IMG/VR virus record: IMGVR_UViG_2541047680_000003
DNA from: a virus
Lineage: Duplodnaviria; Heunggongvirae; Uroviricota; Caudoviricetes
Length of the DNA stretch: 5,317 nucleotides
Reading direction: 5' to 3' (one strand)
How positions within the stretch are numbered: the stretch's first letter is position 1; every line of letters starts with the position of its first letter. This document shows positions 1 to 5,317 of the stretch, in pieces. A program made the position numbers and the translations under genes. Below the pieces are notes generated by a model. That model worked only from the letters and a program-made list of their open reading frames with translations, had not been told where the DNA came from and ran no database searches.

Positions 1-1
1 A

Positions 2-592
2 GAACGCCGTGATCTGTTGAATAACGTTCTGCGCATTGGTGGTTTTATGACACCAAAAGGGAAGCCTAAAGTGCCGGAAGCACTGTTTAAAAACATCTGC
101 GACTCTCTCGGCCTAAAAACAGGAAAACGTCGCGGCAGAGATGGCGATAAGCGCCCGACATTGCGTTTTGTTGAGCCTGAGTCTGTAGCATTTATGCTTG
201 ATATTCTTGCGCAACGTCAGGAGGACGGTATGACGTTGAAAGCTCGCAAGGCGGAAAAATCAACGACCGAAGTGGATCGCGATTTGTCATTAAATATATA
301 TATGAATGGTGAAACGCGATCCACAAACACGGAGGAACAGGATCCTCCTCGTTCAGCTATATCACAGGCTTTAGCCGTATTGCCGGTGGCTGTTCCTGAG
401 TCCTGGGCGATGAGTGCTCTGCCATCAGCTGAACTGGAATCTATCAGGAGGTGGTCAGTTGACAGCATCGCATACACGTTTGCAGCCCTTTATATGACTG
501 AGTTTATGGATTTGCTGTCCGGTCATGAGATTAAGTTGCTGAAGGCTTTTATAGGCCCACGACATGCCAGCGATGAGTTTTGTGCAGTTTAG
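2..592 (+). CDS. Hypothetical protein, reading frame open to the window edge (probably 5'-partial); possibly the C-terminal part of a RepA-like replication protein
   Basis: Frame 2 has no stop from position 2 to TAG 590..592. Internal start candidates are TTG 17 (no RBS) and ATG 47 (weak GGTGG RBS). The coding region contains an ori-like inverted repeat with AT-rich core at 272..324. The RepA assignment is inferred from position and from N15/PY54 origins lying inside the 3' part of repA; no protein motif recognised. Confidence 0.45.
   Translation, partial: ERRDLLNNVLRIGGFMTPKGKPKVPEALFKNICDSLGLKTGKRRGRDGDKRPTLRFVEPESVAFMLDILAQRQEDGMTLKARKAEKSTTEVDRDLSLNIYMNGETRSTNTEEQDPPRSAISQALAVLPVAVPESWAMSALPSAELESIRRWSVDSIAYTFAALYMTEFMDLLSGHEIKLLKAFIGPRHASDEFCAV
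272..324. other. Candidate replication-origin element: perfect 10-bp inverted repeat (GTGGATCGCG / CGCGATCCAC) flanking a 33-bp, about 80% AT spacer containing (TA)5
   Basis: Seen directly: 272..281 is the reverse complement of 315..324; the spacer 282..314 is ATTTGTCATTAAATATATATATGAATGGTGAAA. Three GATC sites lie within 275..344, one in each repeat arm and one in a downstream AGGATCCT palindrome (339..346). Confidence 0.4.
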
Positions 593-603
593 AGGATAGA
601 TGC

Positions 604-876
604 ATGGGAATGGTGCAAGAGTGCCTCGTTTTGATTGAAGGGTATGATCCGTATGTTGTTAACGTCAGTAGAATGGATACTGGCTATAGCGACTACAAAA
701 CTGGTCGTGAACTGCCGTTCACCATCATCAGGATGAATAGCTTTGGCGATGATGATGCTGTTTATTGCTGTATAGCCAGCGATAAAAACATGGAAGACCG
801 GACAGATGAAGCCCGTATGCTATTGAGGAAATATAAGGTAAAGCCGTTATCAGAGAATAACGCTGAGAGGGGTTAA
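604..876 (+). CDS. Hypothetical protein (90 aa from ATG 604; ORF track gives TTG 580)
   Basis: ATG 604 is preceded by GAGGA (592..596) at 7-nt spacing. The start follows the TAG of the upstream ORF closely, an operon-like arrangement. No recognisable motifs. Confidence 0.55.
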   Translation: MGMVQECLVLIEGYDPYVVNVSRMDTGYSDYKTGRELPFTIIRMNSFGDDDAVYCCIASDKNMEDRTDEARMLLRKYKVKPLSENNAERG

Positions 877-878
877 AA

Positions 879-1274
879 ATGGCAGTTCAATCATACAAAT
901 ACGAATCCCCTTTGGATAAGGGATACATTCGTATCAAGTTAAGTCGTTCTCAGCATAAGGCTATTTTTAAGGTAAGGAAAATTCGCATATTGGATGCGTA
1001 TGCGTATTACTACAACGGTGAAAATGTTGTTGTTGAACACTTTCTTGCACGATGGTTTGTAGCTCTGATTTTTGTCCCTCTCCTGTTAATTGGTACTTTT
1101 GTGGATGGTTTTCCTAGTACATGGCGGGAGATAAAGAAAGGCTTATTCCCGCGTAAGTACGGCAGATTTTCGCAAGATAGCTGGCGAGTTATACCGGGTA
1201 AACATTCTGTGGATGAGCAACCGATTGTTGATTACTGGTTGAAGCGTATGGCTGATGCTAAAAAAGTTGATTGA
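879..1274 (+). CDS. Hypothetical small membrane protein (131 aa) with one predicted transmembrane helix
   Basis: ATG 879 is preceded by GAGAGGGG (865..872) and lies 2 nt after the upstream stop. There is a hydrophobic stretch WFVALIFVPLLLIGTFV at about residues 59..75, with basic residues on the N-terminal side. Confidence 0.6.
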   Translation: MAVQSYKYESPLDKGYIRIKLSRSQHKAIFKVRKIRILDAYAYYYNGENVVVEHFLARWFVALIFVPLLLIGTFVDGFPSTWREIKKGLFPRKYGRFSQDSWRVIPGKHSVDEQPIVDYWLKRMADAKKVD

Positions 1275-1292
1275 GTTGTGGAAGGAGTATTT

Positions 1293-1517
1293 ATGAACTG
1301 TAACAAAAATGAAGAAACTCGCCTGGTTTGGACGGTAGTAATCGGAGATAAAAAGGGCGGTGAAGAGCCTCATTTTGATTATTCTGTGGCTTTGCAGGCT
1401 CTCATCCTTGAAGCGCAGAGATACCAACAAGAGATGCAGAAGAACCCTCAACTGGAACCTCGACCAATTGGCCTATTCTGCGAGCGAGTATCAGCGGCTG
1501 AACTCCCTGATATCTGA
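1293..1517 (+). CDS. Hypothetical protein (74 aa from ATG 1293; ORF track gives GTG 1278)
   Basis: Strong RBS AAGGAG (1282..1287) 5 nt before ATG 1293. Last gene of the small-ORF cluster, followed by palindromes and a promoter. Confidence 0.55.
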   Translation: MNCNKNEETRLVWTVVIGDKKGGEEPHFDYSVALQALILEAQRYQQEMQKNPQLEPRPIGLFCERVSAAELPDI

Positions 1518-1530
1518 TGCCCTCCAACAG

Positions 1531-1549
1531 CTGATCAGGTTCTGATCAG
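1531..1549. promoter_or_regulatory. Tandem palindromic 8-mers CTGATCAG-GTT-CTGATCAG (each containing a GATC site); possible protein-binding site
   Basis: Seen directly: CTGATCAG at 1531..1538 and 1542..1549, 11 bp centre to centre; a third CTGAT at 1514..1518. Function is inferred. Confidence 0.3.
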
Positions 1550-1578
1550 TTAGTAAAGCAAACTATAAAAACACCTGT

Positions 1579-1598
1579 CCCCGTGACTGGTCACGGGG
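1579..1598. promoter_or_regulatory. Perfect 9-bp/2-nt/9-bp palindrome CCCCGTGAC-TG-GTCACGGGG: operator-like site or terminator stem for the upstream operon
   Basis: Seen directly. It lies about 20 bp upstream of the -35 of the immunity-leader promoter and about 60 bp after the stop of the 74-aa ORF. It is followed by TAAAATGTCTTTT, which is not a clean U-tract. Confidence 0.35.
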
Positions 1599-1618
1599 TA
1601 AAATGTCTTTTCAAATTA

Positions 1619-1648
1619 TTGACGTGTGCGTCGTTTTGACGGTAAAGT
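1619..1648 (+). promoter_or_regulatory. Sigma70-like promoter of the immunity leader (TTGACG -35 at 1619..1624, TAAAGT -10 at 1643..1648, 18-nt spacer)
   Basis: Hexamer match by eye. A second TTGACG at 1636..1641 has no good -10. No transcription start site data. Confidence 0.4.
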
Positions 1649-1680
1649 TACTACGCTGCGGTAAATCCCGCAGCCGGGAC

Positions 1681-1704
1681 TCTCAACCCCGAAATCCGAA
1701 CGAC
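1681..1704 (+). promoter_or_regulatory. Upstream antisense target boxes (seqA / a1-b1 analogue): TCTCAAC 1681..1687 and CCGAACGAC 1696..1704
   Basis: 1681..1687 is complementary to the single-stranded GUUGAGA of the ncRNA (1814..1820). 1696..1704 is complementary, with one G-U pair, to the 9-nt loop 1799..1807. The order and spacing fit antiparallel pairing. Confidence 0.5.
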
Positions 1705-1708
1705 GCAC

Positions 1709-1731
1709 AACACGCGCCAGCGTGTTTTTTT
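1709..1731 (+). terminator. Rho-independent terminator / attenuator in the immunity leader
   Basis: Stem AACACGC (1709..1715) and GCGTGTT (1720..1726), loop GCCA, with a run of seven T at 1725..1731. It sits between the upstream target boxes and the structured RNA. Confidence 0.65.
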
Positions 1732-1762
1732 GTGTGTATAAGCCTGCGCATATCCGAATTAT

Positions 1763-1838
1763 GGTAGCTCAGGCGGGGCAGCCGAAAGGCTGGCCGGTGT
1801 CGTTTGGGCCGGTGTTGAGAACCCCGCTTGGGCTACCA
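1763..1838 (+). ncRNA. Structured antisense immunity RNA of the P1 C4 / P4 CI / N15 CA type (tRNA-like; probably excised from the leader transcript)
   Basis: A 16-bp closing helix (1763..1778 with 1822..1837, two G-U pairs) encloses a GAAA-tetraloop hairpin (1779..1792) and a second hairpin (1793..1813, 9-nt loop), plus an 8-nt single strand GUUGAGAA (1814..1821). ACCA follows the helix at 1835..1838. The loop and single strand are complementary to boxes both upstream and downstream. No long ORF in 1518..1897. Confidence 0.6.
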
Positions 1839-1849
1839 CCCTATAGAGA

Positions 1850-1889
1850 TTCTCAACTCTGGTGGTAGCACTGTTCTTCCAAACAAGAG
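1850..1889 (+). promoter_or_regulatory. Downstream antisense target boxes (seqC / a2-b2 analogue) abutting the RBS of the first operon gene
   Basis: TTCTCAAC (1850..1857) is a perfect 8-nt complement of ncRNA 1814..1821. CCAAAC (1879..1884) is complementary to loop 1802..1807 and sits immediately before the AAGAG Shine-Dalgarno at 1885..1889. Confidence 0.5.
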
Positions 1890-1897
1890 TGCATACC

Positions 1898-2062
1898 ATG
1901 TTCAAATTCAAATTTGCGGCAGTCGTTCGCACAGACAAAAAGTCACACATCCATCATCTTTCCACTATCGCGTCATCTGAACGGGAAGCTCGTCGCCAGT
2001 TCGCCAGCCGGTTTGTCCTGGTATTGTCTGCCCGTATTCCGGTGCGCGAGGTGGCTGCATGA
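1898..2062 (+). CDS. Small protein (54 aa), first gene of the antirepressor operon; Icd-like by position only
   Basis: ATG 1898 with AAGAG RBS 8 nt upstream. The ORF track shows a longer 1862..2062 form, but that start would lie inside the RNA target region. The stop overlaps the next start as ATGA (2059..2062). Confidence 0.5.
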   Translation: MFKFKFAAVVRTDKKSHIHHLSTIASSEREARRQFASRFVLVLSARIPVREVAA

Positions 2063-2292
2063 ATCAGGTAAAAATGAACACTGTTGGCCTGCTGGAGTCG
2101 TTGGATGAACGTCTGGCTCAGGTCTATGCGCTCGTGTCATCAGCCCATCGGACAGTATCCAGCTGTGAGGCGTCGATTTATCTATCAGAAGCCGGGAAGC
2201 TCCTTCAAATTGCGTGTGAGCTAACACACGAAGCACAGGGGTATTCAGCATCTCTCTCGTCGCAATTGCAGCACAATAAGGAGGCCAAATGA
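2059..2292 (+). CDS. Hypothetical protein (77 aa), middle gene of the antirepressor operon (AntA-like by position)
   Basis: ATG 2059 overlaps the upstream stop (ATGA), with GAGG at about 2048..2051. Its own stop overlaps the next start (ATGA at 2289..2292). Confidence 0.6.
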   Translation: MNQVKMNTVGLLESLDERLAQVYALVSSAHRTVSSCEASIYLSEAGKLLQIACELTHEAQGYSASLSSQLQHNKEAK

Positions 2293-3071
2293 GCGCGTTA
2301 GCTGTATTTTCGTTTCAGGAAGAGCATCAGGTTCGTGTAGTGATGATTGATAGCGATCCGTGGTTTGTAGCGGCTGATGTTTGTAATGCCATCGGGATTA
2401 TCAATCATCGTGATGCTGTTGGTAAGTTGGATGAAGACGAAAAGGGGGTCGGTTCAACAGACACCCTTGGAGGTAAACAGGGAGTGACAATTATCAACGA
2501 ATCCGGCCTCTATACCCTAATCCTCCGCTGCCGTGATGCGGTGAAGCAAGGCACAACAGCTTGGCGGTTTCGCAAATGGGTAACGAACGAAGTCTTGCCC
2601 TCTATTCGCAAAAATGGAGAGTACGTTTACATCGAGCCTGAGCCAATGCGAGCAGCGGAGCCGTTGAACTGGAGGCAGAAAGAGTATCTGCGAGGGCTGA
2701 TTAACGATATAGCACAAAGTTTTCAATACCGAAATGCCTGGATTAGTGGTGTATGGTTGGCTTTGCGTCGGGCGTGTCGTAATCCATCCCCGAACCCCAT
2801 AACGGTTGATGATTTGCCAGCAATTACGGCAGAACTGCGCCGGATTTTGACGGCTGCTGAGTCGGCATTGGGGAACATGCGCACGTATGAACGAGAGTTG
2901 TTGCGTGATGTTGTTCGTGGGGGTAGGCGGAGTATGTCGTGTGGTGATTTACCCATCACCGATATTAACTCTGATCTGGAAAAGGCGTTACCCGCGCATT
3001 TTGAACTGGCAGTTCAAAAACTTGAGCAGTTATCCGCGCAGCTAAAGCCAGCAGAAATCACCAATAAATAG
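2289..3071 (+). CDS. ant: Phage antirepressor with an N-terminal Bro-N-type domain (260 aa)
   Basis: The N-terminal 110 residues (FSFQEEHQVRVVMIDSDPWFVAADVCNAIG ... ESGLYTLILRCRDAVKQGTTAWRFRKWVTNEVLPSIRKNGEY) fit the Bro-N / antirepressor N-terminal domain pattern as I remember it. Strong RBS AAGGAGG (2278..2284). Translationally coupled to the upstream gene. Confidence 0.8.
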   Translation: MSALAVFSFQEEHQVRVVMIDSDPWFVAADVCNAIGIINHRDAVGKLDEDEKGVGSTDTLGGKQGVTIINESGLYTLILRCRDAVKQGTTAWRFRKWVTNEVLPSIRKNGEYVYIEPEPMRAAEPLNWRQKEYLRGLINDIAQSFQYRNAWISGVWLALRRACRNPSPNPITVDDLPAITAELRRILTAAESALGNMRTYERELLRDVVRGGRRSMSCGDLPITDINSDLEKALPAHFELAVQKLEQLSAQLKPAEITNK

Positions 3072-3207
3072 GGTTGACCAGCCCGAATTTATGCCCTTCT
3101 TAGAGAAGGGAAGCCTCGCAGTCGGGGCGGTGATGTCTGTGGTTGCAGCCGCGTTTCCTCCGTTACTTCTGCCCTTTGCAGGGGGCAGGCGAGGTAGGTC
3201 ACACAAC

Positions 3208-3231
3208 AAGGCACCGTTAATTCGGTGCCTT
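3208..3231. terminator. Hairpin between the convergent ant operon and telN; candidate bidirectional terminator
   Basis: Stem AAGGCACCG (3208..3216) and CGGTGCCTT (3223..3231), loop TTAATT. Flanking T-rich or G/T-rich sequence on both strands is only moderate. It lies 12 nt from the telN stop. Confidence 0.5.
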
Positions 3232-3242
3232 TACTGTATGCT

Positions 3243-5126
3243 TTAACCGAAATATGTCAGCCATGCTAACTGCATTGCTGACATGGGGCTGTTTGCACTG
3301 CCGGACCACGCATAATTCTGGCCATTATAATGAAACTCGACAACGTATGAGCCATCACCAATATTTCTCACTGGCTTAAATACCGGCTTAGATACAGGCG
3401 AAGAAGGTGCAGGCGGTTGCTGTTCTTCTACGCTCTCTTCCTCTATCTCAATTTCGTCGTCATCCAGATCGTCATCCTCTGATAATTCATCCGCCAGTTC
3501 AGGTATTGCTTCCAGTTCTTCTTCGTCAGGCATAACGATTTCTGGAGTATCTATTTTCAGTTGCCATTGTCCGTTTTCGCCAACAAATTGCCCCAGAGCA
3601 TCAGCAGCAAATTCCAGGTATCGACTAATCATTGTTGGGCTAAATTTGAACGCTCTTAGAGTGCTGTTCGTGATTTTTATAGAGGGGTCCTGCTCTACCA
3701 GCTGCTTAACTGTGTTATGCAGACGAACCCCGGCATCTCCTCTGGCGAATCCAGGCATTTCGTCATCAAGCTGCTGCAATGCTTCCAGCCTGGTATTTTC
3801 GTTTCCAGTATTTGGCCTCCATGTCTTTGAGAAGTTGGCCAGCTTGAATTGCTTATAGTGTAATTGAGTGTTTTCATCGTCATGGCCTAAGATTTCCATA
3901 AAGAAAACATCCTCATCTACGTTTTTCCAACGAGGATCTACGCGGAAAAACATTTCATACGCAATACGGGCATAAATAGCACGACTATCTTTATAAACAC
4001 GGCGGTTATCTTTGAAAAATGATTTAACCCACGGGTTAAAAGCCTTTGCTAATATGGCATTAATACGTCCGTTTTCAGAGCGTGTGTCGTTATCTCCATA
4101 ACCTTTAACGACATCATCAAAATCAGATGCTGCTGGGCATGAGCGAAGTACATTTATTAAATAAACAAATGTTTTTGCTTCGCATAATGTATATATTTTT
4201 CTGGTTATATCATCAGAAGTTCTTTTTTTAGCTTGGCCTAAAAAATCAACGGTATACTTACCAGAAACAGTAAATGTACCTTGATACATAATCTCAATCA
4301 TTCGTCTTCCTGACAATGCAGCAAGTGCAAATGCCAAAGGAGCCATACCTGAACGAGTGTTTAGATTATTTAATGTAGCAGGGCTATTTATAATATCGTA
4401 AATAGCTTGCATATATTTAGGGTAATCAATGACCACCACGTTACGTTTCTTATTGTGCAGAACGTCCGCCCATCGTTGCTGGATAGATGCGCGTTCGGCA
4501 GGGCTTAGTTGAAGATGATAGAGAATCTCATGGTTAACTTTTAGCTGATTCAACTCCTCAAGCAAGGCAGATCCTTGCTGTAGTAATTTATATAAATAAT
4601 CGCGCTTATCTTTCCAGTTATCGCTAGTTAAATCAGAAATGGCGAATTGCCACTCTTTATATTTATTTGATAATTTTAATAACTTATTATGGCTTTTGTT
4701 ATCACCAATTCTGATATTAGATAAATCTTCTGATAAAGGGAGAATTAATTTTAATTTTGCCTGTAAAGCTGACATTCTCTGGCGAATATCGGCAGCAGGT
4801 AGAGAAAGCCATGACAATAGCTCCTCATTATATAAAGGATACTTTTCAGATAGGCGATGTATATTTTTTTCAAAGCTATGATGAAGTTTATCATCAAACC
4901 GTTTTCTGGCCCTGCTCATATATGCATTGAATGTGTTGGCTGTAATTCTTTTTTCTAATCCTTTCCCCCTAAACTTTCGCTTGTCATTAAATAATGCATT
5001 TTTAAATTTTAATGCAACAGCCTTTATTTTTTTTGTTTTTTCCCCTTGAGGACGGTCAGAGTTATCTATTGACTCAACATCGCTAACAAGTGAGTTTATT
5101 AATTCACCGATTTTTACTTTGCTCAT
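3243..5126 (-). CDS. telN: Protelomerase (telomere resolvase), TelN/TelK family, 627 aa
   Basis: Length and overall sequence match my recollection of N15 TelN (631 aa). Tyr424 in QLHYKQF coincides with the published TelN catalytic Tyr424 (TelK Tyr425). RR at 274..275 and K300 are in tyrosine-recombinase-like positions. An acidic D/E linker (residues about 533..570) precedes a small C-terminal domain. Strong RBS (GGAGAGG on the minus strand) before ATG. The gene is adjacent to a half telomere palindrome. Confidence 0.93.
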   Translation of the reverse strand: MSKVKIGELINSLVSDVESIDNSDRPQGEKTKKIKAVALKFKNALFNDKRKFRGKGLEKRITANTFNAYMSRARKRFDDKLHHSFEKNIHRLSEKYPLYNEELLSWLSLPAADIRQRMSALQAKLKLILPLSEDLSNIRIGDNKSHNKLLKLSNKYKEWQFAISDLTSDNWKDKRDYLYKLLQQGSALLEELNQLKVNHEILYHLQLSPAERASIQQRWADVLHNKKRNVVVIDYPKYMQAIYDIINSPATLNNLNTRSGMAPLAFALAALSGRRMIEIMYQGTFTVSGKYTVDFLGQAKKRTSDDITRKIYTLCEAKTFVYLINVLRSCPAASDFDDVVKGYGDNDTRSENGRINAILAKAFNPWVKSFFKDNRRVYKDSRAIYARIAYEMFFRVDPRWKNVDEDVFFMEILGHDDENTQLHYKQFKLANFSKTWRPNTGNENTRLEALQQLDDEMPGFARGDAGVRLHNTVKQLVEQDPSIKITNSTLRAFKFSPTMISRYLEFAADALGQFVGENGQWQLKIDTPEIVMPDEEELEAIPELADELSEDDDLDDDEIEIEEESVEEQQPPAPSSPVSKPVFKPVRNIGDGSYVVEFHYNGQNYAWSGSANSPMSAMQLAWLTYFG

Positions 5127-5170
5127 CTTTCCTCTCCTGATTATCCGCTCGGATTATCGTAACACAATTT
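5127..5170 (-). promoter_or_regulatory. telN translation-initiation and promoter/operator region (RBS, GATTATC direct repeats, small dyad ATCCG-CT-CGGAT)
   Basis: On the minus strand the motif order is TTGTGT, 16 nt, GATAAT, then CAGGAGAGGAAAG and ATG. The GATAAT element occurs twice (plus-strand GATTATC at 5139..5145 and 5152..5158). The exact -35/-10 assignment is uncertain. Confidence 0.35.
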
Positions 5171-5249
5171 GAGAATAAGATAACTAATAACGCGTTAACT
5201 TAGCCACAAACTAACAGAACACAATAACGGATAGTAAACAAAAACACAA
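5161..5249. repeat. Three direct copies of AACACAAT (5161..5168, 5218..5225, 5242..5249) upstream of telN; candidate accessory protelomerase-binding (tos-like) repeats
   Basis: Seen directly. The motif resembles the CACA(C/T)AAT segment inside the telomere half-site (5295..5303) and the CACACAAT of the remembered N15 telRL. Confidence 0.5.
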
Positions 5250-5290
5250 TATCGGAACGTTAAAAATTGTTCCTTGACTTTGTTCTGAAG

Positions 5291-5317
5291 ATCAGCACAT
5301 AATTCCCCATTATACGC
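5291..5317. other. Half of the telomere resolution palindrome (telO/telRL half-site); the window ends at the dyad centre, implying a hairpin telomere
   Basis: ATCAGCACATAATTCCCCATTATACGC differs at only about three positions from the left half of N15 telRL as I recall it (TATCAGCACACAATTGCCCATTATACGC|GCG...). The last bases CCATTATACGC equal the left half of the 22-bp telO palindrome. Confidence 0.8.

Follow-up and report, generated by a model that had tools for sequence, protein, structure and literature searches.

The repeat element described here, which is embedded in the 3' part of the repA gene of an N15-like linear plasmid-prophage, is very probably the RepA-dependent plasmid/vegetative replication origin (ori) of this replicon, as judged by comparative sequence analysis. 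The window, that is, the whole stretch of 5317 bases that was analysed, covers the telL-proximal end of the replicon. Alignment with relatives shows that the element is homologous, in position and in sequence, to the repeat cluster that was annotated in N15 repA, and the pattern of synonymous conservation indicates strong DNA-level selection that does not depend on the encoded protein. It is built of inverted TGGATC-containing repeats placed around the least stable duplex of repA and is present as a single copy in the replicon.

The replicon and the element in repA

The window belongs to an N15-like (Ravinvirus) linear plasmid-prophage and includes, in this order, the 3' end of repA, small genes, the protelomerase gene and a telomere half-site (Table 1). 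It is 96.9% identical over its full length to Escherichia phage YDC107_1 (genus Ravinvirus), and phage PhiR46_1, in which telL is annotated at the corresponding end, matches 73% of it at 93.5% identity. The gene order in the relatives is the same as in N15: Q and cro point leftward, the divergent cB is followed by repA and the small genes, all pointing rightward, and telN, again pointing leftward, precedes telL. YDC107_1 runs beyond the end of the window as a perfect palindrome whose centre (between positions 10330 and 10331 of L001, the YDC107_1 locus) coincides with the window end, and thus the window ends at a hairpin telomere. The sopA/parB genes and N15-type centromere sites were seen in the complete relatives, outside the stretch covered by the window.

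A first, sequence-only reading of this DNA had placed the element in a reading frame open to the window edge and had proposed that the frame be followed upstream. The frame (196 codons, 2-592) is present as described. In the near-identical YDC107_1, the corresponding CDS, which has the same stop, is 3984 nt long and encodes a RepA of 1327 aa with a Toprim_3 match (Pfam, E = 1.6e-4, below Pfam's cut-off), a Herpes_ori_bp helicase match (Pfam) and a CyRepA1 match (NCBIfam). The C-terminus of this protein is homologous to N15 gp37 and phiKO2 gp35 (59% identity) and to PY54 RepA (34%) in tblastn searches. For the RepA proteins of N15 and PY54, replicative helicase activity has been confirmed experimentally, and both have an N-terminal DnaG-type primase domain (PMC4889955). 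N15 RepA is functional only in cis (PMC3155836). The CyRepA1 literature (PMC10079941) contains no mention of an intragenic origin.

Table 1. Features of the 5317-base window. Strand is left empty where none applies.
Feature	Position	Strand	Remarks
repA 3' end	2..592	+	Last 196 codons and stop at 590-592; primase-helicase initiator of the plasmid prophage
Zone of synonymous-site constraint	248..355		Inferred extent of the candidate origin, about 110 bp; 12-codon windows
Repeat 1, CGAAGTGGATC	267..277	+	Homolog of the first annotated N15 11-bp repeat; holds TGGATC and a Dam site (GATC 275-278)
Left arm	272..291	+	Outer 10 nt (272-281) perfect; inner 283-291 pairs only in the window sub-clade
Degenerate copy of N15 repeat 2 (CGATTTGGATC)	279..289	+	Window sequence CGATTTGTCAT
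AT-rich centre, presumed DNA-unwinding element	282..306		(AT)5 at 294-303; least stable duplex of repA
Right arm	305..324	+	Outer 10 nt (315-324, CGCGATCCAC) perfect; inverted GATCCA and Dam site (GATC 318-321); homolog of N15 inverted repeat 3
Third GATC, inside GGATCC	341..344		Lineage-specific, outside the conserved core
telN protelomerase	3243..5126	-	627 aa; Pfam TelK_N, TelK_muzzle, ResT-TelK_cat and TelK_stirrup, E-values 1e-25 to 1e-50
telL half-site	5290..5317		Telomere palindrome is centred on the window end; distance to the candidate origin about 5.0 kb

Within this frame, the two arms noticed at first, GTGGATCGCG (272-281) and CGCGATCCAC (315-324), are indeed perfect reverse complements, and the 33-nt spacer between them (282-314) is as AT-rich as had been claimed (81.8% A+T), with the alternating run, then read as (TA)5, lying as (AT)5 at 294-303. 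The inverted repeat could be extended to 20-nt arms (272-291 and 305-324) with 80% complementarity and 13 nt between them. Altogether, the element is located 266-318 nt upstream of the repA stop. The claim of a GATC cluster held only in part: all three sites exist (positions 275, 318 and 341), but the first two belong to the repeat arms and therefore do not count as independent evidence, and the third is lineage-specific, being absent from Escherichia albertii pEA26_5 (which has GGATTCC there), from Escherichia fergusonii and from all other clades. Moreover, at least three GATC sites within 70 bp were found in 30% of dinucleotide shuffles. Perfect 10-nt inverted repeats whose spacer did not exceed 50 nt appeared in 20% of such shuffles, and a 10-nt repeat with a spacer of at least 70% AT in 2%. 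Judged within the window alone, the features of the element are mildly unusual at most. Since they are not rare, its significance must come from comparison with relatives.

Conservation among N15-like relatives

For this comparison, we assembled 47 related loci, drawn from viral contigs, the reference phages and several plasmids, and aligned the last 450 repA codons (1.35 kb) in a codon-aware manner; the alignment included 38 unique sequences from 18 clades. The scan of genome contigs yielded a single locus, on a 'Limoniibacter endophyticus' contig, which was excluded from the codon analysis because its upstream frame is broken.

The element could be aligned base for base with N15, phiKO2, PhiR46_1 and Klebsiella-type relatives. 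The depositors of the N15 genome annotated three 11-bp repeats in repA (U63085.1), namely CGAAGTGGATC, CGATTTGGATC and the inverted GATCCAAAACA. These repeat regions, which together span U63085.1 1421-1482 (L003 1466-1476, 1478-1488 and 1517-1527), correspond to positions 267-277, 279-289 and about 318-328 of the window, in which the second is degenerate. TGGATC was invariant in 13 distinct sequences, and so was AATATA(T/G)ATAT across clades. The comparison with N15, phiKO2 and PY54 that the sequence-only reading had called for thus came out in its favor: the element aligns with the N15 repeats, is conserved in phiKO2 and retains its motif in PY54.

Synonymous-codon identity averaged 0.57 overall. 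Twelve-codon windows gave 0.39 to 0.70 when the element and the last, poorly aligned codons were set aside, whereas the values reached 0.77-0.93 across 248-355 (12-codon windows), where amino-acid identity was at its lowest (0.49-0.73). For the 25-codon core, the value was 0.87 versus 0.546 +/- 0.037 (maximum 0.645) in 345 other windows, that is, about 9 s.d. above the repA background, and the scan-wide maximum was located at 266-340. The synonymous contrasts between the window clade and N15 (12/14 versus 97/248, p = 7e-4) and between the window clade and the Klebsiella type (13/14 versus 132/297, p = 3e-4) pointed in the same direction. For PY54 this test is uninformative because the protein-guided alignment is out of register. 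Read at the level of codons, such a pattern of constraint is characteristic of a DNA signal that overlies a tolerant protein stretch. It is conservation across the aligned relatives, and not the in-window statistics, that shows the element to be other than a chance arrangement.

Two further properties were shared by the relatives. When nearest-neighbour duplex stability was calculated along the whole 4-kb repA of YDC107_1 and PhiR46_1, the minimum for both 15-mers and 25-mers fell in the AT centre, and this centre was also the least stable in the parts of repA examined for N15, a Klebsiella-type locus and PY54 (five lineages in total). In addition, the composite pattern GGATC-N(5-30)-ATATANATAT-N(5-30)-GATCC was found in 57 of 58 loci, always at a single homologous position, and two complete 46-48-kb replicons contained it once each. 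The element itself is present, once and at the same position, in all related replicons examined; its absence from relatives with conserved flanks had been named in the first reading as a refuting outcome. The right-arm octamer CGATCCAC likewise had one occurrence in the 46-kb PhiR46_1. The cumulative GC-skew minimum of PhiR46_1 was located at the cB/cro divergence, 8-9 kb from telL, and the candidate ori at 4.6 kb; because the skew follows gene orientation, it gives no independent support for an origin.

Candidate origin and competing explanations

Reports on N15 place both the ori and the initiation of replication within repA (PMC4165912, PMC2847241). The suggestion that an N15/PY54-type origin resides inside the 3' portion of the window's repA is well supported by the homology to the N15 repeats, the synonymous constraint and the single copy of the element. 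That the mapped N15 and PY54 origins would correspond to exactly these repeats is suggested by the unlabelled annotation of the depositors, by statements that the origin is 'within repA' and by the 212-bp origin reported for PY54.

On this basis, the following course of replication could be proposed. RepA, in which a DnaG-type primase is joined to an SF2 helicase able to bind the origin, would attach to the TGGATC repeats flanking the AT centre, melt this centre, load itself as helicase and prime synthesis. Two opposite forks (bidirectional theta) would then reach telL after about 5 kb and telR after about 41 kb, after which TelN would cut and reseal the duplicated telomere palindromes. Speculatively, the Dam sites in both conserved repeats may couple initiation to the methylation state. 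The part of RepA encoded by the element is poorly conserved and is probably an interdomain linker. This would account for a DNA signal being written over the reading frame, as the lambda ori is in gene O.

A conserved element inside a gene need not serve replication. It might be another kind of cis-acting element in repA, such as an mRNA hairpin involved in translation, stability or termination, or the site of some other regulator, and several observations agree with this. The top strand of the window copy folds into a strong hairpin (DNA -14.2 kcal/mol, z = -4.2; RNA -23.9 kcal/mol, z = -4.95, against shuffled controls), dyad symmetry was detected in most clades (z = -2.1 to -3.5), including PY54 with its different arm sequences, and a consensus scan placed terminator-like minus-strand hairpins at 263-280 and 331-350. 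However, none of the 19 pairs showed a compensatory change among 13 distinct sequences, the percentage of paired positions equalled that of the shuffled control, variable stem positions lose their pairing and the inner stem is unpaired in 12 of the 13 sequences. The N15 copy has no significant hairpin at all (z = -0.8). The RNA-structure reading was rejected because of the lack of covariation and the insignificant fold in N15. The invariant TGGATC/GATCCA with the AT core is, on the other hand, what one would expect if protein half-sites flanked an unwinding element, and the recurrent dyad symmetry appears to fit symmetric protein binding around a melting region better than a conserved hairpin. 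No Rfam family was found at the element at E <= 0.1. A promoter reading was also rejected, as positions 1-900 of the window contain no sigma-70-like site. Taken as a whole, a cis-acting role other than that of an origin seems improbable, and the two alternatives named in the first reading, a protein-binding site or an mRNA structure unrelated to replication, found no support.

If the element is an origin, it could in principle depend on host DnaA, with GATCCACA/TGGATC acting as DnaA boxes. CGATCCACA agrees with TTATCCACA at seven of nine positions, and TGGATC resembles low-affinity oriC sites. Nevertheless, we consider such dependence very improbable, given that DnaA-box-like 9-mers with at most two mismatches occur in the window at the level of chance (64 versus 59.2 +/- 7) and that no box with at most one mismatch is located inside the element. 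An origin of the oriC type was rejected because there is no cluster of TTATNCACA boxes and all matches of the element have two mismatches. Mini-replicons of PY54 and N15 reportedly replicate without need of DnaA. Even less likelihood is left to chance symmetry on top of ordinary coding constraint, or to an overlapping gene, for example, the antisense 86-aa ORF at 217-477. Such explanations would be in line with the weak in-window statistics (20% and 30% of shuffles, see above) and with the overlap between this minus-strand ORF and the element. They do not account for a synonymous identity so far above background exactly at the minimum of amino-acid conservation, none of the alternative frames is free of stops across clades, and the constraint spans about 110 bp, whereas the ORF spans 260 bp. 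The overlapping-ORF reading was rejected because the antisense frame is interrupted in the PhiR46 and Klebsiella clades, where it has three stops.

Finally, a SopB-binding partition (centromere) site has a practically negligible probability, although an N15 centromere site has been reported within repA (PMC2847241) and the element is, like such sites, an inverted repeat. The N15 centromere sites (IR1-IR4) are tight 16-18-bp palindromes, GTGCGACCnnGGTCGCAC (PMC7205306, Table 4), whereas the arms of the element are 33 bp apart (13 bp for the extended arms), with AT-rich DNA between them. GTGCGACCnnGGTCGCAC had no match in the window even at three mismatches. In the relatives it sits in the 5' part of repA (L001 1971-1986) and at four to five other places per complete replicon, in contrast with the single position of the composite ori motif. 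The F-type sopC pattern GGGACCNNGGTCCC had no match in any locus.

Variation among the relatives also concerns the number of repeats. The number of TGGATC motifs is four in Klebsiella-type relatives and three in N15, whereas a small Escherichia sub-clade, consisting of the window, YDC107_1, the IMG/VR locus L007, E. albertii pEA26_5, Escherichia coli pS142-3 and an E. fergusonii plasmid, keeps only the outer inverted pair. What this sub-clade lacks is the second left repeat, shared by N15 and every other clade, and the additional TGGATC that the Klebsiella type carries on the right side. The change of TTGGATCT to TTGTCATT or TTATCGTT was observed only here, and the replacement sequence lengthens the dyad, giving the strongest hairpin potential in the family. 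The sub-clade is rare: a search of 5,426 complete E. coli genomes identified 18 homologs, all on plasmids, none of which exceeded 76% identity to window 200-400. As the inner repeats are missing, the geometry of RepA binding may differ. It is conceivable, although rather unlikely in our estimate, that the candidate origin of this sub-clade has been remodelled, the inner TGGATC repeats being replaced by the extended 20-nt imperfect dyad with cruciform potential, so that either two half-sites suffice or a cruciform takes the place of the iterons. Should this be true, and should replication be normal, a single inverted pair of GATC-containing half-sites around an AT core would be sufficient for RepA; alternatively, cruciform extrusion would substitute for the iterons. 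In either case, the variant would represent the minimal recognition unit of this initiator family, and it could mark a separate incompatibility or specificity group.

Significance and comparison with known systems

An N15-type intragenic origin is of a known kind, and a specialist would expect one here; the current view of how N15-like replicons replicate is unchanged. What the present analysis adds is a precise delimitation, a consensus for the family and the minimal two-repeat variant. The candidate origin of an uncharacterised group of N15-like phage-plasmids was narrowed to about 110 bp (approximately 248-355) inside repA. The consensus gained for the family consists of TGGATC repeats, then AATATA(T/G)ATAT, then an inverted GATCCA. 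It should be noted that the element can be detected from sequence alone, as a spike of synonymous conservation in a poorly conserved protein stretch. N15-like elements occur on plasmids in Escherichia, Klebsiella, Enterobacter, Citrobacter and Shigella, and possible uses of these data include the design of linear cloning vectors of the pJAZZ type, the prediction of incompatibility and the sparing of the origin when repA is recoded.

Origins inside the gene of their initiator are also found in unrelated systems. The lambda ori in gene O (PMC7157519) resembles the window in that it lies inside the initiator frame, has repeats beside an AT-rich unwinding region and coincides with a poorly conserved part of the protein. 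Other intragenic origins are the repABC oriV in repC (PMC3155836) and the RA3 oriV at the 3' end of repB (PMC9455977). The origins of lambda, repABC and RA3 have no sequence or protein homology to the element. The lambda ori has four 19-bp iterons on one side of its AT region, not inverted repeats around it. The role of lambda O is limited to recruiting host DnaB via P, whereas RepA combines primase and helicase in itself. Alpha of satellite phage P4 is likewise a single multidomain primase, helicase and origin-binding protein that recognizes short repeats. However, the P4 ori is not part of the alpha gene, a second site, crr, is required as well, and the repeats are unrelated (TGTTCACC type).

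Much closer to the window is PY54, whose element, at positions 27,856-27,916, is likewise located in the 3' part of the homologous RepA gene, with GGATC repeats flanking ATATAGATATA, four GATC sites, dyad symmetry (z = -3.2) and the AT core as the least stable segment. It differs in its arms (GATCTAACTTG/CAAGTTGGATC), and its right arm has GGATCA instead of GATCC and so fails the composite pattern. The PY54 origin is said to be 212 bp long, to lie in the 3' portion of repA and to function when RepA is provided in trans. Host DnaA, DnaB and DnaG are reportedly dispensable for PY54 replication, and RepA is reported to be trans-acting in PY54, in contrast with N15.

The closest known systems are N15 (gene 37/repA) and phiKO2 (gene 35), which agree with the window in replicon type, gene order and position of the element, about 270-320 nt before the repA stop, and share with it the core CGAAGTGGATCGCGATTTG...AAATATA(T/G)ATAT...CGATCCA. 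Duplex stability within repA is lowest at the AT core in both N15 and the window. The DNA flanking the element is about 65% identical between N15 and the window. Unlike the window, which has one TGGATC on each side, N15 has two direct repeats on the left and one inverted repeat on the right; it is almost without hairpin potential, whereas the window has a perfect 10-nt inverted repeat extended to 20 nt. The window also has (AT)5 where N15 has ATATAGATAT, and an extra GGATCC downstream.

The telomeric end of the window and records of related replicons

We found that the window ends precisely where the telomere palindrome has its centre (...CCCATTATACGC|GCGTATAATGGG...). The source sequence is thus the telL hairpin end of a linear plasmid-prophage, and the centre of the replication origin lies ~5.0 kb from telL. 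In the GenBank record of Escherichia phage YDC107_1 (L001, CP025712.1 26413-41742), the sequence runs on past the telomere into an inverted copy of the arm from telN to repA, joined to it head to head, with telN broken into fragments (features 8238-10139 vs 10522-15330 of L001). This inverted arm seems to reflect either read-through of the hairpin by the assembler or a dimer junction that was left unresolved. The repA query also matched two places in many plasmid and E. coli records.

The 98%-identical E. albertii plasmid pEA26_5 (NZ_CP117614.1) is listed as circular. Within its positions 1-4500, a transposase (1962-3170) occupies the place expected for telN, and a protelomerase gene was absent from its listing in the PLSDB gene table, which is itself incomplete. 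If telN is disrupted, pEA26_5 may replicate as a circle, using the same origin. A 52-kb contig (L006, NZ_BMZO01000013.1) belongs to an assembly labelled Limoniibacter endophyticus, an alphaproteobacterium. It carries a Klebsiella-type repA (67% identity) together with the ori motif, and its reading frame is broken upstream of the repA match; the contig may be an enterobacterial phage-plasmid contaminating that assembly.

Repeats and sites around repA

Just downstream of the right arm of the ori motif, GGATCC is enclosed by a short, imperfect inverted repeat (AACACGGAGGA/TCCTCCTCGTT), which still falls within the zone of synonymous constraint. This repeat was limited to the window's sub-clade; other clades have GACGCCCC.CA.TCAGTAAT at that place. 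N15-type SopB centromere palindromes (TGCGACCNNGGTCGCA) were scattered through related replicons, with 5-6 sites each in pEA26_5 and a further relative (L055); one of the palindromes lies in the 5' part of repA, and none was found in the window. GATC was rarer than expected across the whole window (13 sites vs 20.4 in dinucleotide-preserving shuffles). Relatives of the window replicon encode a DNA adenine methylase.

Positions of the features in the window and in the YDC107_1 locus
Feature	Window	L001	Strand	Rfam match
SopB centromere palindrome in repA		1971-1986
Small imperfect inverted repeat	326-353
c4-a1b1 target	1642-1695		+	sub-threshold
isrK	1655-1730		+	57 bits
C4 antisense RNA	1757-1843		+	74 bits
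Bro-N antirepressor-like gene	2289-3071
Inverted repeat in Bro-N gene	2342-2410
Telomere palindrome (centre at window end)	5290-5317	10270-10390

The immunity region

The Bro-N antirepressor-like gene holds a second perfect inverted repeat of 10-11 nt, whose arms begin at 2342/2343 and 2399/2400 and are separated by a spacer of about 47 nt. The RNAs upstream of this gene (1642-1843) represent RNA-based antirepressor control, and their matches fall where the window shares 81% identity with the cA secondary-immunity region of N15.

Follow-up and report, generated by a model that had tools for sequence, protein, structure and literature searches.

The three small open reading frames (ORFs) at positions 604 to 1,517 of the window, the whole 5,317-nucleotide stretch of phage DNA analysed, are probably three independent, dispensable accessory genes of an N15-like (Ravinvirus) linear phage-plasmid, in which they occupy a cargo slot in the distal part of the repA operon. 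The trio appears to be a rare product of recombination between cassettes that move independently, and its repeated loss speaks against a core role.

Organization and transcription of the three genes

The ORFs lie head-to-tail downstream of repA, in the same orientation. The features of the region are the following:

2 to 592, + strand: 3' end of repA (C-terminal 196 aa); matches phrog_4913 ('replication') with E 3.8e-47 and is annotated as origin-binding/RepA in YDC107_1, N15 and phiKO2
591 to 596, + strand: Shine-Dalgarno sequence of ORF1, AGAGGA, 7 nt before the ATG at 604 (direct sequence reading)
604 to 876, + strand: ORF1, 90 aa, acidic (pI 4.7), orthologue of N15 gp36 and phiKO2 Gp34
864 to 871, + strand: Shine-Dalgarno sequence of ORF2, GAGAGGGG (direct sequence reading)
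864 to 1280, + strand: ORF2 cassette (Shine-Dalgarno sequence, gene and stop), a mosaic block swapped as a unit
879 to 1274, + strand: ORF2, 131 aa, basic (pI 9.8), member of phrog_15458
1050 to 1106, + strand: encodes residues 58-76 of ORF2, its hydrophobic helix and predicted membrane anchor (Kyte-Doolittle profile and model)
1280 to 1287, + strand: Shine-Dalgarno sequence of ORF3, GGAAGGAG, 5 nt before the ATG at 1293 (direct sequence reading)
1293 to 1517, + strand: ORF3, 74 aa, acidic (pI 4.8), orthologue of phiKO2 Gp31
1567 to 1610, + strand: inverted repeat CCCCGTGAC..GTCACGGGG 3' of ORF3, with 21-nt arms that are 76% complementary (repeat search)
1619 to 1648, + strand: promoter-like site TTGACG-18-TAAAGT, preceding an isrK-like leader and C4 RNA, where the next unit (immA) begins

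The gaps are narrow (11 nt from the repA stop to ORF1, 2 nt from ORF1 to ORF2, 18 nt from ORF2 to ORF3), and each start is preceded at 5-7 nt by a purine-rich Shine-Dalgarno sequence of its own. The coordinates, gaps and sites agree with the preliminary description, which had listed tightly packed ORFs of 90, 131 and 74 aa, each with its own ribosome-binding site. Comparison with homologues revealed low non-synonymous change and almost saturated synonymous sites for all three: pN was 0.17 and pS 0.85 for ORF1 against N15, and dN/dS was 0.08 both for ORF2 against a Citrobacter homologue (0.07-0.27 over the ORF2 homologues) and for ORF3 against phiKO2. Because of the correctly spaced Shine-Dalgarno sequences and the purifying selection, the sequence data indicate genuine genes and not chance ORFs. 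The preliminary description had made its view of the cluster depend on codon-level constraint and on a lack of homology to routine structural or replication proteins; the constraint is clear in all three ORFs, and no such homology was found for them.

Scanning of 604-1517 for promoter-like and + strand terminator-like sites yielded nothing except a weak 5-bp stem at 612-625. Because this interval is devoid of a promoter and a strong terminator, and because the downstream stretch 1567-1648 holds a hairpin and a promoter-like site, the ORFs may be regarded as one transcription unit with repA. The inverted repeat at 1567-1610 likely marks where the repA operon stops, or serves as an operator. The three ORFs would most likely be translated from the repA transcript, each by means of its own ribosome-binding site, and this would result in products that are scarce in the plasmid-prophage state and more abundant upon induction or infection. 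The following module has the order isrK-like leader, C4 antisense RNA, icd, antA, antB, with Rfam matches to isrK at 1655-1730 and to C4 at 1757-1843. The earlier placement of the cluster between the replication region and the immunity module is correct on its upstream side, where repA lies, but the downstream neighbour is the anti-immunity (immA) locus and not the primary immunity region.

Mosaic structure and natural losses in the slot

The mosaic breakpoints coincide with gene boundaries, delimiting segments 2-813, 864-1280 and 1308 onward. The segment 864-1280 shares 99% identity with PhiR46_1 and 89-98% with plasmids of E. coli and E. fergusonii, with unrelated flanks in each case. The edges of this ORF2 block were identical in 15 of the 17 matching complete E. 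coli genomes, the other two being partial matches, and the whole trio was present in none of the 17. The GC content of ORF2 (40%, GC3 37%) is also lower than that of the adjacent genes. In PLSDB, ORF1, ORF2 and ORF3 were found in 21, 50 and 34 records, respectively; ORF1 and ORF3 occurred together in 13 records, and ORF2 with either of them in none. Since the breakpoints fall at gene boundaries and ORF2 never accompanies ORF1 or ORF3 in PLSDB, these comparisons indicate that the three ORFs are independent modules that do not form a functional trio. ORF2 would be a cassette exchanged separately from its neighbours. ORF1 and the 3' end of repA constitute one continuous DNA block in N15 and phiKO2, and they would move together. 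The DNA similarity to phiKO2-type loci begins at 1306-1308 and continues into immA (block 1306-3037); ORF3 and the downstream C4/icd/ant module are inherited as one block in phiKO2-like elements, so that ORF3 would travel with the anti-repressor locus.

Among 18 N15-like loci, the slot measured 1.05-2.66 kb; its genes come from roughly twelve conserved families of + strand ORFs, combined differently from locus to locus, and comprise secreted/lipoprotein genes as well as the TelA/ImmA cassette. The preliminary description had regarded this as a position where phage-plasmids often carry accessory functions, and had proposed a presence/absence comparison across N15-like elements; the 18 loci, with slot genes in different combinations, mosaic content and fast turnover, bear out this view. 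Genes 33-36 of N15 and 31-34 of phiKO2 are equal to ORF1-ORF3 in slot, orientation and operon position. The window differs from them in having no homologues of gp35 (DUF5448-related), gp34 and gp33, and carries the ORF2 cassette in their stead, whereas N15 lacks ORF2 and ORF3. Literature searches retrieved no functional study of N15 gp33-36, DUF5448 or PhiR46_1. The "gp35" of the NAR688 lysogen proteome was considered as evidence of slot-gene expression and rejected, because in the numbering of that paper it is a RelE/ParE toxin.

Natural losses affect the slot genes in several ways. The E. albertii element pEA26_5 has lost 677-1247 cleanly and in frame, in pEC12401-3 ORF3 directly follows repA and both ORF1 and ORF2 are missing, and in pS142-3 a 52-nt scar is all that is left of ORF2. 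Moreover, Shigella-type relatives 98% identical to the window carry an IS200/IS605 element inside ORF2 at about position 1122; three contigs with this interruption were aligned, and the other 21 of the 24 with the ORF1 variant were reported as similar places. Because close relatives carry a deletion, an IS200/IS605 insertion or ORF3 alone, the comparative evidence identifies ORF1, ORF2 and ORF3 as dispensable accessory genes. The natural ORF2 knock-outs (the Shigella-type insertion and the E. albertii deletion) are directly comparable with intact elements.

Families and predicted structure of the products

The preliminary description had recognised no family for any of the three products, which proved incorrect. 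All of them match PHROGs families (E 1e-52 to 1e-91), exclusively ones annotated as function unknown: ORF1 corresponds to N15 gp36 and phiKO2 Gp34, ORF3 to phiKO2 Gp31, and ORF2 to a family of at least 164 representative clusters. Scans of the three ORFs against Pfam and NCBIfam gave no matches, the PADLOC defence-system HMMs gave 0 families at E<=1, and no PDB sequence scored below E 0.02 in profile searches, where the top match was a designed transmembrane hairpin aligned to the ORF2 helix. A word-indexed search returned 7 homologue clusters per ORF; none had a product name, and those with a named source were all enterobacterial. In scans of species-representative genomes, relatives of ORF1 and ORF3 were not found.

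ORF1 is 76% identical over 82 aa to N15 gp36 (E 1e-46) and 68% identical to phiKO2 Gp34, and it matches phrog_18790 over profile positions 1-82 of 82 (E 4.6e-55). It directly follows repA, and the gp36 family holds this first position in 12 of the 18 loci; both the full-length similarity and the position place ORF1 in this family. The AF2 model, of low confidence (pLDDT 55), consists of five beta-strands followed by a C-terminal helix. ORF3 is 73% identical to phiKO2 Gp31 (E 9e-38) and matches phrog_21657 over positions 1-74 of 74 (E 1.2e-52). The DUF5448 (PF17526; P22 Eaf-like)/N15 gp35 family occupies the same slot as a neighbour, and ORF3 is about 35 residues shorter than its members. The local likeness of ORF3 to the central strand-helix region of gp35 is weak (27% over 48 aa), as is the hhalign comparison with the gp35 family (probability 16.7%, E 1.5e-3, 49 columns), whereas the gp35 family and the phiKO2 DUF5448 protein align with a probability of 92%. 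Against Pfam, DUF5448 included, ORF3 had no match at E<=1.

ORF2 matches phrog_15458 over positions 1-131 of 131 (E 8.9e-92), and all 98 of its 98 aligned relatives also match this profile. The family shares with ORF2 the full-length match, the motifs and the central hydrophobic helix; ORF2 carries the family residues Y8, G15, H26, G77 and G95, whose conservation is 0.91-0.98 across 98 sequences. The subgroup found in N15-like elements is extended by a further conserved helix at the C-terminus (about 104-131), which most relatives, aligning to 5-101, do not possess. The single hydrophobic helix noted earlier in the 131-aa protein is confirmed by a Kyte-Doolittle mean of 2.27 over the 19 residues 60-78. 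The family has a median of 2.09, with 93% of its members exceeding 1.6, and in it a proline inside the helix is 80% conserved and the glycine directly after it 93%. The AF2 model (pLDDT 95.4, pTM 0.83) predicts a beta-sheet domain and one proline-containing, strongly hydrophobic helix at residues 58-76, flanked by positive charge on both sides (net +5 N-terminally, +2 C-terminally). Strand 98-103, the sole strand C-terminal to the helix, must in this model pair with N-terminal strands. Because the N- and C-terminal portions thus lie within one sheet, the model fits a location on the cytoplasmic face of the inner membrane via a monotopic or re-entrant anchor. Some family members have a Cys-rich, zinc-ribbon-like C-terminal tail, which points to a cytoplasmic C-terminus. 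A 357-aa "fusion" match (P0163) turned out to be a low-complexity repeat and not an informative domain fusion.

Homologues of ORF2 follow the DNA polymerase gene in Proteus phage Isfahan, lie between terminase and portal in CF-SP1, and belong to small-ORF arrays in T4-like contigs. The family is therefore, as far as gene order indicates, not tied to one genome position and extends over temperate and T4-like phages. ORF2 was also considered as a homologue of N15 gp33/phiKO2 Gp32. This was rejected: the hhalign probability is 2.3% with the hydrophobic helix alone aligning, and the families are mutually exclusive in the surveyed loci and among 60 listed PLSDB records, because of which they are at most analogues. 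A confident model with no neighbour found in the PDB and no Pfam family, a conserved Tyr/His/Gly motif set and a spread over temperate and T4-like phages are found together in ORF2.

Possible functions and comparison with known systems

For these accessory genes, a host-directed role is plausible, and that of ORF2 would be exerted at the membrane. As a best guess, the action of ORF2 would be directed at a membrane process in the host (superinfection exclusion and host takeover are examples), and ORF1 and ORF3, both small and acidic, might bind proteins of the host or of the phage; replication, telomere resolution and maintenance would be independent of all three. No homology or fold match pointing to superinfection exclusion, anti-defence or host takeover was obtained for the three ORFs. 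A more far-reaching proposal is unlikely: that the members of phrog_15458 make up a new monotopic inner-membrane fold class and all act on the host in one way, for instance by preventing DNA entry or by inactivating a defence or host factor at the membrane, and that ORF1 and/or ORF3 encode undescribed inhibitors of defence found solely in telomere phages. The cluster is ordinary phage "dark matter", in which the ORF2 family alone is of modest interest. As a large many-phage family with a confident fold, no solved relative and no Pfam entry, ORF2 is the most useful lead, and its function, once defined, would annotate more than 160 clusters of related phage proteins together.

Small size, acidity, an early operon and a variable slot are typical traits of anti-defence genes. 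ORF1 and/or ORF3 could accordingly be produced soon after entry to inhibit restriction or another form of immunity in the host, as both are small and acidic (which is not diagnostic), located in the early operon and the variable slot, and confined to N15-like elements. However, acidity is common among small phage proteins with unrelated roles, little confidence attaches to the ORF1 model, and no match to a known inhibitor, by sequence or by structure, emerged for either protein from the general libraries searched, Pfam and PDB sequences among them; this assignment is rather improbable.

The proximity of repA raises the question of auxiliary replication or plasmid-maintenance factors acting with RepA, ORF1 being its partner or ORF2 tethering the linear DNA to the membrane like phi29 p16.7/p1. 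The common operon and orientation 11 nt downstream of repA, the first position of ORF1 and its shared DNA block with the repA 3' end, the basic nature and predicted anchor of ORF2, and the position of its homologue in phage Isfahan are consistent with this. However, PhiR46-type and NAR688-type elements have no ORF1 and another first gene, pEC12401-3 lacks both ORF1 and ORF2, pEA26_5 has lost most of both, ORF2 is IS-interrupted in the Shigella-type lineage, and the CF-SP1 homologue lies among terminase and portal genes. Moreover, RepA and TelN are described as the requirement for N15 replication (PMC2847241). Such a function is considered improbable.

Instead of being cargo, ORF3 might regulate the anti-repressor (immA) operon next to it. 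Wherever it is present in the surveyed loci, no conserved gene intervenes between it and the C4 RNA region, with which it is co-inherited in phiKO2-type loci (block 1306-3037), and it is the sole slot gene kept in pEC12401-3. Against this, N15, PhiR46-type elements and NAR688 have isrK/C4/icd/antA/antB without ORF3, a hairpin and a separate promoter-like site separate ORF3 from immA, and Pfam and PDB-sequence profile searches detected no DNA- or RNA-binding family, which makes regulation by ORF3 distinctly improbable. A toxin-immunity or toxin-antitoxin-style module, formed by the cluster or by ORF2 (as membrane immunity or addiction component) and a neighbour, is suggested by the tight packing, the predicted membrane association of ORF2 and the TelA/ImmA genes in the same RepA-to-protelomerase interval of NAR688 and L013, but is very improbable: no ORF matches a colicin/pore-forming domain, Pfam or PADLOC, ORF2 has one hydrophobic helix against four transmembrane helices in ImmA, it is no obligate partner of ORF1 or ORF3 because they are never together in PLSDB, ORF2 and its neighbours are lost singly in nature, and its homologues are solitary in unrelated phages.

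Under the preferred reading, that of independent cargo genes, two known systems offer a comparison. T4 Imm, HK97 gp15 and P22 SieA are small membrane-associated proteins that the phage can do without; their genes belong to early or lysogenic transcription units, and such proteins occur in lytic as well as temperate phages. The resemblance of ORF2 to T4 Imm/Sp, HK97 gp15 and P22 SieA would be one of functional analogy alone, as no sequence or fold homology to these characterised superinfection-exclusion proteins was detected; they are bitopic or polytopic, whereas ORF2 is predicted to be monotopic with both ends cytoplasmic. The second system is the telocin/immunity cassette (TelA/ImmA) of Klebsiella telomere phages, situated in the RepA-to-protelomerase interval, in which ImmA is described with four transmembrane helices (PMC12042878). 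No toxin gene, similarity to TelA/ImmA or Pfam match was found in ORF1-ORF3, and 593-1640 contains no counterpart of the 377-aa reverse-strand TelA-like ORF of NAR688; TelA lies there on the opposite strand, whereas ORF1-ORF3 are all co-oriented with repA. The cassette, found in the slot of NAR688 and locus L013, shares with ORF1-ORF3 its location and represents lysogen-benefiting cargo that includes an inner-membrane protein. Therefore, since Klebsiella telomere phages keep bacteriocin weapons there, the slot is a good place to seek genes of lysogen benefit and host interference.

Layout of the window and the downstream locus

The Escherichia phage YDC107_1, an N15-like Ravinvirus, matches the window over its full length with 96.9% identity, and phage PhiR46_1 matches 73% of its length with 93.5% identity.

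Features of the window (coordinates, strand, description)
2-592, +, 3' end of repA
604-876, +, ORF1, 90 aa
879-1274, +, ORF2, 131 aa
1293-1517, +, ORF3, 74 aa
1642-1695, +, match to the c4 a1/b1 target model, overlapping the isrK-like leader; sub-threshold (28.3 vs 46.7 bits)
1655-1730, +, isrK-like leader, 56.9 bits, above the gathering threshold
1709-1726, terminator ending the isrK-like leader region
1757-1843, +, C4 antisense RNA, 74.4 bits
3' of the C4 RNA, +, icd-like, antA-like and Bro-N/antB genes
3243-5126, -, telN protelomerase

The three tightly packed ORFs of the preliminary description are present at the sizes given there, with gaps of 11, 2 and 18 nt, and each has its own ribosome-binding site, a Shine-Dalgarno sequence located 5-7 nt 5' of the start (AGAGGA for ORF1, GAGAGGGG for ORF2 and GGAAGGAG for ORF3). 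The module on their 3' side, taken there for an immunity module, is instead the anti-immunity (immA) locus and not the primary immunity region, as its isrK-like leader, C4 RNA and icd/antA/antB content indicates. Its control region is complete in the window (1642-1843), 5' of icd/antA/antB, and old N15 records give the name 'cA secondary immunity repressor' to the ORF that spans 1862-2062. The stretch separating antB from the convergent telN gene holds a small GC-rich hairpin (GGCACCGTTAATTCGGTGCC) with Ts after it (3205-3235), at the place where a bidirectional terminator is annotated in phiKO2. Some lineages are also losing parts of the anti-repressor operon; in a comparison with loci L002, L026 and L028, PhiR46-type elements lack the window segment 2447-3182, which leaves antB (Bro-N) as a 54-aa remnant. 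Transposase genes occupy the antB position in pEA26_5 and pS142-3.

The window terminus reads ...CCATTATACGC, inside the telL site that is annotated where the PhiR46_1 record physically ends, and positions 5290-5317 end with ...GATCAGCACATAATTCCCCATTATACGC. In our reading, the window ends at the centre of the telomere palindrome and carries one half of telRL; base 5317 would thus be telL, the hairpin telomere of this linear plasmid prophage. The YDC107_1 record (CP025712.1; locus 8330-11330) continues as a mirror image past the point matching the window end, where the protelomerase gene, broken up into three CDSs, and BRO-N recur on opposite strands. Such a layout looks like the result of assembly running on across the hairpin telomere, and the same artefact may explain several PLSDB 'plasmids' of 60-90 kb in which two places match.

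Coding status and families of the three ORFs

At the codon level, purifying selection was found in all three ORFs: pN was 0.17 and pS 0.85 for ORF1 against its N15 homologue, dN/dS was 0.07-0.27 for ORF2 against close homologues and 0.08 against the Citrobacter homologue, and 0.08 for ORF3 against phiKO2. Pattern scans of 604-1517 revealed neither a promoter-like site nor a convincing + strand terminator. Adjoining the 3' end of ORF3, an inverted repeat with 21-nt arms (CCCCGTGAC..GTCACGGGG) forms a hairpin at 1567-1610, followed by a promoter-like site at 1619-1648 (TTGACG-18-TAAAGT); the region 1567-1648 possibly separates the repA operon from the anti-repressor operon, as a terminator or as an operator. 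Therefore, on the basis of these scans, the cluster is best interpreted as a distal segment of the repA operon.

No family had been recognised earlier for any of the ORFs. ORF1 is, however, an orthologue of N15 gp36 (76% identity) and phiKO2 Gp34 (68%), ORF3 is an orthologue of phiKO2 Gp31 (73%), and all three match full-length PHROG families of unknown function (phrog_18790, phrog_15458 and phrog_21657 for ORF1, ORF2 and ORF3, respectively; E 1e-52 to 1e-91). Profile searches with ORF1-3 against Pfam, NCBIfam, PADLOC and PDB sequences were negative. The ORF1 and ORF3 families are narrow, with 7 clusters each among 5.8 billion proteins; every named source is enterobacterial, the related loci lie in N15-like contexts only, and no relatives were found among species-representative genomes. 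Both proteins are small and acidic (pI 4.7 and 4.8), and a possible resemblance of ORF3 to the gp35/DUF5448 core reached an hhalign probability of only 17%.

A mosaic slot between repA and the C4 RNA

The proposal that the ORFs occupy a position for accessory functions is broadly right, and the content of this slot is mosaic. The interval from repA to the C4 RNA varies from 1.05 to 2.66 kb across 18 N15-like loci and holds about a dozen conserved + strand ORF families in varying combinations (raw clustering gave 29 groups, overlapping alternative-frame ORFs included). The first gene encodes a gp36-like or a 63-aa hydrophobic protein and the second is usually gp35-like, a family matching DUF5448 with an hhalign probability of 92%. 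Further along come genes for gp34, gp33 (with a single hydrophobic helix), ORF2 and ORF3, for a signal-peptide protein of 95 aa, and for lipoproteins 138 and 270 aa long. Homology of ORF2 to gp33 was rejected (hhalign 2%); no surveyed locus carries both, and the two may therefore be analogous in function. TelA and ImmA, a published telocin and immunity protein pair (PMC12042878), are found in the slot of NAR688 and of one IMG/VR contig, with TelA on the reverse strand. In PhiR46_1 (locus 4544-4831), the position of ORF3 is taken by the 95-aa protein, annotated 'Spackle exclusion protein', with an N-terminal signal-peptide-like sequence; other relatives carry the 138- or 270-aa lipoprotein-like genes there. 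The 'Spackle' label looks unsupported, since no supporting Pfam match was obtained at E<0.05.

In the window, the mosaic breakpoints coincide with gene boundaries. Positions 2-813 (repA end and ORF1) are collinear with N15 and phiKO2 at 66%; positions 864-1280 (ORF2 with its Shine-Dalgarno sequence) are 99% identical to PhiR46_1, with unrelated flanks; from 1306-1308 onwards (ORF3 and immA) the window is collinear with phiKO2-type loci, and N15 similarity returns at 1522. ORF2 also has the lowest GC content of the three (40%; GC3 37%). In PLSDB, ORF2 occurs in 50 records, ORF1 in 21 and ORF3 in 34; ORF1 and ORF3 share 13 records, and ORF2 never accompanies either. Among 5,426 complete E. coli genomes, none carries the complete trio and 17 carry the ORF2 cassette, the block ending as in the window in 15 of them and the match being truncated in two. 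The co-occurrence, genome counts and breakpoints together indicate that the trio is a rare recombinant and not a functional unit.

Losses of these genes are also seen in close relatives of the window. The E. albertii element pEA26_5 (NZ_CP117614.1) is 98% identical to the window through position 676 and then jumps to 1248, a clean 571-nt deletion (677-1247; locus 2956-2960) at an ATGG microhomology, which fuses ORF1 codons 1-24 in frame with ORF2 codons 125-131 (...VSRM|ADAKKVD*); a window-type ancestor has here given rise to a natural double knock-out. ORF3 directly follows the repA stop in E. coli pEC12401-3, and ORF2 is reduced to a 52-nt 5'-end remnant in pS142-3. An ORF1 variant (P0008; 96% identity) is present in 24 Shigella sonnei-type contigs, and in the three that were aligned (L044-L046; 98% identity to the window) similarity stops at about 1121-1123, immediately past the hydrophobic helix of ORF2. 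The insertion, an IS200/IS605 element within ORF2 encoding a 408-aa TnpB (- strand) and a 134-aa Y1 TnpA and truncating the ORF2 product to 81 aa, is seen directly in L044 only, which spans the break; the match is lost at the same point in L045 and L046, and similar places are reported for the remaining 21 contigs. Since close relatives have lost these ORFs, and N15 replication is described as requiring RepA and TelN (PMC2847241), a core role in replication or maintenance is argued against.

The ORF2 family and the possible roles of the cluster

The ORF2 family comprises at least 164 representative clusters (exhaustive HMM search, E<=1e-3), mostly of 110-130 aa and aligned to positions 5-101. 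Residues Y8, G15, H26, G77 and G95 are near-invariant in a 98-member alignment, inside a KKYGSFSSD-like motif; all aligned members match phrog_15458 and none has a meaningful match to a Pfam family. The single hydrophobic helix noted earlier in the 131-aa protein is a central segment conserved family-wide (median Kyte-Doolittle 2.09; >1.6 in 93% of members), which contains a conserved proline and is flanked by net positive charge (N side +5, C side +2). The AlphaFold2 model built with this alignment (pLDDT 95.4, pTM 0.83) has strands at 17-19, 39-45, 49-56 and 98-103 and helices at 58-76, 78-89 and 111-130. As the sole strand after the hydrophobic helix, 98-103 must pair in the model with the N-terminal strands, which would place both halves of the protein on the same side of the membrane. 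Some relatives (P0159, P0031) carry Cys-rich, zinc-ribbon-like C-terminal extensions (CxxC...CPxC), perhaps a nucleic-acid or protein-binding add-on, which imply a cytoplasmic C-terminus. The predicted strand pairing, the charge distribution and these tails favour a monotopic or re-entrant anchor on the cytoplasmic face over a simple single-pass protein.

Homologues of ORF2 occupy N15-like slots in Escherichia, Klebsiella, Enterobacter, Citrobacter and Yersinia, lie directly 3' of the DNA polymerase gene in Proteus phage Isfahan and between terminase and portal in Salmonella phage CF-SP1, and occur in small-ORF arrays adjoining T4_Y16D in T4-like contigs, one of them with Gp23. This diversity points to a position-independent, moron-like cassette and not to a replication-module component. 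In one T4-like metagenomic contig (L020), where the Gp23 major capsid gene starts at 6214, a 632-aa hybrid sensor kinase (PAS-HisKA-HATPase_c-Response_reg; 3198-5096), an unusual phage-borne two-component protein, is encoded two genes 3' of the ORF2 homologue.

Taken together, ORF1-3 are quite probably independent, dispensable accessory genes of the N15-like cargo slot; our confidence in any specific activity is much lower. In the working model they would be host-directed, with ORF2 working from the cytoplasmic side of the inner membrane to exclude superinfecting phages or help take over the host, and ORF1 and ORF3, both small and acidic, serving as protein binders. Position lends some support to each of four other explanations, namely auxiliary replication factors, a toxin/immunity module, anti-defence proteins, or a role of ORF3 as an immA regulator, but all are weakened by the presence/absence data or by missing defining components.

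The cluster is ordinary phage-plasmid cargo. Public records already list its genes as encoding hypothetical proteins, and they belong to existing families of unknown function. Wider interest attaches to the ORF2 family alone, which is large, spread over many phages and without a Pfam entry, and which combines a confidently predicted fold without a solved relative with natural knock-outs available for comparison.

Follow-up and report, generated by a model that had tools for sequence, protein, structure and literature searches.

What is the stretch of DNA that precedes the icd, antA-like, and antB-like genes of N15-like linear plasmid prophages: a small gene or a regulatory RNA? Public phage-plasmid records either call it a protein or leave it blank, and the N15 record (U63086) labels the corresponding place "cA, secondary immunity repressor." The small processed RNA of N15 cA is known as the "CA RNA." We addressed this question in one such element, using a window of 5,317 nucleotides, by which we mean the whole stretch of DNA that was analyzed. 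A sequence-only reading of the window had proposed that positions 1619 to 1897 form a complete antisense-RNA immunity switch of the C4/CI type, with a promoter, an attenuator, a tRNA-like small RNA, and two sets of target boxes.

Switches of this kind have several precedents. The C4 antisense RNA of the immI operon of P1 and P7 was reportedly described by Citron and Schuster in 1990, and CI-dependent termination at P4 t1, together with RNase P processing, is said to have been reported by Hartmann in 1995, Forti in 1995, and Briani in 2000. P1, P7, P4, and N15 have structurally similar RNA systems, in which isrK is equivalent to seqA and C4 to CI (PMC3632133; PMC10111431). The P4 CI RNA pairs with seqA and seqC, which results in transcription termination (PMC4825925), and full repression of ant requires C4 (PMC8198154). 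For N15, the title of a study cited in PMC4488713 refers to a small processed RNA at the immA locus (Ravin, Svarchevsky and Deho 1999, Mol Microbiol 34:980).

Results

Location and family of the module

The 5.3 kb of the window correspond to the telomere-proximal end of an N15-like linear phage-plasmid and share 97.5% identity with Escherichia phage YDC107_1 and approximately 80% with N15. The window ends at the telRL cut site and encodes a protelomerase in which 4/4 TelK domains are present; the related sequences in E. coli were plasmid-borne in every case. The module occupies the position of the N15 immA locus, ahead of icd and of two genes that resemble antA and antB (Bro-N), respectively (Table 1). 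Gene order and protein identities place it among the N15-type immA loci, with icd, antA, and antB beside telN and the cA RNA region 5' of the operon. The icd-like product is 94% identical to its N15 counterpart, and the start of the 260-aa Bro-N gene overlaps the stop of the 77-aa gene (ATGA).

Two Rfam covariance models matched the module above their thresholds. The C4 model (RF01695) matched at 1757-1843 over its full length (model positions 1 to 87) with 74.4 bits (threshold, 45; E = 9.4e-14), a score within the range of its relatives (N15, 78.8 bits; P4, 74.9 bits; P1, 68.8 bits). The isrK model (RF01394), which describes a seqA-type leader with a terminator, matched at 1655-1730 with 56.9 bits (threshold, 50). 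The same pair of matches is found in N15, P4, and P1 in the same order as in the window, and the geometry is shared as well. The identification as a C4/CI-type module that had been made from the letters of the window is thus borne out.

Table 1. Features of the module and of the genes downstream of it
Feature	Position	Strand	Description
Sigma-70-type promoter	1619..1648	+	-35 TTGACG (1619-1624), 18-nt spacer, -10 TAAAGT (1643-1648); promoter scan, 9/12 match
Leader hairpin H1	1655..1674	+	GCUGCGG/CCGCAGC, 6-nt loop; within the isrK and c4-a1b1 matches
Leader hairpin H2	1675..1691	+	9-nt loop displays box a1 (UCUCAAC, 1681-1687); Rfam structure and fold of 1655-1731
Box b1	1696..1704	+	CCGAACGAC; single-stranded, ends 4 nt ahead of the terminator stem; partner is loop b'
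Intrinsic terminator (attenuator)	1709..1731	+	7-bp stem, GCCA loop, 7 U; scan, 1709-1726 and a 7-T run; isrK match has its 3' end here
Spacer and small-RNA 5' leader	1732..1762	+	Ends in CCGAAUUAU ahead of G1763
C4/CI/CA-type antisense RNA	1763..1840	+	3' end predicted within 1838-1841; closing helix of 16-17 bp, two hairpins, a' strand, A-CC tail at 3' end
Downstream hairpin	1832..1869	+	Arms GCUACCACC / GGUGGUAGC, inner AGAG/CUCU; loop displays box a2; -19.9 kcal/mol, z = -3.4
Box b2 and Shine-Dalgarno sequence of icd	1879..1889	+	CCAAAC (1879-1884) directly followed by AAGAG (1885-1889)
icd-like gene	1898..2062	+	54 aa, first gene of the controlled operon; ATG at 1898; NCBIfam phage_ICD_like, 67 bits (cut-off, 25)
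77-aa gene (antA position)	2059..2292	+	N15 gp31 homologue, 63% identity; start overlaps the icd stop (ATGA)
Bro-N gene (antB position)	2289..3071	+	260 aa; N15 gp30 homologue, 73% identity; Pfam Bro-N, 71 bits

Promoter, leader, and terminator

The promoter and the intrinsic terminator of the earlier proposal were both recovered by motif scans. Among 33 homologues, the -35 hexamer was invariant and the -10 hexamer nearly so, and in the alignment to the c4-a1b1 model, the -10 hexamer coincides with the annotated -10 of the P1 promoter P1c4/P51b. The isrK match starts 7 nt past the -10 hexamer in both the window and P1, and transcription is predicted to start near G1655.

The leader has the organization of an isrK/seqA RNA, with a pair of 5' hairpins ahead of an intrinsic terminator, and folding of 1655-1731 yielded three hairpins. 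In H1, both-sided changes were present in 4/7 pairs, and 100% of the cells were paired. The stem of the terminator and its T-run were almost invariant among the 33 homologues; this attenuator is the counterpart of the IsrK terminator, and we take it to be the counterpart of P4 t1 as well. Folds of 1655-1731 and of 1705-1735 contained no antiterminator that competes with the hairpin at 1709-1726 and could account for increased termination upon pairing at b1.

The Rfam c4-a1b1 model (RF03163) gave 28.3 bits, compared to a gathering threshold of 46.7, a shortfall that reflects a P1-centered model rather than missing boxes, because the isrK match covers the same stretch. N15 (42.4 bits) and P4 (44.1 bits) were also below this threshold, and P1 alone passed it (51.0 bits).

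The promoter spacer at 1625-1635 (TGTGCGTCGTT) is a perfect complement to 1699-1709 (b1 and the base of the terminator) and was considered as an anti-attenuator for transcripts arriving from upstream. The pairing is not conserved (27 distinct combinations; cognate mean, 6.65; permuted mean, 6.56; p = 0.47), and the candidate was rejected.

Structure and processing of the small RNA

The 76-nt segment 1763-1838 folded with an energy of -50.9 kcal/mol (z = -5.89), which none of 200 shuffled sequences equaled, and its lowest-energy fold is identical to the C4-class structure, with a long helix, two hairpins, and a junction strand. The closing helix has 16 bp (14 Watson-Crick and 2 G-U), to which Rfam adds the pair U1762-A1838, giving 17 bp. 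The first hairpin (1779-1792) has 5 bp and a GAAA loop, and the second (1793-1813) has 6 bp and a 9-nt loop, b' (GUCGUUUGG, 1799-1807); the single strand at the junction, a', comprises 8 nt (GUUGAGAA, 1814-1821). This is the architecture that had been drawn from the sequence, including the GNRA hairpin. One detail was misread: the helix was said to be followed by ACCA; however, the bases that follow its 16 bp are ACCC (1838-1841), and the "ACCA" at 1835-1838 contains three bases of the helix.

The 5' ends of C4 and CI are made by RNase P processing. The sequence here is compatible with such cleavage: position -1 is a U, the G at position +1 pairs with C1837, and A-C-C comes next, as in the 3' end of a tRNA; these tRNA-like features suggest that RNase P cuts between U1762 and G1763. 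N15-like leaders and P1 share the conserved 5' flank AAUUAU-GG. ARAGORN found no tRNA gene or tRNA-derived attachment site.

Two alternative structures are predicted. The hairpin at 1832-1869 competes with the C4 fold because the 3' strand of the C4 helix doubles as the 5' arm of this hairpin; both of its arms are invariant in the homologues, and covariation is therefore uninformative for this hairpin. In addition, when the unprocessed leader was folded, the predicted minimum-energy structure (-113.2 kcal/mol) had a1/b1 paired in cis with a'/b', and the leader with an intact C4 domain was less stable (-109.1 kcal/mol). The greater predicted stability of the cis-paired fold suggests that release of the small RNA may depend on cotranscriptional folding.

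Target boxes

As in the C4 class, a' and b' are each complementary to one upstream and one downstream box, and the most downstream box is located at the ribosome-binding site that serves the first gene. Strand a' pairs over 7 bp with box a1 (UCUCAAC, 1681-1687), which sits in the loop of the hairpin at 1675-1691, and over 8 bp with box a2 (UUCUCAAC, 1850-1857), which lies in the loop of the hairpin at 1832-1869. Loop b' pairs with b1 over 9 bp, including one G-U (-17.4 kcal/mol), and this duplex can be extended to 12 bp with 3 G-U pairs (1695-1706). The pairing of b' with b2 comprises 6 bp only and, in the b type of the window, leaves the Shine-Dalgarno sequence outside the box; in other b types, the b2 box takes in the GGAG of the Shine-Dalgarno sequence. 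Duplex energies were used at the level of the boxes only, as folding the whole C4 and leader molecules together opens the structures of both and gives no meaningful result.

All four boxes were thus present where the sequence-only reading had placed them, and the box at 1879-1884 does abut the Shine-Dalgarno sequence, with AAGAG at 1885-1889 and the ATG at 1898. Dinucleotide shuffling of the two flanks gave p values of 0.006 (1681-1687), 0.014 (1696-1704), 0.002 (1850-1857), and 0.13 (1879-1884) for the single boxes, and the four boxes were jointly reproduced in 0/20,000 flank shuffles. At p = 0.13, the downstream loop box, b2, is therefore not significant alone, and this part of the four-box claim is weak.

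On the plus strand of the window, no match to a' or b' of at least 7 nt was found beyond the known boxes. Minus-strand (telN-sense) RNA contains two 7-nt matches, at 3827 and 5169, a number equal to the chance expectation. The hairpin at 1655-1674, the placement of a1 in the loop of 1675-1691, and that of a2 in the loop of 1832-1869 had not been part of the sequence-only reading.

Covariation among N15-like leaders

For comparison, we used 33 distinct homologous leaders, obtained from 48 viral contigs. Loop b' and strand a' were complementary to both the upstream and the downstream boxes in 33/33 leaders, and this complementarity was kept across approximately 7 loop (b) types and 5 single-strand (a) types. 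In the alignment, the box pairing constitutes a three-way compensatory variation. Both-sided changes were observed in 6/8 pairs of a'-a1, 5/8 pairs of a'-a2, and 5/9 pairs of b'-b1, the last despite indels. The observed covariation was reached by none of 500 shuffles, and when the pairing registers were shifted by 1 to 3 columns, the paired share fell to 30 to 49%. For the a boxes, mean pairing was 7.1 to 7.3 for cognate combinations and 3.9 to 4.0 for noncognate combinations.

The helices of the small RNA itself were 99 to 100% paired (32 distinct sequences); the GAAA hairpin showed both-sided changes in 4/5 pairs, and the closing helix varied mostly on one side. With 5 a types and 7 b types, 14 of 35 possible a-by-b combinations were seen in the 33 leaders.

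Discussion

In this study, we have examined the region ahead of the icd gene of an N15-like linear plasmid prophage. We conclude, with a probability of about 0.9, that positions 1619 to 1897 are the control region of a secondary-immunity (anti-immunity, immA-type) operon and belong to the family of processed antisense RNAs that includes P1 C4, P4 CI, and N15 CA. The analysis shows to which family the module belongs, how it folds, where its boxes lie, and that they have coevolved, and it identifies the promoter and terminator motifs and the genes. By analogy with the characterized relatives, the RNA would be processed, would block translation with polar effects downstream, and would enhance termination.

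We postulate that transcription starts near 1655 from the sigma-70 promoter (1619-1648) and that the leader folds as two hairpins, the second of which would present a1, with single-stranded b1 next and the terminator (1709-1731) after it. Some transcripts would stop at the terminator, yielding an IsrK/seqA-like RNA of approximately 75 nt. Read-through transcripts would contain the tRNA-like element (1763 to approximately 1840), which RNase P probably frees at U1762/G1763, with 3' trimming to follow. The b' loop and a' strand of the mature RNA would then pair with a2 and b2 upstream of icd and block ribosome binding; because stop and start codons overlap as ATGA, and through polarity, expression of the antA-like and Bro-N genes would be prevented as well. 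The cell-division inhibitor and antirepressor genes of the prophage would thereby be held silent. Pairing of the small RNA with nascent a1/b1 would promote termination at the attenuator, thereby limiting both its own synthesis and read-through.

The nearest characterized relative is N15, also a linear plasmid prophage with a protelomerase, in which the module lies between a gp33-like gene and icd, antA, antB, and telN. The two modules are approximately 80% identical in nucleotide sequence (N15 isrK score, 62.4 bits), and a' (GUUGAGAA), a1, and a2 are identical. However, loop b' is CUUCUUGUA in N15 and GUCGUUUGG in the window, with b1 and b2 changed to match; therefore, a different or partly overlapping specificity is expected. 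The stem of the GAAA hairpin has diverged through compensatory changes, and the AntA-like and AntB-like products are 63% and 73% identical, respectively.

The likeness extends to P1, whose annotation (NC_005856) lists a promoter, a1 in a hairpin loop, b1, a terminator-like hairpin, a 77-nt C4, a2, b2, icd, and an antirepressor. In P1, b2 is located where ribosomes bind ahead of icd; the 3' boxes are the partners of loop b' and the 5' boxes those of single strand a', the same geometry as in the window. The AAUUAU-GG 5' flank and the ACC 3' tail are common to both. Unlike the window, P1 has other box sequences, an isrK score of just 35 bits, a longer terminator-like hairpin, and two promoters plus a C1 operator; in the window, no operator for a repressor was found. 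The antirepressor of P1 is Ant1/Ant2, whereas the window encodes the 77-aa protein and the Bro-N protein.

P4 (isrK score, 60.8 bits) shares the order of upstream and downstream boxes and has an intrinsic terminator between seqA and cI. The loop box on the downstream side overlaps a GGAGG that belongs to an Icd-like reading frame (50% identical), and the P4 a' (UUCUCAC) equals one of the a types of the N15-like leaders. P4 is an integrating satellite, however, in which the distance from terminator to RNA is approximately 105 nt, compared to 31 nt in the window, and its immunity is described as premature transcription termination of the replication operon rather than antirepressor control (PMC4825925; PMC10111431).

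A fourth system, IsrK/STnc1160 of Gifsy-1, likewise has a two-hairpin leader RNA with a terminator, read-through to a processed RNA at the C4 position (STnc1160), an antirepressor-like gene on the 3' side, and a predicted alternative long-range pairing of leader and C4 segment (PMC4825925). There, however, the short leader RNA was reported to bind Hfq and to act in trans as an activator, raising anrP translation more than 100-fold, and the stretch at the C4 position was handled as an open reading frame (orf45) (PMC4825925). It is conceivable, although we consider it doubtful, that the module studied here is mainly an inducer, the terminated leader RNA (1655-1731, with a1 and b1) activating in trans by pairing with the C4 segment of read-through transcripts or with free C4, so that the downstream genes become open to translation. 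The above-threshold isrK match is consistent with such positive control, and the predicted cis pairing of a1/b1 with a'/b' in the full leader resembles IsrK "structure A." On the other hand, N15, P1, and P4 have all been described as systems in which the processed RNA exerts negative control, and a pure activator would not need the boxes at the ribosome-binding site, a2 and b2, to covary with the small RNA, as they do. A leader RNA acting as a decoy would, moreover, be compatible with repression because it presupposes a repressor to titrate. We know of no IsrK-like trans-activator activity in N15-type elements.

The predicted advantage of approximately 4 kcal/mol for the cis-paired fold, together with the competition between the downstream hairpin and the closing helix, might also indicate that a1/b1 and a2/b2 pair only internally and steer the folding and processing of the precursor without any repression in trans. 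We regard this as improbable: the same two C4 segments serve both box sets, which cannot be occupied in cis simultaneously, b2 lies at the ribosome-binding site and includes the Shine-Dalgarno sequence in other types, and action in trans is established for the homologous RNAs of P1 and P4.

There is very little to commend a protein-coding reading with incidental RNA structure, even though GenBank and RefSeq carry the labels "cA secondary immunity repressor," "putative secondary immunity repressor," and "ash family protein" and a 48-aa open reading frame (1722-1868) scores 26.4 bits with Pfam Phage_ASH (cut-off, 26), since that match covers 16 profile positions only, located on the 5' portion of the RNA, the frame starts at a GTG within the terminator stem, no frame is kept in homologues (the C4 stretch measures 75, 76, or 77 nt, and 1722-1897 corresponds to 167 to 179 nt), the compensatory substitutions in the helices and with distant boxes are not predicted by coding constraint, and pPEC1013-3 has no PGAP coding sequence at this stretch.

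Returning to the repressor module, we tentatively suggest a two-key form of addressing with a built-in decoy, in which the a and b specificities assort independently and the abundant terminated a1/b1 leader RNA would titrate the small RNA; we would not rate this elaboration as probable. If the two-key reading is correct, the number of matching keys would decide whether repression of coresident or superinfecting relatives is full, partial, or absent. If the leader RNA is a decoy, its titration of the small RNA, a role that IsrK may likewise play in Gifsy-1, would produce a threshold response. The literature searched contained no demonstration of graded cross-immunity or of a decoy role for N15-type elements.

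In conclusion, the kind of module is already known from P1 C4, P4 CI, and the small processed RNA of N15 immA; it opens no new kind of mechanism, and the copy described here is a new specificity variant. For annotation, the evidence points to an RNA switch with defined boundaries and boxes at a place where public records have a protein or nothing. The box types can be read from the sequence and would allow cross-repression of antirepressor operons among N15-like prophages to be predicted, a prediction of cross-immunity that bears on the coexistence of telomere phages in Escherichia and Klebsiella.

Fold, family and target boxes of the small RNA

At 1763-1838, a 16-bp helix encloses two hairpins, one of 5 bp with a GAAA loop and one of 6 bp with loop GUCGUUUGG, together with a single strand, GUUGAGAA. 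RNA folding (-50.9 kcal/mol, 5.9 SD below shuffles) reproduced the structure described in an earlier sequence-only reading, whose coordinates agree with the sequence at each point. In the covariance-model search proposed there as a check, Rfam placed a C4 antisense RNA at 1757-1843 on the plus strand (74.4 bits; threshold, 45) and isrK at 1655-1730 (56.9 bits; threshold, 50); c4-a1b1, at 1642-1695 on the same strand, scored 28.3 bits, under its 46.7 threshold. Rfam also adds the pair U1762-A1838 to the closing helix. The helix had been said to be followed by ACCA; the bases after its 16 bp are A-C-C-C, like a tRNA discriminator plus CC. No tRNA was called, and a tRNA identity was rejected. Phages N15, P4 and P1 give the same Rfam matches in the same order, in agreement with the proposed C4/CI-type switch; both the observation and its interpretation were right.

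Annotations in the P1 reference record cover a1, b1, c4 (77 nt), a2, b2 and icd. In the P1 sequence, the hairpin loop corresponds to b' and the junction strand to a', the a box precedes the b box on each side, and b2 falls on the icd ribosome-binding site; the P1 names can therefore be assigned in the window. All four boxes pair where the sequence-only reading had placed them, with b2 weak on its own. In dinucleotide shuffles of the flanks, single boxes recurred at p = 0.006, 0.014, 0.002 and 0.13, and all four jointly in 0 of 20,000. Duplex energies were -8.5 (a'-a1), -17.4 (b'-b1, extended), -8.5 (a'-a2) and -8.3 kcal/mol (b'-b2); the upstream site is therefore predicted to be stronger than the downstream one in this b type. 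The sequence-only reading had missed H1 and the hairpins that present a1 and a2; in the a2 hairpin, the 5' arm is also the 3' strand of the closing helix of the small RNA.

Features of the antisense module and the genes that follow it
Feature	Position	Description
Promoter-like site		TTGACG, 18-nt spacer, TAAAGT (promoter scan)
Leader hairpin H1	1655-1674	
a1 hairpin	1675-1691	9-nt loop holds a1
a1	1681-1687	7 bp with a'
b1	1696-1704	9 bp with b', one G-U
Terminator		7-bp stem, 7 T (terminator scan)
b'	1799-1807	hairpin loop
a'	1814-1821	junction single strand
Downstream hairpin	1832-1840 with 1861-1869	inner AGAG/CUCU; loop holds a2
a2	1850-1857	8 bp with a'
b2	1879-1884	6 bp with b'
icd-like ORF	1898-2062	first gene; NCBIfam, 67 bits; 94% identity to N15 product
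77-aa gene		second gene; 63% identity to N15 gp31
260-aa Bro-N gene		third gene; 73% identity to N15 gp30

Scans recovered both a promoter-like site and the intrinsic terminator, as had been proposed. The c4-a1b1 alignment puts the window's -10 hexamer on the annotated -10 of the P1 promoter P1c4 (P51b), and the isrK model begins 7 nt past the -10 in the window and P1 alike; these alignments support a transcription start near 1655. Positions 1625-1635, in the promoter spacer, are the perfect 11-nt complement of 1699-1709 (b1 and the terminator foot), which would rarely arise by chance in 311 nt; as a family feature this was rejected, since 27 related spacer/b1 combinations showed no covariation (p = 0.47). 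Immediately upstream of the promoter, at 1579-1598, an 8-bp G+C-rich hairpin (CCCCGUGA / UCACGGGG) precedes UAAAAUGUCUUUU. This hairpin, which drew no call from the terminator scan, probably terminates the upstream replication-side operon and would keep the immA promoter insulated.

The three genes of the N15 operon are named icd, antA and antB in a review of telomere phages (PMC4488713). ATGA overlaps at both gene junctions in the window fit translational coupling. Where the Bro-N gene and telN converge, the 170 nt that separate them (3085-3234) are highly structured (-64.3 kcal/mol, z = -4.1), match no Rfam family and finish with the hairpin GGCACCG-UUAAUU-CGGUGCC and then UUU, probably a two-way terminator.

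Covariation among homologous leaders

The boxes co-evolve with the small RNA. Scanning viral contigs with the Icd protein yielded 48 loci and 33 distinct leaders, the window included, and in all 33 there is a complementary box both upstream and downstream for the loop and likewise for the single strand. There are five a' types (GUUGAGA, UUGCGA, UUCCUAC, UUCUCAC and GUUCCAA) and about seven b' types, in 14 of the 35 possible combinations. On a MAFFT alignment, compensatory change, another check suggested by the sequence-only reading, had altered both sides of 6 of 8 pairs in a'-a1, 5 of 8 in a'-a2, 5 of 9 in b'-b1 (where the alignment has indels), 4 of 5 in the GAAA hairpin and 4 of 7 in H1. 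The observed covariation score was reached by none of 500 column shuffles, and sliding the partners by 1 to 3 columns reduced pairing from 93% to 30-49%. Mean a pairing was 7.1-7.3 for cognate versus 3.9-4.0 for noncognate partners; the b types have common cores and so separate less cleanly. The terminator and the arms of the downstream hairpin hardly vary among homologues and are uninformative on covariation.

An ORF over the C4 RNA (1722-1868, 48 aa) matches Pfam Phage_ASH (PF10554) at 26.4 bits (cut-off, 26); the 16 profile positions matched fall on the 5' portion of the RNA. A CDS is annotated there in several records; a protein gene was rejected, since homologue lengths differ by non-multiples of three and substitutions are compensatory for RNA pairing. 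RefSeq and PLSDB name such ORFs "ash family protein," and part of the Phage_ASH family may reflect conservation of RNA, not protein. In about 1,400 conjugative Escherichia/Salmonella plasmids, the C4 core alone (window 1760-1840) is matched over 80 nt at 77% identity, and the matching stretch is often labelled "ash family protein" (hits H80-H129 in the plasmid collection).

Origin of the window

Escherichia phage YDC107_1 (genus Ravinvirus) is 97.5% identical to the window across 1500-2300, and N15 is about 80% identical. The minus strand encodes a protelomerase of 627 aa in which the four TelK domains are all present, the final base coincides with the point at which the N15 telRL palindrome is cut (...CCATTATACGC / GCGTATAATGG; N15 24802/3), and among complete Escherichia coli genomes related DNA occurs in 17 of 5426, on plasmids only. 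The window therefore represents the 5.3 kb nearest the telomere, the hairpin end, of an N15-like linear plasmid prophage. Its last segment, 5290-5317, stops exactly on the centre of the telomere-resolution palindrome, and the reverse complement begins GCGTATAATGG... The YDC107_1 record (CP025712.1) has two inverted icd-region copies, at 33274-33474 and 40012-40173, symmetric about a point just past telN, and several "complete" records have similar duplicates, including IMG/VR contigs such as UViG_3300045988_113976 (loci L005/L007). These look like palindromic duplications created when assembly read through the hairpin telomere, not like real biology.

Discussion

In the window and its relatives, we have established the family membership, fold, boxes, box co-evolution, promoter and terminator motifs, and gene content of this module. 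RNase P generates the 5' ends of both C4 and CI, and P4 CI raises termination at the intrinsic terminator t1. By analogy with P1, P4 and N15, the leader would be transcribed constitutively, a share of transcripts stopping at 1727-1731; RNase P would cleave read-through RNA at U1762/G1763, with trimming of the 3' end to follow. The mature RNA on a2/b2 would block icd initiation, and the antA-like and Bro-N genes would be silenced along with icd via coupling and polarity. On a1/b1 of nascent leaders, it would increase termination at the attenuator and so autoregulate. In P4, termination is caused by CI pairing with seqA and seqC (PMC4825925), and the transcript is terminated quickly via CI/seqA interactions (PMC10111431); in P1, C4 is required for full ant repression (PMC8198154). 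No antiterminator that could explain termination raised by b1 pairing was found in the leader folds; that the b'-b1 duplex acts by stacking, its end being about 2 nt away from the terminator stem, is only a guess.

In the unprocessed leader, pairing of a1/b1 with a'/b' in cis is predicted to be preferred (-113.2 kcal/mol, versus -109.1 with an intact C4 domain). This predicted fold resembles "structure A" of the isrK locus of Gifsy-1, a Salmonella prophage, where the short leader RNA is a trans activator (PMC4825925). A role for the terminated leader RNA as a decoy or activator is therefore a live alternative, and one that could operate alongside repression by the C4-type RNA.

The module type has been characterized since the 1990s, and the N15 orthologue has been studied directly. 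The isrK and C4 models detect the P4 seqA and CI elements, and the P1, P7 and N15 systems are structurally similar (PMC10111431; PMC3632133). In P4 (locus L053, NC_001609), a reading frame after seqC (1201-1356) shares 50% identity with the Icd protein of the window; by sequence, therefore, the homology of the P4 module to those of N15/P1 reaches into the first gene. The P4 frame occupies the kil / truncated Eta position, inside the older "cI gene product" CDS. In conclusion, the module type is already known and present in Rfam, and the window's copy is a further member, with a loop specificity that differs from that of N15. The only modestly new point is that the two specificity boxes assort independently among N15-like phage-plasmids.

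Follow-up and report, generated by a model that had tools for sequence, protein, structure and literature searches.

In phages P1, P4, and N15, a C4-type antisense RNA is cut from the transcript of the very operon in which it is encoded. The closest described relative of the locus studied here is immA of N15, reportedly presented by Ravin, Svarchevsky and Deho in 1999 as an "antirepressor operon" in which CA RNA is followed by icd, antA, and antB (genes 32, 31, and 30). By analogy with P1 and P4, N15-type control would operate through premature termination, a block to translation, or both. Genes 30 to 32 of N15 have also been designated the "Antirepressor operon" elsewhere, and expression of the 76-aa AntA protein alone, from araBAD, raised the copy number of an N15-derived plasmid about tenfold (PMC2847241). 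In addition, the small CA RNA negatively regulates the anti-repressor gene of N15 (PMC10732415). In the GenBank record of phage phiKO2, the name "antirepressor" is given to the homologue of AntA and "auxilary anti-repressor" to that of AntB. Two reviews give the function of AntB as "not elucidated," and the same two term AntA a "repressor" rather than an anti-repressor, which points to some looseness in the secondary literature.

Parts of the same design recur in other elements. In the immI region of P1 and P7, a C4 RNA lies among its target sites in the order a1-b1-c4-a2-b2. According to the P1 annotation, icd is "apparently required for expression of ant" and the a2 and b2 sites serve "repression of icd ant translation." The P1 Icd protein causes filamentation. 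A single effector gene in this region yields the in-frame products Ant1 and Ant2. In the satellite phage P4, CI RNA is followed by kil, epsilon, and orf151, and epsilon is an anti-repressor of the C repressor of the helper phage, P2. Finally, in Gifsy-1 of Salmonella, orf45 and anrP overlap by AUGA downstream of the IsrK leader, and mutagenesis of start and stop codons proved that the two are translationally coupled (PMC4825925).

Here, we describe an operon in a window of 5,317 nucleotides of viral DNA, the whole stretch that was analyzed (IMG/VR record IMGVR_UViG_2541047680_000003). The source of the window is an N15-like telomere phage-plasmid, and the operon is an ordinary copy of the N15-type icd-antA-antB anti-immunity operon, a system that has long been known. 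We consider it very probable that an N15-like linear plasmid prophage has its secondary-immunity (immA, "anti-immunity") operon here, gated by RNA and with AntA as the effector.

Genomic setting and gene content

The genes of the window are arranged as in N15 and phiKO2, with the C-terminus of RepA (2-592, match to phrog_4913) followed by small open reading frames (ORFs), a terminator, icd, antA, antB, and a convergent telN (3243-5126, minus strand) that encodes four protelomerase Pfam domains. The operon thus occupies the place between repA and telN that is typical of N15-type immA, and its leader contains the C4-type RNA gene (1757-1843) preceded by a rho-independent terminator (1709-1732) that also characterizes immA. 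One terminus of the window is the centre of the telRL telomere palindrome. The closest DNA match is Ravinvirus phage YDC107_1 (94.7%), and 111 plasmids in PLSDB match the window. The likeness to N15 extends from genus-level phage type through the leader, terminator, and C4-type RNA to the gene order and both ATGA overlaps, although DNA similarity to N15 that megablast can detect ends inside antA. At the protein level, the three genes are orthologous to N15 gp32, gp31, and gp30, with 94% (over the 54-aa core), 63%, and 73% identity. The genes and the hairpin that follows them are as follows.

1898 to 2062, plus strand: icd, 54 aa, Icd family (homologue of the P1/N15 cell-division inhibitor; NF033153, 1.1e-18; 94% to N15 Icd), candidate gate gene for C4 control
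2059 to 2292, plus strand: antA, 77 aa, predicted two-helix hairpin, N15 AntA orthologue (63% to N15 gp31), probable anti-repressor
2289 to 3071, plus strand: antB, 260 aa, N-terminal Bro-N (PF02498), N15 AntB orthologue (73% to N15 gp30), annotated as auxiliary anti-repressor
3208 to 3231, no strand assigned: hairpin AAGGCACCG-TTAATT-CGGTGCCTT in the gap where antB and telN converge, read from the letters of the sequence

Direct reading of the sequence confirmed the earlier claim of three co-directional genes joined by two ATGA junctions. The icd gene begins with ATG at 1898 and ends after 54 codons with TGA at 2060-2062, inside the ATGA (2059-2062) that opens the 77 codons of antA. In the same way, the antA stop overlaps the start of antB at 2289-2292, from which 260 codons run to a TAG stop. 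Each gene is preceded by a Shine-Dalgarno (SD)-like motif: AAGAG at 1885-1889 for icd, GAGGTGG at 2048-2054 for antA, and AAGGAGG at 2278-2284 for antB.

Comparison with N15-like relatives gave dN/dS values of 0.02-0.06 for icd, about 0.16 for antA where calculable, and 0.07-0.24 for antB. Synonymous divergence was at or near saturation while dN stayed low for all three, which identifies them as real genes and not chance ORFs. A 92-aa ORF on the minus strand (1973-2251) was regarded as spurious because the plus-strand frames are under purifying selection. A lone ATGA overlap of four nucleotides is unremarkable in a compact phage operon. Yet both junctions read ATGA in all eight relatives that have the three genes (YDC107_1, N15, PhiR46_1, KpLi5, phiKO2, NAR688, MStein-2023a, and 020009), and since they have been kept despite saturated divergence, the overlaps look maintained rather than accidental. 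At the first junction, phage 48ST307 has GTGA instead.

The original prediction had assigned the two small proteins by position only; both can now be placed by homology, AntA through its 63% identity to N15 AntA and Icd through a profile search. The 54-aa protein matches NCBIfam model NF033153 at 1.1e-18 and P1 Icd matches the same model at 3.4e-14, so that, by profile, the first small ORF is a true member of the Icd family. A BLASTP comparison of the window Icd with P1 Icd returned no similarity, and the kinship is seen only at the level of the profile. The conserved start is ATG 1898: the Icd model begins at residue 2, and relatives differ by indels of 1-2 nt upstream of this codon. On these grounds, we rejected both a GTG start at 1862 (66 aa) and the old N15-style annotation of a 96-aa first gene ("cA protein").

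Downstream, the hairpin at 3208-3231 is probably a bidirectional terminator that closes the operon. The phiKO2 record annotates a "putative bidirectional" terminator at the matching position. Because a T-run-based terminator scan did not detect the hairpin, we infer this role from its position and letters.

Control region

The region ahead of icd contains the elements expected of C4-type control.

1619 to 1648, plus strand: sigma-70 promoter-like site, TTGACG, 18-nt spacer, TAAAGT (consensus scan; -35 invariant in 7 phages)
1655 to 1730, plus strand: IsrK-like leader ending in an intrinsic terminator (Rfam RF01394, 56.9 bits versus a gathering score of 50, positions 1-77 of 77)
1681 to 1687, plus strand: target site a1, TCTCAAC, loop of leader hairpin 2, complementary to C4 a' and co-varying with it
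1695 to 1705, plus strand: target site b1, TCCGAACGACG, complementary to C4 loop b' (11 bp including 3 G-U) and co-varying with it
1709 to 1732, plus strand: Rho-independent terminator at the leader/C4 boundary, a GC-rich stem of 7 bp and then a T run (terminator scan)
1757 to 1843, plus strand: C4/CA-type antisense RNA (Rfam RF01695, 74.4 bits versus a gathering score of 45, E 9.4e-14, model 1-87 of 87)
1798 to 1808, plus strand: b' recognition loop of the C4 RNA, TGTCGTTTGGG (named after the P1 annotation)
1814 to 1821, plus strand: a' single-stranded recognition segment of the C4 RNA, GTTGAGAA (pairing analysis)
1850 to 1857, plus strand: target site a2, TTCTCAAC, located just past the 3' end of the C4 RNA in the loop of a hairpin, with 8 Watson-Crick pairs to a' (compensatory change)
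1878 to 1889, plus strand: target site b2, TCCAAAC (1878-1884), adjoining the AAGAG of icd (1885-1889), in the position of P1 b2

The site at 1619-1648 corresponds in position to the promoter from which the leader, the C4 RNA, and the operon are transcribed, and would serve the same purpose here. A second leader-type match, to RF03163 (c4-a1b1) at 1642-1695, scored 28 bits, below the gathering score of that family. The terminator at 1709-1732 corresponds to a site annotated in both N15 and phiKO2, and its T run is invariant among the seven phages aligned. The C4 RNA itself folds (minimum free energy, -51.4 kcal/mol) into two internal hairpins closed by a long stem, with ACCACCC at the 3' end.

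The recognition segments co-vary with their targets. Among the seven phages, a' is of three types (TTGAGAA, TTGCGAA, and TTCCTAC), all of which find their match at a1 as well as at a2; compensatory changes at a2 include TTCGCAA in PhiR46_1 and GTAGGAA in KpLi5, phiKO2, and PY54. The b' loops are different in nearly all of the phages, and each matches b1 and b2 of its own phage. On average, the longest pairing was 7.1-8.5 bp with a phage's own targets versus 4.9-6.0 bp with the targets of other phages. These are counts of contiguous pairs in the loops only, a measure chosen because stems contribute to RNAduplex energies of whole segments and make them noisy; in the MAFFT alignment, the a1 and b' regions are out of register in some phages. 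In the window, the b'/b2 pairing is short (7 bp including one G-U), and b2 abuts the SD motif without covering it. With respect to N15, a' is identical, but b' is TTTCTTCTTGTA in N15 versus TGTCGTTTGGG in the window, and b1 and b2 differ as well, so the specificity of the C4 RNA is a different combination from that of N15.

The original prediction drew an analogy with the c4-icd region of P1, which turns out to be apt: a C4 RNA (74 bits) lies at 1757-1843, the first genes share family NF033153, and P1 icd and ant1 overlap by ATGA. The P1/P7 order of sites is also retained. P1 b2 overlaps the ribosome-binding site of icd, and b2 of the window is at the equivalent relative position, next to the SD. 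Nevertheless, no IsrK-type terminator is annotated in the P1 leader, and the Ant1 and Ant2 products, with their KilAC/ANT domain, are unlike either AntA or AntB; P1 Ant1 matches PF03374 at 1.2e-30, while AntB has only Bro-N. Judged from sequence, then, the window would operate like immI, yet by its effector it is not an immI member.

Similar limits apply to the other two systems. In P4, an Icd-like ORF with 50% identity to the window Icd lies directly downstream of a C4-clan RNA. Next comes a small gene that overlaps it, epsilon, whose 95-aa product is annotated as a "helper derepression protein." However, epsilon and orf151 have no detectable kinship to AntA or AntB, the P4 overlaps are of 8 nt and not ATGA, and the repressor that is targeted belongs to another phage. 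Gifsy-1 shares an IsrK-homologous leader (1655-1730 in the window) and a small ORF with an AUGA overlap to an anti-repressor-like gene. It differs in that its short leader RNA is described as a trans-activator of translation and that neither a C4 RNA nor an icd gene is reported there.

Candidate effector proteins

The Bro-N domain that had been predicted for the 260-aa protein was borne out by a profile search. PF02498 matched over its full length at residues 14-104 (nt 2328-2600), with an E value of 1.2e-19 and 71.2 bits versus a cut-off of 25.6. The AF2 model of AntB has a mean pLDDT of 63; its N-terminal domain reaches about 70-85, and its helical C-terminal half is of low confidence and poorly defined. 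In that half, no PF03374 (KilAC/ANT) match was found at E<=0.01, which sets AntB apart from Bro-N/KilAC "Ant" anti-repressors of the Phi11 Gp07 type, whose C-terminus carries this domain. A Foldseek search of the model against the PDB gave no match with E<=0.001, a PDB sequence search gave nothing meaningful, and comparisons with P4 orf151 and with P1 Ant1, a KilAC/ANT-domain protein, detected no similarity.

AntA matches phrog_6301 and phrog_10889 ("anti-repressor"), and its AF2 model (pLDDT 87.5) consists of two helices, at residues 3-31 and 35-76. It has no Pfam match, no similarity to P4 epsilon or P1 Ant1, and nothing meaningful in a PDB sequence search. Its relatives are few: a word-indexed protein search returned close AntA relatives only, an exhaustive phmmer search found 8 cluster representatives among 1.84 billion proteins, and a scan of genome contigs with AntA alone gave no confirmed locus.

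Which of these proteins is the anti-repressor? A case can be made for the 260-aa Bro-N protein, with the two small ORFs serving mainly as leader or gate cistrons that deliver ribosomes to it. Proteins with a Bro-N domain commonly carry an anti-repressor annotation, AntB has its top PHROG matches to "anti-repressor Ant" (phrog_130, 1.8e-50), and Phi11 Gp07, which combines Bro-N with KilA-C, acts in the lysis-lysogeny switch. Moreover, the effectors of P1 and Gifsy-1 are large proteins encoded after a small ORF, and the "auxilary" label chosen by the phiKO2 annotators suggests that AntB may contribute. Yet in the orthologous N15 operon, AntA gives anti-repression by itself. Phage 48ST307 lacks antB and PhiR46_1 retains 53 residues of it, while both keep icd and antA with their overlap. 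Furthermore, AntA is under purifying selection and has a confidently predicted fold, which argues against its being a mere spacer cistron, and AntB resembles P1 Ant neither in domain nor in sequence. We therefore regard a Bro-N effector as improbable: the anti-repressor is most likely the 77-aa AntA, and the original prediction, which gave that role to the Bro-N protein, probably misassigned it.

Even less credible is the view that the operon serves mainly host manipulation or toxicity (a halt to cell division imposed by Icd, or a role that is kil-like or abortive), with downstream proteins unrelated to repressor antagonism. It would fit the Icd-family membership, the filamentation caused by P1 Icd, and the kil position of the homologous P4 gene. 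However, the downstream genes are orthologous to those of the N15 anti-repressor operon, in which the activity of AntA has been demonstrated, and the placement of the operon under a secondary-immunity RNA is conserved. We accordingly assign this alternative a very small probability and retain AntA as the probable effector.

Possible translational coupling

Coupling of translation along the operon is plausible, given the ATGA overlaps in eight of eight relatives and the precedents in P1 and Gifsy-1, though it is least so for antB. Structure prediction buries the initiation region of antA, whose probability of being unpaired is 0.18 versus a background of 0.40. The relatives average 0.25, and together with the window they fall around or below the 10th percentile of background. 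The antB initiation region, in turn, is predicted to be open (0.60 versus a background of 0.40), and with a near-consensus SD (AAGGAGG) in such a region antB could initiate without translation of antA.

An argument can also be made that the overlaps reflect compact packing, that each gene initiates from its own SD, and that C4 control is purely transcriptional, through termination or Rho polarity. Among overlaps in prokaryotic operons, those of four nucleotides are the most common, and for P1, Rho-dependent polarity is the accepted link between translation of icd and expression of ant. Four-nucleotide overlaps were also frequent across the 49 icd loci that we surveyed, both internal starts have strong SD motifs (with AAGGAGG at optimal spacing), and the open antB region fits independent initiation. 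Nonetheless, packing would not readily account for the retention of ATGA in every relative with all three genes in the face of saturated synonymous divergence, nor for the predicted sequestration of the antA start. In addition, the coupling shown by mutagenesis at the homologous Gifsy-1 locus works through an identical AUGA. Packing alone is thus possible but the less likely account, and coupling is carried forward in the model below.

Proposed regulation and implications

Building on the gene set, gene order, overlaps, orthology, RNA families, and loop-target co-variation observed here, we infer for this element how its RNA is processed, how termination or a block to translation silences the operon, how the genes are coupled, and what the proteins do. 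A single promoter (about 1619-1648) would drive the leader with a1, b1, and the terminator, then the C4 RNA, a2 and b2, and icd-antA-antB, and the C4/CA-type RNA would be excised from this transcript. In the lysogen, the a' and b' loops of the mature C4-like RNA would pair with a1/b1 and a2/b2. The transcript would then stop early, or icd would go untranslated and the downstream message would be lost through polarity; either way, no AntA would be made. Should the C4 RNA become scarce or be out-titrated, icd would be translated, and ribosomes terminating at ATGA could restart on antA, or make it accessible, and perhaps do likewise for antB. The helical hairpin of AntA would inactivate the primary CB-type repressor, which is encoded outside the window, antagonism of CB by AntA being known for N15 only. 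AntB (Bro-N) might assist, and Icd may transiently block division of the host cell.

The main value of these findings lies in correcting how N15-like phage-plasmids, frequent in E. coli and Klebsiella, are annotated. Automated pipelines place "antirepressor" on the Bro-N protein and leave AntA, the true anti-repressor homologue, as a "hypothetical protein." The comparative data add that C4 loops co-vary with both sets of targets and that leader, C4 RNA, icd, a small ORF, and a third ORF make up a conserved cassette whose cargo is interchangeable. These last two points leave the known workings of the operon, and of an already known system, unchanged.

A more far-reaching interpretation, which we hold to be rather unlikely, is that a' and b' form a two-key code whose parts are exchanged independently, that AntA represents a structurally unexplored class of two-helix anti-repressors, and that the C-terminal domain of AntB has a separate activity. 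If there were such a code, telomere phages that share a host or superinfect it could, in part, silence one another's anti-immunity operons or escape them. If AntB had its own activity, its C-terminal domain might target, for example, a different repressor or a host factor. Read in terms of two keys, the phage in this window pairs an N15-type a' with a KpLi5-like b'.

Identity of the operon

The system under study is the immA anti-immunity operon of phage N15, which is already known and can be found in annotated records of phages and plasmids; its description reportedly dates from 1999. The three open reading frames of the original prediction, along with both of their ATGA junctions, match the sequence exactly.

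Genes, ribosome binding sites, and junctions of the operon
1885 to 1889, Shine-Dalgarno-like AAGAG before icd
1898 (ATG) to 2062 (TGA), + strand, icd, 54 aa
2048 to 2054, Shine-Dalgarno-like GAGGTGG before antA
2059 to 2062, ATGA stop/start overlap of icd and antA
2059 (ATG) to 2292 (TGA), + strand, antA, 77 aa
2278 to 2284, Shine-Dalgarno-like AAGGAGG before antB
2289 to 2292, ATGA stop/start overlap of antA and antB
2289 (ATG) to 3071 (TAG), + strand, antB, 260 aa

Judged by sequence, the genes are orthologues of N15 genes 32, 31, and 30 (icd, antA, and antB). All three frames show purifying selection when compared with N15-like relatives, with dN/dS of 0.02 to 0.06 (icd), about 0.16 (antA, where it could be calculated), and 0.07 to 0.24 (antB), despite synonymous divergence that has reached or nearly reached saturation.

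The two small genes, which had been assigned only by position, can now be better identified. The first, of 54 aa, shares 94% identity with N15 Icd (85% across a longer, partly noncoding stretch) and is recognized by the NCBIfam model NF033153, "host cell division inhibitor Icd-like" (1.1e-18). That model also recognizes P1 Icd (3.4e-14), yet BLASTP between the two proteins finds no match, so their relation is at the profile level only. The second, of 77 aa, shares 63% identity with N15 AntA and matches phrog_6301 and phrog_10889 ("anti-repressor"); searches of Pfam and NCBIfam placed it in no family. An exhaustive phmmer search of 1.84 billion cluster representatives returned just eight matches to AntA, which AlphaFold models confidently as a two-helix hairpin (helices 3 to 31 and 35 to 76; pLDDT 87.5). 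Finally, the 260-aa protein shares 73% identity with N15 AntB and does carry the predicted Bro-N domain (residues 14 to 104; PF02498, 1.2e-19). Its C-terminal half is helical and modeled poorly, and neither the sequence nor the fold of this half has a match in the PDB.

Older records place a 96- to 100-aa "secondary immunity repressor cA" protein across the C4 RNA and icd; the window interval concerned is 1862 to 2062, and the N15 gp32 or "cA" coding sequence lies at 4251 to 4541 of locus L002 and 413 to 715 of locus L003. The PHROG label "transcriptional repressor" (phrog_1743, phrog_6928) still passes the cA annotation to Icd-like proteins.

AntA as the probable anti-repressor

The original prediction took the 260-aa Bro-N protein to be the antirepressor. 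Most likely this names the wrong effector, and the "Bro-N antirepressor" label was probably misapplied, given the N15 and phiKO2 literature and records and the existence of relatives that lack or truncate antB. In N15, expression of AntA by itself from araBAD brought about a roughly tenfold rise in replicon copy number, and the same source refers to "the antirepressor AntA" and to genes 30 to 32 as "the antirepressor operon" (PMC2847241). The GenBank record of phiKO2 speaks of an "antirepressor ... AntA" and an "auxilary anti-repressor ... AntB." In addition, PY54-type antA alone prevents lysogenization (PMC10612081), and according to two reviews the function of AntB has not been elucidated (PMC4488713, PMC10612081). 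Natural loss of antB agrees with AntA, not AntB, being the anti-repressor. Specifically, Klebsiella phage 48ST307 (L013, 2662 to 2943) has icd-antA with a GTGA overlap and without antB, with about 50 nt separating the end of its antA from the stop of telN, and in Escherichia phage PhiR46_1 (L005, 2892 to 3056) AntB is reduced to its first 53 residues.

Two comparisons with other phages bear on the same question. P1 Ant1 is a KilAC/ANT-domain protein to which the window AntB is unrelated. In P4, the gene overlapping the Icd-like ORF is also small, encoding the 95-aa epsilon, annotated as a "helper derepression protein"; epsilon is an anti-repressor of P2's C repressor. When compared, AntA and epsilon were not homologous.

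A C4 RNA control unit upstream of icd

The control unit sits upstream of 1898 to 3071, beyond the region originally described, and belongs to the same system.

Elements of the control unit
1619 to 1648, promoter-like site TTGACG-18-TAAAGT
1655 to 1730, IsrK-type leader, full length (Rfam 56.9 bits; gathering score 50)
1681 to 1687, a1, TCTCAAC, loop of the leader hairpin
1695 to 1705, b1, TCCGAACGACG, in the leader
1709 to 1732, intrinsic terminator closing the leader
1757 to 1843, C4 antisense RNA, full length (Rfam 74.4 bits; gathering score 45)
1798 to 1808, b', TGTCGTTTGGG, C4 RNA hairpin loop
1814 to 1821, a', GTTGAGAA, single-stranded C4 RNA segment
1850 to 1857, a2, TTCTCAAC, hairpin loop directly 3' of the C4 RNA
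1878 to 1884, b2, TCCAAAC, adjoining the icd Shine-Dalgarno

Site names follow P1 nomenclature, by comparison with the annotated P1 record, and the layout a1-b1-C4-a2-b2-icd is common to the window and P1 immI. Pairing is predicted between a' and both a1 and a2, and between b' and both b1 and b2. Across seven phages (the window, YDC107_1, PhiR46_1, N15, KpLi5, phiKO2, and PY54), each of three a' types (TTGAGAA, TTGCGAA, and TTCCTAC) is met by compensating changes at a1 and a2, and the b' loop varies in almost every phage, yet fits its own b1 and b2. The mean longest pairing is 7.1 to 8.5 bp with a phage's own targets versus 4.9 to 6.0 bp with those of other phages. Because the loops co-vary with each phage's own targets, these comparisons provide strong evidence for action of the C4 RNA at both sets of targets. 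The window itself combines an N15-type a' with a KpLi5-like b'. The predicted three-gene operon stands, and the shared NF033153 model, the C4 RNA (74.4 bits), and the immI-like layout uphold its analogy with P1 icd and C4.

The segment GGTGGTAGC (1861 to 1869) is complementary to GCTACCACC (1830 to 1838), the 3' arm of the C4 closing stem. In the local minimum free energy fold, 1861 to 1871 pairs instead with 1889 to 1899, masking the icd Shine-Dalgarno and AUG. Alternative folds of this kind in the unprocessed transcript could tie the processing of C4 to the translation of icd, in a way that recalls the structure A/B switch of Gifsy-1 isrK.

Translational coupling

It had also been proposed that antB depends on translation of both upstream genes. 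Coupling of antA to icd is plausible because of the conserved ATGA, precedent in P1 and Gifsy-1, and a predicted buried antA initiation region. Both overlaps are ATGA in all eight relatives with all three genes; in P1, the icd/ant1 overlap is also ATGA, and icd is described in the P1 record as "apparently required for expression of ant." In Gifsy-1 isrK-orf45-anrP, whose leader is homologous to window positions 1655 to 1730, start- and stop-codon mutagenesis revealed that an AUGA overlap couples anrP translation to orf45 (PMC4825925). Local folding gave the antA initiation region a mean P(unpaired) of 0.18 in the window; relatives gave 0.25, and the background was 0.40 (10th percentile, 0.23). 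The antB start, in contrast, is predicted to be open (0.60) with a near-consensus Shine-Dalgarno, and apart from the overlap itself nothing supports an obligatory link between translation of antA and that of antB. The accepted connection in P1 is Rho-dependent termination once icd translation is blocked. The downstream dependence may owe as much to transcriptional polarity as to ribosome hand-over.

Icd-like loci across GTDB genomes

Our survey of one genome per GTDB species detected 49 Icd-like loci. Rfam scans of 20 of these loci placed C4 upstream of icd in 19, of which 18 also have an IsrK-like leader; the remaining locus, L022, had no match. A 4-nt overlap is usual for the next two genes after icd. 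The dominant cargo consists of families of about 75 and 106 aa, function unknown; P4-type epsilon and orf151 occur at eight loci, and N15-type AntA at only two, one of them also with AntB. Cargo differs and the RNA, leader, and icd recur; thus, these three form the conserved part, and the effectors are exchangeable.

Chromosomal elements of Enterobacterales (L016 to L062) carry an IsrK-like leader, C4, a 64-aa Icd-like gene, and genes for phrog_10110 (about 75 aa) and phrog_5991 (about 106 aa) proteins, chained mostly by ATGA overlaps. These elements are probably P4-like, and their phrog_10110 and phrog_5991 cargo could represent further anti-repressor or derepression proteins.

Genomic setting and telomere end

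The window belongs to a linear plasmid prophage of the N15-like type (Ravinvirus). Its closest phage match is Escherichia phage YDC107_1 (94.7% over 1500 to 3300), and it matches 111 PLSDB plasmids, the majority from Klebsiella and Escherichia. The RepA C-terminus is followed by three small ORFs, the immA locus, and a convergent protelomerase, an order identical in N15 and phiKO2.

Genes flanking the immA locus
2 to 592, RepA replicase C-terminus
604 to 876, 879 to 1274, and 1293 to 1517, small ORFs between repA and the immA locus (PHROGs 18790, 15458, and 21657; function unknown)
3243 to 5126, − strand, protelomerase TelN, 627 aa, with four protelomerase Pfam domains (N-terminal, muzzle, catalytic, and stirrup)

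A hydrophobic stretch, FVALIFVPLLLIGTFV, in the 131-aa small ORF product suggests a membrane protein. The repA-telN interval of Klebsiella telomere phages is the site of telocin toxin-immunity cassettes (PMC12042878), and PhiR46_1 annotates a "Spackle exclusion protein" in it.

The 3' end of the window (5290 to 5317, ending in GATCAGCACATAATTCCCCATTATACGC) stops exactly at the center of the telRL palindrome; in the N15 counterpart, that center falls between TATCAGCACACAATAGTCCATTATACGC and GCGTATAATGG. The final bases are one half of this palindrome; therefore, the right end is the covalently closed hairpin telomere of the prophage. Upstream of telN (5127 to 5290) are direct repeats containing AACACAAT at 5161, 5218, and 5243 and an imperfect 17-nt inverted repeat (5215 to 5231 and 5271 to 5287), which may be regulatory or TelN-binding sites. 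In the deposited "phage chromosome" of YDC107_1 (L001, CP025712.1), the icd region is present in two copies and a full telN stands beside fragmented "protelomerase domain protein" coding sequences. These features suggest that the assembly read through the hairpin telomere, producing a head-to-head duplication artifact.

Follow-up and report, generated by a model that had tools for sequence, protein, structure and literature searches.

A predicted telN-type protelomerase gene next to the telomere of an N15-like phage-plasmid of Escherichia

The long minus-strand reading frame near one end of the 5,317-nucleotide stretch of DNA analysed here (referred to in full as the window) raises the question whether it encodes a protelomerase, as an earlier note on the same DNA had proposed, and, if so, whether the gene is intact and what the unusual acidic region close to the C-terminus of its product might do. 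We read the frame as a telN-type protelomerase (telomere resolvase) gene of an N15-like linear plasmid-prophage of Escherichia, with a probability of about 96%. Homology, domain architecture, conserved catalytic residues, an adjoining target half-site and an N15-type gene context were all observed directly, and from the sequence we infer that the product would have telomere resolvase activity.

Searching the translated product against Pfam recovered the four protelomerase domains, each above its gathering score, near full length and in the same order as in TelK of phage phiKO2, the protein on which all four were defined (Table 1). Among all PDB sequences the sole match was the TelK crystal chain 2v6e (E 1e-294), which aligned to residues 1-536 with a single one-residue gap; with domain E-values between 1e-25 and 1e-50, the assignment is far past chance. 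Zero NCBIfam models matched the 627-aa protein. A full-length single-sequence AlphaFold2 model of the protelomerase was unusable (mean pLDDT 42, pTM 0.24), and a structural comparison with TelK was redundant because the 2v6e alignment is 81% identical.

Pairwise alignments gave overall identities of 79% with N15 TelN (gp29, 631 aa), 76% with phiKO2 TelK (640 aa; 2v6e) and 40% with Tel of the Yersinia phage PY54, the catalytic tyrosine being retained in each case. By region, similarity to TelN was highest in the stirrup (92%) and catalytic (87%) domains, followed by the muzzle (69%), the terminal module (62%) and the acidic tract (57%). Identity to TelK reached 81% over the crystallised core (residues 1-533), 75% in the muzzle and 54% in the terminal module. 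In its N-terminal half, the 627-aa protein resembles TelK slightly more; in its C-terminal half, it resembles TelN more. The likeness to N15 extends to domain order, catalytic residues, adjacency to telRL and convergence with an antirepressor operon. PY54 Tel shares the same architecture, including the acidic tract and the terminal module, and its target palindrome is probably a different one. Together, the four Pfam domains, the 2v6e match, the identity to TelN, the catalytic residues and the adjoining telRL half-site bear out the TelN-family assignment made in the earlier note, and none of the results spoke against it.

Table 1 Features of the window and of the predicted protelomerase.
Feature	Position (nt)	Strand	Residues	Basis and remarks
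RepA replication protein, C-terminus	17-592			left edge of the window
isrK-like element with terminator	1655-1730	plus
C4 antisense RNA	1757-1843	plus		74 bits (gathering score 45)
Icd-like protein	1862-2062	plus
gp31-like protein	2059-2292	plus
Bro-N antirepressor	2289-3071	plus		operon end at 3071
Perfect hairpin with 9-bp stem	3208..3231			inverted repeat AAGGCACCG n6 CGGTGCCTT; 12 nt past the stop codon, in the convergent gap
telN-type protelomerase CDS	3243..5126	minus	1-627	open reading frame list; ATG start; 627 aa plus stop codon
Small C-terminal module	3246..3389	minus	580-627	three beta-strands and one helix
Acidic tract	3417..3530	minus	533-570	PDEEELEAIPELADELSEDDDLDDDEIEIEEESVEEQQ; D/E 22/38, K/R none; poly-Glu run length-polymorphic
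Stirrup domain	3528..3800	minus	443-533	PF20818, E 3.4e-48, model positions 1-91 of 92
ResT/TelK catalytic domain	3846..4358	minus	257-427	PF16684, E 2.2e-25, 89.7 bits against a cut-off of 27
Y424 codon, predicted nucleophile	3855..3857	minus	424	ResT Y335; Tyr425 of TelN and TelK
H415			415	ResT H324, profile alignment
R382			382	ResT R296, profile alignment
Y378			378	ResT Y293, one-residue gap, profile alignment by HMMER
K300			300	ResT K224, profile alignment
R275			275	ResT R199, profile alignment
Muzzle domain	4533..4886	minus	81-198	PF20849, E 1.2e-50, model positions 1-118 of 118
TelK_N domain	4893..5117	minus	4-78	PF22853, E 2e-41, model positions 1-75 of 75
Shine-Dalgarno sequence AGGAGAGG	5131..5138	minus		read in the sequence; 4-7 nt before the ATG
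Three ATTGTGT boxes	5162-5168, 5219-5225, 5244-5250	minus		exact matches, all inside 89 bp of the telomere-gene interval
Telomere half-site GCGTATAATGGGGAATTATGTGCTGATC, read inward from the end	5290..5317	minus		telRL-type palindrome; base 5317 is the dyad centre

The closest relatives were far nearer than the reference phages. The proteins of YDC107_1 (AUO37527.1) and PhiR46_1 (XSB42741.1), together with an E. coli/Shigella cluster named 'protelomerase family protein', were 99% identical over aligned columns, and both records carry the same neighbours and telomere site as the window. Their proteins are 633 aa long with nine glutamates in the poly-Glu run, compared to three in the 627-aa protein, which also differs by a handful of substitutions (e.g. 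N374 instead of D). At the other extreme, ResT of Borrelia and TelA of Agrobacterium have the catalytic domain and the active-site set in common with the protein, but both are without the muzzle, and TelA is also without the stirrup (PMC3558466, PMC11317167). The acidic tract and the terminal module are missing from both ResT and TelA, and TelA was not matched by the family profile even at E 10.

A script check of the translation located QLHYKQF at residue 421 onward, making its tyrosine residue 424, and found R274, R275 and K300 all in place. The family profile of six proteins matched the ResT catalytic-domain chain 8vs5_A (E 2e-5) and provided the ResT counterparts listed in Table 1, where ResT numbering is the index in that chain plus 162, counted along the profile alignment. 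R275, K300, K379, R382, H415 and Y424 were invariant in the six aligned proteins. PY54 Tel conserves the catalytic Arg, Lys, Arg, His and Tyr, and has Phe at the position of Y378. The third member of the active site is therefore ambiguous from the alignment and could be either Y378 or K379; type IB topoisomerases have a lysine at the third active-site position. For TelA, the active-site set consists of R255, K286, Y363, R366, H394 and Y405 (PMC3558466), and K224, H324 and Y335 are the active-site residues named for ResT (PMC11317167).

These alignments also refine two earlier statements on the active site. Tyr424 had been described as sitting at the position of the published TelN nucleophile, which is correct by homology but not by number: the deposited TelN and TelK sequences have Tyr425, and the shared figure of 424 is partly a coincidence. 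The residue is Tyr424 here because one residue is deleted near position 306 relative to the 631-aa TelN and the 640-aa TelK. Likewise, basic residues R274/R275 and K300 had been placed at catalytic positions; K300 and R275 are retained in that role as the counterparts of ResT K224 and R199, and the catalytic arginine is the second of the pair, R275.

At the 5' end of the gene, the ATG start is supported because the Shine-Dalgarno sequence AGGAGAGG is suitably spaced and because the N-terminus MSKVKIGELIN agrees with the N-termini of TelN and TelK in the six-protein alignment. A scan with promoter consensus sequences showed no minus-strand sigma-70 match for a telN promoter between the telomere and the gene.

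Beyond the start codon, the last 28 nucleotides of the window form a telRL-type half-site, located 165 bp upstream of the start codon, with the gene start 191 bp from the telomere. Its first 11 nt reproduce the right half of the telO core of N15 without a mismatch. Over its length, 23 of 28 positions agree with N15, all five differences lying outside the core, and 23 of 25 agree with phiKO2. The YDC107_1 record reads through this end and reveals a perfect palindrome (60/60 per arm) centred on the window's last base, and PhiR46_1 annotates a 'telL site' at the homologous position. That the record stops on the dyad suggests that this may be a hairpin end of the replicon. Because the last base falls on the dyad centre and the gene lies on the minus strand, the gene reads away from the telomere, as had been stated before.

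The interval between telomere and gene also holds the only three copies of ATTGTGT in the whole window, against a chance expectation of 0.92, and these boxes align with similar ones upstream of N15 telN. In N15, degenerate L1/L2/R1/R2 copies of the L3/R3 motifs have been reported (PMC12624138). The ATTGTGT boxes probably represent degenerate versions of the outer telRL repeat.

On its other side, the gene is followed by a hairpin-forming inverted repeat in the convergent gap, for which RNA folding gave -23.5 kcal/mol (z = -6.1). At the corresponding place phiKO2 annotates a 'putative bidirectional' terminator, and we regard the repeat as a candidate bidirectional terminator; a consensus scan missed it because it is without a T-run. 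The plus-strand genes on the far side of this hairpin had been called an immunity operon on which the protelomerase gene converges. The convergence stands, as the plus-strand operon ends at 3071, but the label has to be narrowed: the converging genes form a secondary-immunity operon of the immA antirepressor type and are distinct from the primary repressor. From repA through small genes, C4-RNA/icd/ant and the convergent tel gene to the telomere, the gene order equals that of N15 genes 37 to 29.

In the reaction that we propose from the homology to TelK and TelN, a pair of subunits would bind the palindromic telRL, whose right half corresponds to the last 28 nt of the window. Tyr424 of each subunit would cleave one strand, aided by R275, K300, Y378/K379, R382 and H415. 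The two cuts would lie 6 bp apart around the dyad, a spacing found in all known protelomerases (PMC3558466), and each would leave a 3'-phosphotyrosyl intermediate. Attack of the free 5'-OH on the phosphotyrosine of the complementary strand would then convert each half into a covalently closed hairpin. Such a reaction would turn the circularised phage genome into a linear prophage and would also resolve replicated telomere junctions. The hairpin-forming cleaving-joining activity has been demonstrated in the literature for TelN and TelK, to which the 627-aa protein is 79% and 76% identical. After resolution, the protelomerase probably remains attached to the hairpins and protects them against SbcCD, as does N15 TelN, whose protection of hairpins is independent of catalysis: TelN(Y425F) is catalytically dead for resolution and still shields hairpins from SbcCD (PMC12624138, 2025). 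At 79% identity to TelN, SbcCD protection by the 627-aa protein is plausible by analogy.

The part of the protein that leaves most room for interpretation is its tail. As had been noted from the sequence, a highly acidic D/E tract separates the core from a small C-terminal domain, and this arrangement is common to TelN, TelK and PY54 Tel rather than special to the 627-aa protein. Within the subfamily, the spacing between stirrup and module is 41-58 residues with 22-32 D/E and 0-1 K/R (58 residues in TelK compared to 46 here). In the six-protein alignment, the terminal module follows the pattern KPxF...Y.W.G...AM..AW, with 13 columns invariant from the 627-aa protein to PY54 (K580, P581, F583, F598, G602, Y605, W607, G609, A611, A617, M618, A621 and W622). 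Single-sequence AlphaFold2 predicted the module as three strands followed by a C-terminal helix (mean pLDDT 76).

The poly-Glu run in the tract varies in two-residue steps among 15 near-identical alleles, with total lengths from 627 to 639 aa. None of these 15 is shorter than the 627-aa allele, which has three glutamates and an asparagine at position 374 (N374) instead of the D seen in 14 sampled members of the cluster. With just three codons, the poly-Glu run of this allele went unreported by Tandem Repeats Finder. Compared to N15, dN was 0.04 in the stirrup, 0.09 in the catalytic domain, 0.24 in the terminal module and 0.28 in the acidic tract, values usable as a ranking only, with synonymous sites saturated (dS above 1 or undefined) in the per-domain comparisons with N15, phiKO2 and PY54.

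No significant fold or sequence relatives of the module were found outside the protelomerases. An exhaustive phmmer search with the module returned 21 matches, the short ones being truncated protelomerase gene calls. Giant matches in that search (LVIVD, FG-GAP and BNR surface proteins) were rejected as non-homologous, as they share just a much-repeated DGDGxYxVEW strand motif. A word-indexed homologue search with the tail gave one fragment and nothing more.

Most likely, the acidic tract is a disordered spacer that tethers the beta3-alpha C-terminal module; the free variation of poly-Glu length among alleles fits a spacer with little constraint on its length. The strongest competing explanation holds that tract and module form a functional regulatory appendage, which might mimic DNA and autoinhibit the protein's basic DNA-binding surfaces, or might dock a partner, namely a phage or host factor in replication, partition or lysis-lysogeny control. 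We consider this explanation, in its two versions taken jointly, rather unlikely. It draws on the retention of the architecture and its invariant columns down to PY54 Tel at 40% overall identity, on the predicted independent folding of the module, and on the behaviour of truncated TelN in vivo, which required induction for near wild-type protection where the wild type did without (PMC12624138). However, TelN deleted for 541-631 or 583-631 fully kept resolution and SbcCD protection in vitro (PMC12624138), and the crystallised TelK construct lacks both tract and module, since its alignment stops at residue 536. Protelomerases of Vibrio and Halomonas, about 30% identical in a tblastn search against phage records, align up to about residue 511 only. 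The free variation of poly-Glu length among near-identical alleles and the lack of any functional lead from fold or sequence relatives of the tail point in the same direction. According to the authors of the TelN study, the role of the C-terminal domains is unknown (PMC12624138).

A bolder version, which we rate as less probable still, is that tract and clade-specific module act as an in vivo regulatory device invisible to in vitro assays, with the slippage-prone poly-Glu run as a length-tunable spacer. The device might then be a tail that mimics DNA and so prevents TelN from binding non-specific DNA, or a tethered domain that docks a replication, partition or host factor. What speaks for this version is the conservation of the architecture. 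Spacer and tethered module remain our preferred reading of the tail.

The 627-aa protein is not confined to the window. NCBI, ENA and UniRef already list its exact sequence under the names 'protelomerase [Escherichia coli]' and 'protelomerase family protein' (e.g. CAM8062858.1). The identical protein has been recorded on 51 contigs, the longest of which, at 46.5 kb, are as large as a complete N15-like genome, and its cluster at 90% identity comprises 682 members. Sequences closely related to the whole window turned up in 17 of 5426 complete E. coli genomes, on plasmids every time, and a plasmid collection contained 111 matching records. Those with high coverage and 93-95% identity belong to Escherichia and Shigella; the others are mostly distant matches (60-80% identity) from Klebsiella, Enterobacter and Citrobacter. 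N15-like phage-plasmids of Escherichia, Shigella, Klebsiella, Enterobacter and Citrobacter are a described group (PMC7969092; bioRxiv 10.1101/2025.09.12.675607).

This distribution also bears on the idea that a defective element carries the gene as a relic, decayed or without catalytic activity, which would have kept DNA binding or end protection and lost resolution. The protective role of TelN is separable from catalysis (PMC12624138), and the allele here has the shortest poly-Glu run as well as N374 where the 14 sampled members have D. Against decay, the reading frame is full length, all catalytic residues and four domains are intact, the same exact protein is found on the 51 contigs, and the target half-site is intact with its core unchanged. 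We therefore regard a relic as very improbable; the protelomerase gene is intact and of the ordinary TelN/TelK type.

Less credible still is a conventional tyrosine recombinase or integrase carrying out two-site recombination instead of hairpin formation: a telomere resolvase was reportedly converted into a Cre-like recombinase by few mutations, as the title of one study has it (PMC13221069), but here no Phage_integrase-type Pfam family was matched at E values up to 0.01, the matches being confined to the ResT/TelK catalytic family and three domains specific to TelK, the TelK core is 81% identical, and in place of two core sites there is one perfect palindrome, at the record's physical end.

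The telN-type protelomerase assignment thus places a known enzyme in its expected surroundings. Gene, family, mechanism and exact protein sequence are already public in databases and literature, and as a discovery the gene matters little. For annotation, it has value: it anchors the window at the telomeric end of an N15-like phage-plasmid and marks the window's final base as the centre of the dyad in the resolution site. Wider interest is confined to the acidic tract and the terminal module.

In its identities per domain, the protelomerase (3243-5126, minus strand) shows a slight mosaic pattern. Its N-terminal domain and muzzle are nearer to phiKO2 TelK than to N15 TelN (88% versus 85% and 75% versus 69%, respectively), whereas the stirrup (92% versus 79%), the acidic tract (57% versus 49%) and the terminal module (62% versus 54%) are nearer to TelN than to TelK. 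At the telomere half-site phiKO2 is the closer of the two phages, with 2 differences in 25 nt against 5 in 28 for N15.

Among protelomerase alleles that are otherwise near-identical, the poly-Glu run varies in length by two-residue steps, a pattern suggestive of hexanucleotide slippage within GAG/GAA codons. It comprises three Glu in the window allele and up to eleven in pure-Glu alleles, while Asp is interspersed in the two longest alleles; overall, the alleles range from 627 to 639 aa.

Features of the window discussed here, with their database matches
Feature	Position (nt)	Strand	Match
RepA primase/replication protein, C-terminal end	17-592	+	phrog_4913, profile positions 1108-1288 of 1290
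c4-a1b1 target	1642-1695		weak match
isrK	1655-1730	+	Rfam, 56.9 bits, above gathering score
Terminator-like hairpin, 3' end of isrK match	1709-1726	+	
C4 antisense RNA	1757-1843	+	Rfam, 74.4 bits, above gathering score
51-aa ORF	3091-3246	+	phrog_35352, E 2e-25
Poly-Glu run, protelomerase residues 562-564	3432-3440	-	

The 51-aa ORF, annotated as hypothetical in the Escherichia phage YDC107_1, extends across the candidate terminator hairpin of the convergent gap and shares bases with the protelomerase stop codon. It is doubtful as a coding sequence, since phrog_35352 may comprise only calls from close relatives.

Upstream of the antirepressor operon, Rfam matches to isrK and the C4 antisense RNA form a tandem pair on the plus strand (1655-1843). 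This tandem is an antisense control region of the P1/P7/N15 type for the icd/antirepressor operon that lies 3' of it. At the left edge of the window only the end of repA is present, and the full gene extends beyond it.

In the YDC107_1 record (CP025712.1), the sequence runs on through the telomere, and from position 8330 of the locus onward the protelomerase and Bro genes recur as an inverted, frameshifted second copy. This copy looks like read-through of the hairpin during assembly and not like genuine sequence. The same artefact may be present in several plasmid records of 60-90 kb in which two places match.

A further comparison with relatives concerns about 600-1520 and 2300-3070, an interval in which PhiR46_1, another phage whose protelomerase is 99% identical over aligned columns, carries a 'Spackle' annotation. 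In most E. coli relatives the matches, at 93-95% identity, fall into 3-5 pieces that together account for just 70-87% of the window. It follows that the small genes between repA and the immA region, like the antirepressor gene, are mosaic and can be exchanged between N15-like elements.

Follow-up and report, generated by a model that had tools for sequence, protein, structure and literature searches.

Three conserved direct repeats between telN and the telomere of an N15-like linear plasmid prophage are probable extra copies of the protelomerase half-site box

The window, meaning the whole 5317-bp stretch of DNA that was analyzed, is the telL (left) end of an N15-like linear plasmid prophage. 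The gene nearest the telomere is telN, which is transcribed away from the end. Its product has four Pfam domains (TelK_N, muzzle, ResT/TelK catalytic, and stirrup), its closest solved homologue is TelK (PDB 2v6e, E = 1e-294), and it shares 77% amino-acid identity with N15 TelN. The last 59 residues (3243-3422, minus strand) follow an acidic linker and constitute CTD2. A single-sequence AlphaFold model of CTD2, considered as a candidate reader of the repeats described below, is a small beta-beta-beta-alpha domain (pLDDT 79), and a PDB fold search with this model gave no match at E ≤0.001 (best E = 0.15). The 191 bp from the telN start to the window end (5127-5317) are 32-35% GC with a strong A skew on the plus strand and contain no ORF of 20 or more amino acids. 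The features of this end of the window are as follows.

3243-5126, minus strand: telN, protelomerase of 627 amino acids, from the ORF list
5131-5138, minus strand: Shine-Dalgarno sequence AGGAGAGG of telN, read from the sequence, 4 nt upstream of the ATG
5139-5158, no strand assigned: 20-bp near-palindrome GATTATCCGCTCGGATTATC, holding two GATTATC copies and a dyad; lineage-specific
5156-5164, minus strand: predicted proximal telN promoter, TG at 5164-5163 and -10 TACGAT at 5161-5156; overlaps repeat 1
5161-5168, plus strand: repeat 1, AACACAAT, 157 nt from the telO center; the extended unit ATCGTAACACAAT begins at 5156
5172-5175, plus strand: invariant AGAA after repeat 1, in conserved columns, with its N15 counterpart inside AACACAATCAAAGAACA
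5218-5225, plus strand: repeat 2, AACACAAT, 100 nt from the telO center
5226-5221, minus strand: predicted distal telN -10, TATTGT, the reverse complement of repeat 2; spacer of 17 nt from TTGTGT
5243-5250, plus strand: repeat 3, AACACAAT, 75 nt from the telO center
5249-5244, minus strand: predicted distal telN -35, TTGTGT, the reverse complement of repeat 3
5279-5287, plus strand: inverted AACA-type element TTTGTTCTG, abutting the half-site box; identified as an inverted repeat with conserved columns
5291-5303, plus strand: outer box of the TelN half-site, ATCAGCACATAAT, equivalent of N15 L3/R3 ATCAGCACACAAT
5307-5317, plus strand: half of the telO palindrome, CCATTATACGC; the window ends at the dyad center, the hairpin turnaround

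Several other features accompany this region in the window and its relatives. An Rfam isrK Hfq-binding RNA (1655-1730, plus strand, 56.9 bits) is followed directly by a C4 antisense RNA (1757-1843, plus strand, 74.4 bits); both exceed their gathering scores, and a terminator-like hairpin is located at 1709-1726. This arrangement is typical of the P1/N15-type immA anti-repressor control locus. The ORF at 2289-3071 (plus strand, 260 amino acids) has a BRO-N domain and is probably an antirepressor controlled by the upstream C4-type RNA. The cI-cro intergenic region of the Escherichia phage PhiR46_1 (9170-9215) has two copies of TTATAGCTGGCTATAA, one of which reads ...GGCTTTAA, and these copies have a TTATA-N6-TATAA frame in common with the telO core TTATACGCGCGTATAA.

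The window terminus ...ATCAGCACATAATTCCCCATTATACGC (5317) continues in relatives as the mirror half GCGTATAATGG..., giving ...TACGC/GCGTA... across the center, and the window therefore stops at the center of the telO palindrome. The matching end of PhiR46_1 is annotated as the telL site. The locus has several components of an N15-type tos site. The telO palindrome is centered on TACGCGCGTA and the window terminates in ...CCCATTATACGC at 5317; the L3/R3-type box ATCAGCACATAAT matches N15 ATCAGCACACAAT at 12 of 13 positions; the three AACACAAT copies occupy the place of the degenerate box copies (L1, L2 / R1, R2) in the flank; and telN is the adjacent gene for a protelomerase of the TelN/TelK family. 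The TGTT at 5281-5284, within TTTGTTCTG, is at least 90% conserved. At 5304-5305, which separate the outer box from telO, the sequence varies freely (TC, TT, AC, and TA) in relatives with 97% identity, and the outer box and telO are fixed in the same relatives. Free variation between two fixed elements fits bipartite half-site recognition. A promoter-like sequence directed into the telomere (TTGACT-18-CATAAT, 5274-5303, plus strand, 10 of 12 matches) has its -10 inside the half-site box, and its -35 has no conservation in N15 or phiKO2.

The 8-mer AACACAAT occurs three times within 90 bp and nowhere else on either strand of the window. A preliminary description of this DNA had reported three direct repeats; the copies are exact, beginning at 5161, 5218, and 5243, and the last extends one base beyond the end at 5249 given there. 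The expected number of copies in the window is 0.32, and none of 200 shuffles contained three or more. Since the region is A-rich, a stricter dinucleotide-preserving shuffle was restricted to 5127-5317. Any 8-mer reached three or more copies in 65 of 10,000 such shuffles (p ~0.0065). The resemblance to the telomere half-site that had also been proposed was borne out: the half-site box of the window contains the 8-mer CACATAAT, which matches AACACAAT at 6 of 8 positions, and the other-arm box of relatives contains AACATAAT.

Relatives of the window arm were collected to determine how these copies are conserved. Identity to the arm is 97-98% for the Escherichia phages YDC107_1 and PhiR46_1 and 95-99% across about 28 plasmids from E. 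coli, E. albertii, E. fergusonii, and Shigella. It is present in 17 of 5426 complete E. coli genomes and is plasmid-borne every time. For N15, phiKO2, the plasmids of Enterobacter, and the elements of Klebsiella and Citrobacter, the identity is 68-76%. Sequence-pattern scans of collections returned 8 metagenome and 11 viral loci, and a search of the genome contig collection with the TelN N-terminus found no relative. Twelve lineages were aligned from the telN ATG to the telO center. Column conservation averages 0.93 over the three 8-nt motifs, compared to 0.94 over the TelN half-site, taken as the last 28 nt, and 0.67 over the rest of the intergenic alignment; the compared lineages are related, so the counts of conservation and orientation are only partly independent. 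When three 8-nt blocks are placed at random, a score of 0.93 is reached with a permutation p = 5e-5. None of the 12 lineages departs from AACACAA in repeat 1, and the distance from the telN ATG to the center is 193-195 nt in every one of them. The window, N15, and phiKO2 have copy starts at 157, 100, and 75-76 nt from the center in common, and these positions are identical although the intervening DNA is only ~70% identical. Further conserved blocks are AGAA at 5172-5175 and the inverted TGTT beside the half-site box. The copies thus match the telN-side repeats of N15 and phiKO2 position for position in the alignment with the N15 tos region that the preliminary description had suggested, and their conservation in relatives is at the level of the half-site itself.

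The motif is not confined to the telN arm. AACA[CT]AA copies fill both arms in N15, Enterobacter, phiKO2, KpLi5, Citrobacter, pEA8_3, and RHBSTW-00124, and the flanks of six lineages contain 37 copies directed toward the center and 2 directed away. The other arm of the close relatives pEA8_3, RHBSTW-00124, and PhiR46_1 holds 2 to 9 center-directed copies. The outermost pair in N15 is a perfect 17-bp inverted repeat, AACACAATCAAAGAACA, located 151-167 and 141-157 nt from the center, and repeat 1 is the counterpart of one of its arms. The position of this pair fits the 310-bp natural target given in the literature. The complete PhiR46_1 genome has six AACACAAT copies versus an expectation of 1.5, and five of the six are no more than 180 bp from one of the two hairpin ends, toward which they are oriented. 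Isolated motif copies in PhiR46_1 are AACATAAT upstream of a primase/repA-type gene and AACACAAT at the start of parA, at coordinates 8337 (minus) and 45790 (plus); these could be chance occurrences because about 3 AACAYAAT are expected genome-wide.

The telR-arm types differ among close relatives. PhiR46_1 has the box ATCAGCACATAAT, compared to CGAAACATAAT in pEA8_3 and RHBSTW-00124, where the box is preceded by a dense AACAYAA array at 12-13 bp spacing. The telR arms appear to have been exchanged between otherwise similar elements. In YDC107_1, p53EVA-1, and many PLSDB records, the assembly reads through the hairpin or was deposited as circular. Read-through records contain an inverted duplicate of the telN arm, such as a second 'protelomerase domain protein' beyond the telomere; they are assembly artefacts, and the 'other arm' in them is not real.

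These data bear on another account of the copies, that they arose by chance in A-rich DNA or are neutral leftovers of duplication around the palindrome. A GC content of 32-35% and the strong A skew do raise the odds of A-rich words. The local shuffle (p ~0.0065) took this composition into account, conservation at the half-site level has p = 5e-5, the positions are identical despite flanks of ~70% identity, and the orientation is 37 toward to 2 away. Chance or relic duplication is very improbable.

The relation between the copies and the half-site is clearest when distant protelomerase phages are compared. Of the 13 positions compared between the Klebsiella-lineage unit ATCATAACACAAT and the outer half-site box ATCAGCACACAAT, 11 agree. 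The other-arm box of pEA8_3 and RHBSTW-00124 itself reads ...CGAAACATAATT..., and so carries AACATAAT. A lineage at 55% TelN identity has the box TATCGTCACAAAT and the repeats TATCGTAACATAA and TATCGTAACACTA. The PY54 half-site contains AATAGGTTAC, and GGGTTAC occurs three times on its tel side. A 23-nt unit that matches the phiHAP-1 half-site is present six times in phiHAP-1, and VP882 likewise repeats its own box. A box-by-flank matrix shows that each box recurs only in the flanks of its own group. Across four unrelated box types, the motif therefore co-varies with the half-site of the protelomerase, which is the strongest computational argument for the protelomerase itself as the presumptive ligand.

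Published work on N15 provides the framework for these observations. N15 has a natural target of 310 bp, and its telRL spans 56 bp and includes the 10-bp L3/R3 motifs (PMC12624138, EMBO J 2025). That study also describes at least two degenerate copies (L1, L2 / R1, R2) flanking N15 L3/R3 (PMC12624138). Since the motif occurs on both arms and is directed at the center, and PY54, phiHAP-1, and VP882 repeat their own boxes, the window copies are identified, as a group, with these published degenerate L3/R3 copies. We consider it probable that the three AACACAAT sequences represent additional, degenerate versions of the half-site outer box in the telN (telL) arm of an N15-type tos. The earlier proposal of accessory repeats like those of N15 tos holds at the level of homology, given the same telN-side positions, half-site-level conservation, and the published description of L3/R3 copies. 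The copies are conserved counterparts of the known N15 accessory repeats, so they are an ordinary feature of N15-like linear plasmid prophages. TelN is most likely the protein that would bind them, judged from sequence comparison. Several points weigh against the extra-box explanation: only 6 of the 8 repeat positions agree with the half-site box of the window, telRL of 56 bp reportedly suffices for processing, a flanking inverted repeat is dispensable in P840, CTD1 is inessential for end protection, and the promoter predictions are ambiguous.

A different protein, whether from the host (a nucleoid or replication factor) or from the prophage, could instead occupy the boxes and organize the telomere-proximal DNA or regulate telN and sop. 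Conservation, orientation, and fixed spacing prove selection and name no ligand, CTD1 is dispensable for end protection, and the isolated PhiR46_1 copies lie upstream of a primase/repA-type gene (AACATAAT) and at the parA start (AACACAAT). Co-variation across the four box types is hard to explain by a host factor common to Escherichia, Yersinia, Halomonas, and Vibrio, however. Consensus sites for IHF or DnaA were not recognized on reading the sequence, and the 20-bp palindrome and the boxes are unlike the cI-cro operators. A ligand other than the protelomerase is thus improbable.

If the copies are extra half-site boxes, TelN would bind them as well as the catalytic site. The domain that recognizes L3/R3, for which the literature suggests the stirrup or CTD1, is the most likely to read them. 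Replication duplicates the arm head to head (telLL), and both sides of the substrate would then carry the same set of three boxes. Accessory binding would raise the local occupancy of TelN and help to assemble or stabilize the resolution complex, and it would keep TelN on the finished hairpin as a cap. TelN probably remains on the hairpin product or ends (PMC12624138). Binding of CTD1 to all box copies as a protective assembly was called 'conceivable' (PMC12624138), and CTD1 is not essential for end protection (PMC12624138). The 56-bp telRL alone is reportedly enough for TelN processing in vitro and in vivo (PMC3540006), and the flanking inverted repeat of Yersinia phage P840 is dispensable (PMC10612081). 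By these two results, the boxes are not essential for catalysis.

The copies also overlap the predicted telN promoters. Each copy reads ATTGTGTT on the telN strand. ACGAT follows repeat 1 on this strand and completes TGT-TACGAT, a predicted extended -10, and TGnTAYGAT is kept in nearly all N15, phiKO2, KpLi5, and Citrobacter lineages. The sequence GTTACGAT is also kept in the tel-proximal PY54 repeat, ~40 nt upstream of PY54 tel. The distal pair, TTGTGT-17-TATTGT, has a better counterpart in N15 (TTGTGT-16-TATTAT). A strict consensus promoter scan found no minus-strand promoter, and several promoter candidates score similarly.

The copies might accordingly be conserved as sigma-70 elements of telN promoters and not as protelomerase sites. 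Repeats 3 and 2 supply TTGTGT-17-TATTGT with its improved N15 version, repeat 1 yields TGT-TACGAT in most lineages, and both tos arms have outward genes (telN on one, sopAB or parAB on the other). Against this, the motif recurs every 12-13 bp in the other-arm arrays (as in AACACAAataaagAACACAA), where not every copy can be a promoter hexamer, it agrees with the TelN half-site box at 11 of 13 positions, and the repeats of PY54, phiHAP-1, and VP882 are unrelated in sequence and track their own half-sites. A promoter function can coexist with TelN binding and does not replace it, and as the sole reason for conservation it is unlikely.

The overlap of the copies with both predicted telN promoters makes autoregulation of telN through the AACACAAT copies plausible. 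Occupancy of the repeats by TelN would exert negative feedback on telN transcription. The preliminary description had suggested that telN expression is coupled to protein binding near the telomere; such coupling is plausible through the AACACAAT copies and unsupported through the GATTATC pair that it had named. A tentative extension, possible but with the odds against it, is an array of dual purpose. TelN at 75, 100, and 157 nt and on the mirror copies would form a shelterin-like cap or loop and at the same time occupy the telN promoter elements. If so, the free TelN left after coating of the telomeres would set protelomerase synthesis. This would be a bacterial case of telomere-coupled gene control, and the fixed distance of 193-195 nt would reflect that architecture.

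The GATTATC pair was analyzed separately. The two GATTATC copies span 5139-5145 and 5152-5158, a further one lies at 2396, and the dyad ATCCG-CT-CGGAT spans 5143-5154. The 20-bp GATTATCCGCTCGGATTATC is symmetric at 16 of 20 positions, and both the pair and the dyad belong to this single element. Three or more GATTATC copies occurred in 15 of 200 shuffles. An exact 7-mer repeated within 20 nt was found in 17.9% of local shuffles, so the pair alone is not unusual. The element reaches from the predicted proximal -10 to about +9 of telN, next to the Shine-Dalgarno sequence. It is confined to the window's own E. coli lineage. The pair and dyad are absent from the N15, Enterobacter plasmid, phiKO2, Klebsiella, and Citrobacter relatives; N15 has GGATATC at this position and phiKO2 has nothing comparable. 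The 38 copies of the element fall into three variants. The major form accounts for 31 of them, GATTGTCCGCTCGGATTAT for 4, with GATTGTC, which breaks a predicted pair, and GATTATCAGCTCTGATTAT (GATTATCAGCTCTGATTATC) for 3, on two independent contigs, with a compensatory C>A/G>T double change. The predicted RNA hairpin is weak (-4.3 to -5.8 kcal/mol, z -1.1 to -2.0), and transcription of telN from the proximal promoter would leave the 5' arm of the near-palindrome untranscribed.

The near-palindrome could be an operator or a weak leader hairpin. A functional element of its own, either a palindromic operator or a 5'-leader RNA hairpin, would account for the 16/20 symmetry, the compensatory variant GATTATCAGCTCTGATTATC on two independent contigs, and the location between the predicted -10 and the Shine-Dalgarno sequence. 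Its absence from the N15, Enterobacter, Klebsiella, and Citrobacter relatives, the 17.9% of local shuffles that yield a 7-mer pair, the weak hairpin, the pair-breaking GATTGTC variant, the lack of a second copy in a relative's genome, and an untranscribed 5' arm if the start is the proximal promoter make this rather doubtful. No second copy of the near-palindrome, which would have hinted at a known repressor, was found in the PhiR46_1 genome. An operator for the prophage repressor was rejected on this uniqueness in PhiR46_1 and on the different appearance of the cI-cro operators (TTATAGCTGGCTATAA), and the values of -4.3 to -5.8 kcal/mol with z -1.1 to -2.0 did not support a stable RNA hairpin. 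The minus strand at 5150-5141 reads GAGCGGATAA, a 10-mer within the near-palindrome that also occurs in lacO1 (AATTGTGAGCGGATAACAATT); AATTGTG lies 14 nt upstream of it. This resemblance is probably a coincidence that involves a single half-site-like piece.

The GATTATC sequences flanking a dyad at the telN promoter and ribosome-binding site are present as first described, and they do not exceed chance (15/200 shuffles; 17.9%). The step from this element to control of telN was not supported as stated, given its absence from relatives, its weak hairpin, its ordinary statistics, and the missing second genomic copy. What remains is a weakly supported, lineage-specific near-palindrome. The preliminary observation is thus partly confirmed and its interpretation partly supported.

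The quantitative comparison places selection on the accessory boxes of tos at a strength equal to that on the catalytic half-site. It also gives these boxes fixed positions, a uniform orientation, and co-variation with the half-site across distant protelomerase phages. Published work shows that the 56-bp core suffices for the reaction, and the latest study only speculates that the boxes recruit extra TelN into a protective assembly. Three identical copies over predicted telN promoter elements are a clean, small substrate for tests of binding, capping, and autoregulation. The boxes are also relevant to linear vectors based on TelN/tos, which vary in the amount of flank included.

The window most resembles the N15 tos region. 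In both, telN adjoins the site and is transcribed away from it, the telO core is TACGCGCGTA, the copies lie at the same three positions of the telN arm with the same distance from ATG to center, and the N15 box ATCAGCACACAAT is nearly the same as ATCAGCACATAAT in the window. The N15 copies are AACACAAT, AACATAAT, and AACACAAC, whereas all three in the window are exact AACACAAT. The intervening DNA is ~70% identical, the window lineage adds the near-palindrome where N15 has GGATATC, and close relatives of the window carry a denser other-arm array than N15, sometimes with the box CGAAACATAAT. The phiKO2 (TelK) and Klebsiella/Citrobacter N15-like prophages have the three positions, the orientation, and the invariant repeat 1 in common with the window. 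They differ in a longer unit, ATCATAACACAAT, that is closer to the half-site box (11/13), and in an inverted GATTATCGTAACACAG-type unit that abuts telRL. PY54, phiHAP-1, and VP882 likewise repeat the outer half-site box between the palindrome and the tel gene, and the tel-proximal copy of PY54 carries GTTACGAT. Their boxes are unrelated (GGGTTAC; TAGGGC..TATGTATG), and their protelomerases have 28-41% identity.

The accessory (arm-type) sites of site-specific tyrosine recombinases such as lambda Int offer a functional parallel. Binding of Int to its arm sites in attP is experimentally established and essential. By analogy, the boxes may be seen as extra copies of a recognition sequence outside the cleavage core, which a non-catalytic domain of the same enzyme would read and so assemble a higher-order complex. 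The two systems differ in what the core can do: the telomere core alone reportedly suffices for the reaction, whereas Int depends on arm binding.

Follow-up and report, generated by a model that had tools for sequence, protein, structure and literature searches.

In lysogens, prophages of the N15 family are linear plasmids with closed ends, and their protelomerase, TelN, resolves the ends again once these have been replicated (PMC2847241, PMC10612081). The stretch of DNA analysed here, 5,317 nt long and called the window in what follows, raises the question of whether its last bases represent such an end. A preliminary description had proposed that the window ends exactly at the dyad centre of a protelomerase target palindrome, that the element is in its linear plasmid-prophage form, and that it is a distinct family member with a co-varying TelN. 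With a probability of about 0.88, the sequence ends at the hairpin turn of an N15-like (Ravinvirus) E. coli linear plasmid prophage, positions 5290-5317 being the telN-proximal (telL) half of its target site.

Sequence and register of the half-site

The last 28 nt of the window, GATCAGCACATAATTCCCCATTATACGC (5290-5317), have the layout of one half of an N15/phiKO2-type tel site; the 27 nt singled out by the preliminary description lie at 5291-5317. Innermost is half of the central telO palindrome, CCATTATACGC (5307-5317, plus strand), which is 11/11 identical to both N15 and phiKO2 and with which the window stops at the dyad centre. It is preceded by a 3-nt spacer, TCC (5304-5306, plus strand), whose sequence is free to vary, and by a 14-nt outer repeat, GATCAGCACATAAT (5290-5303, plus strand), the counterpart of the N15 L3/R3 repeat. 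The outer repeat matches N15 at 12/14 positions and the telK-side repeat of phiKO2 at 13/14, and its 3-nt spacing to telO is kept. Membership was judged by the outer-repeat pattern xATCAGCACAyAAT at 3 nt from telO. On the telN side, hardly any variation is seen in the clade at positions 15-27 from the centre, and the telO half, which in the relatives runs on into GCGTATAATGG, is unchanged in 34 window-type subtelomeres except for one probable error.

Across all 28 positions, the half-site is identical at 25 to the left (sopA-side) half of N15, TATCAGCACACAATTGCCCATTATACGC, at 25 to the telK-side half of phiKO2, and at 23 to the reverse complement of the telN-side half of N15; PY54, the third site that the preliminary description had named for alignment, gave no match in a BLAST search with 5130-5317. 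At a fixed place, agreement of at least 25/28 has a binomial chance of 1.3e-12, and agreement of at least 23/28 one of 3.6e-10. These figures bear out the suggested resemblance of the tail to an N15 telRL half.

The N15 record (AF064539) gives telRL as TATCAGCACACAATTGCCCATTATACGC followed by GCGTATAATGGACTATTGTGTGCTGATA, with the cut annotated at 24802/3. When 5130-5317 was searched by blastn against 2.3 Gb of phage records, window positions 5155-5317 aligned with N15 24965-24803 on the minus strand (E=9e-5). Since base 5317 falls on N15 24803, and N15 is cut at 24802/3, base 5317 is the first telN-side base of the dyad centre. The relatives lead to the same base. The base equivalent to 5317 is directly followed by the exact reverse complement in L001, L004, L007, L098 and others, and directly by the sopA-side half in L005, L006 and L017. 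This switch to mirror or sopA-side half at that very base makes the centre assignment exact. Furthermore, in the relatives' contigs that reach the centre, the symmetry point is in every case the base after ...CCATTATACGC, which settles the register. Both the N15 alignment and the mirror point of the relatives therefore place the end of the window exactly where it had been proposed.

The second, inverted half is missing from the window, which stops at the centre; in the relatives, it is either a perfect mirror (telLL-like) or the sopA-side half (telRL). A partner arm internal to the window is ruled out, as the 11-mer CCATTATACGC occurs only once in a scan of both strands.

By its synteny with the adjacent telN, the half-site is assigned to the telN-proximal half of telRL. 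On the virion map of N15 we take this to be the right half, and in the prophage the telL end. The preliminary description had likened it to the left half of N15. Of the two N15 halves, the left one is indeed the closer in sequence, but the synteny points to the other. The closer match to the left half is due to the 3-nt spacer only, and the two N15 halves are not distinguishable by sequence alone. The depositor of PhiR46_1 (PV340565) labels the same end 'telL site': the record starts 11 nt past the centre, and the annotation covers 22 nt there.

The protelomerase gene and the rest of the window

The half-site lies beside a complete telN (3243-5126, minus strand), which encodes a 627-aa protelomerase (telomere resolvase) and is transcribed away from the telomere. 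The gene starts 191 nt inside the end. The distance from centre to telN start is 191 nt in the window and 192 nt in N15 (24803 to 24995), with half-site and telN divergent. Over its full length, the protein is 77% identical to N15 TelN, and it matches the TelK structure (PDB 2v6e) with E=1e-294, TelK being aligned over residues 1-536. All four Pfam domains, TelK_N, TelK_muzzle, ResT-TelK_cat and TelK_stirrup, score above their gathering scores. Alignments to N15 TelN and 2v6e show that R275, K300 and Y424 (in HYKQF) are kept. From the TelK structure paper, we take Y424 of TelN (Y425 of TelK) to be the catalytic tyrosine and R275 and K300 to belong to the active site. The identity to TelN and TelK settles the assignment of the protein.

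Upstream in the window, the 3' end of a large RepA-type replication gene, encoding the RepA C-terminus, occupies 1-592 (plus strand) and is followed by several small ORFs on the plus strand. Rfam identifies an isrK RNA (1655-1730, plus strand, 56.9 bits) and a C4 antisense RNA (1757-1843, plus strand, 74.4 bits), followed by an Icd-like ORF (1898-2062, plus strand), a 77-aa ORF, and the gene for a Bro-N protein (2289-3071, plus strand). This set, from isrK to Bro-N, is the secondary-immunity/antirepressor locus of N15 (N15 genes 30-33, cA). The gene order of repA, small ORFs, C4-type RNA with icd-like and antirepressor genes, telN and telomere is that of N15 genes 29-37 and of the relatives. 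The sopAB genes, the cB/cro/Q switch and the lambda-like virion genes lie beyond the 5.3-kb window and are found on contigs that encode an identical TelN (L004-L013). Half-site, telN and gene order together support the earlier attribution to an N15-like linear plasmid prophage. YDC107_1, the best match among phages, carries the classification Ravinvirus.

The Bro-N gene and telN converge, and between them, at 3205-3232, lies a GC-rich hairpin, AAGGCACCG-TTAAT-TCGGTGCCTT, flanked on both strands by T-rich tracts; in phiKO2, a putative bidirectional terminator is annotated at this position. The window is also a mosaic. Positions 1-915 are about 98% identical to one lineage (L005/L007 type), 864-1280 are 98% identical to the L002/L010 type, which over 2-420 reaches only 84%, and 1281-5317 are 98.7% identical to a third set of relatives. 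This pattern points to frequent recombination among E. coli N15-like plasmids.

The subtelomeric arm

The last 191 nt of the window (5127-5317) are non-coding. The part between the telN start codon and the half-site (5127-5289) is the subtelomeric arm, the counterpart of the telN-side arm of the N15 tos region, with 68.5% identity to N15 over 163 nt (blastn) and with conserved blocks in an alignment of seven family members (alignment A1). The motif AACACAAT occurs here three times on the plus strand, at 5161-5168 within ATCGTAACACAAT, a block kept in 7/7 sequences of the alignment, at 5218-5225 and at 5243-5250. These are its only copies in the window, all within 5161-5250, against an expected 0.32, and 0/200 shuffles reach three; copies 2 and 3 rest on this shuffle test together with alignment A1. 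The copies resemble the outer repeat of the half-site, and their blocks are conserved among N15, phiKO2, Pseudocitrobacter and IMG/VR relatives in the same alignment. They are equivalent to the accessory repeats in the tos region of N15, for which the PCR primer tosROC-2 ends in the same TGTGTTACGAT block (PMC2847241).

The telN promoter must also lie in the arm at 5127-5289. On the minus strand of 5127-5317, no consensus promoter match was found at the scan threshold. The sole promoter match in the arm, TTGACT-18-CATAAT (5274-5303, plus strand, 10/12), faces the telomere and has its -10 element inside the half-site; it has no significance over shuffled sequence and shows no conservation in N15. 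Over 3000-5317, ten promoter matches compare with 6.5 ± 2.6 in shuffles, and there is no excess.

What follows the centre in relatives

Relatives were gathered from an assembly collection, with 115 blocks listed for the identical TelN protein, and from IMG/VR, GTDB genomes, PLSDB, RefSeq E. coli and further protein look-ups. The contigs examined fold back perfectly, join the sopA side, or end within a few tens of nucleotides of the base equivalent to 5317. We counted 59 distinct contigs that reach the centre from the telN side. Specifically, 22 run on into the sopA/sopB side, as in virion-form telRL (e.g., L005, L006 and L091-L095), 15 continue as a long perfect mirror image, 15 stop after a short palindromic overshoot of 6-63 nt, 3 end exactly at the centre (pPEC011-4, i.e. 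L090, and two metagenome scaffolds, L100 and L110), and 4 are irregular past the centre. CP014491 (L102), counted among the 22, is in fact a long fold-back that has one mismatch at the centre, which brings the true split to about 21 and 16. Several of the short overshoots equal (k-1)/2 for k-mer sizes of 55, 77, 99 and 127. About 30 further contigs stop before reaching the centre.

Individual records illustrate how such ends are deposited. Past the dyad centre (36743 onward), the 'complete genome' of YDC107_1 (CP025712.1) holds a mirror copy of the telN region with three fragmentary 'protelomerase' CDSs, which mark it as an assembly fold-back through the hairpin. RefSeq flags the pPEC011-4 record (NZ_JBRAXZ010000005.1) as circular, although the record ends on the tel dyad centre and its junction, an artificial one, is spanned by a CDS annotated as 'tail assembly protein'. 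The replicon is linear with hairpin ends, was wrongly closed into a circle and, with its 36 kb, is probably incomplete. The IMG/VR record IMGVR_UViG_2791355284_000001 (92,470 nt; L041/L042) has telN at both ends in opposite orientation, each end overshooting the centre by 22 nt, and amounts to an inverted dimer: the assembly has gone round the other hairpin and includes an entire plasmid of about 46 kb twice. Two contigs start with untrimmed Nextera transposase adapter remnants (…AGATGTGTATAAGAGACAG; L021 1-55 and L082 1-39). In L082, telomere-proximal DNA follows the remnant directly, at 9 nt from the centre; a search of L021 for the tel core found none.

Is the end a hairpin?

The window breaks off at the turn of the target site, beside a complete telN, which argues for the telN-side hairpin end of an N15-like linear plasmid prophage. 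Base 5317 is by far most likely the end of the source record itself, natural or trimmed, since a random window boundary would hit this base only about once in 5000. Such ends do exist, as is seen from three relatives that finish exactly at the centre. As a counterpoint, De Bruijn assemblers usually overshoot the centre, and exact stops make up only 3/59. The 35-nt tail of the window is absent from the viral, genome and metagenome contig collections; the best contig is 99.906% identical and not the same.

A hairpin and a break at an internal palindrome cannot be told apart by a contig end alone. The half-site could accordingly stem from an intact, unresolved telRL, as in virion, circular or lytic-replication DNA, with the assembly broken at the palindrome. 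The 22/59 contigs that pass through the centre into the sopA/sopB side speak for this, because they show how often telRL-form DNA or assembler joins turn up in assemblies, from isolates and metagenomes alike. We nevertheless consider this origin unlikely: the family is kept in lysogens as a hairpin-ended linear plasmid (PMC2847241, PMC10612081), 30/59 contigs have a fold-back, as expected from strands running round a hairpin or from telLL intermediates, and an exact break at the centre is predicted no better by an unresolved site. It is less credible still that the source runs on as a long inverted duplication, an assembler fold-back like that of YDC107_1, with the window boundary on the mirror point by chance or placement. 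Fifteen contigs of relatives are long fold-backs of this kind, among them CP025712 with its mirrored and broken protelomerase CDSs, and the 92-kb inverted dimer extends the pattern to a whole plasmid. A random cut would fall on the mirror point only with the low frequency given above, and even a true duplication would leave the reading of 5317 as a hairpin telomere unchanged.

The terminal 28 nt might also be no tel site at all and resemble one by accident. Only the shortness of the motif could be held in favour of this view, the probability of which is negligible. The binomial figure for at least 25/28, the conserved spacing to a bona fide telN, the 163-nt arm alignable to N15 in BLAST, and the full palindromes at the 5317-equivalent base in dozens of relatives refute it. 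For the preferred reading, a telN-side hairpin end, the hairpin state of this particular molecule would follow from the known biology of the N15 family, and cleavage of the half-site by the TelN of the window may likewise be expected by analogy.

Variation of the half-site among relatives

The preliminary description had pointed to TAATTCC in the window against CAATTGC in N15. The differences are real; they are located at position 18 from the centre (T for C, CATAAT vs CACAAT) and at position 13, in the spacer (C for G). From them, a distinct family member with a co-varying TelN had been suggested. The element is indeed distinct from N15, as its TelN is 77% identical, but the co-variation fails, since identical TelN proteins occur with several half-sites. 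Ten contigs (L004-L013) encode a TelN identical over all 627 residues, and eight of them reach the centre. Among these identical-TelN contigs, the telN-side spacer is TCC, TTC, TAC or ATC (L004-L012), and one contig has CACAAT instead of CATAAT. The two sides of phiKO2 differ as well, one with CATAAT and one with CACAAC. Furthermore, within one and the same element, the sopA-side half of contigs that read through (L005, L094) has another spacer and a more degenerate outer repeat, with up to 5/14 differences, e.g., AACGAAACATAAT. Because one enzyme must process telLL, telRR and telRL, the flagged positions cannot be specificity determinants. Changes in core or arm occur only among relatives whose TelN is at most about 57% identical (L022, L069, L072, L079), such as a Xenorhabdus half-site, CCATTATACAC followed by GTG..., and IMG/VR contigs with AAATATACGC followed by GCG... 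and CCCATTTAACAC followed by GTG....

Within the clade, the spacer alleles are TCC, TTC, TAC, ACC, ATC, ATA and CCC, i.e. at least seven with essentially one TelN. In the closest contig (L098), three of the five differences from the window are consecutive bases of the spacer (9016-9018, ATA, against TCC at 5304-5306), which is possibly a single multi-base event or an assembly error at the contig end. A test of per-site diversity did not clearly show the spacer to be hypervariable relative to the surrounding non-coding DNA; several other free non-coding positions in the arm have an entropy at least as high as that of spacer position 13 (1.13 bit). Since its diversity does not exceed that of other free arm sites, we take the spacer to be an unconstrained gap. 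That the spacer (5304-5306, positions 12-14) is more than a passive, uncontacted gap, with an unusually fast turnover, appears very improbable. The clustering of three of the five differences and the number of alleles speak for it; the entropy comparison and the ATA allele, which lies at a contig end where an assembly error is possible, speak against it. If true, fast turnover would suggest patch repair or conversion at telomere resolution, or selection that distinguishes co-resident telomere phages.

Discussion

The steps by which such an end would arise are carried over from work on N15 and phiKO2; site, register, gene and synteny are what was observed in the window. After infection, the cos-circularised genome would carry a full telRL, each half made of the 14-nt outer repeat, the 3-nt spacer and the 11-nt telO half. 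A 56-bp site is enough for processing (PMC3540006), and TelN binds as a head-to-head dimer and bends the DNA (PMC3575837). Such a dimer would make staggered cuts around the centre through Tyr424 and rejoin each strand to its complement, giving two covalently closed hairpins, as described for TelN (PMC10612081). RepA would initiate bidirectional replication inside repA, and replication round the hairpin would produce the perfect palindrome telLL, to be resolved again by TelN; N15 replication begins inside repA, and its duplicated ends are re-resolved by TelN (PMC2847241). TelN stays on its product and blocks SbcCD (PMC12624138), and would in the same way remain on this telomere and shield it. 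By analogy, the three AACACAAT repeats in the 163-nt arm probably load extra TelN.

The end of the window is a known feature of an ordinary, widespread E. coli N15-like element and holds nothing new of substance. Telomere phages have turned out to be widespread (PMC12042878), a survey of the N15 group has noted that many records are wrongly called circular (PMC7969092), and near-identical E. coli elements are already in GenBank, one with a telL annotation. The use of the finding lies elsewhere. It gives a base-exact end rule for N15-like replicons, which end at ...CCATTATACGC, about 191 nt upstream of telN. It also indicates that many public records of the family are mis-closed as circles, duplicate sequence by folding back, or run past the hairpin (in our sample, by at most 63 nt). 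Besides, the relatives provide a map of natural variation at the positions that one TelN tolerates, namely the spacer, position 18 and the degenerate sopA-side outer repeat, which could be of use in the design of TelN/telRL vectors.

Comparison with known systems

The PY54 Tel/pal, Borrelia ResT and Agrobacterium TelA systems carry out the same reaction on the same idea of a palindromic target. To our knowledge, the ResT and TelA sites are unrelated in sequence. The PY54 pal site is a 42-bp perfect palindrome whose central TACGCGCGTA is common to PY54 and N15 (PMC3540006). The window ends in TACGC, the sole part that it has in common with PY54 pal, and the PY54 flanks differ. A PY54-type site was therefore rejected, the BLAST search of 5130-5317 against the 2.3 Gb of phage records having given no PY54 match either.

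The closest characterized system is that of N15 telRL/tos and TelN (AF064539), in which the layout is the same, the 11-nt telO half is identical and a divergent telN lies about 190 nt away. N15 likewise has accessory repeats in the arm and an adjacent antirepressor operon with a C4-type RNA, then repA. In contrast to this shared architecture, TelN is 77% and the arm 68.5% identical between the two, the outer repeat differs at 2/14 positions (G for T at the outer end, CATAAT for CACAAT), and the spacer is TCC in the window and AGT/TGC on the two sides of N15. The telK-side half of phiKO2, AATCAGCACATAATAGCCCATTATACGC (AY374448), equals the window at 25/28 positions and has the CATAAT variant in common with it. 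phiKO2 differs in its spacer (AGC), in its subtelomeric arm and in its Klebsiella host, and the rest of the window is only 75% identical to it over short stretches.

Among E. coli elements, YDC107_1 (CP025712) is 96.9% identical over the whole window. PhiR46_1 (PV340565), with telL annotated, is 93.5% identical over the 73% of the window covered. The nearest contig, JAEUXW010000069.1 (GCA_016774755.1; L098), is 99.906% identical over 5316 nt, with five differences, none of them in telN, and a TelN of 627 aa. Gene order and telomere are the same in all three, although the window is mosaic when set against most such elements. These relatives differ from the window in how their records treat the turn: the window stops on the centre, whereas PhiR46_1 overshoots it by 11 nt, JAEUXW010000069.1 overshoots it by 36 nt, and YDC107_1 folds back completely.
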